A DNA stretch of 63,998 nucleotides, the filler included, from Collodictyon triciliatum (taxonomy: Eukaryota), in assembly GCA_043381765.1 (NCBI GenBank). It is 22 parts of 22 records of this genome, joined end to end, with 100 filler letters (N's around TTAATTAATTAA, not from the genome) between each part and the next. Parts side by side here need not be neighbours in the genome. Positions count along the whole stretch, not along the records: positions 61,212 to 63,998 come from JBHJMP010008265.1; 21 more parts are not named here. One strand, 5' to 3'. The notes under the pieces are model-generated. The model searched no databases. It was given only the letters and a program-made list of their open reading frames with translations, and was not told where the DNA came from. Shown piece after piece: positions 1 through 63,998 of the stretch (positions are counted from its first letter, which is position 1; every line of letters begins with the position of its first letter). The translations under genes and the position numbers were made by a program.

Positions 1-338
1 CAAAAAACCAAAAAACCAAAAAAACCAAAAAACAAAAACAAAAACCNNNNNNNNNNNNNNNNNNNNNNNNNNNNNNNNNNNNNNNNNNNNNNNNNNNNNN
101 NNNNNNNNNAACCAAAAACCAAAAACCAAAAACCAAAAAACAAAAAACAAAAACAAAAACAAAAACAAAATCAAAAGAGTGTCCCTCGACAGGCATGAGA
201 AAAGTTTGTTTGCTTTGCAGCGCGAGGTGTGATATTTGTAAAGCCAAGTAGCCAACCACAGGTCACTTCCTCACAACTCCGATCAAACCCCCGACTAGAA
301 ATAGATGACGTGCCCCTGGTCGATTCTTGTGCGCACAG

Positions 339-705
339 CACCCTTTCTTGTGGGTCTACTCCCTGTTGGTTTGTTACACAACCCATTTATTACCCTTGTT
401 TTCTTTCCTTTGTTGCTTTTTGCATAATCTGGAGCACAGATATCCTTTTCCCGAAGACTAGAGTTGATACTCAGACGCCTGTTTCCTCTTCCTCTTTATC
501 TATTTCCAGTAGAGAAATAGTCTCTTAAAGAAAAAAAAAGAATTTGTAACCCTTTTTTTTTTATTTTATTTTTATTCATATGGAAATAATCAGCCACCGC
601 ATTCCGCCAGCGCTCACCCCTCGCTGCGAAGACCTTGGGGTTGGTTGCCACCGGCGGGATGGGCATCGCTACATACTACCAATTGTACGAGCTCACTAAG
701 ATTTA
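339..705 (+). CDS. Possible last exons of a small membrane protein (...PFLVGLLPVATAFRQRSPLAAKTLGLVATGGMGIATYYQLYELTKI*)
   Basis: Two GT-AG-bounded segments join in frame into a hydrophobic C-terminus; family not identified. Confidence 0.3.
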
Positions 706-1829
706 ACTACATGCACACATTAAATTATTTCATAGTGTAGATATGTTTCTTCCGTTTATTTAAATATTGACTCATAGAAAATAATCTCATTCATTCATAA
801 TTTCGGCTCAAGGAAGCTGTGTGTTAAATACAAAGAAGGAAAAGAAAAAGAAAAGAAGAAAGGAAGTTCATTATCCTGAACATCACTAGAAAAACGTTCT
901 TTGGATCGCCCGAGCCTGCAAAGAAAATCCTTCCCAGCGCAGATGCAGCAGGTTCTGTCCCTGTAGTGAATGGTGAGAGCACACAAGTTGAACAGCCAGA
1001 ACAGCAGCTTTATTCGCCCACTGCACAAGGCAGAGACGTTGCACAAGCCCACGCTGACAGCCAACTTCGCGCCCAACAGAGCTAATCCAAGCTCGGTGCT
1101 CCGCATCTTCATCTCCCGCACACAAAGCATGGCCTCAACACACATCTCTTCCAATCCTCATCTCCCTCTTCAGAACGCTCCCGTCAAGGATGCTGGATTC
1201 TCTTCAACGCCTGACTGTGCTTTGTGTTTGGCTATCTCGCCTGCTTTTCATTCACCGCCATACACATAAAACTCCATCACTCCATCACACAAGGGCTCTT
1301 TGCTCCCTCGCCAGCGGCTGTTCCCAATGTCACCACAATCCATCCGCATTTGGAAAAACAAATCTGGATTTCCTCCGTGACTCATGCGCACTTTTCTGTC
1401 CCCATCAATTGAAAAGGACAGTTGTATTCTAAATGAACAAGGAAGATAATTCGACTGCACTCTTTACAACATAAAATCTGCAGCCTTTCCAGTGTGCGAT
1501 ATCTACACCGCAAAACGCTTTAGCACGAGAAACTGAATGGTCTTGTAGAACGCGATTCTACCGAGGCGAAAGAGACACATTGCGCTCCAAGCGGCCAACG
1601 CACAAACTTCTCTGATCATTTTGGCGAGAGAACAGCCACTTCTTAAAGACTACTGCTAGAAAAATCCACCAACCCCAAAACAAACCCCAAAACCAAACCA
1701 AACAAAGCCACTCTAACTGAACTCGCCCTAACCCCAATCCAAGTCGCAGGAGAAAGGCGATTCCGCGAGGAGAAAAAACAGCAAAAGAGTAGACACACTC
1801 GCACACAAAAGCGCAGCAGCCAAGACAAA

Positions 1830-2567
1830 ATGGGTTCGTCGCACAGAATACACACAAACTAAAACAAACAAAAACTAAAACTAAAACTAAAACTAAAACT
1901 AAAACTAAAACAAAACACAGGTGGCCAAGATCAACCTACCCAAGACCCCGCCCACTACGGCCAACCGTACGGGGCTCCTCCACCGCAGCCTTATGCGCAA
2001 CCTTACCCTGCCCAGCCATACCCTGCCCAGCCATACCCTCCACAACCATATGCGCAACCTTACCCAGGCCAACCTTACCCTGCCCAGCCATACCCCCCGC
2101 AGCCCTACGGACAGGTACCGTACCAGACGGACGCCCAGCAATACCCGCCGCCCTACGCCCAAGGCCAGCCAGCCCCTGCCGCAACGACAACGACCACATA
2201 CGTCATCCAGGTAAGCCCCAATCACATCACATCACATCCGATATTTGTTTATTCAAACTATATATAATAAATAAATATCAACGGCACCTCCCATCACATC
2301 GCATCACCATCCCACGCATCCAAGCGGACATCATTCGCTGTTTTTCTTTGCCGCCCACTTCGGAGAATACACCAACCCACCCCATAACCCCCGCAGACTC
2401 CGGCAGTCCACGCACCGAACGGACTGTGCTCGCGCTGCAACGTGCCGAAGGCGCCGGCCGTGACTCCGTGCTGGGCCATCTGCTGCTGCATCTTCCTCTT
2501 CCCACTGGGCCTGCTCTGCCTGCTTGTCGAGGACCCGCCCCGCTGCCCAAGCTGCGGCTCCACCTAG
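1830..2567 (+). CDS. BRI3/LITAF-like membrane protein, 3 exons (1830-1833, 1921-2210, 2397-2567)
   Basis: Pro/Tyr/Gln-rich N-terminus (QPYPAQPYP repeats), then CSRC, a hydrophobic segment ICCCIFLFPLGLLC, and RCPSCG*. GT-AG introns give one open frame. Confidence 0.85.
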
Positions 2568-2820
2568 TGCGGCGCTGCAATCTCGCCCCTTTTCGGCCCC
2601 GGGCCGCCTCCCCCCTCTTGAAGCACCCCCGCCCGTCCATCCCATATATATCACGCCACACACAAAGCGCCGTGACACATCAAGAGACCAGCCGGAGCAA
2701 TAAAGCAAAGACCCAGGCACGAAGCGAACAGCGCACGGGCGCCTCACATGGCTTGTTTGTGCGGCAGGAAAGGCACTGGCGCCCTGTCTTGCGCGGCTGC
2801 TGCGGGCGTGTGCGCGTCTG

Positions 2821-2920
2821 NNNNNNNNNNNNNNNNNNNNNNNNNNNNNNNNNNNNNNNNNNNNTTAATTAATTAANNNNNNNNNNNNNNNNNNNNNNNN
2901 NNNNNNNNNNNNNNNNNNNN
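2821..2920. other. Artificial contig linker (44 N + TTAATTAATTAA + 44 N); first of 21, recurring every ~2.9 kb up to 61112-61211
   Basis: An identical 100-bp spacer carrying stops in all six frames recurs throughout; the contigs between spacers are ~2800-2822 bp and mostly shrink along the window. Confidence 0.97.
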
Positions 2921-3204
2921 GAAAGGAAAGGAAAGGAAAGGAAAGGAAAGGAAAGGAAAGGAAAGGAAAGGAAAGAAAAGGAAAGAAAAGGAAAGAAAAG
3001 GAAAGAAAAGGAAAGAAAAGGAAAGAAAAGGAAAGGAAAGGAAAGAAAAGGAAAGGAAAGAAAAGGAAAGGAAAGGAAAGAAAAGAAAAGAAAAGAAAAG
3101 AAAAGAAAAGGAAAGGAAAGGAAAGGAAAGGAAAGGAAAGGAAAGGAAAGGAAAGGAAAGGAAAGGAAAGGAAAGGAAAGGAAAGGAAAGGAAAGGAAAG
3201 GAAA
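2921..3204 (+). repeat. (GAAAG/GAAAA)n microsatellite at a contig end; most contig ends are simple repeats
   Basis: Direct reading. Confidence 0.95.
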
Positions 3205-3253
3205 CCTAAGATAAAAAGAAAGGAGTAAATAAAACGAGATAGAAAGGACTTAC

Positions 3254-4132
3254 GGCTGCCTTAATCGGGCCTTTTCCCTGCTTTCTACATTCCAACTTTC
3301 AGGAGGATATGTCTTTACTCGGGTTGGTACCTCTTCTGGTCCACGTCTGGAATCGTCTCTGCGAGCAGAAGGGTGATAAGGGTCGTGAGAACTTTTGAGG
3401 CGACTGCGTTCCCAATCTCTTCCTCTTTTCGCCTCTCTATACCGCTCACCAGCAAAGCTTCCAGCAGGTGATGAAGACCGAGACCGAGATAAGGAGCGAG
3501 ACCGAGAGATTGACCGAGACTTAGCCCTTGCCCTTGTAGATGGCTTTATTCCAGCCTTTCTGAGCGACTTTGCTTTTGGATGCGCTCTCAAGGAGGATGG
3601 GGAGCAAGAGCGAGACTTGGATCCGGACTGACTATGTGACGAGGAGCGGGAGCGAGACTTGGACCCAGATGCTGACCTTGCAGCGACAGGAGAGTGTGTA
3701 TCCGACCGTAAATCGAGTACTGTTGATGTTGGTGCGGGAGATTGTGACGGTGAGTGCGGTGATGATGGCGATTGTGATCGCGACTGAGACCTTGAAGAAT
3801 CCTGGGAGTTCAATGGGAGACGGGACTGTGTCTGTGGCGTCGAGCGAGACTCAGATGAGGTTCGAGTTCGTGAGGCCGAGCGCGACCGAGAGAGAGAACG
3901 AGATAGTGACTGATTGGTTACGGGAGAGCGGGATGCAGACTTTGAGGAGCTGTTTGGTGAGTATGGCGGTGATCTGCCTCTGGATCTCTTTCGAGATCGC
4001 AATGAGGAATCAGACCATGAACGAGACCGAGTCTGAGGTCGAGTTCGAGTTCGAGCTCGCGTTCGGTTCCAAGAACGAGACCGAGACCGAGACCGAGTGC
4101 AGGAGCGCGAATGGGACCGGGACCGGGACCGG

Positions 4133-4211
<79 letters not shown>

Positions 4212-5520
4212 TGCGAGTGCGAGTGCGGGAGTGTGAACGAGACCGAGATTCAGAACGTGATTGTGTTGGTGTGCGCGAGCGTGATGAAGAACTGGACCGT
4301 GACAAGGAGCAACCATTGGATCGAGAGCTGCCACAAGACTGTGATCGTGAGCGTGAGCGGGATGCAGAATGTGATGGAGAACGGGATCGGGAGTTCGAGC
4401 GAGAATGTGTGGGCGAAGGAGAGCGGGATTGCGAGTTGGACCGAGAACGGGAAGACGGGGATGAGTGTGCACGAAATGAGGATTTTTGATGCGATAGTTG
4501 TTTGGACGTGCGAGGATTCTGCCCTGTTTGTCGCTGAGAGTCTTGAGAGGACTGTGTTTTTAATGCGGCGGGAAGAAACAGAAGAAAAAAAAACGAGGCG
4601 CGAAGGTATTCCACATTCGTTAGCCGAAGCACATGCCCAAAAGGATGGATAAAGACTTGATGTGAATTATATTGCATAAGCGTATCATATAACTATTTTC
4701 TAAAGGCATACAAACATTATAGTGTCGCTGAGGTGGCTCATGGACTGTTGCCGGGCCGGAATTTCTTGAAGTCGGCGTGAAAGAGTGAGATTCAGGTGTG
4801 GGACCCTGCTCATGTCGATGTTCTTGAGAGAATGGTGGAGGGTGCCCTCGCGGGCTTGGAGCATAAGCCGGTTGATTTTGGCCACGATTATCATCAAACG
4901 GAGACGCAAATCGGCTCCGGTATCTGATGTGAGATTTCAAAGGCACTTACGCTCATAACAATTTCAATTATCGGCATATAAGGTTTTCATAGAGATATTC
5001 AAGCAATAAAAAAATTTTAGATAGGGATTTTAGATAAGGATACGAATTAAAATAGATTTTATAAGTGGAGAGTCTGTCATTATTAGAAGTGTACTGATTG
5101 GTTTTTGAAGAATATTATCAGTGAATAAGACTTCATCTATATCAACGTTAAGTTGCTGACAATTGCACTACCTGGGACTTGGATCATGTTGGTGATATGG
5201 CCGTGCCTCCTTCCTGTATCATAGTATGAAAGATTTTTTTTTTATTCTTCCTTTCGATTTTGTGCAGGATGGTGAAGATGTTGGCTTTGGTTCGCTAACC
5301 ATCGATCATAGTTTGAAAGATAATCAATTCCATCATGTATGTTTCAGAATGAAAAAGAAAATATATAACTGGGCGTTTGGAATTGTCATTCAGGTGACGG
5401 AAGAAAACGTGAACGCACGAACCTGGGATCCCAGAGTGAGGAGCGTCGATCGGGTGCGTCATGGTACGCGTGGAATGGTGGTGGGCGCCCTCTCATTGGT
5501 GGGCCCTATGGTTTAGAGCT
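3254..5520 (-). CDS. Partial Arg/Ser-rich (RS-domain) protein; exons approx. 5423-5520, 5172-5213, 4717-4923, 3254-4551
   Basis: A long SRSRSR tract, partly encoded by (CGGTCT)n; exon phases are compatible; a GTAAGT donor at 3253 suggests the gene continues. Confidence 0.7.
5234..5304 (-). mobile_element. 5'-truncated LINE subfamily A 3' end, inside an intron
   Basis: Matches the 3' UTR at ~63635-63702; poly(A) tail; 16-bp TSD ATCATAGT(A/T)TGAAAGA at 5218-5233 and 5305-5320. Confidence 0.88.
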
Positions 5521-5875
5521 CTGAAGGTTAACTGCATGTTCCATGCGGCGGTGTCAAGTCGTATTTAAATGAACTGGAGTGGATGGTAAGTAAAGGTGAT
5601 ATTGCTTTTCATCTAGGAATTTGTATCGACTAGTTTTTGTTTTTGTTTTGTTTTTGTTTTTGGTTTTTTTTGGTTTTGGTTTTTTTGGTTTTTTTTGTTT
5701 TTTTTTTTTTTTTTTTTGTTTTTTTTTTTTTTTTTTTTTTTTNNNNNNNNNNNNNNNNNNNNNNNNNNNNNNNNNNNNNNNNNNNNTTAATTAATTAANN
5801 NNNNNNNNNNNNNNNNNNNNNNNNNNNNNNNNNNNNNNNNNNAAAAAGAGCGAACACAGCTCGGGATATCAATAC

Positions 5876-8088
5876 CTTCGAATGGATTGCCTCCTAAAGA
5901 GAGGCTTTGAATTCTGGTCATACCAGTGAAGTTAGGGACAGTACCTTAGCGACATGTAAATAATGCTGTGAGTATCAGTCTTTTATCGATATCACTCAGA
6001 CTATATCCGATTTTTGCTCTTTTAATTTATCAAGCAAAAAAAAAATGTAGAGATGGGATGCAATCCACACATGAAAAACTATTTATGTCTTTAGCATCTT
6101 AATTGTTAAATTAAGATTTTGCTCCTTTATTCAATTCAAAGTTTTATACTGGGGTTAGAGCATACCATAGAGTGCGTTATTGCTTAACACGAGTTCTTTT
6201 AACATGGGAAAGGTGGAATTTTTTGCGATGGTACCTATATGAATCAAATATAGATAAAATGCTGATATAGTTTTTTTTGAAGAATAAAAACAGGAAAGTA
6301 CCCTCTTAATATGCCTTTGCTTGATGTTTGACATACCAGTGAGTTTGTTTCCTGAAGTTGACAATATTTCCAAGTTGCTTAAGTGTGTGAGTTCTGGGAT
6401 GGAGCCTGTTAGAAACGTCATTAGTAAGACTATGAGGCAACATTTTTATGAAAGGTGATATCACACGCATAAAATAACTCACCTTCTAACCGATTGTTAC
6501 CCAGAGAAAGAATTTTAAGCATAGGGGCGTGATTGAAATTTGGAATGGGTCCTATTTTTTTTTTATTTTTTAATGAAGGTAATATTCGTAATTGTATAAA
6601 TTCCTAACAAATGTCGCGTCGACTCTAGTACCATTGCAATCAATTAGGTTTATTATTTGTTTTGAAATAAATGTCTCATTGTATCGATATAATTGATTGC
6701 AAGAACAAACGGAGAAACGAATGGTAAATAAATTCACAAACACAATATTAATACATATGTTTGTAATGTTAAAGAAATATGAACCCGAATTTCAAGACTC
6801 TGATAGATAACATATACTCACCAAGGAGGCTGCAGAAATAGATAGCGATATAGTCAATGTAAGGGATGGATGAGAAGTTTGGTAATGTTCCTAGAAAATG
6901 AAAATAGAAAATAAGAATCGAAAACCGAATCGGACCGTATAAGAAAAAAACTTCACAGGCTGGGAAAATACCTGAAATTTGGATACTTGACCCGATGAAA
7001 ATCTTTCGAAGCAAAGGGGTCATGGAAAAGTCAGGAACTGTTCCACTTAGGATATTTCCATCTATTTCGATATGATTTATTGCTGGTATTTGTTGGAAAT
7101 TATGAATTGTCCCGCTAATTTGGTTCTCGTATATATTTATATATTCCAATAGGGGGAAGTTAAAGTCCGGTAAATCTCCAAAGACAGCGTTTGAGCTCAG
7201 GTCTAGATATATTATATTCGGAAGCTTTTGTAGTGCGGTTATCAGAAGACTGATATCTCCGAAGATGAAATTGAAGTCCAGTCGCACACTTATGACGGGG
7301 CATATATCGGCCTAGAGAAAATAAGTAGATGTTACTTATTTTACCATTCATTCGTTTCTTCATTTGAATTACTTATGTAATAAATCTCGTAAAGCGAATC
7401 AGTATGTGGATAGGTAACGAATGTCTAATGATTTAAACCTGAATATCTTCTTTAGAACAGCCACTACGGCAAAGGATTCCATACCATCGGCATATCGGTA
7501 TATCATCCATTTTCCATCCATAGTTGAAGAACCAATAATCTCCATCGGATGAGTCATAAAAATCGGTCAGTGCTTCTCGTTGGGCAGACAGGGAATTGTT
7601 CAGAAAAGGTAAATTGGCTTCATTTGAGCTCTTTTGTCCGCTAAGGTCATTCTTGTAATCAGATGAATTTCCCAGGATGTGATAATCTCTGAAGAAATGC
7701 ATGTTTTCGGGGCTTTGTTCCTTCTGTGAGATTGCTCTCGCTCCTGATTTGTAGGAAGTTTGGTGATGGTTCACGTGAAGGTCATCTGTGAGCACATAAA
7801 TAGTGTGATGCGCATCTCGTATTTCTATGGGGCATATCTCTGCGTGCTGGTCAAGGAGAATATGAAAGGCGTCCTCCATTCTCATGGCCAACAGCTCATC
7901 ACGAGAGTAGGAGCAGGCTCCTCCCCGAGCAAATCTTTGCAATGCGATACTAAATTAAATAATTGTTTACATCCTGTGTGTTCTGGTGACATGTCATAAA
8001 AACGGAAGGAAGTATAGTGATGGGTATACCTTTCGACAGATATTGACTTGTTAAAACAAATCAGCGCAAGTATGGTTGCAGTTACCAT
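5876..8088 (-). CDS. Partial secreted or receptor-like LRR protein (signal peptide, LRR N-cap, LRRs)
   Basis: N-terminus MVTATILALIC; cap QREALTDFYDSSDGDYW...W...ICRWYGILC; repeats LxxLxLxxNxLxGxIP; canonical introns. Confidence 0.85.
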
Positions 8089-9460
8089 CGCTCGGGCGAG
8101 GAAACTCTTTTTAGGGAGCGGAAACCTGGATGTGTGTGTGTTTTTTTTTTTTTTGTTTTTTTGTTTTTTTGTGCTTGAATATAACTGTTGAAAAGAAAAA
8201 GAGAAAGAATGGAGTAGAAAACATACATGCTTCCAACTCCTTTGTCTGAGCCCAAGAAAATGGCGGTGTTAGGTTTGGTAATCACAGTAATGATAACTTT
8301 TAAAACCCTAAACATTATGCGCAATCAGTATCTCAGTTTCTCAAAAGAATGTATTTTATGTTACTGCTGACTTGAAAAAAGCGAAGAGCATTGCGTAACG
8401 TGATTCAACATAGGATTAAGTGAAACAAAGTGCGTATTAGTATATTGATGATGGGAATTTTCTTTGGTAAATAGTAGGTTTGAGATTTATTTTAATTCGA
8501 TTAATTTGTTTTTTATTTTTTGTTCTGACTCCATGGTCAATAGGGGAGCATGAAAGAAAAGAAAAGAGAAGGAAAGGAAAGGAAAGGAAAGGAAAGGAAA
8601 GGAAAGGAAAGGAAAGGAAAGGAAAGGAAAGGAAAGGAAAGGAAAGGAAAGGAAAGGAAAGGNNNNNNNNNNNNNNNNNNNNNNNNNNNNNNNNNNNNNN
8701 NNNNNNTTAATTAATTAANNNNNNNNNNNNNNNNNNNNNNNNNNNNNNNNNNNNNNNNNNNNTTTTTGTGTTTTTTTTTTTTTTTTTGTGTTTTTTGTGT
8801 TTTTTGTGTTTTTTGTGTTTTTTGTGTTTTTTGTGTTTTTTGTGTTTTTTGTGTTTTTTTTGTGTTTCTTTGTGTTCTATTGTTGGAAAAAGCAGATCAC
8901 TGATCGCGCGAAGCGATCGGATGACCCTTCAATTGACCAAAATAGAAGCTGGATGGGAATTTCCGCATGCGCACGAGAAATGATGTATCCTTATTTGGAT
9001 ATTAGATTGTTTTCTTTTTGTGGATGTGCCCATAAGAAGAATATGTGCGAGAATTTTCGATGGCCTTGCGATTGCCGGAAATAACTCGGCTCCTTGCAGA
9101 GAGACAAAAGCAACAGCAGGAATCTGCTTCTGCGGCTGTTTGTTGTTTGCAGAGTACCGCCACAGAGAAGAGCTTGGAGGTGAGTATGTATTGGTGGGAA
9201 TAGGCACTTCTGACTGTTGGACATTCACTTGTGTGCGCGTATATCTCGAGGGGGATGAGACTGAATACTCTATTAACGATTCATTTATATGCTTATAAAG
9301 GATCTGCAGAGACCATTGCACGATCTTTCTTGGGTCTCTGCCTAAATACCCTCTCTTTTTTTTTCATTTATCTCTTCACCAGCGTATGAGCCTATCATTC
9401 GGCAATTAACTTGTTTTTCGTCTTGGGCACCCATAATTGCTTAAAGTATTGTAGGCGATC

Positions 9461-11341
9461 ATGGAGTGTGTCCCTGAAATCCCGCTCGAGGAGGTTTATA
9501 AGGACACGCCAGAGCTGCGCAATACGATCGCTTCTGTTCAATTGGTTTGTGAGAAAAAAATGAAACTTTAAGCCTTCGAATATGTCGCTCTTACCTTTGG
9601 GCTTCACGTGCGTTGTTTTTTGAGAAATATTTTTATAAGGCAAAAGAAGAGCTCAAGTCTGTTCAATATTTTCCAACCAAAAAAAAGAAAGAAAAAGCTA
9701 ATTCACAAGTCACAGGGAATACTAATGATACATAGCACATATTCAAATTCTAATTATTATTCATTTATTCATAAAAAAGGGCCATTTATAATAGATGATA
9801 AAAAAACTATTTTATATCTATTATATGAATATTCTTATCTGACATTACCCCAGGACGTAGAGTCATTTATAGACAAGCTACAAAAGATCAACCAGGCTGG
9901 AAAGGCATACATCCAAGCTGGCCAAGGTTAGGAAATTAAATATGAACAATTAAAAATTTTTTGTGCAAACCAAACCAAAGCAAACCATCATTTAGCTTTA
10001 CCTCTAAAAAGAAATAGCCTTCTTAGGATTCTTGTGATGTTATTATTATTAATCTGAAAAAAAAAGATGAACTAATTCGACTTCGATACCATCATTTCGT
10101 TAAACGATAGCTTTTGCTAAAGCCGGTGACGCATTGGCCATGGAGCTACTTTCGTTTCAGTTGCGTCGTCGTGAAGGAGAAGAAACACCCCGTTTTCGTG
10201 GGTTCCTAATTCTATAAAATTTCAATGATTATACTTTATTCGTATTTACACTCATATTTGATTTTTTTTTTGTGTAGTTGAGTAAGTATCCATATGAGCT
10301 TTTATTTAGATCCATTCAACACCTGTTGTATATTCGATTTTTATCAATTGGTTCGTTCACTTTCTCTAAATATTTACTTTAAGATGTATTTCGATTACAG
10401 AACACTTCTTGATGAAGCTTGGAGACACACTAAAACAAGTTGAATCGGATAGACAAAAACTGGTTTGAGTTCCTCAACATAGTGTTTTTAAACGATATCG
10501 CTTTATTTACTTAAATCCCATAAAACTCTATGCAGTTTTTAGATGTTGAGAAATTTGTCTTTAAGCCCATCGAGTTTTTTCTGGAGGATGATTGCAAGGA
10601 TTTCAGAGTAACTTAATCGTCTATTCATATATCACAAACCACAGAATAATTCATTTTTGCTTATGCATATACTTTTAAATACGAAAACATGATTTGCATA
10701 CAAAGTTATATATCATCTAATCATTTAATTATGAACGGACCAGTTATCAAAAAGGAATTATGAAAAAGCAAAAACTAGTTTCGACGCATTCCTAGAAAAA
10801 AACTTTTCGACTGCGACCAAGCGTGAAAGGGTAATTACATTATTTTTCTAATTAACTGAATGTTCTGAATCAACAGTTTGCATCCATTCCATTTCGAAAG
10901 AGACTATCATCAAGGAACAGAAGCTTACGATGTTTGCATGTTTATTTCCTATTCGTAGTTTCGTCAAGAGTTTGAAGATCATCGACTTCAACTCTCGGAC
11001 ATGACGTTTGAGTATGTTCGGGTTATGATGGATTTTGAAAGAAGGAAAGAATTTGAATTCGTTGATTATTTCTCCAAATTACCAACAAGAAACGAATCAT
11101 TTTATTTATCTGCGACGCAAAAGTTGAACGAATTTCAGATAGAAATCGAAAATATAAAGCCATTTTGTAGTTCTGTAAGTTTCAAACTTAGAAAAAAAAT
11201 CTCAAGTTTTATTCCATTTTTTCGCATAGAAACGCATTTACCCATCTATCAGTTAACACTCCAATATACTTCTACAAGGAAAAGGAAAAGATTGATGCAT
11301 TTCGCCAGGATGCATCACAGAAGCGACGCAAGAAAATCAAC
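9461..11341 (+). CDS. Partial BAR-domain protein (ACAP/ArfGAP or SIP3-type N-terminus)
   Basis: Spliced translation LEEVYKDTPELRNTIASVQL|DVESFIDKLQKI...KPIEFFLEDD...FEYVRVMMDFERRKEFEFVD resembles the ACAP BAR domain. Confidence 0.8.
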
Positions 11342-11461
11342 GTATGCTATATTTCATCATTATCTGTCCAGTATTGCATATTGCCACCTTTGCGTTATAT
11401 ATAAATATTAAATGGATTGTCTGTCTAAAAAAACATTGTTTTCTAATGGGAATATGGATGG

Positions 11462-11581
<120 letters not shown>

Positions 11582-11878
11582 NNNNNNNNNNNNNNNNNNN
11601 NNNNNNNNNNNNNNNNNNNNNNNNNTTAATTAATTAANNNNNNNNNNNNNNNNNNNNNNNNNNNNNNNNNNNNNNNNNNNNACAAAAAACAAAAAACAAA
11701 AAACAAAAAACAAAAAACAAAAAACAAAAAACAAAAAACAAAAAACAAAAAACAAAAAACAAAAAACAAAAAACAACCATCGAAGTTAATTATCACCGCT
11801 ATGTAATCAAATTTTATACAATATACCTTCGAATACTTTTTTTTAGTCATCTTTCTGATTAACTCTTATTATTTATAG

Positions 11879-13278
11879 AGAAAGCTAAGTGTCCAGAATG
11901 AACTCGACGCTCAAAACAGGCAAAAGAAGCACATGCAAGAATTCATCGACAAACAACGTGCCTCATCAAACCTCGCATCAGGAGACCCGAAGAAACAGGT
12001 TCCCATCCTTAATCTGATTCACCTGTTGAATTTTTTTTTAAACTAGAGAAAGAAAACTTGAATTGCCCTTTAGGATGGTTGTAGCGACACGCAACTATAA
12101 TCTCTTCTATGAAAAAAAAATATATGGATGACTTGCTGTTGTATTTATTATCCTTAAAGTAATTCAATCACACAGCAACTGGCGAAATCGAGGGCGTATC
12201 GAATATCTAGAATGGGAGCAAAGCGCGAGGATGGAAAGAAATGGCAACTCTCTTACACAGGATGGCGACCTCAAATCCATGTTGAAAAGGAGGAAAAAGT
12301 CTACAGTTTTGAATTTCTAGAGCCTCCATCATTCACAGGAACACCAGTATTGCAGGCTCGCAATATTAGTTTCGGATATAGTTCTCCGACTGCATTACTG
12401 CAAGACGTTACTTTAGATATTTCTCTGACCAGCCGCGTGGCGAGTGAGTATTTGTTAAAATTATAATAATAATCTCTTGAATGGTTTCGCTAAAGTGTTA
12501 TATGTTTCATCATAGTTGTTGGAAAGAACGGCTCTGGCAAAACAACGTTGCTTCGACTGTTAACGAAGGCCATCGATCCTAAGCAAGGTGAAGTGTACCA
12601 TCACCCAAGGCTAACAATCGGGCATTTCACCCAACACCATGTGGAGATGCTGAACCTCGAGATATCTGCATTTGACCATCTCCAAGCACTTTATCCCTCT
12701 GATGCCCCTCTCACACTTCGAAAGCATTTGGGTTCCTTTGGAATCCACGGCGACCTTGCCTTGCGGCCCATGGGAGTGTTGTCTGGGGGCCAAAAAAGCC
12801 GAGTAGTCTTTGCGGTCATTGCCTACCAACGCCCTCACATCCTTTTCTTGGTAGGTGCTATCAAATTGATGAATATGTGTTGGGGGTTTTTTTTTTTATT
12901 CTTCCTTTCAATTTTGTGCAGGATGGTGAAGATGTTGGCTTTGGTTCGCTAGCCATCATTTGCATGGACGCTACTTATGAATATGTGTTGGGTTGATATA
13001 CCATATATCTCGTTTGCATGCAGGCATGTTGCGGATTATTAATTTAGTTGATTTAGGACGAGCCGACAAACCACCTGGATTACGAAACAATGGGTGTCTT
13101 GAGCCAAAGCCTTGCGGATTTCAAGGGTGGCGTTGTTATCATCTCACACAACCAAGATTTTCTAGCTGGATGTTGCCAGCAGCTATGGCACGTGCACAAG
13201 AAGAAAGTAACTGATATGATGGCTGAGCATGAGGAATTCCTGGAAGCTTACATGACATTCTGCGAGCAGAACCAGTAG
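11879..13278 (+). CDS. ABCF-family ATPase (GCN20/ARB1-like), C-terminal half, 4 exons
   Basis: Walker A GKNGSGKTT, signature LSGGQKSRV, Walker B ILFL|DEPTNHLD, H-loop ISHNQDFL; no transmembrane segments in the visible part. Confidence 0.92.
12885..12976 (-). mobile_element. 5'-truncated LINE subfamily A 3' end in the last ABCF intron
   Basis: Matches ~63617-63702; poly(A) tail; perfect 16-bp TSD ATGAATATGTGTTGGG at 12869-12884 and 12977-12992. Confidence 0.92.
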
Positions 13279-13435
13279 TCTCTCTTTCACAATTCACTTA
13301 TAATTGGTCTATTCAAAGGCAAAATAAAACTTACATCAATAGCCAAAACGATTCATTTGATGTGCTGAAAAAGTGGCGAAATGTTTTGGATCATGTGTTC
13401 TTTGGTGCCCTCTCACCCAATATGATACACAAGAT

Positions 13436-13574
13436 TTTTTTCCTTTATTCGATTCAAAGTGCAGCAAGGTTATGCCATACAAAGGGGCGAGATAGGTGCG
13501 CATGGTAGAGAGCAAACGCGGGTAGGAGAAGACACTACTGTGGAGGGGGTAGCACTGGAAAGAAGTCAATATTG
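13436..13574 (-). mobile_element. 5'-truncated LINE subfamily B 3' end
   Basis: Similar to 62860-62990; encodes ...IDFFPVLPPPQ*; TSD-like TGATAC(A/G)CAAGAT at 13423-13435 and 13575-13587. Confidence 0.8.
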
Positions 13575-13637
13575 TGATACGCAAGATAATCCTTCAACTT
13601 CCCCGCCTTCATTACTGCCAGAGTCATCTGCGGGGAG

Positions 13638-13918
13638 AGTGGGATGGCCGTGTGGTCATTCGCCTCCGGAGGGAAATTTGGCCTCGGATCGAATCCAGGT
13701 CAGGGCACCCGGTGGTTGCGGCTCCTTAGATTTGTATGATTCTCAACCATCTCGAGTGCATAGCGATGAATCATGAATCCAGCTTCCTTACCAAGCCGGC
13801 CTGCACCCGTATCCGACACACGCCACTGATTTCAACCAAGGCGCATACAACTACATCGGACTGTAAAAAAAATCTCTAAAAACCCCTTCCTTCCCTTGAA
13901 TCGAATAAAGGAAGAAAA
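13638..13918 (+). mobile_element. Putative tRNA-derived SINE with a LINE-B-like 3' tail
   Basis: Pol III A-box-like TGGCCGTGTGG (13645-13655); B-box-like GGATCGAATCC (13686-13696) within a T-arm-like stem; ends TTGAATCGAATAAAGGAAGAAAA, shared with LINE B. No TSD seen and only one copy in this window. Confidence 0.6.
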
Positions 13919-14403
13919 TGAAATACTCAATGCCATCGAAGTATTACCCCGAGCTCTAGCAACACCCTCTGGCCCCTAATCTCTTGTGGTCTGTGGGCGC
14001 TGAGGTGAGATTGCTGGCAACAGTTGTCAACCGCTAAGATAGCAAAGAACGGCGTTTCCAAACGCATTCATGACACATCGAATGACGCATTTTCATTCTC
14101 TAATTCAAGGGTCCATAATCGGACTTTTCGTGGGTATTCCTCACAACCCACAATGTCCGCGACGCTTTTAACTCGTTCCGTGGGTGCGCGGATGCGACAA
14201 ACATCGCCACGCGGCACTTCCGCTGCAGTGCATTGGGGAACAGGGATCGCCCCTTCTCATTGAACCGAACGAAGGAGAAACAACAACAAACCACCGCGCC
14301 CTCTGGTTGGTTGCGGCACCCGCACAACGCGGAGAATCCGAGACAGCCCAAGCAACCGGAATCCGAACGCCTGTTACTATAATACACCTTTGGGAGTGTA
14401 AAA

Positions 14404-14499
14404 TAAGATACAAATAAGATACAAATAAGATACAAATAAGATACAAATAAGATACAAATAAGATACAAATAAGATACAAATAAGATACAAATAAGATAC
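14404..14499 (+). repeat. (ATAAGATACAA)n 11-bp minisatellite
   Basis: Direct reading. Confidence 0.9.
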
Positions 14500-15199
14500 N
14501 NNNNNNNNNNNNNNNNNNNNNNNNNNNNNNNNNNNNNNNNNNNTTAATTAATTAANNNNNNNNNNNNNNNNNNNNNNNNNNNNNNNNNNNNNNNNNNNNA
14601 AAAGATAAAAAAAGGGAAAAGAGAAGGAATAAAAGGAAAGGAAAAAAAAGAAAGGGAAAAATAGGAAAGAAAAGAAAAAGAAAAAAGAAAAAAGAAAAAA
14701 AGAAAAAAGAAAAAAAGAAAAAAAGAAAAAAAAGAAAAAAAAGAAAAAAAAGAAAAAAAGAAAAAAAGAAAAAAAGAAAAGAAAAAGAGTGCACAAACGA
14801 GCTCTCCTTTCAGTCCAAGGACAAGCGCTTTCAAAGAGGCGACTTCTTGCGCGATAGAAACAGTATCCTCGTCTGCAGACATCGGTCGTGTTCAACAGCA
14901 GGGCAGCGCTTTTCCTACAGACGCACAGACTTGATGTCATGCCCAAAACAGCCTTCGCCTCTTGTTGTTGTGATTCTGCTTGATCGATCGAGATGAAACG
15001 CGACAGGAAAAACCATGCAAGGCACGGCATCAGAAATGCAATCCAATCTGTTCGATATTTCAGGTACTATACAATCCATACGGCATCATCTACCCCAAGC
15101 TTGTATCTCTTTGTCTCCTTGCCCCAAAGTTTATTCCATCGCGCAGCGGTGTTGACAGCGGCATACTTTTTCAAACATGCCCACCACACGACCATGTCT

Positions 15200-17240
15200 T
15201 TAACATGAGATGTTTTCCTCATCTCTTTTCTCTGTTGACAAGTGCTGGGCTTCGGAAGTGCCTTCATTTGCGCCATCCCCCAGTTGAAGTTCTGTGTTAG
15301 GGGGTGGGATTTGCTCGATGGTTGGGTTTTGATTGTATGCCTCTTGATTGCTTTCTTGGTGCTCTATTTTCGCGGTGTTTTCCAAATGATCACCAGTAAT
15401 CACATTCTCAAAGAATATGTCCGTAGCCTCAGCTGGGTGGGTAATCACCATCCCGGCGAGAAGGACATGCTGGAATCCATATACAACAGCGAGCTGTCGA
15501 TGAGATAAAAGGGAATATCAACCATGGTTACATCGAAACAGAAGTGATTAATGGTGAATTTGGTTGAAGTGTATTTCTTTTGATTCTTGGACTTTTCTTT
15601 ACTTTAAATAGAAGGACGGCTCAAATGTATGTTTTTCATCAATAAAAATTCTTTTTTTTTCTGATTGAGTTACGAGCTTCTTCGTTATCTTATTATGCGA
15701 CGTTCTGGTGTGTATTGTTTGAATAATCTCAACTGGTGTGTAAATCAAAAAAAATCATGCATAAAATGCAATACTCACTAGTAAATAGACACCACGGGTA
15801 AACTCATCGTCATATCCATTATATGCGATAAGTATGACCAGCGTCATCACTGCATAAAGTGCATCAGAGATAAGAGTAGAAAGGACAAAGGATGGGACGC
15901 TTGCTCCCACCAGAAAAAAATGGTCTTCCACGTGGCTGGGCCTTAATAAAAATTTCATCAGATTCCATCAGCTTGATTATTTGCGTATTCTTTAAGCTCA
16001 GATTAACCCAAACTTAAGACCCATAGACACATAGCTGCCAATCTAAATAGGTGAATCCAAAAAGAGAGAGAGAAAAAAAGAATCAAGATAGAGACCTTCG
16101 TCTCAGTATTGCTATAGGAACATAGNNNNNNNNNNNNNNNNNNNNNNNNNNNNNNNNNNNNNNNNNNNNNNNNNNNNNNNNNNNNNNNNNNNNNNNNNNN
16201 NNNNNNNNNNNNNNNNNNNNNNNNNNNNNNNNNNNNNNNNNNNNNNNNNNNNNNNNNNNNNNNNNNNNNNNNNNNNNNNNNNNNNNNNNNNNNNNNNNNN
16301 NNNNNNNNNNNNNNNNNNNNNNNNNNNNNNNNNNNNNNNNNNNNNNNNNNNNNNNNNNNNNNNNNNNNNNNNNNNNNNNNNNNNNNNNNNNNNNNNNNNN
16401 NNNNNNNNNNNNNNNNNNNNNNNNNNNNNNNNNNNNNNNNNNNNNNNNNNNNNNNNNNNNNNNNNNNNNNNNNNNNNNNNNNNNNNNNNNNNNNNNNNNN
16501 NNNNNNNNNNNNNNNNNNNNNNNNNNNNNNNNNNNNNNNNNNNNNNNNNNNNNNNNNNNNNNNNNNNNNNNNNNNNNNNNNNNTCTTATTCAATTATATA
16601 TATATAATAAATTACCTCACAGGTGCGAAAAACAAAAGAGCACCATTTACGATATCCTTGACCGTACCTATCCAAAATGTTTATTTTTCGTTTTTAAATT
16701 ATGCTTTGCATCATAGGACTATTACATGCATTTCATAGTGTAAGTTAGAAAATGTTTTATTTTCACAAGAAATCTGTCGGTAACATATTCGCAAATGAAT
16801 CAAGCAAGTTGACTAGACCATACAATGGGGCCATTAGCCTTTCTGACTCAACTGTTGACAGTGCGACGGAAGATATGGACAGGGCCAATGATATTATTTG
16901 CAATAAAGACGCCTCTTGTCTGTTAAGGCATGATTATTATTTTTTTACATGAGATAGGGAAAAAAAGGGAGAAATTTAATAAAGGTTTCCTTGATAATAT
17001 TTTTTCATCATTGAACAAAATGTGTATTCACTTTGATAAGACAAAATAGGTTTGCAGCAAAGATTGTGGGATGGATTGCATCATGGCGGTGGTGGCCTTA
17101 ATAAATTATTTTCTTTTTGTGAGATAATATTAAGCACAGCACCAAAAGGGAGCTCATTTTTGCAAAATTTTCTCACACTGGATTGCAAAGGAAGTATATA
17201 ATTATTCTACCTTGGTAAACTGGAACTCAGTGGTCATGAC
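15200..17240 (-). CDS. Partial XK-related (Xkr scramblase family) multi-pass membrane protein
   Basis: Spliced segments MMQSIPQSLLQTYFVL, SLLQIISLALSISSVALSTVESER and FVFRTCE resemble XK motifs (ESxPQLxLQxY; SxxxSxxS); several hydrophobic exons; internal N gap. Confidence 0.55.
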
Positions 17241-17501
17241 ATCTTTTCAGTTAATTAGAATTTTTGTTATCATTAATTAAATATTTAAAAAATGATGACG
17301 GAGAAAAGAAAAGAAAAGAAAAGAAAAGAAAAGAAAAGAAAAGAAAAGAAAAGAAAAGAAAAGAAAAGAAAAGAAAAGAAAAAGAAAAAGAAAAAGAAAA
17401 ANNNNNNNNNNNNNNNNNNNNNNNNNNNNNNNNNNNNNNNNNNNNTTAATTAATTAANNNNNNNNNNNNNNNNNNNNNNNNNNNNNNNNNNNNNNNNNNN
17501 N

Positions 17502-17850
17502 CATCGCACAAATGTGTGCTCAATGGATTCATCACCGTTGCTGCAAAGTGTGCATTGTTGGGAGACTTTGCCAGCTTTTGCCGCGCGTGTGCCTATCCAT
17601 AGCTCTCTATTGGTGATATTAAGCATTAGAGAGCGGTGATTTGGAAGGACTTGCGGGGTTCGTGCTTGTCTCCAGCTTGTGGTGAGTGGGGTGTGGGTGA
17701 TGCCCAGTGTTTCTCCCCACCGTTGATGTTTTGACTTTTTGTAGGGTGTCGGTAGCGATATTTTGTATCGAAAGAATTTGGAGTAGGCCACAGCCATCAA
17801 TAACTATTTCACCTTCACCTTAATCTCTCTTTGGACTTTTGGGTGTTTGA
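17502..17850 (-). mobile_element. LINE ORF2 fragment with a zf-RVT-type zinc-binding motif
   Basis: ...ITNRELWIGTRAAK...CTLCSNGDESIEHTFVR(C): the CxxC...ExxxHxFxxC pattern of L1/Tx1-type ORF2 C-termini; intronless. Confidence 0.8.
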
Positions 17851-18077
17851 AAGATTAGAAAACACATCTCCAAGAAACAAAGGGGAAGAAACGAAATAGT
17901 TTTCATTACATGATTTCGATTGTTTGATGGCGCAAATATTGTTTTGTATAGAGTTGAAAGTGATTGGTTTATTCATCGATCTTATGTATTGTCCTTTTTA
18001 TTGCGTGCCATAACGAGAACCATCACGCCAGTGCGAGTCGGATGAGTAACTAGTCACAAAGCAGCGGTTGAAGAGCT

Positions 18078-19854
18078 TCATTTGGGTGTGAGTAGAAACT
18101 CTGCAGCAATAAGGATATGGTCGGACCTGATTGTTGTGGTGATTGGGTTAGTTGCTGGCTCCGAGTGCGGTAATTCGGATTCAAATACCCATATTTCGCA
18201 GCTGGGAGAAGCTTCGGCCCAATCTCTTCAATAGTTGGGATTGAGTACAACTGAGTAGGTTTCCAATTCCCAGGCGTGTAGAAGATGTAGTCAATTGTAC
18301 GTTGGATGATGTGCCCGCGGTCCTATTATTTATTCATTATTTTATCTCCAATTTCACTGCTATGTTACTTATTGTCTTAATTTTTTGAATTTTTTGTCAC
18401 CAGAGATCAAATGCAATAGTAAAATGATAAACATCAATTAGAGTATTGGCATCGCAGGCACAAATCTATTCGATATGATAATCATAAAATGAAGGTGTTT
18501 TGATGGAAAAGACGAATGAAATATGGCATAAACAAGCTTCTAATGTAGGGGCTTAAGGTTCCGGTGAGAAATGAGTAAGATTGTAACATTACTTAAGTCC
18601 TAAACTCACCTTCGCAGTGGTGTGCTCGGGCTCCCCTTCTGCGCGGTATAAAGAGTAAGCACTTTTGAGTCCATTGTGGAAATCGATGAATTGGTTGTAT
18701 ACATCCGATTGAGGGTCGGTGTTCATGTCTCCAAGAATGATTATAGGAGTGGCTAGTAAAACATGGATAAATGTGTTATGGAAATTCATGTGTTGATATA
18801 ATCACATTTTTTTTTCCAATTGAATTGTAATTCAGACAAATACAAACGAATAAAGGAAAAAAATTCAAACAAATACAAAAGAAAAAAGATGGAGGAAAAC
18901 TAACTCGGGTCTTTCGCTAATTCGTTTTCCAGTGCCTCTAACAATACTTTGCATTGTGCTACACGGGTAGCTGCATACTCTTTCTTAGCTTTTAAATGTC
19001 CAACAGCAACAACAAACTCAGACCCAATAATAGGCCCTCTGTTTTCTCCCAGTACTTGAAACTTGGAGATAATGGACGCCTGCATCATTTTTCACAGATA
19101 GAAAGCAACTATTTCAGCTGAATAGTCTGTAAATTTAAGTTAATGACGTCTTTCTATCTGCCCAATCAATGACATTCACAAATATACAAAAGAAAAGACA
19201 GATAATAAACCTGGGGCATGTTGGGTATCTCCAAGGATTCACTCCTAAGAACAAGTCGCTGGTTCCACAAAAGCGTGACCCTATATATGGCCACCAATTA
19301 TGTTTTGTGGTAATAGTGGACTGTAATTCCTTCAATTTGCTGATAGATATATGCCTCTTTAAAAAGATTTAAGATACCTAAAGTGCTTTATATGTATTCA
19401 TAGAGAAGAAACTAACTTGTCAGTTTTGTAAAAAAGTGCGCAACCATCTTTGGTTGGAGAATGGCTCTCTTTGCGCTCGTAAATCCCAGCAAACCCGTAT
19501 GTGCTCAAAGAAGCCTGGAAATCTTCAAAACGGTCGACTTCCTAGGCAATTGATATTGCTAGTTAGTTTCTGCAAAAAAAAAAAGTGAACTTAAGTGATA
19601 GTCATATAGATAAAATGAATTCTACTGTTATTGCTTTACCACAGTTGGTTTACAAGTTGCTCAATGTTTTGAATCTCAATAGATACCTCCAACCCAATTA
19701 TGTCTGCTCCTACGGCCAGTATCTCTGCTATTAAACGTGGAAATCGATACTCCCACGGCAGTAGGCTGGAGTCAACAACAGGAAATGAGTCTTGTGTTGC
19801 GTAACATTCAGCAAGGGCGTTGAATTGAGCGAAGCGAAGGCGGATTCCTGCCAT
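18078..19854 (-). CDS. NOCT: Nocturnin-like EEP-family phosphatase (CCR4 family), apparently complete
   Basis: Spliced motifs QFNALA, DIIGLE|EVD, DGCALFY, HLKAK, GDMNTDP, EPEHTTAK, TIDYIFY and GSDH, all in frame across GT-AG introns. Confidence 0.85.
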
Positions 19855-20418
19855 GAAATTGACCAAGTCAATAATGAAATAGAGTAGCGGCTGGTGTGAT
19901 TTTCTTGGTACCAATATAGACGTAACATTTTTCTATTGGGCCAATCTAGGAAGCATCTCCTCTTCCCTTTGGTTTATTTAATCTTTTATGCTTTTTGTAT
20001 TCTATATTTTGCAGCTCCAACGCTGTATTTTTTTTTTGCTTCTGTCTTTGTTTTTTGTTGTTTTTTTTTGTTTTTTTTGTTTTTTTTGTTTTTTGTTTTT
20101 TGTTCTGTGTTTTTTGTTCTGTGTTTTCTGTGTTTTCTGTGTTTTGTGTGTTTTGTGTTTTTTTGTGTTTTTTTTGTGTTTTTTTGTGTTTTTTTGTGTT
20201 TTTTTTGTGTTTTTTTTGTGTTTTTTTGTGTTTTTTTTGTGTTTTTTGTGTTTTTTGTGTTTTTTGTGTTTTTTGTGTTTTTTGTGTTTTTTGTGTTTTT
20301 TGTGTTTTTTTTGTTTTTNNNNNNNNNNNNNNNNNNNNNNNNNNNNNNNNNNNNNNNNNNNNTTAATTAATTAANNNNNNNNNNNNNNNNNNNNNNNNNN
20401 NNNNNNNNNNNNNNNNNN

Positions 20419-20481
<63 letters not shown>

Positions 20482-20691
20482 CTTTTTTTTTTACTGTTTT
20501 TTTTACTGTTTTTTTTACTGTTTTTTTTACTGTTTTTTTTACTGTTTTTTTTACTGTTTTTTTACTGATTTTTTTTACTGATTTTTAACTGTTTTTTTTA
20601 CTGTCTTTTTTGCTATTTTTTTAACTGTTTTGGCTCGTGATTATTCTTTTTGTATTGTAATTTTTTTTAAAAAAAATTAATTAGAAAAAAC

Positions 20692-21012
20692 CTTGGCTTC
20701 TCGCTATAACATCTGTAAGTGCCTTTACGGCTGCCACAGAGAGGGCCATCCCGGAGTCTGTGCGCATGTAATTCTCAAAGGCCTCGGCAACTAAATCATA
20801 ACAAAAGGCATCAACGAACGACCGACTTATGTCCCGAAGCCCAGCGAACACCAAAGCAAACCCCCTTAAACTCATCCACGTAAGTAAATGCCTTTTGACC
20901 CGGAAATCACATAGAAATAAAAAAGAAAAAGGGAAAGATAAAGAAAGAGAAAAAGAAAAAGGAAAAGAAAAAGAAAAAGAAAAAGAAATGAAATAAAATG
21001 AAAAGGGAAAGA

Positions 21013-21045
<33 letters not shown>

Positions 21046-21660
21046 ACAAAAAGAAAAGATGAGAAAAGAAAAAGAAATGAAATGAAATGAAATGAAATGA
21101 AATGAAAAAGGGAAAGAAAAAGAAATAGAAAAAGAAAAGAAAAAGAAAAGAAAAGAAAAGAAAAGGAAATAAAATAAAATGAAAAAGGGAAAGAAAAAGA
21201 AAAGAAAAGAAATAGAAAAAGAAATAGAAAAAGAAAAAGAAATAGAAAAAGAAAAAGAAAAGAAAAGGAAATAAAATAAAATGAAAAAGGGAAAGAAAAA
21301 GAAAAGAAAACAAAAGAAAACAAAAAGAAAAGATGAGAAAAGAAAAAGAAAAAGAAATAAAATGAAATGAAATGAAATGAAAAAGGGAAACAGAAAAGAA
21401 AGAGAAAAGAAAGAGAAAAGAAAGAGAAAAGAAAGAGAAAAGAAAGAGAAAAGAAAAACGAAAACGAAAACGAAAACGAAAAAAGAGAAAACAAAAAGAA
21501 AAAGAAATGAAAGAGAAAAGCAAAGAAACTTTGCAAGCGTCTTTATCTCTGCAACGAACCAAGCAAACTGACTGGGAAACTGCGGCGACGAAAGAAGTCA
21601 CGAACCTCCCATGTAGTCCTCCGCCTGCGTGTGGGCGACTGCGTTCTCCCCTTGCGACAT
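20692..21660 (-). CDS. EIF2B1: Translation initiation factor eIF2B alpha-like, first two exons (21606-21660, 20692-20790)
   Basis: AEAFENYMRTDSGMALSVAAVKALTDVIARSQ matches the eIF2B-alpha N-terminal AVAAIxAL motif. Confidence 0.7.
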
Positions 21661-22028
21661 TCTCCTCTGCTGAGTGCGATCATGTCAGAAAACGCAAGTA
21701 TGCTGAAAAACGCAGGTGCTGTTTCGTGTTTTTTTTTCTTTTTGCTCGTTCTGCTCCATTCGCTTCTCTTTGATTCGCTCGCCTTTATGCGGCTCTAAGA
21801 ACTATTTGGCAAGAACCACACAGCAGTCACCGTACCTCATTTTGTTTATCTATTGTTAACAATTTTATATGTATGAATTATCAGAATTACACAAACTGTG
21901 TCTATTGGGTGGGATATTGATGTTTTTTATTGTTTTATATTATAAATTCCAAAAATATTGTGGCGTGGTTTAAATTCCGAAAAACAAACCAAAAACCAAC
22001 CGAAAAACAGAAACAAAAACGAACCGAA

Positions 22029-22901
22029 ATGCAAGAGATGCAAAGGCTTCAAGCAGGTTAGCGCCCTTCCAGCCCACCTTTTAAAAGTAAATTAAAGTAA
22101 AAATAAATTAAAATAAATTAAAATAAATTAAAATAAATTAAAAGTAAAATTAAAGTAAAATTAAAGTAAAAATAAAGTAAAAATAAAGTAAATTAAAGTA
22201 AAAATAAATTAAAATAAATTAAAATAAATTAAAATAAATTAAAATAAATTAAAAGTAAAAATAAAGTAAAATAAAATAAAATACAATAAAATACAATAAA
22301 GTAAAATAAAGTAAAATAAAGTAAAGTAAAATAAAGTAAAATAAAGTAAAATAAAGTAAAGTAAAATAAAGTAAAATAAAATAAAATAAAATAAAATAAA
22401 ATAAAATACAATAAAATACAATAAAATACAATAAAATACAATAAAATACAATANNNNNNNNNNNNNNNNNNNNNNNNNNNNNNNNNNNNNNNNNNNNNNN
22501 NNNNNNNNNNNNNNNNNNNNNNNNNNNACAATAAAATACAATAAAATACAATAAAATACAATAAAATACAATAAAATAACAATAAGAAGAAAAATGGAAG
22601 AAATAAGAAAAAATAGGTAAACTTTCTTGGGACTCTAGTACACACCTGATGCCCTAATAAAAAAATACGATGCAAAAACATAGCCCTCGAAGCGACTGAA
22701 CAGGATGATGGTTGTATGGCAGAATGCAAGGAGTTGAGCGAGGTCATTACTGAGCTTCAAAAACTGCTCCGTGGACAGGCATCGCCATCCTGGAGCGTCG
22801 TTTACCAGTGCAACCTTGACCCACTCGAATTCGGAGGTGACGAAGACAACAGTGTCGAAGACGAAGAGAACATACTTTTGGAAAAACTTGCCATAAAATG
22901 A
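22029..22901 (+). CDS. Possible small acidic hypothetical protein (2 exons)
   Basis: MQEMQRLQA|ALEATEQDD...LLEKLAIK* joined by a GT-AG intron that contains a repeat and a gap; no recognisable family. Confidence 0.3.
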
Positions 22902-23607
22902 GACTTTAGCCGACGCATTCGGCCGTAGCGTAGGGGATGTGGGTTTCTAAACGCCAAGCGTAACGGGGGTTGTGATGTAGCAGATGCAGAGCGCAGAAGG
23001 GTACGCCGAAGAGGGGCGACCCACCGAAAAGAAGATAGTGGCATCGGGTTTGTCAGTGGGCAACTTGACTGGGTTGCAGGTTGCGTAGACTTTAAATCTT
23101 GCGTCTGGGGCGGAAGGTTTTTTTGGGATAATTTACCAGACGTCTGGCAAAATAAAAATAAAAATAAAAATAAAAATAAAAATAAAAATAAAAATAAAAA
23201 TAAAAATAAAAATAAAAATAAAAATAAAAATAAAANNNNNNNNNNNNNNNNNNNNNNNNNNNNNNNNNNNNNNNNNNNNTTAATTAATTAANNNNNNNNN
23301 NNNNNNNNNNNNNNNNNNNNNNNNNNNNNNNNNNNGTGGATATTTTGATTGAAAATAATGAATTTGAGACTTCATTTTAATCTAAAATGCGATTTAATGT
23401 ATGTTATTGATAAATTATTTCATCGCCCACTCGTACGAAACTGGCTATTGTACAAAATGTGATGATTAGAAATCAACTGCCGAGGAAATATGAATGAATA
23501 AGTTGACTTCAAACAATATATCCTCTTATGAGACAACCTGGATGCTATACTCTTTACTGTTTTTTGTGGGACAACCACGTAAAACAAATAAATTGCCGCA
23601 TCGAACC

Positions 23608-25830
23608 TAGAGTCACGAAGTGGATGGTAGCATGGAGATGACCCTGAGAAAAAGATTATACATCATACATGAAAGATACACTATAATACTGCGAACATCA
23701 TAGGCTCAATCGATGAATGAATGAAAAATGTGGATATACTGGCTGAGATTTGATAAAAAAAAAATCCCATAGTCTAGGTGTGTCATATTTTTTATTTGGA
23801 TAAGTTCGAATCGACGATAGTAGAACAGCCATCCATATGATTGGGAGGAAAAGAGATTCTAAAATATTTAACTAAATTAAATATCTAGCAAAAGTATACC
23901 CATGCTTGGCATTGAGAAATATAGCATCCAAGACACACAGACAGCTAGAATTGCACCCTAATCATATCGATAACAAAATACCTGTCTTTCAGTTTAATCG
24001 AATCTCAAAAAATTCACACAATAGAAGCAGTATGGCGATGCAGGCTGATGCAAACAAGGCCATGAGGAAGTCGGTAAGTATGTGACATCAAAAAGTTCTC
24101 CACCCAAAATAAAAAAGCATGAAAATATATGAGTATCCTCATTTATTATTTTAGGTACGGAAATATTTTGAAAATAATCATGGACATTAAATTCACTCGC
24201 CTGTATTCAGATGTGCGATTATTTTATGGGAAAATCTGAACAAAAAACAGTACATGATATGGTGTTCAACCAAGAATATAAGCGTGTGTGAGACATGGGA
24301 TATGTAAAGTTGTAACAAACAATCAAACAGAGAGCATACAAAATCTTTTTTAGATAAAAAAAATTCAAGTTTGCGATATTTATTAATGATGTAATTGTTA
24401 GGAATACAAAAAACTGAACTTGAAAAAATATTGGACAAACTGTTCAAAAATTATATTATCAATCTATGATGCTTTTCTACCGTCTTTGTGTTGAAAGAGT
24501 TTTGGACTTACACAATCACCAGATAACTGTAACAAATTTGCTGCGATTTTCAGTATCAACGCGATTAGACACACTTAATAAATAACAGTGAAATATACAT
24601 GAAAACAACAACCTGTGATAGATTTACATCACAATGGGCTTATACTAAACTTACCTTACGGCGCGAATTGTCATACAATTGAGACCCAGCTGTTAATTTA
24701 TATTTCACAATCAAGTTTTTTCATGAAACCCAGCACCATGAGCCGAACCTGACCATCTGGATGGATACCGACAGAAAATCTGGAAACATGCGCCGGTGAT
24801 TCCGTGTTGGAGGCAGGAAAAAGCACCTCTTTTTTTTTTTTAATATCTTACCATATCGTGATACTGACATACTTTTAAAAAAAAAAGCCAATTTGAAATG
24901 AGGGGTTCGTTTCATTTAAAATTAAAATATCTGTAAAAGAGTATTAAACTACTCAAGGCTTGTTAGGTATAAGGATATTCAAGTGGAATGGAAGCAAAAA
25001 TAAAAAAAGATATGTTTTCAAGTAATACTGCGCAGCGGACAAACAAGTTTGAACGAAGATATCCTCACGTATAAAAATAAGAAATAGATGCCACTCTAGA
25101 AATACATAAATTTCAACCCAAATGAGTCTAGCGTATTTGTATCGCTTCTCAAAGAACACTCTGAAAAAGTAGAGATTTGCTGCAGATGTGGGAAAATAAA
25201 AAAATTGTATTCATGTCTGGTTTGTGCTTGGAAGTGCCAAAAGAAAAGAAAAATGTCTAAAAGAAAAAAATTACACATCATCACTTAACTCATCAAACAC
25301 CAAACTAATTTTTTTTTTCAAAGCACTCATTAATTAATGGAGAGCAGGCAAATTTTATCATTTGCTCATTTAAATCGACAGAGCAGATACCAAAAAAAAA
25401 AAAGAAGTGAGCGAGAGCTTCCAGTGGTTCACAAGATAATCAAAACCTCCAAGTCGTATATCTTGACCACCCTGGTTAGTCTGTGCAGATCACCCTTGAA
25501 GCTGTGAGAAACCACACCGTCTGGCGCTTGTTCGTTGGGAGTTGCAGAACATAAATAAACAATGAGTCCAACAACGTCATTTATCAGATTGCCTTTTATT
25601 ACAAGGAGATCAGGTGATGAAGAGGCGAGCAGAACAGTTTGTCCAAAATCCATCAAATTATTGTCTTTTCGTAGAAATGCGTTTATCTCTCTGATGCCGG
25701 ATACTGCTTGAAACTTTTTTTAAATAAAATATGAACATGAGTTAAGTTTTCTCCTACTTTTCGACATAAACTGAATTTCATGCCATGTAGCGACTACGGT
25801 CTTGGTTCTGGACGTTCTCCTGCCTGCCAA
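23608..25830 (-). CDS. Partial multi-exon, multi-pass membrane protein; exon structure unresolved
   Basis: A series of GT-AG-bounded hydrophobic segments (e.g. ARLIWVEIYVFLEWHLFLIFI, ESLFLPIIWMAVLLSS). Confidence 0.35.
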
Positions 25831-26250
25831 AATGCAAACTTCTATTTAATAGCCAATATCGGCAACAACAAAAAAAAAAATATCGAACTCCCAACAGATG
25901 ACAAGCTCTCGCGTATTTCTGTGTGTGAAATGTGTTCTTTGTTGTGTTTTGCAAGAATAAGATCGAGTGTTTCGCTCTGTAAATCAACTGGGCTATCTCA
26001 ACTTATTTTTATCCTAGGGGCTTGGTCATCTCATTTTGCTTGTGTTCACTTCAACATCACGCCTTTCACAAACGTCGCTGTGTTTCAAAAAAAAAAAAAC
26101 CTTATCTCCCTTTTATAACTATAAATAATGAAAGAAAAGAAAGAAAAAATNNNNNNNNNNNNNNNNNNNNNNNNNNNNNNNNNNNNNNNNNNNNTTAATT
26201 AATTAANNNNNNNNNNNNNNNNNNNNNNNNNNNNNNNNNNNNNNNNNNNN

Positions 26251-26327
<77 letters not shown>

Positions 26328-27107
26328 CAGCGTCAAAAGATCGTCAATGTTTTTGACAATGGCCTTTTGCTTGTCGATAACTGTCAACATTTTGTAAAGG
26401 TTAAATCGATATTTGTCTCTTATCAGATTCTGAAGCCTCAGAGCAACAAAATGTCAGTTAATTATTTGAATACCGCTTATCTAGTGATCATCACGCTTGG
26501 TGGTGGACAGAAGGATTCAAGATTGAGCAACTATCAAGTATGAAATGAAAGAAAACCTCCCAACAGACATATTAAATCGGCTAAAGCATACGGAAGCTCA
26601 CGCTGGCACTATGAGCTACCAAAGACGAAATGAAAGCAAATTAAAAAGGGTCGCAACCCAAACAATAGATTTTGGCCCGCAAGGTGAAAGGTGTGTCCAC
26701 GAGCATGACAAGGATAGTTGCTAGCGGAAAATACTTTCTTCCTTCCCTATTTTCCCCTTCTATATTTCTCTCTTCAAGGGGTTAAATTCCTTCACCTCGC
26801 ATGCGAATAGCTTTTAGAAGAGGTCACGCAGCTAAAGTCGCTGAATTACAAATGTCTGGCTCGCCGTCATTTAATCGCGCCTATAAGGTAGCATTTTCAT
26901 CGTTTTATCTATCTATTTTTTTTTTTTTCGTTTGTATGTTTAGTTTAAATATTCTTTACATGATTACAAACTGAAACGTATTGATCGTTTCATAGTGGCT
27001 GGAGTGAACAGCGCGTTGGGCAGCCATTAGGCCGGTTAGATTTATGTCATGTGCCTTTTGCCTCCCATAGGAAGAGAAAAGTTGCTCATTATTTCTTGAT
27101 TGTTGCT

Positions 27108-27992
27108 TCAATTTCCCGTGTAATGGAGGAATAGGAATGCTAGGAAAAGACCAGCAAGAGCAAATATCACTAATTTTAAACGCTCGACTTTTGCCTGTAG
27201 AGTGGCTGATTTATCTCTTTCATCTCCTAGAGTCCTTACCACAAACATATATTCTTTTTCCATCGCCTGGTTGTTTTCAAATAACATTCTTTTCAGGCCG
27301 GATATTTCTAATCTTTTTGATTCCACGAATTGCTTCTGAGATGCAATCGTATCAGCCGAAGTTGCAACTCCTTCAGAGAGGTCACTTATTAATAGCTCGG
27401 AGTCATGTCTAAGTTTATGCATACTTGCATCTTTCTCATGATTTTCATTTTTTAGACGGTTAATTATTGTATCTTTTTCGTTGATAGAGCTATCTTTTGA
27501 TATGAGTTCCTCTCTTAATAGGCAAACTTCGGTGGATTGCTCCTCAAGAGATTGTCGGATTTTTTTGTTACTTGTATAAAGGCCCTCCATGTCACTAAGC
27601 ATTCTCCTCTTCAGAGCCTCATCTGCTTGAATCCTGTTTCTAAAAGTATTCATCTCTTCATTGTATGTCTCAACGAGTTGCTTGACTTCATTCTGATGTT
27701 GTTCGCTCAGTCTGACCATCTCAACAGCAAAGTCGCCTTCTTGTTGCCTGATCAGCTTCGTCTTCTCATCTAACAGTCCTTCGGTTTCTTGCAATGCTTC
27801 AACAGCCTCATGCAATTGGAAGTTTGGGATTGTCCGAGGAAAACTTATCACAGTGCAGCATTGTGGACACTGTTTCATATCAGGAGGAATGCATTTCGAG
27901 CAGTAACTATGACCGCACATGAGCACAACCGCGTTAACAAAGCGACTCCAACAAACAGGACATATCACCTTCGCATGAACTGTTGTAGCCAT
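27108..27992 (-). CDS. Intronless RING-HC + coiled-coil + C-terminal transmembrane protein (tail-anchored E3 ligase-like); may start at 28049
   Basis: CPVC...CGHSYCSKC...CPQC, a long heptad-rich region, and a terminal LVIFALAGLFLAFLFL segment. Confidence 0.85.
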   Translation of the reverse strand: MATTVHAKVICPVCWSRFVNAVVLMCGHSYCSKCIPPDMKQCPQCCTVISFPRTIPNFQLHEAVEALQETEGLLDEKTKLIRQQEGDFAVEMVRLSEQHQNEVKQLVETYNEEMNTFRNRIQADEALKRRMLSDMEGLYTSNKKIRQSLEEQSTEVCLLREELISKDSSINEKDTIINRLKNENHEKDASMHKLRHDSELLISDLSEGVATSADTIASQKQFVESKRLEISGLKRMLFENNQAMEKEYMFVVRTLGDERDKSATLQAKVERLKLVIFALAGLFLAFLFLHYTGN

Positions 27993-30473
27993 CAAACTTG
28001 AATCCAAAAAGCCGCGAACAGTCTTTCTTGCGAGGTGCTCTACGATCATTCATTCATCAGCAAATGTACTGGACTCTTTCGTTTGAGATTGGGTTGAATG
28101 AAGTGATGGAAAATAGCTGACGAAAAAGCCTTGATGCTCATCCGCCTTTTCTGTTTTTCCTTTCTTCTTATGATTAATAAGTAAAAACACCGCCTTTCGA
28201 TCAGAGAAGGTAGGTGCTTGGATGTCATGTCCCTGGGTTACAGCTGAGGACGTAACGCCGACCGTTTAAGTGGGTTTCAGCTTATTAGTCTTTCCTTTTC
28301 AGACCCAAAGCTTTGACACATTCCCACACAATTCCATCCGAGGTTGAAAAGGGCTCGAGCAGCTTGGAGAAGAGCAGAAGGACATAAGTCAAGAAAATCT
28401 TCAATCACTTTCAACCGATATAGTGCGGAGCAGATGCTGGCGGTGACTACTTTGTGTCGAAACAGACATGTTCGCTCGCTCAGAACGAATAATCATGATA
28501 CGCAAATTAGGATGCGTGAAACAAACTCAGTCAGAGAGCGATGATGCATAGCAGCGATATGCAGAACCGTATAACCCGATGGATCACCCATTTTTTCGGG
28601 TTGCATTCTTTTCTGTTTCTCAGAATCCATGGTTACAAACTAATCGCTTTACTTTCGCTCCCGATGGTTTCCTCTCCCTCATAAAGCATTCTGTTTCTAA
28701 ATATCATCCCTAATCAAGTACATACAAAGAAAACACTATGATTGAAGTCACGCCGAGCACATCCCATACTCCAGGGTCGAATACTTGTATATGAAACAGA
28801 ACGAGCAATTTTTCCATTCATCGCTTGGGCGAATACTTTCAACGAGAGCAAACACTACGCATTTTAATCAGTATTGTTTATCCATTCCAAAAATTGTTCC
28901 TTGCTTCATGATTCAATCGGTCTGTATACATTTGTTCACAAAGATGATGGTGAGTGATAAGTACCATCCCTATGTCAATACTTGCTTGTATACTCAAGGT
29001 GAATATTAGCAATTAGTTTAAATTAGTTCAGTTATGAATCATATTTGGGACGCTGCCTTTTCTTCCNNNNNNNNNNNNNNNNNNNNNNNNNNNNNNNNNN
29101 NNNNNNNNNNTTAATTAATTAANNNNNNNNNNNNNNNNNNNNNNNNNNNNNNNNNNNNNNNNNNNNAGAATGGAAGGATGGGATAACATACAGCAAGGAT
29201 ATTAGAGAAGAAGATAACTGGATTGTTCGGTTTCGAGGAGAACTTAGAGAACGAACAACAAGGATATTTGACCAAATCCACAGAATCACTACCAACGTGA
29301 CTATAGAAAGTAGTGTCTAGTCTAGATGTTTATTTTACGCTATTTAATGTTTTTATATTGCGTATCCTCTTAAGCAATTTCCCAAAGACATGAATCCTTC
29401 TTTATTCTTTATCTCTCACAATTTTCTTTACTTTCCATCCATTTTATTATCCCTTTTTTTTTTCATTTTTCATTTTTCGTTTTTCGTTTTTCGTTTTTCG
29501 TTTTTGATACATGTTTTCACTTCACATTGTCGGGTGTTCATATTGTACGGTGTGATGTTTGAATAGAGCCAACATCGATTCAGTAATTCCTTGCACAACC
29601 AACCAATTTTCTTTATATTTTTTTCTGTCTCATATGAATATGTAATGACAAAGGAGGTAAGAGAGCACGTGTTGCAAACAAGCTAACAAACCAACAAACA
29701 GAAAAAAAATATTCGCCTATCTTTCATCTTATTCGAAGAAAAGAGACCTCTGCCCCAAATCTTAATAAAAATCACAGCCGCGATAAGGCCATGAGCTAGG
29801 TACACCTAGCACTTGCGTGGTGTGTTTGCTGATCTACCGGGGGACTGAATCAGACACATGTCTTTCCTTTTTTTCTTTCTTTTTTCTTTCTTTTTTCTTT
29901 CTTTTTTCTTTCTTTTTTCTTTCTTTTTTCTTTTTTCTTTTTTCTTTTTTCTTTCTTTTTTCTTTCTTTTTTCTTTTTTCTTTTTTCTTTTTTCTTTTTT
30001 CTTTTTTCTTTTTTCTTTTTCTTCCTTTTTCACTTGATCTCTTTCGTGTTTAAGAACGCTGTTGCCGACCACTTTTCGTACAGAGGAGCCAGATAAGTTT
30101 TTCATAAGTAGCTAGTCGAGTCGTGATCTTGGAGTTTCCCACGCTTCATATTCCTTTTCTGTGCCAGTGAACATGATTTTTCTTGCTAGCGCTTTTGTTT
30201 GCTGGCTATTGTAATTGTGATGCTCCCGTTTTTTCCCTTCCAAAAGCATAAGCTTTGCGATACAATAGTCTGAAGCAGCTCCAACACAGAGCAGACAAGG
30301 GGGCTTAATTTAGCTCGTCCTTAAAACAAATAATGATAATGGCCCGTTTATATCATTCGGGGAGAATATACGTAACCTGTTTTCGTATCAATTGAATGGT
30401 ATGATAAGCTCAGTGATGCAAACTCCCGTAACTTTTGAATGACCAGCAGCCGATGTGGAGAAGTAACTCGGCG

Positions 30474-31858
30474 ATGAGGCGAACCGGCAAACGATCTGCT
30501 GAAGATGTTTCTTCGTCAGACCCCCCGCACAAACGAGAAATGCTCAGCCGTAAGTATAACATATTGTAAGGTTATTCGTCTTCAAATAAATAGAATTACT
30601 AACTTATTAATTGTTGTTGGCTTTTTATTGATTTAGTTTTAGTTTTAGTTTTAGTTTTAGTTTTAACTTTTAACTTTTAAATATAAGTGACATATTATAC
30701 GGATATTAAAAACGTTTTGAATCTTTATTCTTGTATGTTTGGTAAGCCCTTTATCTATATAATCTATTCTGTATGAAACAGCCAATAGCATCGCTGATCT
30801 GGATATGCCGGAAGTGGATTCTGCCCCGGCAGACCCAAATGAAAAGGGAACAAATTATTGTGCAAACACCAAGAAGCTTAAGGATTTGTTAAGAAAGGTT
30901 TATTTTTACACCGCCCTGAGCATAATATGAGTTGATTCGCTAAAATAGAATGCTTATCAAGAGCCCATCCACTTACATTCGCGGTCTATATTTATCCTCT
31001 TACATCTGCCTAACTGACAAATGTTGTGTGATAGGAAAAAAGGCCTCTTCCGACAGACTTTATCTTATCTAAACTGCGATTCCATCCTGAGGACCTCGAA
31101 GAATTGAAGAAGAATAACTATTTTGAATTTAAAGAGGATGCAACAGTCGTCATTCGGGTCTGTTCGTCCATATATTTATTGATGAAATATTTAATCCCTT
31201 TATTCCTTGTTTCTCATATAAGCAAGTAGGGAACTCTCGTCTTGACTCATGAGTCTTCTTTTACCTGGTCTAATGATGATAGTTTAATCCGAGGAAACGA
31301 TGATGTAGCTTAAATTTGGCTTTTCCTCTGATTTTTTTTATTAGCAACAATACACAGCAGCAAATATTATGGACCTGCAGAACATCATAAAATCCAAAGT
31401 GGATGGGTTATTCAAAAGTGCTGTTGAGAACTGCTATGCCACTGTTGAGGAAGATATAGAGGTAACTCGGATGATATATTTATGAAGATTATTTCTTCTA
31501 AAGTGAATTATTTGTAATTTATATTATTATTATTATTTTGTTAATCCTTCCAGTCTTTGCAACATGGTGTATTTATAGGTTTTATATACTATCTAAAAAT
31601 ATATACGCATGTACTTGTAATTTTTGAGATTTTTTTTACTTATTAATTCAATATGATTGCAGTTTCTTTTATATAATTATTGATCCGTTATGAATGATTT
31701 AGATTCTGAAGAAAGAGGGGAAAATATTCGCTGTTGAAGCTCGCCAAATGAGGGACTCATATCTCATCCCAATCGATACGGAATATCGTCTTCCCATTCC
31801 CGACTACATTCTATCGCATACCAAAATCAAAGTGGAGAAGCAGGCGATGGTCGTAAAG
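30474..31858 (+). CDS. GTF2E2: Transcription factor TFIIE beta subunit-like, partial, 5 exons
   Basis: Spliced ...LKDLLRKEKRPL...VIR|QQYTAANIMDLQNII...DGLFKSAVENCYATVEEDIE|ILKKEGKIFAV...IPIDTEYRLP fits the Tfa2 winged-helix pattern. Confidence 0.65.
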
Positions 31859-32341
31859 GTAGAGTTTCTTTAATCAACGTAGTCTCTTTTTTTTTCTTTT
31901 TTTCTTTTTTTCTTTTTTTCTTTTTTTCTTTTTTTCTTTTTTTCTTTTTTTCTTTTTTTCTTTTTTTCTTTTTTTCTTTTTTNNNNNNNNNNNNNNNNNN
32001 NNNNNNNNNNNNNNNNNNNNNNNNNNTTAATTAATTAANNNNNNNNNNNNNNNNNNNNNNNNNNNNNNNNNNNNNNNNNNNNAAAAGAAAAAAAGAAAAA
32101 AAGAAAAAAAGAAAAAAAGAAAAAAAGAAAAAAAGAAAAAAAGAAAAAAAGAAAAAAAAGAAAAAAAGAAAAAAAGAAAAAAAGAGAAAAAAGAGAAAAA
32201 AGAGAAAAAAGAAAAAAAGAAAAAAAGAAAAAAAGAAAAAAAGAAAAAAAGAAAAAAAGAAAAAAAGAAAAAAAAGAAAAAAGAAAAATCATATATGATA
32301 CAAACACAAACCATCCCACCCAGTGATATAGTAAACTCTTG

Positions 32342-33887
32342 CATAATCCCGTGCATAATCCCGTACCATAATCCAGTATCATAATCCCGTAGCATAACCC
32401 CGCATCATAATCCCGTGACAAATCCAGTGGCATAATCCAGTATCATAACCCCGTGTCATAATCCCGCATCATAATCCCGTGACAAATCCCGTGACAAATC
32501 CCGTGACAAATCCAGTGCCATAATCCCGTATCATAATCCCGTGGCATAATCCCGTATCATAATCCCGTGCATAATCCCGTGTCATAATCCCGTATCATAA
32601 TCCCGTGCATAATCCCGTATCATAACCCCGCGGCATAATCTCGTGTCATAATCCCGTATCATAATCAGTGTCATAATCCCGTGGCATAATCCCGTGGCAT
32701 GTCTCGTGTCATAATCCATATCATAATCCAGTGGCATAATCCTGTGGCATAATCCCGTGTCATAATCCCATGTCATAATCATGTGCATAATCCAGTGCCA
32801 TAATCAGTGGCAAAATCCTGTGGCATAATCCCATAGCATAATCCCGTGTCATAATCCATATCACAATCCCGTGCCATAATCAGTGGCAAAATCCTGTGTC
32901 ATAATCCCGTGTCATAATCCTGTGTCATAATCCCATGTCAAAATCCCGTGTCATTATCCATATCATAATCCCGTGCCATAATCCAGTATCTTAATCCCGT
33001 GCATAATCCCGTGGCATAATCCCGTCGCATAATCCAGTATCTTAATCCCGTGCATAACCCGTAGCATAATCCCGTGTATAATCCCGTGTATAATCCCGTG
33101 GCATAATCCCGTAGCATAACCCCGTATCATAATCCCGTGGCATAATCCTGTGTCATAATCCCGTATCATAATCCCGTGGTAGCATAATCCCGTATCATAA
33201 TCCAGTATCTTAATCCCGTGGCATAATCCCATAACATAATCCCATAACATAATCCCATAACATAATCCCATAACATAATCCCATAACATAATCCCGTATC
33301 ATAATCCAGTATCTTAATCCCGTATCATAATCCCATAGCATAATCCCGTGTCATAACACCGTATCATAATCCCATAACATAATCCCGTATCATAACCCCG
33401 TATCATAATCCAGTGGCATAATCCTGTGTCATAATCCCGTGCATAATCCCGTATCATAACCCCGCGGCATAATCTCGTGTCATAATCCCGTGGCATAATC
33501 CCATAGCATAATCCCGTGTCATAACCCCGTATCATCATCCCATAACATAATCCCGTATCATAACCCCGTATCATAATCCCGTGGCATAATCCTGTGTCAT
33601 AATCCCGTAGCATAATCCCGTAGCATAATCCGTGTCATAATCCGTATTGTCATAATCTCGTAGCATATTCCGGTGGCATAATCCCATAACATAATCCCAT
33701 AACATAATCCCATAACATAATCCCATAACATAATCCCATAACATAATCCCATAACATAATCCCGTATCATAATCCCGTACCATAATCCAGTGGCATAATC
33801 CTGTGTCATAATCCCGTATCATAATCCCGTATCATAATCCCGTAGCATAATCCAGTATCATAATCCCGTGGCATAATCCCGTAGCAT
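32342..33887 (+). repeat. Variant 13-bp satellite CATAATCCC-NNNN, roughly 120 units
   Basis: Conserved 9-nt core with variable tails (GTAT, GTGG, GTGT, GTAG, ATAA, ATAG); internal block duplications. Confidence 0.95.
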
Positions 33888-34377
33888 GTCTCATCAGGAG
33901 CTGTTACATGGACATATTTATAAAAAAAAAAGTTCAGTACATCTTAAACTCCATTTTCTTTTCTACTTTTTTTTTGATTTTTTCACCTTTCACTTTTCTA
34001 TTTCGTTATTTTCTCTTTTTGATTTTGATTTCCCTTTCTTCACGCAACTCATTTTGCCCCTTGAGTTTTGCAAGAGCCCTTTTTCTCTCCCTAGCTTTTT
34101 TCTCCGCTTATCGTACTCCTCATTTAACGGCCTCTTTTTTCTACATATTTTTATTTTATTTTAATTTAATTTTGGGAATCAGCATCGTCGTCACTCACAC
34201 TACTTCAGACGATCGAAATACTCTTGCTTATGTTTTGATGGAATGAATGTTGAAAAAACAAAAACGAATTAAAAAAAAAGGTGCTCTTGTTACCTTAAAC
34301 TAATCCTCTTTGACGAAATGTAATGTGTAAAAAGGTAAATAATCATCATGGCTCAACTTTTATAAACCACCGAAAGA

Positions 34378-34570
34378 CGACTTTTCTTACAACCCGCATT
34401 CTTATTTTGTCGGGCGAAGATCGGAGATCGACTTTTCTTACAACCCGCATTCTCATTTTGTCGGGCGAAGATCGGAGATCGACTTTTCTCACAACCCGCA
34501 TTCTCATTTTTTTCTGGCGAAGATCGACTATTCTCACAACCAGCATTCTCATTTTTTCGGGCGAAGACGA
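34378..34570 (+). repeat. ~51-bp tandem repeat, 4 copies (last two shortened)
   Basis: Unit CGACTTTTCTTACAACCCGCATTCTYATTTTGTCGGGCGAAGATCGGAGAT. Confidence 0.92.
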
Positions 34571-34997
34571 TGCTTTGTATGCTTTGTATGCTTTGTGTAC
34601 TCTCTGAATGTTTTGTACGGTATTCTGAAGCTTAAAATAGTAAGTGGACATTTTTGTACCACCCAAGCGTAAAAAATTTTGGCACATTATTCACACAACT
34701 CACGTTTCACGTTTCACAACTCACGTTTCACGTTTTACATCTCGTAACGGAAAGTCCAAATTTATTGTATAGACTAGCTGTGGTGCCCGTGCTTCGCACC
34801 GGGGAAAGAAAAAAAAGAAAAAAAAGAAAAAAAAGAAAAAAAAGAAAAAAAAGAAAAAAAAGAAAAAAAAGAAAAAAAGAAAAAAAGAAAAAAAAAANNN
34901 NNNNNNNNNNNNNNNNNNNNNNNNNNNNNNNNNNNNNNNNNTTAATTAATTAANNNNNNNNNNNNNNNNNNNNNNNNNNNNNNNNNNNNNNNNNNNN

Positions 34998-35071
<74 letters not shown>

Positions 35072-35100
35072 CTTAAGCATGTTTTTTTTTTTGAATTTAG

Positions 35101-35496
35101 TTCAAGTCGAAATACGAGCACGGTTTAGAGTTGATGTGCAATCGAGACGAGCCAAATAAGATGTATGTGAGCCAACAGAATAGTATTTTCTACGCATTAA
35201 ACTTTAGGGATTCGCTGCAACTCGATGTTGCCCTCGCTGTAGCGCGCAGATACTTGGGTGCAAAAAACGTACGAGTGGATATACTGGCTTACTGTCTCCT
35301 CATTTTTGAATAATAAATTATAATCGCCATTAATTTTACTAGCGTTAAAACAATGAAACAAAATACCATGTAGAAGGGAACTCCACGAAATCGATCCTCC
35401 GATTCTTTTACACCAAGACGATTTGGTTCATCAAGGGGCTCCAATTCACTTAGTTTTGAATCACTCCGTGACTTGCTTTCTAATCAGAATTCATAA
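35101..35496 (+). CDS. Last three exons of an unidentified protein
   Basis: FKSKYEHGLELMCNRDEPNKM|DSLQLDVALAVARRYLGAKN|KGTPR...QNS* in frame across GT-AG introns. Confidence 0.45.
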
Positions 35497-36684
35497 TAGC
35501 TATTCTTTTTTTTTTTTTATTATCTTGTTTTTTCACGATCTTTAAATTTATTTTCCCCTCCCTTTCTCATATCTACTTGATAAATACGGATAAACTTGTG
35601 CAATTATTAGCATCATAAACGATCCCTTAAAAATTTTTTTGTTCATAAATGCACATCCATCCATAATTAATGCGAAGCCACAATAGAATGATTTCTTTGA
35701 CATCCTGGCGCTCATTTTCTCTGTCTTTGTTTTTCTTATTTCATTTTCTCTTCATTTTCTATTTCTTTTTCCTATTTTTTTTTACTCAATAAAGTAACTG
35801 CATCGTATGACATCCAATAGTAAACAAAATCAAAATGATGGAGGGGGTATATAGTTGTAGATTTTTTTTATAAAAAAAATTCAATAATTGCTAATTGAAT
35901 ATATGCTTTGTAATATCATTTCTGGTCGTCCACTAACTGGTTATGGCAACATACAACGGTGATATGCCTCTGTGTGATTTTTGAAGTCATTAGTATTAGC
36001 TACTCCCCCGCCTCTGTTTTTCCTTTCTTTTCACTGGGTCGCTATTCAAAGGACTCTTTTTGTTCTCCGAGCAAATCATTGCATCATGGAGTTCTCTCTC
36101 CGCACTGCGCCAGAATAATTCTTTATACTTCTCCAAGGCGCAACATTTGTTGGTACTAAGGCCCGCAGAAGATGAATCCGTAAGCAGACCGCATCACGGT
36201 GTATTTTCGTACATTTTAATGTATGTTGATGTATTTTCCATGTTTGGGTGTATTTTGATGTATTTTCCAGCTTTGGTCGCGACCATTAAAAATACGTCAT
36301 AGGCACGAGCACACCCTGTCATTAGCGCATAGGCTTTTAAGCGCGGATGAATCTGAGTGTAGCGAGACCTTGTGCGGGGCTCGTCTGATCATCGGCAGTC
36401 ACGGCCCCGCCTGTCATGTGCGCGAAGTGCGCCCAGCGAAGAATCACTAGGCATTCTGCCCACTCGGGGAGCGTGTGCGTCACCAGCGTGCATTCGTGCG
36501 GACCGCATATTCGCGTGTCTCCCGAATTATGCCCAACTTGTGTCGTCTGCAGCCCGATTATATTTCATCTTGTCATTTTCTTTTCTTTTCTTTTCTTTTC
36601 TTTACTTTTCTGTCTCTCTTTGCTTCCCTCCTGCGTGTATGGCGGTGTGTATCTTGTCAAGGAAAGTTTCCACAGAGCCCAGGA

Positions 36685-37644
36685 ATGACTGAAGAAGGCA
36701 CCGGAGGAATGGAGGAGACGCTGCATAAGGCACACTCCTCGACTGATGCCCACAATGAAAAGGAAAACCGAGAGAAAAGCTTGAAGGAGCTTCAGGTTCT
36801 GTCTTGTTTCTATTCCTTTTTTCCTTTTTCCTTTTTCCTTTTTCCTTTTTTTTGTTGTTTCTTGCTTCGTCTCTGATCATCTGTATATCTTTAAGTTCGA
36901 TTCGTTCCTTTTATCCAAAGAGTATGCCTTCTGCTCATGGTATTCTCTGCACGAATGGCCCAGGCGAGGCTAACAAAGCCAAGCTATTCCACGTGTTGAC
37001 TTCTTTTATGTTTGCATCCGCAGTCAAAAGCCGAGGCCACCCAAAAGCAAGAAAAGAAGGCAGACCTTCTGAAGCAAATCTTTTCGAAGTCCTACCACAA
37101 GCCTGGTATGTCGCTCCTGGAGGCCGAGAACTCAACCCCGATTCACTACCGTGGGCTTCTGAACCTCTCCTTTCTGGTTCTGGTGAGATCTTTATGCCCT
37201 TCTCTCTCTCTCTTTTTTTTTTTTTACTTTCCTTTTTTCACTGTGTAAACAAACAAGGGAAGAAACTTATAGTAGGAGAGAAGAAAATATAGAAACAAGG
37301 AGCTCCGAACTAAGGCTTTGCTGCATACAAAAATGTTCAAGCGTGTCATTATTTGTCCTTTTTTGTTTTTCAGAGCTTTTCGAGATTTTGAGAATAAAGA
37401 CTTTTAGCCTTTATCTCTCCCATTTCTTTCTCTCTGTTCAATAATGATCAGAATATCGAGGGTTACGAATACACTCTAAAATATGAATATATATATCGCA
37501 TCCATTGCCCTACGATGCAGTTTCTTGTTCATTTCCGCCTGATCATCGCGAACTGGATCAAGTATGGACCTCTGATTGACCCCTCCAAGATTCAATACTT
37601 TGTTGAAGACCCCACGTCCTTCCCAGCCAGCTGCATTTTTCTGA
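36685..37644 (+). CDS. DGAT1: Diacylglycerol O-acyltransferase 1-like (MBOAT), first 3 exons
   Basis: HKPGMSLL...HYRGLLNLSFLVL|FLVHFRLIIANWIKYGPLIDP...EDPTSFPASCI matches the DGAT1 N-terminal region. Confidence 0.85.
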
Positions 37645-38785
37645 GTAAGCTAAATGGCTCTACTTATATTTTTGTAGATTAAAATATTTCTGGAAATCTT
37701 TGTTTTAGACAGAGCTTCCCCTGCCTTCCTTCCTTCCTTCCTTCCTTCCTTCCTTCCTTCCTTCCTTCCTTCCTTCCTTCCTTCCTTCCTTCCTTCCTTC
37801 CTTCCTTCCTTNNNNNNNNNNNNNNNNNNNNNNNNNNNNNNNNNNNNNNNNNNNNTTAATTAATTAANNNNNNNNNNNNNNNNNNNNNNNNNNNNNNNNN
37901 NNNNNNNNNNNTTTTTTTTTTTTTTTTTTTTTTTCCTTTTTTTTCCGCCTTCAAAATATAGTGTGTTGGGATAAGAAGGAAAAAACGTCGGTTTAGTAAT
38001 TTTTATTTTCTGGAGAATGTTTCCTTTGTCTCTCATGATGTTTTTTTTATTTCTCAGGAAAGGAGACTTTTTCTTGATTATTATGATTTTTTTTTTTATT
38101 GTTCCTTTCAATTATCTCTTGGTATGTGATCACCACGTATATTCGCATTGCGAGGCATAAACTCGATCAGCCTATGAGAATTTTGCTTCGCCCAAAAATA
38201 CCAACTAAAAGATCACGCAAAAAATATCTCTTAATATTTCGAAGCCAACATACAATATAGTTGCCGGCATGGCAAGAAAGACACACCATTTCTGTATATA
38301 TCCCACATATATAATATACATATGTATAATTGACATTCCAACCATAACTGGAGGATTTCTCAGCTCAGAATCGATGTGGAGAATTCAGCGAAAAGCGTTT
38401 TTTGACAGTTGGCTGGGAATCTGGCAGACAAGATGCCTCAGAAGTCGAATCACCCAAGCTCAAAGCCCCATTCGGGCGTGTTGACGGATGGTGTTTGAAG
38501 CGCGGGTGAGCATACGGATCCATTGGAAAAACGGTCCCAACACGCCGAGAAGATGGTGTCCATTCAGTCAACAAGCAAACGAAAACACTAAACAAACATT
38601 TATCGAGCATATTGTGTTCTAGGAAATAAAAAAGTCCATTCTTCTCTTTTCTTATTTCTTCTTTTCTTTCTTCTTTTTCTCCATCTTTTCAAACTGTTCC
38701 GTGCTTCTGCACCTTCTTAAAAGCGCTAGTGCAGGTTGGATTTGACTGATATTACAAAAAATAAATAAATAATGCTAGTGACTTC

Positions 38786-40610
38786 ATGGGCGCGGGACGC
38801 AATATGCTTTTGGTTATTATATGGGCTGTTCTCAGTTGTGCATATGTCAGCGCCTCCCTGGGAAGTATGAAATATGGCTTATAGTTGGTTAAAAAAGAAA
38901 AAGAAAAAGAAAAAGAAAAAGAAAAAGAAAAAGAAAAAGAAAAAGAAAAAGAAAAAGAAAAAGAAAAAGAAAAAGAAAAATGAAAAAGAAAAAAGAAAAA
39001 AGAAAAAAGAATAATGAAAAAGAAAAAAGAAAAAGGAAAAGGAAAAAAATCATTTTATAACAGCACCACACACCAAGTTCACTAACGTTTGTTTGATGTT
39101 GAAAAAAGTGACAGAAAAAAAAGTTAATTAATTTATGACTTTTTCAAAGATTGGACATACGAGTCCAGCGATCCAATATCATTTCAAAGTACCTCCGTTG
39201 TTGCAAGAGATGGGCTTGTTTACTTCCTAGGGGATGAGTAGGCCTAATTAAAATATCTTTTTACTTAAACATTTATAATCCAATTTTTTTGTGTTTCGCT
39301 TTTTTTTTTTTAATTTTTCGCGGTAATGAAAATGTTTTTCTTCATAATGTGTAATTTTATCTAAAAATCTCACCAAAACCAAATCATTTGTTTAACTTCA
39401 TATAAATAATGAATTGGGACAGAGGAAACGGAGAATATCATGGCGAGCCTCAGCTTTTTGACCGAATATGGATTCTGAATTCAAGTAACTCTGATGACAG
39501 TCTTTTGTATCTTTACTCATTGAAGTGTTCATGGCATTACCCGAAGATGAATTCTTTTTTTTGACCATCATAGCCAACCTTCTCTGGACGTGGGTCAAAC
39601 CCAAGGGAAACATACCACAGCGTCGAGTGTTCTATTGTTCTGTGTTGGTCAATAACAAAGTAAATATTCCTTTTATTCTCATTAATTATAATCTGCTGCT
39701 GCTTACTTCGAGGAATGACTTGGTCACATGTCTTGAACTTTACATCATCTGCATATCGCTGTGCTTATTTCTTATCAGACAAAACTCTCATTACACCGAC
39801 AGTTTTTCATATACGGCGGAATGTCATGGAAGGGACTGTCATACTTGAATGAGATGTTTTCCCTTGACCTAGACACATATGAATGGGAGCAGATTAGTTA
39901 CGCATCATCAAATATCCCTAAACCTGCCTATGCCATGAGTTGTGCTGCTTTCAACAACAAAATATATGCCCATGGGGGCTATGGAGGCTACAACGAGTAC
40001 TACTTTTGGGTTTTTGATATTGGTAATGTGACTTTATTTACTTCTTTGGTTCATTTCAGCTTGTAAATGACTTTGAATAGTGTTAAGGAAAAAATCTCAC
40101 CTTGTAAATGGCCATTTATTTTTAATCACAAAGCACTATATTTACATTGAATGTGTATGTATAAAACATCTATTGAATCACAATTCTAGGTTCGAGATTA
40201 TGGACCAGTATTCTTCTGAATAGTGAAGGTAACCCAGACCAAGCGCTCTTGGGGTTCACAAATATGAATATTTACAAAAACACGCTTGTTTTTTTCAATG
40301 GCAAGGATGTGTATGATAAGCTTTACGCCAAGTTTTGGATGTTCAATCTCAGTAAGTGTACACATAAAGATTCCATGAGTGTAATGATTTGTAGAACTGG
40401 CATCATTTCATCATGGAATCAACAAAATGAATATATGTTTTTTTACTCAATCCCTAGCGAACCATAAATGGGAGAAACCAATCGACATTTCGGCCAAACA
40501 ATACCATTATGGAGCGCCTCTTGTCTATGGCTCAAAAATGTTTGTTTTCAGTGGTTCGACGGATAGTGGTTCATCACGTTTGACGAACAACATGACCATT
40601 TTTGACATAG
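38786..40610 (+). CDS. Partial secreted kelch-repeat (beta-propeller) protein
   Basis: Signal-like MLLVIIWAVLSCAYVSA; kelch motifs FFIYGG...LNEMFSLDLDTYEWEQI, KIYAHGG and KMFVFSG. Confidence 0.8.
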
Positions 40611-40873
40611 GTAGCATTTTCAATCTAAATCAAGAGAAAAGAAAATAGAAAATAGAAAAAAAGAAAAAAAGAAAAAAAGAAAAAAAGAAAAAAAGAAAAA
40701 AAGAAAAAAAGAAAAAAAGAAAAAANNNNNNNNNNNNNNNNNNNNNNNNNNNNNNNNNNNNNNNNNNNNTTAATTAATTAANNNNNNNNNNNNNNNNNNN
40801 NNNNNNNNNNNNNNNNNNNNNNNNNAAAAAAAGAAATAAACTCTTCTTAAGCACAGAATAGAAAACAATAGTT

Positions 40874-42415
40874 ATGTCCGCAGGCTATTGCTGTAAGTGA
40901 AAATATCTTCGTGTCTCTTCATCTATACATTCACTTTTTCTCTTCTATTTCTCTCTATCTTTTTGTTCTTCATTCCAATATCTTGCTAACACGTCGATGC
41001 CAGGAAAAAGGTGGCCATCAAGAGACCAAAAACAATCAGGCTGTTTGCAGAGAATGCTTCTTCCATTTGGTTGAGACAGATACACCAAACGACTGTCATC
41101 AACAGTTCTTGGAATTGAGAAAAGCGTGACTATTCTTGTTCAGTTTATTGTTTTTTGCCTCATTCCTACATTATACGATACAATATAAGCCACCAAGTCT
41201 CATGTAACTTTTCAAATGTTGCTTATTCGACAGAGGCGACAAAGCAGCGATTGCAGAGTCGAGTGGGAAAGGTAGTATAGTCACGCAAAATATCATATCC
41301 GGCTCTCTTGTAGCACATTTATTTAATCGATTTATTCTCTGTGATATCATTAAATGAGATTATATGGAATCGTTGGAATCATGTGATATTACCATCCAAT
41401 TTTCTTAATCATTATTATATTTCATATATATTTAATTCTGGATTATATTGATAACTGCTTTGCTGACCATTCTTGCATTATCCACTTGCAGACTCCAACG
41501 TGTTGACCCATCTAATGACTCCGCTGGATAAAACACAAGACAACATTTTGACTTTGTTCTTGTGTATGTTGACGGATGAATTGCAGTAATTTTATTTTAT
41601 TTAATTTTTTGTTTTGTATTTTGATAAAGCTTGTATATTTTCTTTTAAACAACAGTCATTATCTAAATCTTTCAATAGTTGAGTATATACCGCGATGATT
41701 ACCCGAGGTTTTCCCATTTTTTCTTGTTATAATACCCAAACACCTTTGTGTACTCAACCTATATAACATTTCTGACAAAAAAAAAATGCTACAGATGTTT
41801 TCATCGGATGCCTTTGACTATGATTTATTTATTTTTATTTTTAAAATATAACGCAGACCGTGAAGCACAACGAGCAACAATCTGAAACCCCCTTGAAAAA
41901 CGTCACATAGAATGAGCTTTATGGATGGACGATGAACCGAATCGGAAGACAAGCAGACAAAGGAATCGTTGTAATTAATTTAATTATCCATAAAAATTAT
42001 TCTCCTCGCATCCAACTCCGACATACTCCCTTTTATCTTCTAAAAAAAAAACACAGAAACCTAATCCCCATAATATCTCACCCTCTGTCATTTCAAATTA
42101 TAGGTCTTTACTTGCGGAGACTTTTGCAGACAGGCACTCGACCATGGTGCAGGACTTCTTTTCGCTGACAAAATCGCTACTGGACACGGTGCAGACGAAA
42201 TGGTAGATTGGTGTGATGAATATTATGCCCGTCGTTTTATTCAAACGTTCTCCCAAAAAGTATGAAATACATCATTCATATATTCGATTCAGCAATCACG
42301 CTATTTGAGTTTGTTTTAGATGATTTCAACTATTTTCGTATTTCTCTGCTCATTGATTTTTAGTGGATATGTCGCTCGAATTCAACGCTGCTCAAGTATT
42401 ACCTCAGGAAGCCAA
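40874..42415 (+). pseudogene. CTU1: Intron-containing pseudogene of cytoplasmic tRNA 2-thiolation protein 1 (CTU1/NCS6)
   Basis: Collinear motifs VAIKRPKT, VCRECF, GDKAAIAESSGK|DS, YRDD, TVKHNEQQ...[22 protein letters not shown]...KIATGH and VARIQRC, with frameshifts and in-frame stops. Confidence 0.85.
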
Positions 42416-43738
42416 GTTCTGAGTTTAGCATGATATAGTACTATTACATAATAAAAGGCAAACCTGCCTATATTTCACACAAACAACCACAAGAAAACTC
42501 ATATATTTCAATATGTTATTTTTATTACAAATCCGTTCAATTTTTTGATTACTTCAGGCTCACACCCATGACACAACCCTCTCAATTTTTTCTACGAGAA
42601 AGAGATTGGGATGTGAACTTTCCTCCCTTTGTAAATCCTCGATAATCATAAATAGTAAAGACTCAAACCGTAACTTCTTTCCTTTTAGGTATGCATCGAA
42701 TACCCATGACAGGTTTGGTTGAGATTATCTCAAAGATTAGGAGTGTATTTGGCCGAGTGAAATTGTAGGTTTTTTCATCTAAATGTGTTCGCTGAACTAA
42801 TAGCATTAAAAATAAATATGAAAAGTAGATATTTAGTGTATTCTCTTTACTTCCATGCAAATCAGTGGCCTTTTTTTTTATCAAAAACCAATATAATGTT
42901 AAATTTGTACTCTTGATTTAGTTCATGCGGATGCGCTGCGCATGTGTCTGGACTTTCTCAATAGGTATCATCCAATCGGTCGAAGCGATGACTTTTGATA
43001 ATCAGGGCGAACTCCTATGCACAGTGTGTGTTCGCGATGTAAATTCATCAGCAGCCAAAAAAAAAGTCTGCAAAGCGTGTTTTCTGCTCGATAGCCTTAT
43101 CGCGGGCTTCCAAAACTTGCCGTTGGAAAGACAAAGAAATGGGTTTGCCTTTCCTTTTTGCTTTTGTTGCAAATGAGTGACACTTTCATTTCTTCGCTAT
43201 TACTGTCATTTTTTCCAATCAAAACTTATTTGACACCAAATACTATCATCAGTCTTCTGAGCAAAATATTTCTCTTTTTCCGAGTCGCAAGGATTGGCGC
43301 ATCTGTCGTTTTGTTAATTACATGAGGACAGTCATTTACCGAGTACAGTGCAGAGTCATCAATGAAGAGACTCGATGCCAAACACAAGATAAACATCAAT
43401 TTTTAGAATGTATATTAGGGCTTTAAAACCCCCCGATATCAAACGAATAAATACTTTTTCGAATAATTTTGATTCCATTATCCTTGAACTTCGATATTTA
43501 CTCACAAGAGGAGATGATCACTTTTTTTATCTGCTTGGTTAATCCATTAGTGATGCTTTGAGTTCATTGGCCGATTGATAGACGCTGCAATATTCGGCCG
43601 CAGCGATGAGCAACCGTTTCACAAAGAAGCACAACATANNNNNNNNNNNNNNNNNNNNNNNNNNNNNNNNNNNNNNNNNNNNTTAATTAATTAANNNNNN
43701 NNNNNNNNNNNNNNNNNNNNNNNNNNNNNNNNNNNNNN

Positions 43739-43850
<112 letters not shown>

Positions 43851-43974
43851 TAATCAAGTTATTTTAATCCTACAGCACCTTTTTTTCAAAATGTTTATCA
43901 AATTCTTGAATATTAATAATATATCATCAAAAATATTGAAACGCTTGCACCAATTAAAAAGATGAAGAAATAAG

Positions 43975-44020
43975 TTTTTTTTTTATTATTCTTCCTTTCA
44001 ACTTTTGTGCAGGACTGAGG
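43975..44020 (-). mobile_element. Very short LINE subfamily A 3' tip
   Basis: TCCTGCACAAAAGTTGAAAGGAAGAATAA plus poly(A); TSD GAAGAAATAAG at 43964-43974 and 44021-44031. Confidence 0.8.
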
Positions 44021-44074
44021 GAAGAAATAAGATTTTATTTGTAAAGTCACGCTCGATGGCGTGAGAGAGATGGT

Positions 44075-46180
44075 AAGTAAAAAATTCCGAATACTCCTTC
44101 GCTCCTTCGTACACAACAAGCCCGAACTTGGCCTTCACTTTCCCTTTAAACCCCTCCTACCTCTTATGCTGAAAATACAATAAAATACGTTAAAAAATAA
44201 AGTCATCAAAGCATACCATAATTACTCGAAAAATAAAAACATCAGACATTCTATCAATTTTATACCGCCTCTTCGCTTTCAGCTTGGAACAGCTTTCTTT
44301 CTTCTTCATTCTTGGCATGTTGCACACCATAGTGCTCGTCGTGGAGGTAAAAGAAGGCGCGACTGCATACTGGTTTGCCAATCAGGCAGGCTTACTGAAT
44401 CTTAACACACATTATGATTAAGAAGAATATTTTATTTAATTCTATTGTATTTACTCATGAAATATACAGAATAAAATTTATGGATTTGACTTCACCTCGT
44501 ATTCAGTCACATCCAGCTCACCCATTCCGTTGATGAAAGGAAGCGGCTATTGGTCTCACTGCGCCATTCCACCCAAACATTCTTCATGGCGGCATCGGGT
44601 TGGTTTTCAGCAGCTCCTCAAGGCGGGCTTGTTTATTCAGCTTCGTTTTTCTTTTGGTCAGGAATCCAGCCGTAGCTTGCACCGAGAGAGCACACAAAGT
44701 ATGGGCATTTTCCGATGGAATCCAGGCAGCAAACCACAAACTTTGAAAAAATAAGAGAAAATTGAAGGTTATTATTTTATAAAATGCTAAATATTCTAAA
44801 AACTATCAAATATATATTTATAATATTGTGATTACCCATTCCTCACTACTGTCCACAGAAGTCAGACCCAGCGCAATTCGATAAAGACAAGGTCCAGTTC
44901 CAATGTTCTTGCAAGCCTTTTCAACATGGCATAAAAATTATATTGTAAGCAAAATAAAAGCATCAAATTATCATTCCTTATCATGAATTTATTATATAAA
45001 TGGGTTTTACTTACTCAAAGGCTCCATTATTGAAGAACTCGTCTCTTTATTGCTGCATTTCACGGAAAGTCGATGAAAGGAAAACACGGATGACGCGCTC
45101 CTCAAAAACAATGAGTGCCGGTGGTTTTGTTGTCATGTATCTTTGAGAAGCTGGATTCCACTTCTTGTATTGCCTCTCCTTCAGGTCTTCACGAGCAAGC
45201 TTCATCTGATTTGTAATCGACATTATTTTTTTATAAAACACAATCATTTTGATATATTTTATCCAATTTTAACTAATTACCTTGTCAAGAAGAATGCAAG
45301 TGCGGATGAGCACGCCAGACCCTTTTTCTTCCAGACCAAGACCTTCATCAATATTTAAAATTTAATTTAGTTGAGAAACAAATGTAAAACAATAAAATCA
45401 AATAAAAATTAAAAAAAGATGTAGAATTTCAACCATGGAACGGAAATGGGGTCTTCGCTCTTTCGTAAAGTTTCTTGGCAGTGATATCGCACCTCTCACG
45501 ACAGTTTTCCTACAATTCTTAACATTGAGAGATTAAATTTTGACATTGTTCAAAATAGTGAAAACAAAGAATAAAAAAAAGTATTGTTACGCCAATGCTT
45601 CCAAAATGGCCTTCACTTTGTCTAAATAGATACTGGAGCATTTCGTACGGCAAATCTGTAAGAATATTTATACGTCACTCATACAAAATAAATGGATGAT
45701 ATGTGAAAAGTTCCAAAAACAGTTATCTTTCAATCAAATAAAGCAAACCAGCCTAATGGGCCTGAGAAGCAACAGCCTCATAACGCACATTCCATTTCAG
45801 AAACCAATCAACGATGAGTTTTTGATTCTCGTCAACAAGAGCCTCCTTCTCAATAGCTTTGTCACTGATATAAAAAGGGATGAAATACCAATCCATGAAA
45901 AAAAACAATATTTGAACATCATAAATAAGTCATACGCAAACAAGCGGGAATGGTAGCTTTCCAAGGACTTTCCGGTGACCACCTCAATCAGCATGGCCAA
46001 AAAGAACCCGTCCATAAAGTCATCGCGGATGTTCTTCGCCTTGAGCTCGATTTTTCCCAGGTGATGGTTCACTCATTCGAGGACAGCCTGTGCTCAGTAG
46101 TTGGCATATGTAATCAATGCTCATTAATATATAAAATATTTTCAATGGATTTGTATGTATTTGTGCAGACTTCGTCGATA
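44075..46180 (-). pseudogene. Pseudogene: calponin-homology domain followed by a DUF4062/NPHP3_N-like domain
   Basis: CH: MNHHLGKIELKAKNIRDDFMDGFFLAMLIEVVTGKSL. DUF4062: IRVFLSSTFREMQQ*RD, IELRW(G)LT, CPYFVCSLGASYGWIP, VTEYE|IQ*A...AFFY. Several stops and frameshifts. Confidence 0.8.
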
Positions 46181-46652
46181 GTGAGAAGGCTGATGTTGAC
46201 TCGGTGCTTGTTTCGGTTGCATACATGTTTTGAATCTTCCTATTCCTTCGTGTTTGTTTCATGTTAAATAAAATCACATTCATTAGTTTTATTGAGTGTC
46301 AATTATAAAACAAGCTATTCTCCTTTTTCATGAATGATATTGTTTGATTTATCGATTTTTATTTTGGATGCATTTTGGATGCTTTCAAAGGCTAAAAAAG
46401 TTACATTGTATTAAAGATTAAAGCTCAATATTATCAAGTCTGCATACTATTTTTTTTGTTATGATATCAACTATTCGTATTAACAAATATATTTCAATGT
46501 GAAATGAATTCTTTGCTTTTTAATTGCTTTTTTGATTTGTTAATAATGTAGANNNNNNNNNNNNNNNNNNNNNNNNNNNNNNNNNNNNNNNNNNNNTTAA
46601 TTAATTAANNNNNNNNNNNNNNNNNNNNNNNNNNNNNNNNNNNNNNNNNNNN

Positions 46653-48103
46653 CAGAATCCATTCAGATAGTCTCTTGGAAAGCTCTTGGGTCTGTGCATA
46701 CAATGAGATTACATAAACATTGGTGAGGGAACCTTTGTGTTTCTTTTCGTACTACAAACGCGACATGATATATTTCTGTTATACGTTTATTGGACTTTCG
46801 GGTCTTTTCTAGTCTTCTGTCTATTAAATTTTGACTACCATATCATAATAATGTGCCAGGGATAATCCTCGCTTGGCTTTTGACGCATTTTGCTGGAGCT
46901 CTTCGTTTTCTGGGTCCTAGGAGGGGTAGAAAAAAAAACATTTTGGACGAATTTTGATAGGTATATGACGATTTGCTTGCTATTTGCATATAATATCGCC
47001 AAGTGAGTTACAAGTTCAGCCTTGAAAAATTCAAGAGAATCTAATGTGGAGGAGCAAAGGTGTTGAAACAAAAGTAAAAGGATTATTAAAAAAAAAAATT
47101 ATATACTTCAGCGAGTTTAGATTGGGCTTCCTCATTGATTTTTTGGGCTACGCTGAGGGGCCGAGTTCTGGCCGAACCGAAAAATACAATTGTGTTCGAT
47201 ATCTAGGCAATTGAGGTGACAAAATCATGCATAGGGGGTTTCATTAATAAATAAATAAAATAGTTCTAGACACGAAACACTCCAATAAATAATGCAAACA
47301 TTGTAGATTTAAATATTTAAGTATGCGTACGTTTTCATGGCCCAGTCTCTGGCGAGTTTCCTCGTATTCGCACAGAATGCGAATCGGACGAGCAGAAGAG
47401 GAGAACAAAAAATCACGATTTACATAAGCCTGTGAAAAAGAAAGATACGTTATTGTATAATTTTTTTAACAACTTCACGTACATGTTGACAACTAAATAA
47501 TAATTTTGGTATAAAAATGTTTGTGATGGTCTCATATGAGAGCAAATGATCTTGAAGTATTCATTTATTATTCCGTCAAAATATGGATAATTACAAACAA
47601 ACAAGCATTATTCGTCCCTATATTATATTTCAAACGTTTTTCGTTTTTTTTTAACTGAAGGACAGGAGAGGAATGAATGGCCAGGAAATAGAAACAACAT
47701 GTAAATAACAAGAGTTAATGCAAACCTTTGTGGCTGGGACATAGTCAACACCTTCGGTTGTTGTTTCTTTTCCTATTATAATTTTTTTTTGTAGGTATGT
47801 CTGGTTTTCAATAGTAGCAAATATATATAAAGGAGGGAAACATGACAGAAATTTTATATAAATGTACGATGTCACTAAGAAAAGCACAAAAATGCGAACA
47901 AATCATGTTGTTTACAAGGATGATTCGCAGCGAGATTAATGCAAGAGTGAAAGAGAAGAGAAATCAAGTTCACATCCACTCGTTCTTTGCTTAGAGTATT
48001 CATAAAAATACAAGAAACGAAACGAAACGAAACCTTGGTGTCTCAATATTTTTTCTTTCCTTGCAGATTCGCTTAGACTTGATGAATGCGGACGTTGGCT
48101 CAT
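46653..48103 (-). CDS. Partial LOG-family (Lysine_decarbox/phosphoribohydrolase-like) protein, long bacterial-type form
   Basis: Spliced K|AYVNRDFLFSSSARPIRILCEYEETRQRLGHEN|ISNTIVFFGSAR...LAHYYDM. Confidence 0.8.
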
Positions 48104-48516
48104 GTCCTGAGGAAGAAAAAATACACGTTATTTGTTTGTTTTATTCAGGGGAGAGAGGGAGAGTTCTTCACTTATTCATAGATACGCACAAATCGGTCGG
48201 CACTGTTAAATAAATGCCAAAAGATTTGTAGCCTGCAATAAAGAAACAAACCAAAACATAACAAAAAAAAAAATAAAAATAAAATAAGACAGCTCATTTA
48301 ACCTTCGGGAGATTAAGTTATATTCGCAAAGAGTCCAACTAAAAAAAATAATTCGCAGAAGCAGCCCTTTCGTATCTTAAGTTTGCAGCAAGAGGTTTCA
48401 TCCTCACACACAATTTTTGCCTCACTTTTCCCTCGCTACTGGGTCACTTTATTCCTCTTTTACGACTGCCCTTGCATGCTTTTTGTACCATGTACTTTTC
48501 TTTAACTTTTCAATTA

Positions 48517-48611
<95 letters not shown>

Positions 48612-48892
48612 TTATTTATTTATCGTACTGCGGCGCTGGCGAGTGCTTACGTAGAAATCTGGCTTTTGCTTTACTTGCACCAGATTATTTTGGCTCTGGC
48701 TGTGCATCACCCGCGGAGATTCTGCCATATGTGTTGCAAATCGTATGAATTCCAAATCCGGAAAATATGGTGGTCTTCGTGTGTCGGTTCCGCCAGGTCG
48801 TCCTTATGACATGCTCTCAATTAACCCCTTAATGCGGGGGCTCACCATTCTGGAGTAGGGGAAGCGAGATAAGCAGGATGAATTTGTACCAC

Positions 48893-49190
48893 AGAAAGAA
48901 ATCAGTGATAGCGAGTTGGTCAGGTGGGCGACCCAACTGGTTGATTAGTTGTGTGGGTAGCAGTGGGTTGGATATGCTGTGGGAGATATCTTACGACACA
49001 TTCCCACATCTCTCTTCGCTTGCAGTCAGAGTAGCGAAGAATGCGAGCGTGTTTCAGCAGGCTGTTCAGGAAGCTGTATTGCACGAGGCTTTCCAGCCTG
49101 GATACATTGATTTCTCGCTCGGGTGAATCATTGGAGCGAGAGAATGCGCGCACACTCCATAAGGACCACAGCATATGTCTCTCTTGTGAC
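48893..49190 (-). mobile_element. LINE subfamily B ORF2 C-terminal fragment (1-nt frameshift, tail missing)
   Basis: Near-identical to 62985-63152; encodes HMLWSLWSVR...SFLNSLLKHARILRYSDCKRREMW. Confidence 0.85.
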
Positions 49191-49309
49191 TGTCCAGAGT
49201 ATTCTAAGCGTGCCTCAAATCTAAACAGAGGCGGAAGGGAATTTCACATGGCACGCAGCGTAATACATCAATTTATACTCATATTGATATTATATTATGT
49301 TCAATATTC

Positions 49310-49340
49310 GCTGCACTTTGAATCGAATAAAGGGGGAAAA
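49310..49340 (+). mobile_element. ~31-bp LINE subfamily B 3' tip
   Basis: GCTGCACTTTGAATCGAATAAAGGGGGAAAA flanked by the TSD TATTAT(G/A)TTCAATATTC (49293-49309 and 49341-49357). Confidence 0.8.
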
Positions 49341-49868
49341 TATTATATTCAATATTCACTGTCATATTGATATTGATATTGATATTGATATTGATATTGA
49401 TATTGATATTGATATTGATATTGATATTGATATTGATATTGATATTGATATTGATATTGATATTGNNNNNNNNNNNNNNNNNNNNNNNNNNNNNNNNNNN
49501 NNNNNNNNNTTAATTAATTAANNNNNNNNNNNNNNNNNNNNNNNNNNNNNNNNNNNNNNNNNNNNAAAAACATAAAAACATAAAAACATAAAAACATAAA
49601 AACATAACAAAGAAAAAACAAAAAACAAAAAACAAAAAAACAAAAAACAAAAAACAAAAAACAAAAAACAAAAAACAAAAAACAAAAAACAAAAAACAAA
49701 ACAAAAATATCATAAAATATCATTAATAAAATAAAATAAGAACAAAAAACAAAAAAAAAGTGAAATAATGAATGGAACCCCCTTTCTAAAGCAAAAGTGC
49801 CCCTCTGCAAAGCATCTCTTGCCACAGCCAAATATTTGACAATATTCCTACTTCTTTACTTCAGAAGG

Positions 49869-50228
49869 ATGTCGAAAGTAGTCGTCATCGACCTGGATTC
49901 TGACGAGGGTGATCACAACCCACCAAAGCCGCTGCCATCAAAGTCACTTAAGTCACAAATGGCAACCAAACCCCGTAAGTAAGCGCACCATCACGTCCAC
50001 CGCTCTCAGCATAACATGCCTTATCCCTTTATCCAAGCCATTCTCAACTCGCCTCACAAACACCATCACTAGTGCCAGCAAACAAGGCAGGATCTCTGCT
50101 TCGAAAAGAATCTCACCCTGTCGCTTCTTCTTCGACCCACACCGAATACACAAAGCCAACTGAAACCTTTGTAAAACAAGATGCAGCTCCCAGGGCCGTC
50201 TCGAAGCTTAATAGCCATGATGATGATA

Positions 50229-50296
<68 letters not shown>

Positions 50297-52023
50297 AACG
50301 ACAAAGAGACCAGCACAGAAAACAAGCATGAGACAAAAGCGACAAAAGCAACAGCTATACCAAGAGCTTCAGAAGCCTTTTTGTCTGCACCATCTGATTC
50401 TAAGAAGACCAAGTACGTAGCAGCCACGAAAAAGTGCACGGTCGAACGTACTTCGCAAACGGATGCTGTTGTCATTCTAGAGCAAACACCTGAGATCTTG
50501 GCTAAGCTTCTCAGCATGGGAATCCTCAAGGATGGCAACAAAGAACCCTGTAAGCGTATATCTACCCTTGAAGAGGCAAATAATGCACAACCCCATGAAC
50601 CTGCACAAGTTGCCGAGTTACAAGAGATACCCAAGGATGACAGGAAACGAAAAGAACCATCAGTGGCGTCGAAAAAGAGCTCACTTGTCGGATCAAAGCA
50701 GACTGGAGCCTCAACAGAGTCCCATCCGATACGAGAAGTGATGTCTCAATTGGAACACAAAATCATCAACAAATCTCAAGAAGAGCAAAAGCTGGATCAG
50801 ATGAATGTTGCCGAGCCAGTCGTGAAGAAGTTGAAGTCGGCTGGGCCTATGAAAACGAACCAGAACTTAGAAAATGAAGACAAAAAAAGGATAAATGAAA
50901 AGAAAGCATCAAGTGACAAGGAGAACGACGTTGAAGAAAAACAAGATGATGTTTATGAGGATCCAAGTGCAGTGTGTACTGGGCCGTTTGACGACGCCTT
51001 TAAGAAGAACTGGGGCGACTACAAAACAATGATTACTAGGGAGATATCAGCAGCAAAAAAAATTGTGGATGTATTGGAAACGAAACCTGAAATTGAACTC
51101 TGCCAAAGAGTAAACGATCATGACAATAAACTCCATTCCTTACTTAATTACAAATCCTGGTCGTCTGGGAAGAGTGCTTCTGTAAATTCAAACCCGAAGC
51201 TGTGTTATTACATTAAACTCTCATCGAATTATCTCTCTCAATTTTACAAGATGCTGAACAGGGAGGGAACATTGCCAAATGAGTCCCCAGAATACCAGAA
51301 GCGATGCAGACACACGGTTAATGGAAATCTTGTGGAAATCAACATTATATCGTACGCTTCAATTTTTCAATACAACAAGCTACAATTTGGAGTTTGATAA
51401 TCATACTTTTTTTTAGCACCTTTCACGCGAAATATTAAACCATTTTATGTTAGAAAAATAAATGAAACACTTATTATAACCTAACATTCGATGAAGCAAT
51501 CTGGACGAAGGTGAGTACTTTGTCCCCCTTCTATTGAAGGACTTTGAGGATGAAGCCCGAAGCATTGGTACCAAAAAATTCGCAAAGATTATCGGTGTCT
51601 CGATTTGTAATGCAATCACTAAGCCTCGTTCTCGTAAGAAATGAATTATCAAACCAGCCTCTCGATCGACAAGATCCATTAATTACATATGTGATTGGGA
51701 AGATGCGACCTTTAGAATATACTAAAAACAGCAAAAGAAGAAGAAAAATGCGAGTCATTATATTAAAGCCGAAACTATACTCACAAGGTGAAGAGCCTGT
51801 GCCTGTACTGCTGCAATTAAGTTCACATCGTAGAATTTTGGTAATTCACTTAAGTGAGTAAAAGCGATTTCTTCAAGTACCGCACAACATTTCGTCTACA
51901 CAACATTTATCTCCAAAAGATATTGTATGAGTATTATGAAAAAAAATTTACATACTGGATTGAATTATACTTCAATAGCCAGAATATTTGGAGGCTCATC
52001 CCAGCTGTTTCAACTATTCTTAA
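49869..52023 (+). CDS. Hypothetical protein with an N-terminal SIM-like motif and a poly-Asp tract; 3' exons uncertain
   Basis: MSKVVVIDLDSDEG exon spliced in frame (intron 49975-50078) to a ~1.3-kb exon containing (GAT)n. Confidence 0.55.
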
Positions 52024-52488
52024 ACCCTTCTGTTTTAAAGGTTGGTATTGATATGAAGAGTATGGCTGCTCAACTTTTTAGGTAAATTCGTCATCGAATC
52101 CATTTTTCCTTTATCTTTTTTTTATTATCACTATTTTTCTTTGATTTTTTATTTCATACAACTACGATCAATGGCTCAGCTTGCAAATACATCAACGTAT
52201 CATACTATTTTAAATTTTTTCGGAATGAACAGAAATTATCGGATTAAGATTGTGAACGGATATGACCTTTACACCTTGGCCAGGAATAATATTGGGCCTT
52301 TGTAAACTTTTTTTTTTTTAGAGACTCTAGATCTTTACTTCTCCTACTTTTTTTTTTTTTTTTAATGAATCGTCGAAGNNNNNNNNNNNNNNNNNNNNNN
52401 NNNNNNNNNNNNNNNNNNNNNNTTAATTAATTAANNNNNNNNNNNNNNNNNNNNNNNNNNNNNNNNNNNNNNNNNNNNAAAAAAAAAA

Positions 52489-52535
<47 letters not shown>

Positions 52536-53629
52536 TGGAAAATTAAAAAAAGCTTTGCTTATTCATACCAATTTCATAGATGCCTGTCCCTATGTGTTTG
52601 TCTGGTGTCTGCAAAAGTGTATTATGTTTGACCCAAGAATAAAAATAATAATTATGATTATATATTGTGCAGGGATTTATTTGCTTCAGGGTACGCAAGA
52701 AACCATCGGGAAAATAGGAAACTGCCTGTCATTACTCTGCACTTAGAGAGCATAGAGTTGTGAGATGGGGCCAAGAGAACGATGGGGTTCTTTTTATATT
52801 CTGGGATATGCTCAAAAAGTGTGCTGGTTGCCGAAACGAGGCTTTTTTTTGTTTTTTGTTTTTTTAGGGGCTCGATTTCTGTTCATCATCGGTCTGAGTT
52901 TTTTTTTTTTAGCCCCGTTTGTGGATAGATAACGTGCTCAATTCTTTTCAAATCTAAGGTATGGTGAAAAATTGTGATAGGATGCCTCAATTCGTGTAGA
53001 GGATGTTTTGTTGATATTATACGCTCTTTGGTTTTTTTCCCCTTTGTTGCTTTATTCATTGAACATGATGACATACATGAATTATTTAAGATGCATACAA
53101 TATCGAATAAAATAATAATAATAATAACAAAATATAATAATAAATCGAATGGAACGTGAAGAATAGGAATCATTTGAAAAAAGTGAGAATAAGCTCTTTC
53201 CGATAGTCTTCTCTCCTTCGTTTTGAAATGTAGCTGTGTATTCTTTGTATGAATATGAGGATGTTTTTCTTGTAGTTTAAAAATAGGAAGAAAAAAAAAC
53301 AAGCCACAATACTTCTTCATTTCATAATCACTTCATATTCTATCAATATATTCCACGATTTCAGATCGAGTGAAGAGACACGGCGATTGTTTTAATTAAA
53401 CCCCGAAAGATAAAACTGCTCAAAAATATCACGTTCTCTAGTTTATTTGAAAAACAGTAGATTTTGGCGGAACTAGATGTCGCATTTAATCAAGTGATAC
53501 TTCATAGTTATTCATGAAATATCAAATGCAACGAGGAATTATTTACTACCTTATTATTATTATTAGTACTATTATTAGTACTATTATTATTAGTATTAGT
53601 ATTATTATTATTAGTATTATTTTTATTAG

Positions 53630-53661
<32 letters not shown>

Positions 53662-55390
53662 GTATTATTATTAGTATTATTATTAGTATTATTATTAGTA
53701 TTATTATTAGTATTATTAGTAGTAGTATTATTAGTATTATTAGTATTATTATTATTAGTATTATTATTCCTTTTAAATATACACAAGTTTATATGCTTGT
53801 AGGCAAATTAAAGGTATGAATCTTTATGTGTTGGTTTGTTGAGATAATTACAAGATTATCGAGCTTTTATTATATACGATATCGAGATAAACTTATTATT
53901 GAGTTTATATCGATACCGCATTGCATATTATTTCATTCTTTCTTTTTCCTCTTTCTTCTTCTTTTGTTTCATTTCAACCCATCCTTTTCATACTTTTCAT
54001 TCTTTTCATTCTCTTTTTTTTTGTTTCATTTCAATCCATCCCTTTCATACTTTTACCATTATTCTCCCTTCTACCACTTATTTCCTATCAATTCCTATCA
54101 GTTTCTTTCAATCCCCTCTTATCATTACCATCATTTTCTGTGTGGCTTTTTGTTCGTGTGGGCTACCGGGTCGTGTCCTCCACGCTTTCCCCCGTCACAG
54201 CCACAACGCCGAAAGTGCTTGAAGCGGATTCCCAACAATCCCAAGATAGCAACAACTGGGATTCTATATTGTACCGTACCTTTAGAACCCTGCCAGTATT
54301 GGACATTGTCTTTGCCCTTTTCTGCTTGTTGACATGCGTGGCCGACTGAAGGTTTATCTGAACGAAGCGGAAGGTAATCTTTACGAATGACAAGCAGCAC
54401 GTCACAGACAAAGACGACCCGGGTGAATTATGGGATGGGGCAACGTTTCTTGCTTGTCGCCTGTTGCGACTGGCCGACTTGCAAACCAGCATCTGTATGG
54501 GAAGCGCTTTTGTGGTTTTCTCTTGTCCAGGAGCCTTTCCATGGGTTCATTAGCTGGCAATGGTTTCCCCCCTGTTTTTTTTTTTCCTTATATTATTCAA
54601 GTTTTCTTTATTTTTATTAGTCACCATCATTATTAATTTTCCTTTCTCTCCCTCCCTCTCCTCCCTCCTCTTTCTTCTGGCATTAATTCTGGCGAGGGGA
54701 ACGCACAACAATGTGGCGCCCATTGCCAAATCACCACCACAAAATGAAAGTCGACATTTCTCTTTGTACTGGTTTGATTTTTAGACCTCTGCTTCTTTGG
54801 CTCTTTTGGTTGATCGATCACTTGGGTCGATCATTCAATTTTGTTTGCTCCGATCAACGCTTCCCAACCACTTTTCCTCTTTTTTTTTTATTTCTTTTTG
54901 GTGTTCCTTTTCGTTTTATTTTTTCTTTTTTTTTCTTTCTAAGTTGTGGGAATGACGCGATCTTCCTCTAGTCCTTTGTTTGGTTCTATGTCTCTTTATT
55001 TCTTGTCTTGCGCACGGCAATTGTGGGAGACACATAAGCCCGCGTCAAGAATGACAAAAAAAAAAAAAAAAAAGCCATAAGAGCTCTCATCTTTCTTGTT
55101 GCCTGTTTCTTGTGATCGATCAACAGCCCATAGATCTTTTGTCCCCTCTGTCCTTTTTTTTCCTTTACAAAAACTTTTAACACAAACGTGTCTGTTTCGC
55201 TGACAAAAAAAAAAAAAAAAAAAAAGAAAAAAAAGCAACAAGAAAAAAAAAAAAAAAAAAAAACCCTGGAAGACTAAGAAAAAAAAAAAANNNNNNNNNN
55301 NNNNNNNNNNNNNNNNNNNNNNNNNNNNNNNNNNTTAATTAATTAANNNNNNNNNNNNNNNNNNNNNNNNNNNNNNNNNNNNNNNNNNNN

Positions 55391-55575
55391 TATCTTTATC
55401 TTTATCTTTATCTTTATCTTTATCTTTATCTTTATCTTTATCTTTATCTTTATCTTTATCTTTATCTTTATCTTTATCTTTATCTTTATCTTATCTTTAT
55501 CTTTATCTTTATCTTTATCTTTATCTTTATCTTTATCTTTATCTTTATCTTTATCTTTATCTTTATCTTATCTTT
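55391..55575 (+). repeat. (TATCTT)n microsatellite
   Basis: Direct reading. Confidence 0.95.
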
Positions 55576-55834
55576 GTGTATGTGTGTTTCTATTTGCAAA
55601 GTAATATGAAAAAAAACCTTTGAAGTAAGGAGTTCACGAATTGTTCACTAACTACAGCGTCTTGGGGTACTACTATTTTTCTAACAAATGAGAAAGGGCC
55701 TTTCTCTAAGACAGCGGCGCAATCCTATGCATAAGAGAAAGCCGAGTGCGCAATTACCCAATTAGAAAAAAAACTTATTTAATTTATATTTAAGAAATAC
55801 TGATAATTTATATATATATTTATGTTACAAAGAA

Positions 55835-58011
55835 ATGAAAAAGTTGTTTGGTCGTTGCAGAATATGTCTTAGATAAGATCGTGGTTGCGATGTAAGCTCT
55901 CGCGATCCACTTCAGTAGTTGCAAATAAAAAAATAATGGAATATAAAATGGATATGGATATGGATATGGATATATTACGTGATCTAATAAATATAAACGC
56001 AATCAAGAGGTCAGTTTTTTTCGTTCATTTCATTGGAAATGTAAATGGTATGTTATATGTTGGTTCTCGAATATTGCGTTTTATTATTATTTTCATTAGT
56101 CCCATTTGTATATGTATTTGTATTTGTATTTGTATTTGTATTTGTANNNNNNNNNNNNNNNNNNNNNNNNNNNNNNNNNNNNNNNNNNNNNNNNNNNNNN
56201 NNNNNNNNNNNNNNNNNATTTGTATTTGTATTTGTATTTGTATTTGTATTTGTATTTGTATTCTAACTTTCCCTGCCCTAATCCTAAAAGATATTTCAAT
56301 TAGTGATGAACTGAATGCCCAAATATTTGAGAGAATTTGCAATCAACAAAGGAAGAAAGAACTTCATGATTGTGTGGAAAGGTAAAAGGAGACAAAAAGA
56401 TATAATAAAATAAAGTAAAATATATAAGGAAATATCACGATATGGATGTTAGCTCTCTCATACATCACACACAAGGTTAAATTTATTTATAACCTATTTC
56501 AAGGTCAGCTACATCAGAGATGGTCGATATAGAATCCGAGCTGATTAAAATCGACACGAATATCAGTGATTCATCTGAAAAAGAAAAAGAAATAACGGAA
56601 AAACTGGAAATTTTGAGAATCGAAACTCAGCAACTGAAACAAATCTTATTCAAAGACCCTATTACCGACGTCCATGATTTAGTAACTTAGACACGACGAA
56701 TATGCAGACATTTTATGAGAACAATATCTAGATTTCACCTATATACATTCTTTTTGTAATGTATCATTTAAACCCTTAAAAGATTGACCAGATCACTATA
56801 TATCTCGGGGATGTGAACATAAAAACTGAAAGCATCCTAAAGTCTAAGGTAAATTGAGGACCCAAACCTATATTTAGGTCGTTGTGCAAATTCCAACAAG
56901 TATTCTCCTCGCACAACTTATATCCGAACAACTTTTGATCCATCCTTGTTTTAATGACTTTACAGATGAGGTTGCTTCCGGAAAAAGAGCCTCTCTGGGA
57001 GAGAATTCAGGATGCTATTGACCAAAGCAAAGATATATTTATTGGCGTGGCTGAAAAACTAAAACAAATAACGTCCTTTTTGAGAATTATTCATCTGGAG
57101 CACGTAATATATTGATAAAAGAAAACTGTCGAAAGGAAGCAAAAAAAAAAAAAAAGCGTTATTTTACTGACCCTTACAATTTATCAAAATCGAAAGTCGG
57201 CGATTATAGACAGGTATAAAGGAAGTCTACTTGCACTAGCCCTATCTTCAATCGATGCAAGCTACGACCGACTGAGCTCTCGCATACAACTGAGCAAGGC
57301 ATAATGAAAAGCAATTTGTCTCTTTTTCTTTTTCTTTTTTTCTTTTTTTCTTTTTTTCTTTTTTTCTTTTTTTCTTTTTTTCTTTTTTTCTTTTTTTCTT
57401 TTTTTCTTTTTTTCTTTTTTTCTTTTTTCTTTTTTTATTCTTTTTCTTTTTTTTCTTTTAAGAATCAGCCAGCCCTACTTTAAACCCATCATTGTATAGT
57501 TCCTTTTAGAATAATATTGGCTTGATTCATATTTTCTTAAAATTGTCTTATCTCTTTACCTCAGAAGGGCTCAGTCATAATGTTTGCTTGCGTTTGTTAC
57601 CTTTTATTTCTTTTTATTAAATAAAAAAAATGTATATAAACAAGTCTGAGGCGAAGGTTACCACGATGTTTAAGATGAATTTAGAACGGCGAATTTCGTG
57701 TGTTGAACTGGTAACTGTCACTCTAGCTATCCTCATATGATACACCCGCACCATTTTTGGGTCAATGACGAGAAGCACTTTTTTCTCTTCATTTTCCTTT
57801 AAGAATACCACATTTTGTCGGTTCTTTTTCTATTAGACATTTATTTATCATGTTCTTTTAATATCTCTCATTAATCTGACATCACTGTCTGCAGAGCACA
57901 AGAATGTCACTTCATCATATCCTTGAACGAATGCTGGATGTTGTGATGCAAGAGCAAATACAAGAAGAATATTCAAGAACTCTTATGCAGCTGACAAATT
58001 CACCCAACTTG
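55835..58011 (+). CDS. Partial multi-exon coiled-coil protein, unidentified
   Basis: About eight exons splice into one frame; one junction requires a GC donor at 57299. Confidence 0.55.
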
Positions 58012-58370
58012 GTGTGTTTCTCTTCTTATTCGAAAAATGCTTTAAAATATTATTATTATTATTGTTATTGTTATTGTTATTATTGTTATTGTTATTGTTA
58101 TTGTTATTGTTATTATTATTGTTATTGTTATTATTATTGTTATTATTATTGTTATTATTATTGTTATTATTATTGTTATTATTATTGTTATTATTATTGT
58201 TANNNNNNNNNNNNNNNNNNNNNNNNNNNNNNNNNNNNNNNNNNNNTTAATTAATTAANNNNNNNNNNNNNNNNNNNNNNNNNNNNNNNNNNNNNNNNNN
58301 NNCGGGAGGTGATACGGGTATTCATATGTTTCTTAATGGTCGTAATTGCTCATCACAATATCTTTATTAG

Positions 58371-60267
58371 ATACGCGTTCTCTCACCAGCTGCTGACACA
58401 ATCCATCAAAGAGCGATACTTTATGGATGAAGCATACGCAAAAAGTGAAGCACGTGAATATGGATTGTGGCTGCTGGGTGAATACGGCTCTGGCACTGAA
58501 GACAAGTGTGTTGTTGCCGAAATATGCCACAATCTGAGGATTTCGAGCGAATATGATAAACTAGTGGATTTTATGAAGAATGAAAAGGTTAAATTATGGA
58601 TTTTATTTTTTACTGTGACCTGTGTTGTAATATAGTCTTTTAGGCTGTTGTGAGCATGCTGGATGGCAACTATCGCTTCGAGTTTTATGAATGCTGGAGA
58701 GCGCTGAATAAGAACGGTTATGACCACAAAGCTGTGTATCGTGAGTTGGCCAAGGTGATAAAACTCAATTATATGTATCAACAATGAATTTATATTAATG
58801 CGTATGTATAACAGCAACTGAATCCTGCTGGCTCTGCGTTGGTTGAATACTTTCGACAAATCCAAGAGAATACCTTTTTGATTCCGATTCTTGAGCACCG
58901 CATTTCTGTTGAGACGGATGAGGGTTTGGTCAGTTGATTTGGATTTTATGGGTGTGTTGCTAACTTTTGGTTTATCTTTATTAGGTTCGAACAGCAAAAA
59001 TATGAATTTTCTGGGAAATGTTTATCTTCAACTTGGAGAGTATGATTTATTTGATTATGTGTATATATTTATCATTTAATTGGCTTATTATTTAATAGAC
59101 ATGATAAAGCTCTGGAATACTACCACAAATCATTGGAAATCCGACTGAAAGTGTTTGGAGAAGTGCATACTTATGTTGCCAATTCATATATGGGAATTGG
59201 GATAGTTTACAAGAATCTTGGAAAGTATCTTTTATTTGATTATATTTATGCTTATCCTTCATTAACTTATCATTTAATAGACATGACAAAGCTCTGGAGT
59301 GCTATCACAAATCACTGGATATTCGACTGAAAGTGTTTGGAGAAGTCCACCCTGATATTGCCGCTTCATATAATAATATTGGGAACGTTTACAAGAATCT
59401 TGGAAAGTATCTTTTATTTGATTATATTTATGCTTATCCTTCATTAACTTATTATTTAATAGGAATGACAAAGCTCTGGAATACTATCACAAATCACTTG
59501 AAATCCGACTGAAAGTGTTTGGAGAAGTCCACCCTGATGTTGCCGAATCATATAACAACATTGGGGTCGTCTATGGGAAACTTGGAAAGTATATTTTATT
59601 TGATTATATTTATGCTTATCCTTCATTAACTTATTATTTAATAGGAATGACAAAGCTCTGGAGTACTATCACAAATCAGTTGAAATCCGACTGAAAGTGT
59701 TTGGAGAAGTCCACCCTGGTGTTGCCACTTCATATAATAACATTGGGGTCGTCTATAGGAAACTTGGAAAGTATATTTTATTTGATTATATTTATGTTTA
59801 TCCTCTCGTTAACTTATTATTTAATAGACATGACAAAGCTCTGGAGTACTGCCACAAATCAGTGGAAATTAAGCTGAAGGTGTTTGGAGAGGACCACCCT
59901 AATGTTGCCACTTCATATAATAACATTGGAAATGTTTACAATGACCTTGGAAAGTATCTTTTATTTAATTATGTATTTTTGATCATTTTCGTTAACTTAT
60001 TTTTTTAATAGGAATGAGAAAGCTCTGGAGTACTATCACAAATCAGTTGAAATCCGACTGAAAGTGTTTGGAGAAGTCCACCCTGATGTTGCCACTTCAT
60101 ACCACAATATTGGTAATCTACTGATGAACCAGAAGAAATATCAAGAGGCTGTGGACATGTACCAAAAAGCCAAGAAGGTGTATGAGCATGTGTATGGTGC
60201 AGACCATTCCGAGACGAAAGATGCAGAAAAAAAAATGATGAATGCACAGAAGATGCTGACCCGATAA
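58371..60267 (+). CDS. C-terminal part of an NPHP3/TTC41-like TPR protein with six tandem TPR exons
   Basis: FSHQLLTQSIKERY...AEICHNL segment, then 42-aa repeats DKALEYYHKSLEIRLKVFGEVHPDVAxSYNNIGxVY; repeat exons start at 59099, 59281, 59463, 59645, 59828 and 60012. Confidence 0.9.
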
Positions 60268-61211
60268 GTGGCTCGTCTGTTACCCACCCCATCTAAACAA
60301 CCCATTCATCCACCCATACACCACCCTTTCCACAAAACAAGTACAAGTGAGTACTATCCCGATGACCGCCAAACCGAACGAGTGCAGACGACTGCTAGCT
60401 TGTTTGCAGAGGCTGGATGAAAAGAATAAAAAAAAAAACTAACCAACCTAACCTTTCCAGCAGTTGCCGATAAACGTGACACGTCTCCTGTTTGTTTAAC
60501 AACCGATCTTGAGAATGTATCACAGGCGAAAAGAATGATTATGTGTTGGTTATCATTGTGCCACTGAGCTGTTTGTTTTCATTTGATTTTTCACATTATT
60601 TTTTTTTCGCTTGGTTAAGTGTCGCAATGTCAGCTTCAGGGACATAATCTTTTCTTTTTCTTTTTGCGCCCATGATGATGGTGGGCTGTAACGATACATG
60701 CACTCGCTTTGTGAGCCTTTATTCTGTCTTATATTTTATTCATCGACTTACTTGAAGGCTCTCGGTATCCTTGACTGATTGCACTGTTGTCTGTTGGATG
60801 AGCAGTTGTTTGATTATTCGCCGAAGTGTTTTGTTGTTTTGTTGTTTTGGTTTATTGGCTCCACAGTGCGATTAGTCTCGGTTTTTTCTTTGACATTCAC
60901 CTGCTCACTACATTTCTTTTTGTTTACTTTTTCTTTTCTTTTTTATTTCTTTTTTATTTCTTTTTTATTTCTTTTTTCTGTTTTCTTTCTTTTTTTCTTC
61001 TGTTTTCTTCTGTTTTCTTCTCTTCTCTTCTCTTCTCTTCTCTTCTCTTCTCTTCTCTTCTCTTCTCTTCTCTTCTCTTCTCTTCTCTTCTCTTCTCTTC
61101 TCTTCTCTTCTNNNNNNNNNNNNNNNNNNNNNNNNNNNNNNNNNNNNNNNNNNNNTTAATTAATTAANNNNNNNNNNNNNNNNNNNNNNNNNNNNNNNNN
61201 NNNNNNNNNNN

Positions 61212-62298
61212 AAACTATTCTTTTGTCGCTGATAAATATAACTGCTCTTCGGAAAGTTCATCTATAAACATACTCTTCGTTTTTTTTTTTATTATATTTG
61301 AATTTTGAATTTGAAATAGCTTTCTTTTCAAACAATAATGATACCGCCAAGCCGTCTGTTTGTATCGTGTATTTAAAATTGTAGCCTCTTTGATGAAAGA
61401 CCCTCTTCTTCATTTCAAAGAACTTATCCCATATGGTCTCTTTTGCATCCTGACATATCCTCCAGTAGTGATGCTTTTTCAGTTGATACTAATAGATAAA
61501 TCAAACATGTGATATCTAGAGTAATATGACACGGTATATTGTTAGTTCTTATAGAGATTGGTTGAAACAGTTTGGTTCCAATGTCCTCAAAAATGTGATT
61601 CATGTATATCAGACATGGAATGTTCTTACTTGGATTGAGTTTGACGTCATATTCGATACCTTTTACAATATCGCTGGGAATGATACGATTCACATGTATT
61701 GCAGCCCATCCTTTATAATGTTCCGGTATTTCGAATTTCTTGAACATGACTTTTTTAACTTTCGTAACTCTGCCTTTTTAATAGCTTCCGTAATACTCTC
61801 ATCTTTAGGAACTGTTTGATTTATAAAGCGCAGTAACCTCTTTACAAAATGCTCCTTAATGTTACTACGATAAGCTGCTAACATTTGCTTCGCCAGGGCA
61901 GTAACACGTGAGACAATCCAAACAACGGAAAGCATTCTTCTCGGGTCAAAAGGAATCGGAAATCATTGAGATAAAAGGTCATCATGTCATTGCTCATTTC
62001 TGGACGTTTTTTTTTAAAAATCTTGCGGGTCTATCTTGTGAAACTATTCCGACTGTCTATAAAGCATACAAAAAAGAAACATTTCATCGATTGTTGGGAG
62101 TTGTTATGGTTTCAATATGTAACATCTTGCAAACAGATAAGGGTCGGTAACCAAATTATGACACAATAGAACCGCATCGTTGATTTTGTCATAGTCATTC
62201 GCATTCTTTACAATCGACTTTAGAGATGTTTTCACATTTCGATAGTGTGGTTTTGCAAGCTTTAGATTCTCAAACTGAAGAGATTTTGTTTTCTCCAT
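61212..62298 (-). pseudogene. Degraded Fanzor1 (eukaryotic TnpB-related RNA-guided nuclease), N-terminal part, cut by the contig end just before the expected RuvC-I
   Basis: Intronless, collinear motifs VKTSLKSIV...KINDAV...YLFARCYIL, LPTIDE, NIKEHFVKRLLRFIN, YDVKLNP...IYMN...KLFQPISIRTNNIPCHITLD, IWDKFF...TIQTDGLAVSLLF and IDELSEEQL...KRIV; several frameshifts and stops. Confidence 0.85.
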
Positions 62299-62344
62299 CT
62301 GAAAGTCTTTGTTTTACTTTTTCCTTTAGAAAACTACCGTGTTT

Positions 62345-62352
62345 TCAATTTT
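62345..62352 (-). promoter_or_regulatory. AAAATTGA motif (Mimiviridae early-promoter-like) ~47 nt upstream of the Fanzor ATG
   Basis: Exact octamer on the coding strand, but in AT-rich context where a chance match is possible. Confidence 0.4.
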
Positions 62353-62855
62353 AATAAAATTTTAGTCAATTAGTCAATTTAATAAATAATTTTAAAAAAA
62401 ACTGCACAAAATAAATTGAGGTAAAATTAAGCATCTACCGAGACTTTCAAAATGTGCACATTGTGGCAAACAAACACACAAAGTTTTTTTTTATAAAAGT
62501 GATTTGAGACAAAACGCTGAGGGCCAACTCGGTGAGTTCGAAAGGACGGCCGTATAACCATTGCGACTGAAAGTCAAAATATCGGCTCCAAACAACATGA
62601 TTATTGCCGAAAGTGTGGATAGTATGTTTTTCTGAAATGCATGTTTGGTGGTAGATTGATAGGGTGGCTTCTATCTGTGCCAAGGCAAGGGCTTGTTTGT
62701 CATTTTTTGAAATATAATGATAATATTACATAAATGAACAATAAAATATGAATTAATTACATGAATAGAATGATATTATGAAGTATCTTTAACATTATTA
62801 TATAATTCATTGTTTCTTGGATTCATCGAAGCTCCTGCTTTTGTCAATCCAGATT

Positions 62856-63152
62856 ATTATTTTTTCCCTTTATTCGATTCAAAGTGCAGCGAGTTTGTGC
62901 CATACAAAGGGGCGGGATAGGTGCACATGGGAGGGAGCAAATGCGGGTAGGGGAAGACACTACTGCGGAGAGACTAGCACCGAAAAGAAATCAGTGATAG
63001 CGAGTTGGTCAGGTGGGCGACCCAACTGATTGATTGGTTGCGTGGGCAGCAGGGGTTGGATATGCTGTGGGAGATATCGCACGACACATTCCCACGTCTC
63101 TCTTCGCTTGCAGTCAGAGTAGCGAAGAATGCGAGCGTGTTTCAGCAGGCTG
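62856..63152 (-). mobile_element. 5'-truncated LINE subfamily B (ORF2 C-terminus + 3' UTR + A-rich tail)
   Basis: Open frame NSLLKHARILRYSD...PPDQLAITDFFSVLVSPQ*; TSD TTGTCAATCC(A/T)GATT at 62841-62855 and 63153-63167. Confidence 0.88.
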
Positions 63153-63299
63153 TTGTCAATCCTGATTTAATTCGATGGTTGTATGTGCAATAAACTGCTA
63201 TATATGGGTACAATTTCATTGTATAAAAAAGCATTGTGTCTTGAAAGGTGTAAAAGCAAGTTCGTCACAACCTTTTTGATGAAGTCTATCCATTTACAG

Positions 63300-63702
63300 G
63301 GCAAGTGCGAGGCCATGTGCTATGGACTATGTGGATAGCACGCATATACTCATGCAATGCAAGACTCAACAACCAGCCACCCATTCCTGATAACAGACTG
63401 GATGACATCATACAAATCTCCTTTTCTCAACAGCTTCCTTCGCCACCTGCACGTTCTCTACTACTCAGACCCTGTGAGAAGAGACATGTGGAAAGAGGCT
63501 GAGAAAGAGATTAAACCTTGCCTTGCCTCTCTCATGCAAGCACAAGACCCAGGCTGCAGGCCAAACCGCAGGATGCAATTCCTGATTACCGACTACTTCT
63601 TCGCCACCCGGCCAACAAGTAGCGTCCATGCAAACAATGGCTAGCGAACCAAAGCCAACATCTCCACCATCCTGCACAAAATTGAAAGGAAGAATAAAAA
63701 AA
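63300..63702 (+). mobile_element. 5'-truncated LINE subfamily A (ORF2 C-terminus + 3' UTR + poly(A))
   Basis: GHVLWTMWIAR...SF(fs)LNSFLRHLHVLYYSDPVRRDMW...QFLITDYFFATR...*; TSD CATTTACAG at 63291-63299 and 63705-63713. Confidence 0.88.
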
Positions 63703-63905
63703 TACATTTACAGACTAAATGAGACCGAAGAGGAAGGAATGGAAAAAGAAAAAAGGGAAAAAGAAAAAAGGGAAAAGAAAAAAAAGGGAAAAAGGAAAAA
63801 AGAAACGGATGAATGAATCAGAGAAACAAATACTGAGCACTATATTCATACTTATCTTGCTGCCTGTGGGTTGACGGTTTGAGCTTGAGACCTTTTTTAT
63901 TCCCC

Positions 63906-63998
<93 letters not shown>

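Follow-up and report, generated by a model that had tools for sequence, protein, structure and literature searches.

At the start of the last contig in the window (by which we mean the whole 63,998-nt stretch of DNA that was analysed) lies a degraded coding sequence on the minus strand (62298..61213), opening at an ATG codon at 62298 and taking up the first 1,087 bases of that contig. The window is a pseudo-molecule of ~2.9 kb contigs, slowly decreasing in size, which are joined by 21 artificial six-frame stop linkers (N44-TTAATTAATTAA-N44); because it consists of joined contigs, genes flanking a linker in the window are not neighbours in the organism. Four further N gaps are present (47–109, 16126–16583, 22454–22527, and 56147–56217). 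The linker ahead of the last contig, which is a small unplaced piece of 2.8 kb, occupies 61112..61211, and base 61212 follows directly after it. The original prediction had placed the relic at a contig end, which is correct in that base 61212 truly is the first of its contig, but within the window this end is an artificial join in a pseudo-molecule.

Fanzor1 is the eukaryotic and giant-virus descendant of the transposon nuclease TnpB. An intact Fanzor1 binds an omegaRNA that is transcribed from the 3′ end of its element and overlaps the end of the ORF, and it recognises a transposon-adjacent motif (TAM) through its REC and WED domains. DNA matching the RNA is then cut by a split RuvC active site, supported by a NUC/TNB domain whose C4 zinc finger is located between RuvC-II and RuvC-III. 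Saito et al. 2023 (PMC10432273) describe TAM reading and heteroduplex binding as tasks of the REC lobe (WED + REC), with cleavage carried out by RuvC residues D383, E541, and D606 and directed by an omegaRNA that comes from the end of the transposon. The coding sequence at our locus represents the N-terminal ~350 residues of such a protein, i.e., the REC lobe (WED + REC), with no part of the nuclease lobe left. The contig edge and linker at 61112..61211 account for the absence of the RuvC domain, zinc finger, and 3′ end.

Followed against its relatives, the relic runs through nine frame segments on the minus strand (frames a-c-b-a-c-a-b-a, the first one divided by a TAA codon). Segment 1 (frame a, 62107..62298) begins with the ATG codon at 62298–62296 and covers residues 1–64, including a conserved YRNVKTSLKSI block (WED start/REC) for which the family consensus is YxTxKTSLKSI in alignment A1 (30 sequences, made up of 29 of 594–761 aa, chosen by length among the best 55 phmmer matches, and the fragment P0008). 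It aligns with residues 1–66 of the protein P0006 and is identical to P0028 at 36/67 positions. The first lesion, an in-frame TAA stop (62104..62106) placed by frameshift-aware alignment, comes next, and the frame then runs to ~62075 (QLPTIDEMF), where a frameshift beside a T6 run leads into segment 2 (frame c, 62006..62074; FLYAL*TVGIVSQDRP...). This segment holds a TAG stop at 62059–62057 and was read against P0035 (residues 44–139, 76/95 identical). A frameshift at an A9 run (62005–62014) leads into segment 3 (frame b, 61899..62003; PEMSNDMMTFYLNDFRFLLTREECFPLFGLSHVLL), which was read against P0035 and P0011.

A further frameshift near 61898 gives entry to segment 4 (frame a, 61750..61896; LAKQMLAAYRSNIKEHFVKRLLRFINQ...AELRKLKK), which belongs to the REC domain, aligns with the NVQEHFMQMLLRYIN block of the Spizellomyces punctatus protein SpuFz1, and is identical to P0011 at 103/135 positions; its best conserved part is the NIKEHF..RLLRFIN block. 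A 1-nt loss in an A6 run (61753–61758) then opens segment 5 (frame c, 61454..61747; MFKKFEIPEHYKGW...YDVKLNPSKNIP...KLFQPISIRTNNIPCHITLD...), recognised by similarity to the PpFz1 (E 0.019) and GtFz1 (E 0.18) chains and by hhalign to A1. Beyond a frameshift near 61453, segment 6 (frame a, 61264..61452; QDAKETIWDKFF...YNFKYTIQTDGLAVSLLFEKK...EEYVY) comprises the last WED strands, aligns with sITTDGasVSv of SpuFz1, and is identical to P0083 at 40/48 positions. Inside it lies IQTDGLAVSLLF (61365–61330, minus strand), and T318, D319, and G320 are invariant or near-invariant in A1. Segments 7–8 (61213..61262), placed by alignment to relatives, consist of DELSEEQLYLSATK (frame b), entered via a 1-nt loss near 61263, and, once a further nucleotide has been lost in an A run, KRIV (frame a, 61224–61213), which forms the final four codons.

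Only three stop-to-stop frames exceed 75 aa (90, 117, and 76 aa), with smaller frames of 69, 50, and 64 aa also being part of the relic gene. The original prediction had spoken of an ORF split into three anonymous pieces; these three longer frames are presumably what was seen, but the gene itself is broken into nine frame segments. Its account of the visible part is otherwise borne out: the motifs do run to IQTDGLAVSLLF and then KRIV at the contig end, the sequence is intronless as far as it can be seen (it aligns colinearly with P0006 and P0008 once frameshifts are allowed for, and no insert is of intron size), RuvC and the omegaRNA lie beyond the contig edge, and the copy is dead, with 7 frameshifts and 2 in-frame stops.

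The frameshifts are located near 62075, 62005, 61898, 61749, 61453, 61263, and 61225, and the stops are TAA 62106–62104 and TAG 62059–62057. To compare this copy with others, contigs from sources other than this assembly were placed on the relic region at ≥85% likeness, namely X1 and X3 (small runs of organisms A and B) and X4 (a freshwater metagenome). At the TAG site, all covering contigs carry T at 62059 (plus strand), giving Lys (AAG; n = 9 in X1, 5 in X3, and 3 in X4), while an extra T behind 61750, which restores the frame, is present in 3 contigs of X1 and 2 of X3, and 3 nt are missing at 62104 (the TAA site) in 3 contigs of X1. Given that other contigs show Lys at the TAG site, the frame-restoring T, and the deletion at the TAA, at least two lesions of the relic copy are private, and less damaged copies exist elsewhere.

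These frame-restoring variants, the small size of the unplaced contig, and the position of 4/7 frameshifts at homopolymer runs (T6, A9, A6, and A4) would also suit a gene that is intact in the organism, its frameshifts and stops being assembly or sequencing errors, unrecognised introns, or the mark of another genetic code. We consider this highly improbable, however. Although the homopolymer frameshifts could be sequencing errors, the three frameshifts outside long homopolymers and the two stops, each made by a substitution, would remain. An alternative genetic code is ruled out, as all three stop codons are present in every frame and recoding would be of no help, and the colinearity with relatives leaves no intron-sized inserts. 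Furthermore, two 151-nt contigs from an independent run, an estuary metagenome, match 62070–62362 perfectly (0 differences), both at the TAA and at the frameshift near 62075, and so disfavour an assembly error at these two sites. The relic copy is dead and does nothing.

The identity of the relic was approached with its translated pieces. A phmmer search with P0005, the frame-a read-through with X at stops, against 1.84 billion proteins gave 209 matches at E ≤ 1e-3, 19 of which were at ≤ 1e-10, the best being P0006 (634 aa, E 5.8e-25, query 11–327 on protein 12–331), which places the similarity well outside the range of chance. Against all PDB sequences, Fanzor1 chains were the only matches of the relic pieces at E ≤ 10: P0005 weakly matched SpuFz1 (E 0.15), in a colinear pair of stretches that includes the TDG block, the frame-c piece P0003 matched PpFz1 (E 0.019) and GtFz1 (E 0.18), and P0004 alone gave no match. 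The same chains were recovered strongly with P0006 (SpuFz1, E 9.2e-37 over residues 14–607; PpFz1, 7.2e-34; GtFz1, 7e-16; nothing else at E ≤ 0.01) and with the A1 profile (SpuFz1, 2.1e-102; PpFz1, 2.7e-99; GtFz1, 5e-72), these being its only 3 matches at E ≤ 1e-3. None of the TnpB, Fanzor2, or Cas12 chains in the PDB was matched by the A1 profile at this threshold. We thus rejected a Fanzor2 or IS607-type TnpB, Fanzor1 chains alone being matched (A1 at E ≤ 1e-3; P0006 at E ≤ 0.01).

A comparison of P0003 with A1 (columns 194–295) by hhalign returned a probability of 99.5% (E 1.6e-22). This match is an independent test, because the P0003 frame was junk in the query P0005. The original prediction had named Fanzor1 and proposed a check against Fanzor/TnpB profiles; that check went its way, the A1 profile finding three Fanzor1 structures and P0003 matching A1, and the Fanzor1 reading held up in each part that could be put to a test. 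Homology spans the N-terminal half of the family (WED + enlarged REC), and, judged from this homology, we regard the stretch as a probable decayed copy of a Fanzor1 gene, to which we assign a probability of roughly 0.92. The nuclease identity of this copy would draw on N-terminal-half homology only, since neither its RuvC and zinc finger nor the omegaRNA and the ends of the element fall within the window.

Other searches with the relic pieces were negative. Pfam and PHROG gave no family at a meaningful E-value, and a DUF5958 match (E 3e-4) was below its cut-off and judged to be chance. Word-based protein searches with P0003 and P0004 scored no match, and the best score of P0003 in the ESM Atlas (0.80) was at chance level. 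Scans of IMG/VR with P0003 and P0008, and of JGI metagenomes with P0008, found none.

The relic is nearer to several fragments than to the best phmmer match. In frameshift-aware alignments, it is identical to P0006 (residues 1–336) at 132/323 positions (41%) and to P0008 (residues 1–222) at 119/218 (55%), while P0011, P0035, and P0083 span 76–83%. P0008, P0011, P0035, P0083, and P0028 are fragments from public assemblies, 54–83% identical to successive parts of the relic, all short (50–291 aa) and from contigs of 525–11103 bp. Where the relic ends at ...SATK/RIV, P0008 reads ...STRKIVGVDPGK (...RKIVGVDPGK, RuvC-I). Since P0008 runs on into VGVDPGK, the contig edge cuts the relic 2–3 codons ahead of the first RuvC catalytic Asp, in agreement both with the family consensus (IVGxDPGK) and with the earlier expectation that the RuvC-I xDPG motif follows immediately. 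We also noted that the first 43 residues of P0035 (139 aa) are an out-of-frame Fanzor N-terminus, matching frame b of the window at 62204–62076; as P0035 starts in the wrong frame, its source copy is itself frameshifted, close to a frameshift of the relic.

The contigs placed at ≥85% likeness amounted to 671 pieces in X1, 638 in X3, and 236 in X4. X1 and X3 left none of the 30 bins uncovered, as many as 15–17 different contigs sharing one relic position, and the copies in contigs of related organisms are 85–99% alike. In related organisms, the 5′ flank (62299..62810, minus strand) recurs alongside the relic, as seen in contig pieces bridging 62209–62651, and we read the relic with its 5′ flank as a multi-copy family in these organisms. 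Loose contig ends accumulate at 62810 and 62860, which probably mark the end of the repeated unit, the flank probably holding the 5′ part or left end of the element. The proposal of a Fanzor-bearing transposon once resident in the genome, with other copies perhaps remaining, gains only indirect support from these many similar copies in contigs of related organisms. In the window, a second relic copy was not found; inverted and direct repeats in the relic contig were low-complexity matches only, and no transposase, terminal inverted repeat, target-site duplication, or TAM was definable at the relic. It is from the multi-copy status and the relatives that we infer a transposon copy.

Further along the relic contig lies a different and more abundant dispersed repeat of the host (62855..63702), other than the Fanzor element, recognised by self-matches within the window and by contig depth. 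It matches 48895–49066 (95% over 172 bp), 13434–13568 (87% over 135 bp), and 12891–12976 (96.5% over 86 bp), with further matches at 5237–5302, 43981–44014, and 49308–49345. The family is thus common to six window contigs at 87–96.5% identity (five besides the relic contig), and in runs X1 and X3 its summed depth is ~10× that of the relic. GC content climbs from 0.33–0.37 in the relic to 0.42–0.48 in this repeat, the window mean being 0.366. ORFs of the repeat, like those of the flank of the relic contig, showed no Pfam family.

As the 62855–63702 repeat is common to other window contigs, the relic contig belongs to the same genome as the window. A small unplaced contig could instead be a contaminant from another organism, and no sequencing run contained half of the sampled words of the relic; but with the repeat shared at such identity with five other contigs, and with a microsatellite style the same as in the rest of the window, we give contamination very little credence. 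Long microsatellites (GAA/CTT, ATT, and SR-coding repeats) were observed throughout the window, in which Rfam and tRNA scans gave no matches.

A neighbouring contig carries a TPR_12/TPR_10 repeat gene (59240–60267, plus strand) with one 42-residue repeat per exon, its exons being split by near-identical 56-nt GT-AG introns into a tandem exon-intron array with a unit of 182–183 nt. This gene, with its 56-nt GT-AG introns, indicates that the host is a eukaryote, and the relic resides in a eukaryotic genome, which together with large eukaryotic viruses is the setting of Fanzor1, as judged by the TPR introns and the common dispersed repeats. Ordinary eukaryote-type gene fragments also occur elsewhere in the window, including a RING-finger/coiled-coil ORF (27108–28049, minus strand), an ABC-transporter ATPase exon (12494–12952, plus strand), and an LRR ORF (6769–7311, minus strand).

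The full-length relatives retain the parts that the relic lacks. The RuvC-I Asp (IVGxDPGK) is present in 30/30 sequences of A1, the RuvC Glu (DExxTS) in 29/30 (the single gap being the fragment P0008), and the RuvC Asp of NRDxN in 28/30 (one Asn, one gap). The A1 consensus contains CxxC...CxxC, and the Cas12f1-like TNB zinc-ribbon family (PF07282) was found at E ≤ 0.01 in 6/10 full-length relatives, in 2/10 above the curated cut-off, and was absent at E ≤ 0.01 in the other 4/10. Judged by sequence, these relatives have the appearance of competent RNA-guided nucleases like those that Saito et al. 2023 characterised.

Giant viruses (giant-virus MAGs) encode the two best full-length relatives of the relic. 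A gene on a 254.5 kb GVMAG contig (L001) shares 88% identity with P0006, and one on the IMG/VR contigs L002–L004 (57, 173, and 82 kb) shares 80%; P0007, whose scan returned 7 loci, is 100% identical to a GVMAG gene. L002, L003, and L004 are 100% identical over the fetched 6.3–9.9 kb; being the same virus assembled from three samples, they count as a single observation. Similarity between L001 and L003 is confined to 3,354 bp (74% identity), which corresponds to a 3.3 kb Tc1/mariner-type element (2631–5952 in L001, 2625–5951 in L003) with TA-flanked terminal inverted repeats of 32–33 nt. Two divergent proteins are encoded by the element, a DDE_3 transposase (346 aa, Pfam E 1.3e-13) and a Fanzor1 of 634 aa, the stop codon of the latter lying 15–20 nt ahead of the right repeat. 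As the flanks are unrelated, the two are independent insertions. Elements of this kind, i.e., Fanzor within a Tc1/mariner-type transposon, were described by Bao & Jurka 2013 (PMC3627910), a comparable case being PGv-1 of Phaeocystis globosa virus.

At the relic, a Tc1/mariner element as in L001 was rejected, with neither DDE_3 nor viral repeats in the ~1.7 kb 5′ flank. Across the window, no DDE_3 transposase relic was found (best tblastn E 0.52, away from the relic), nor did the terminal repeats or intergenic DNA of the viral element find a match.

With giant-virus genes matching P0006 (80–88%) and P0007 (100%), and with viruses having been proposed as spreaders of Fanzor by Bao & Jurka 2013 (PMC3627910), the relic might be a leftover of integrated giant-virus DNA carrying a Fanzor1 element rather than a member of a cellular transposon family. 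However, the relic is only 41% identical to P0006 and has the closer relatives described above (P0008 at 55%; P0011, P0035, and P0083 at 76–83%), which come from public assemblies, the IMG/VR scans with P0008 and P0003 being empty. The relic and its flank are multi-copy in related organisms, the GC content of the relic matches the window mean, a dispersed repeat of the host begins 560 bp upstream, and the 2.8 kb contig shows no other viral gene. Taken together, these points make viral integration improbable, if somewhat less so than an intact gene or a contaminant.

A cellular transposon family is the reading we prefer. The relic would belong to a family of mobile elements, multi-copy and probably non-autonomous (Fanzor-only), that may have spread in this eukaryote lineage and would now be decaying. 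Copies that lack the lesions of the relic copy persist in the related organisms A and B. Going further, a high-copy Fanzor1-only (non-autonomous) family might still be active in this aquatic eukaryote lineage and have been exchanged with giant viruses, a proposal that we hold to be rather doubtful, albeit considerably more plausible than any of the alternatives to the preferred reading. If it were true, intact copies would amount to a new Fanzor1 orthologue, having a TAM and an omegaRNA of its own, and to a concrete case of virus-host traffic of RNA-guided nucleases.

The relic is an ordinary dead fragment of the already known Fanzor1 kind, found in eukaryotes and giant viruses. On its own it matters little, dead and partial Fanzor1 copies being known to litter host genomes (PMC10432273). 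Its value is rather as a pointer to a lineage that holds a Fanzor1 family, with the nearest intact relatives in giant viruses, from which intact nucleases and guide RNAs could be recoverable, and as a data point on the movement of Fanzor between viruses and hosts.

Among known systems, the giant-virus Fanzor1 genes (P0006/L001–L004) are the best full-length relatives and show what the intact unit looks like; unlike the viral copies, the relic resides in a cellular eukaryote and is dead. A close characterised protein is SpuFz1 (PDB 8GKH, 9CEU–9CEZ; PMC10432273), with which A1 aligns end to end (E 2.1e-102, profile 4–613 on chain 399–1027). While the relic on its own matches SpuFz1 weakly (E 0.15), the two are colinear at NIKEHF..LLRFIN/NVQEHF..LLRYIN and IQTDGLAVS/ITTDGASVS, with the relic lacking everything from the RuvC-I Asp (D383 in SpuFz1) onward. 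The S. punctatus genome likewise has partial or degraded copies, with 42 Fz loci reported, 19 full-length and 23 partial (PMC10432273). TnpB (IS200/IS605 and IS607) and Fanzor2 share common ancestry and the same mechanism with Fanzor1, that of an omegaRNA-guided RuvC nuclease (PMC10432273, PMC3627910). Compared with TnpB and Fanzor2, the part specific to Fanzor1 is its long REC/WED N-terminal half, and the relic retains nothing else.
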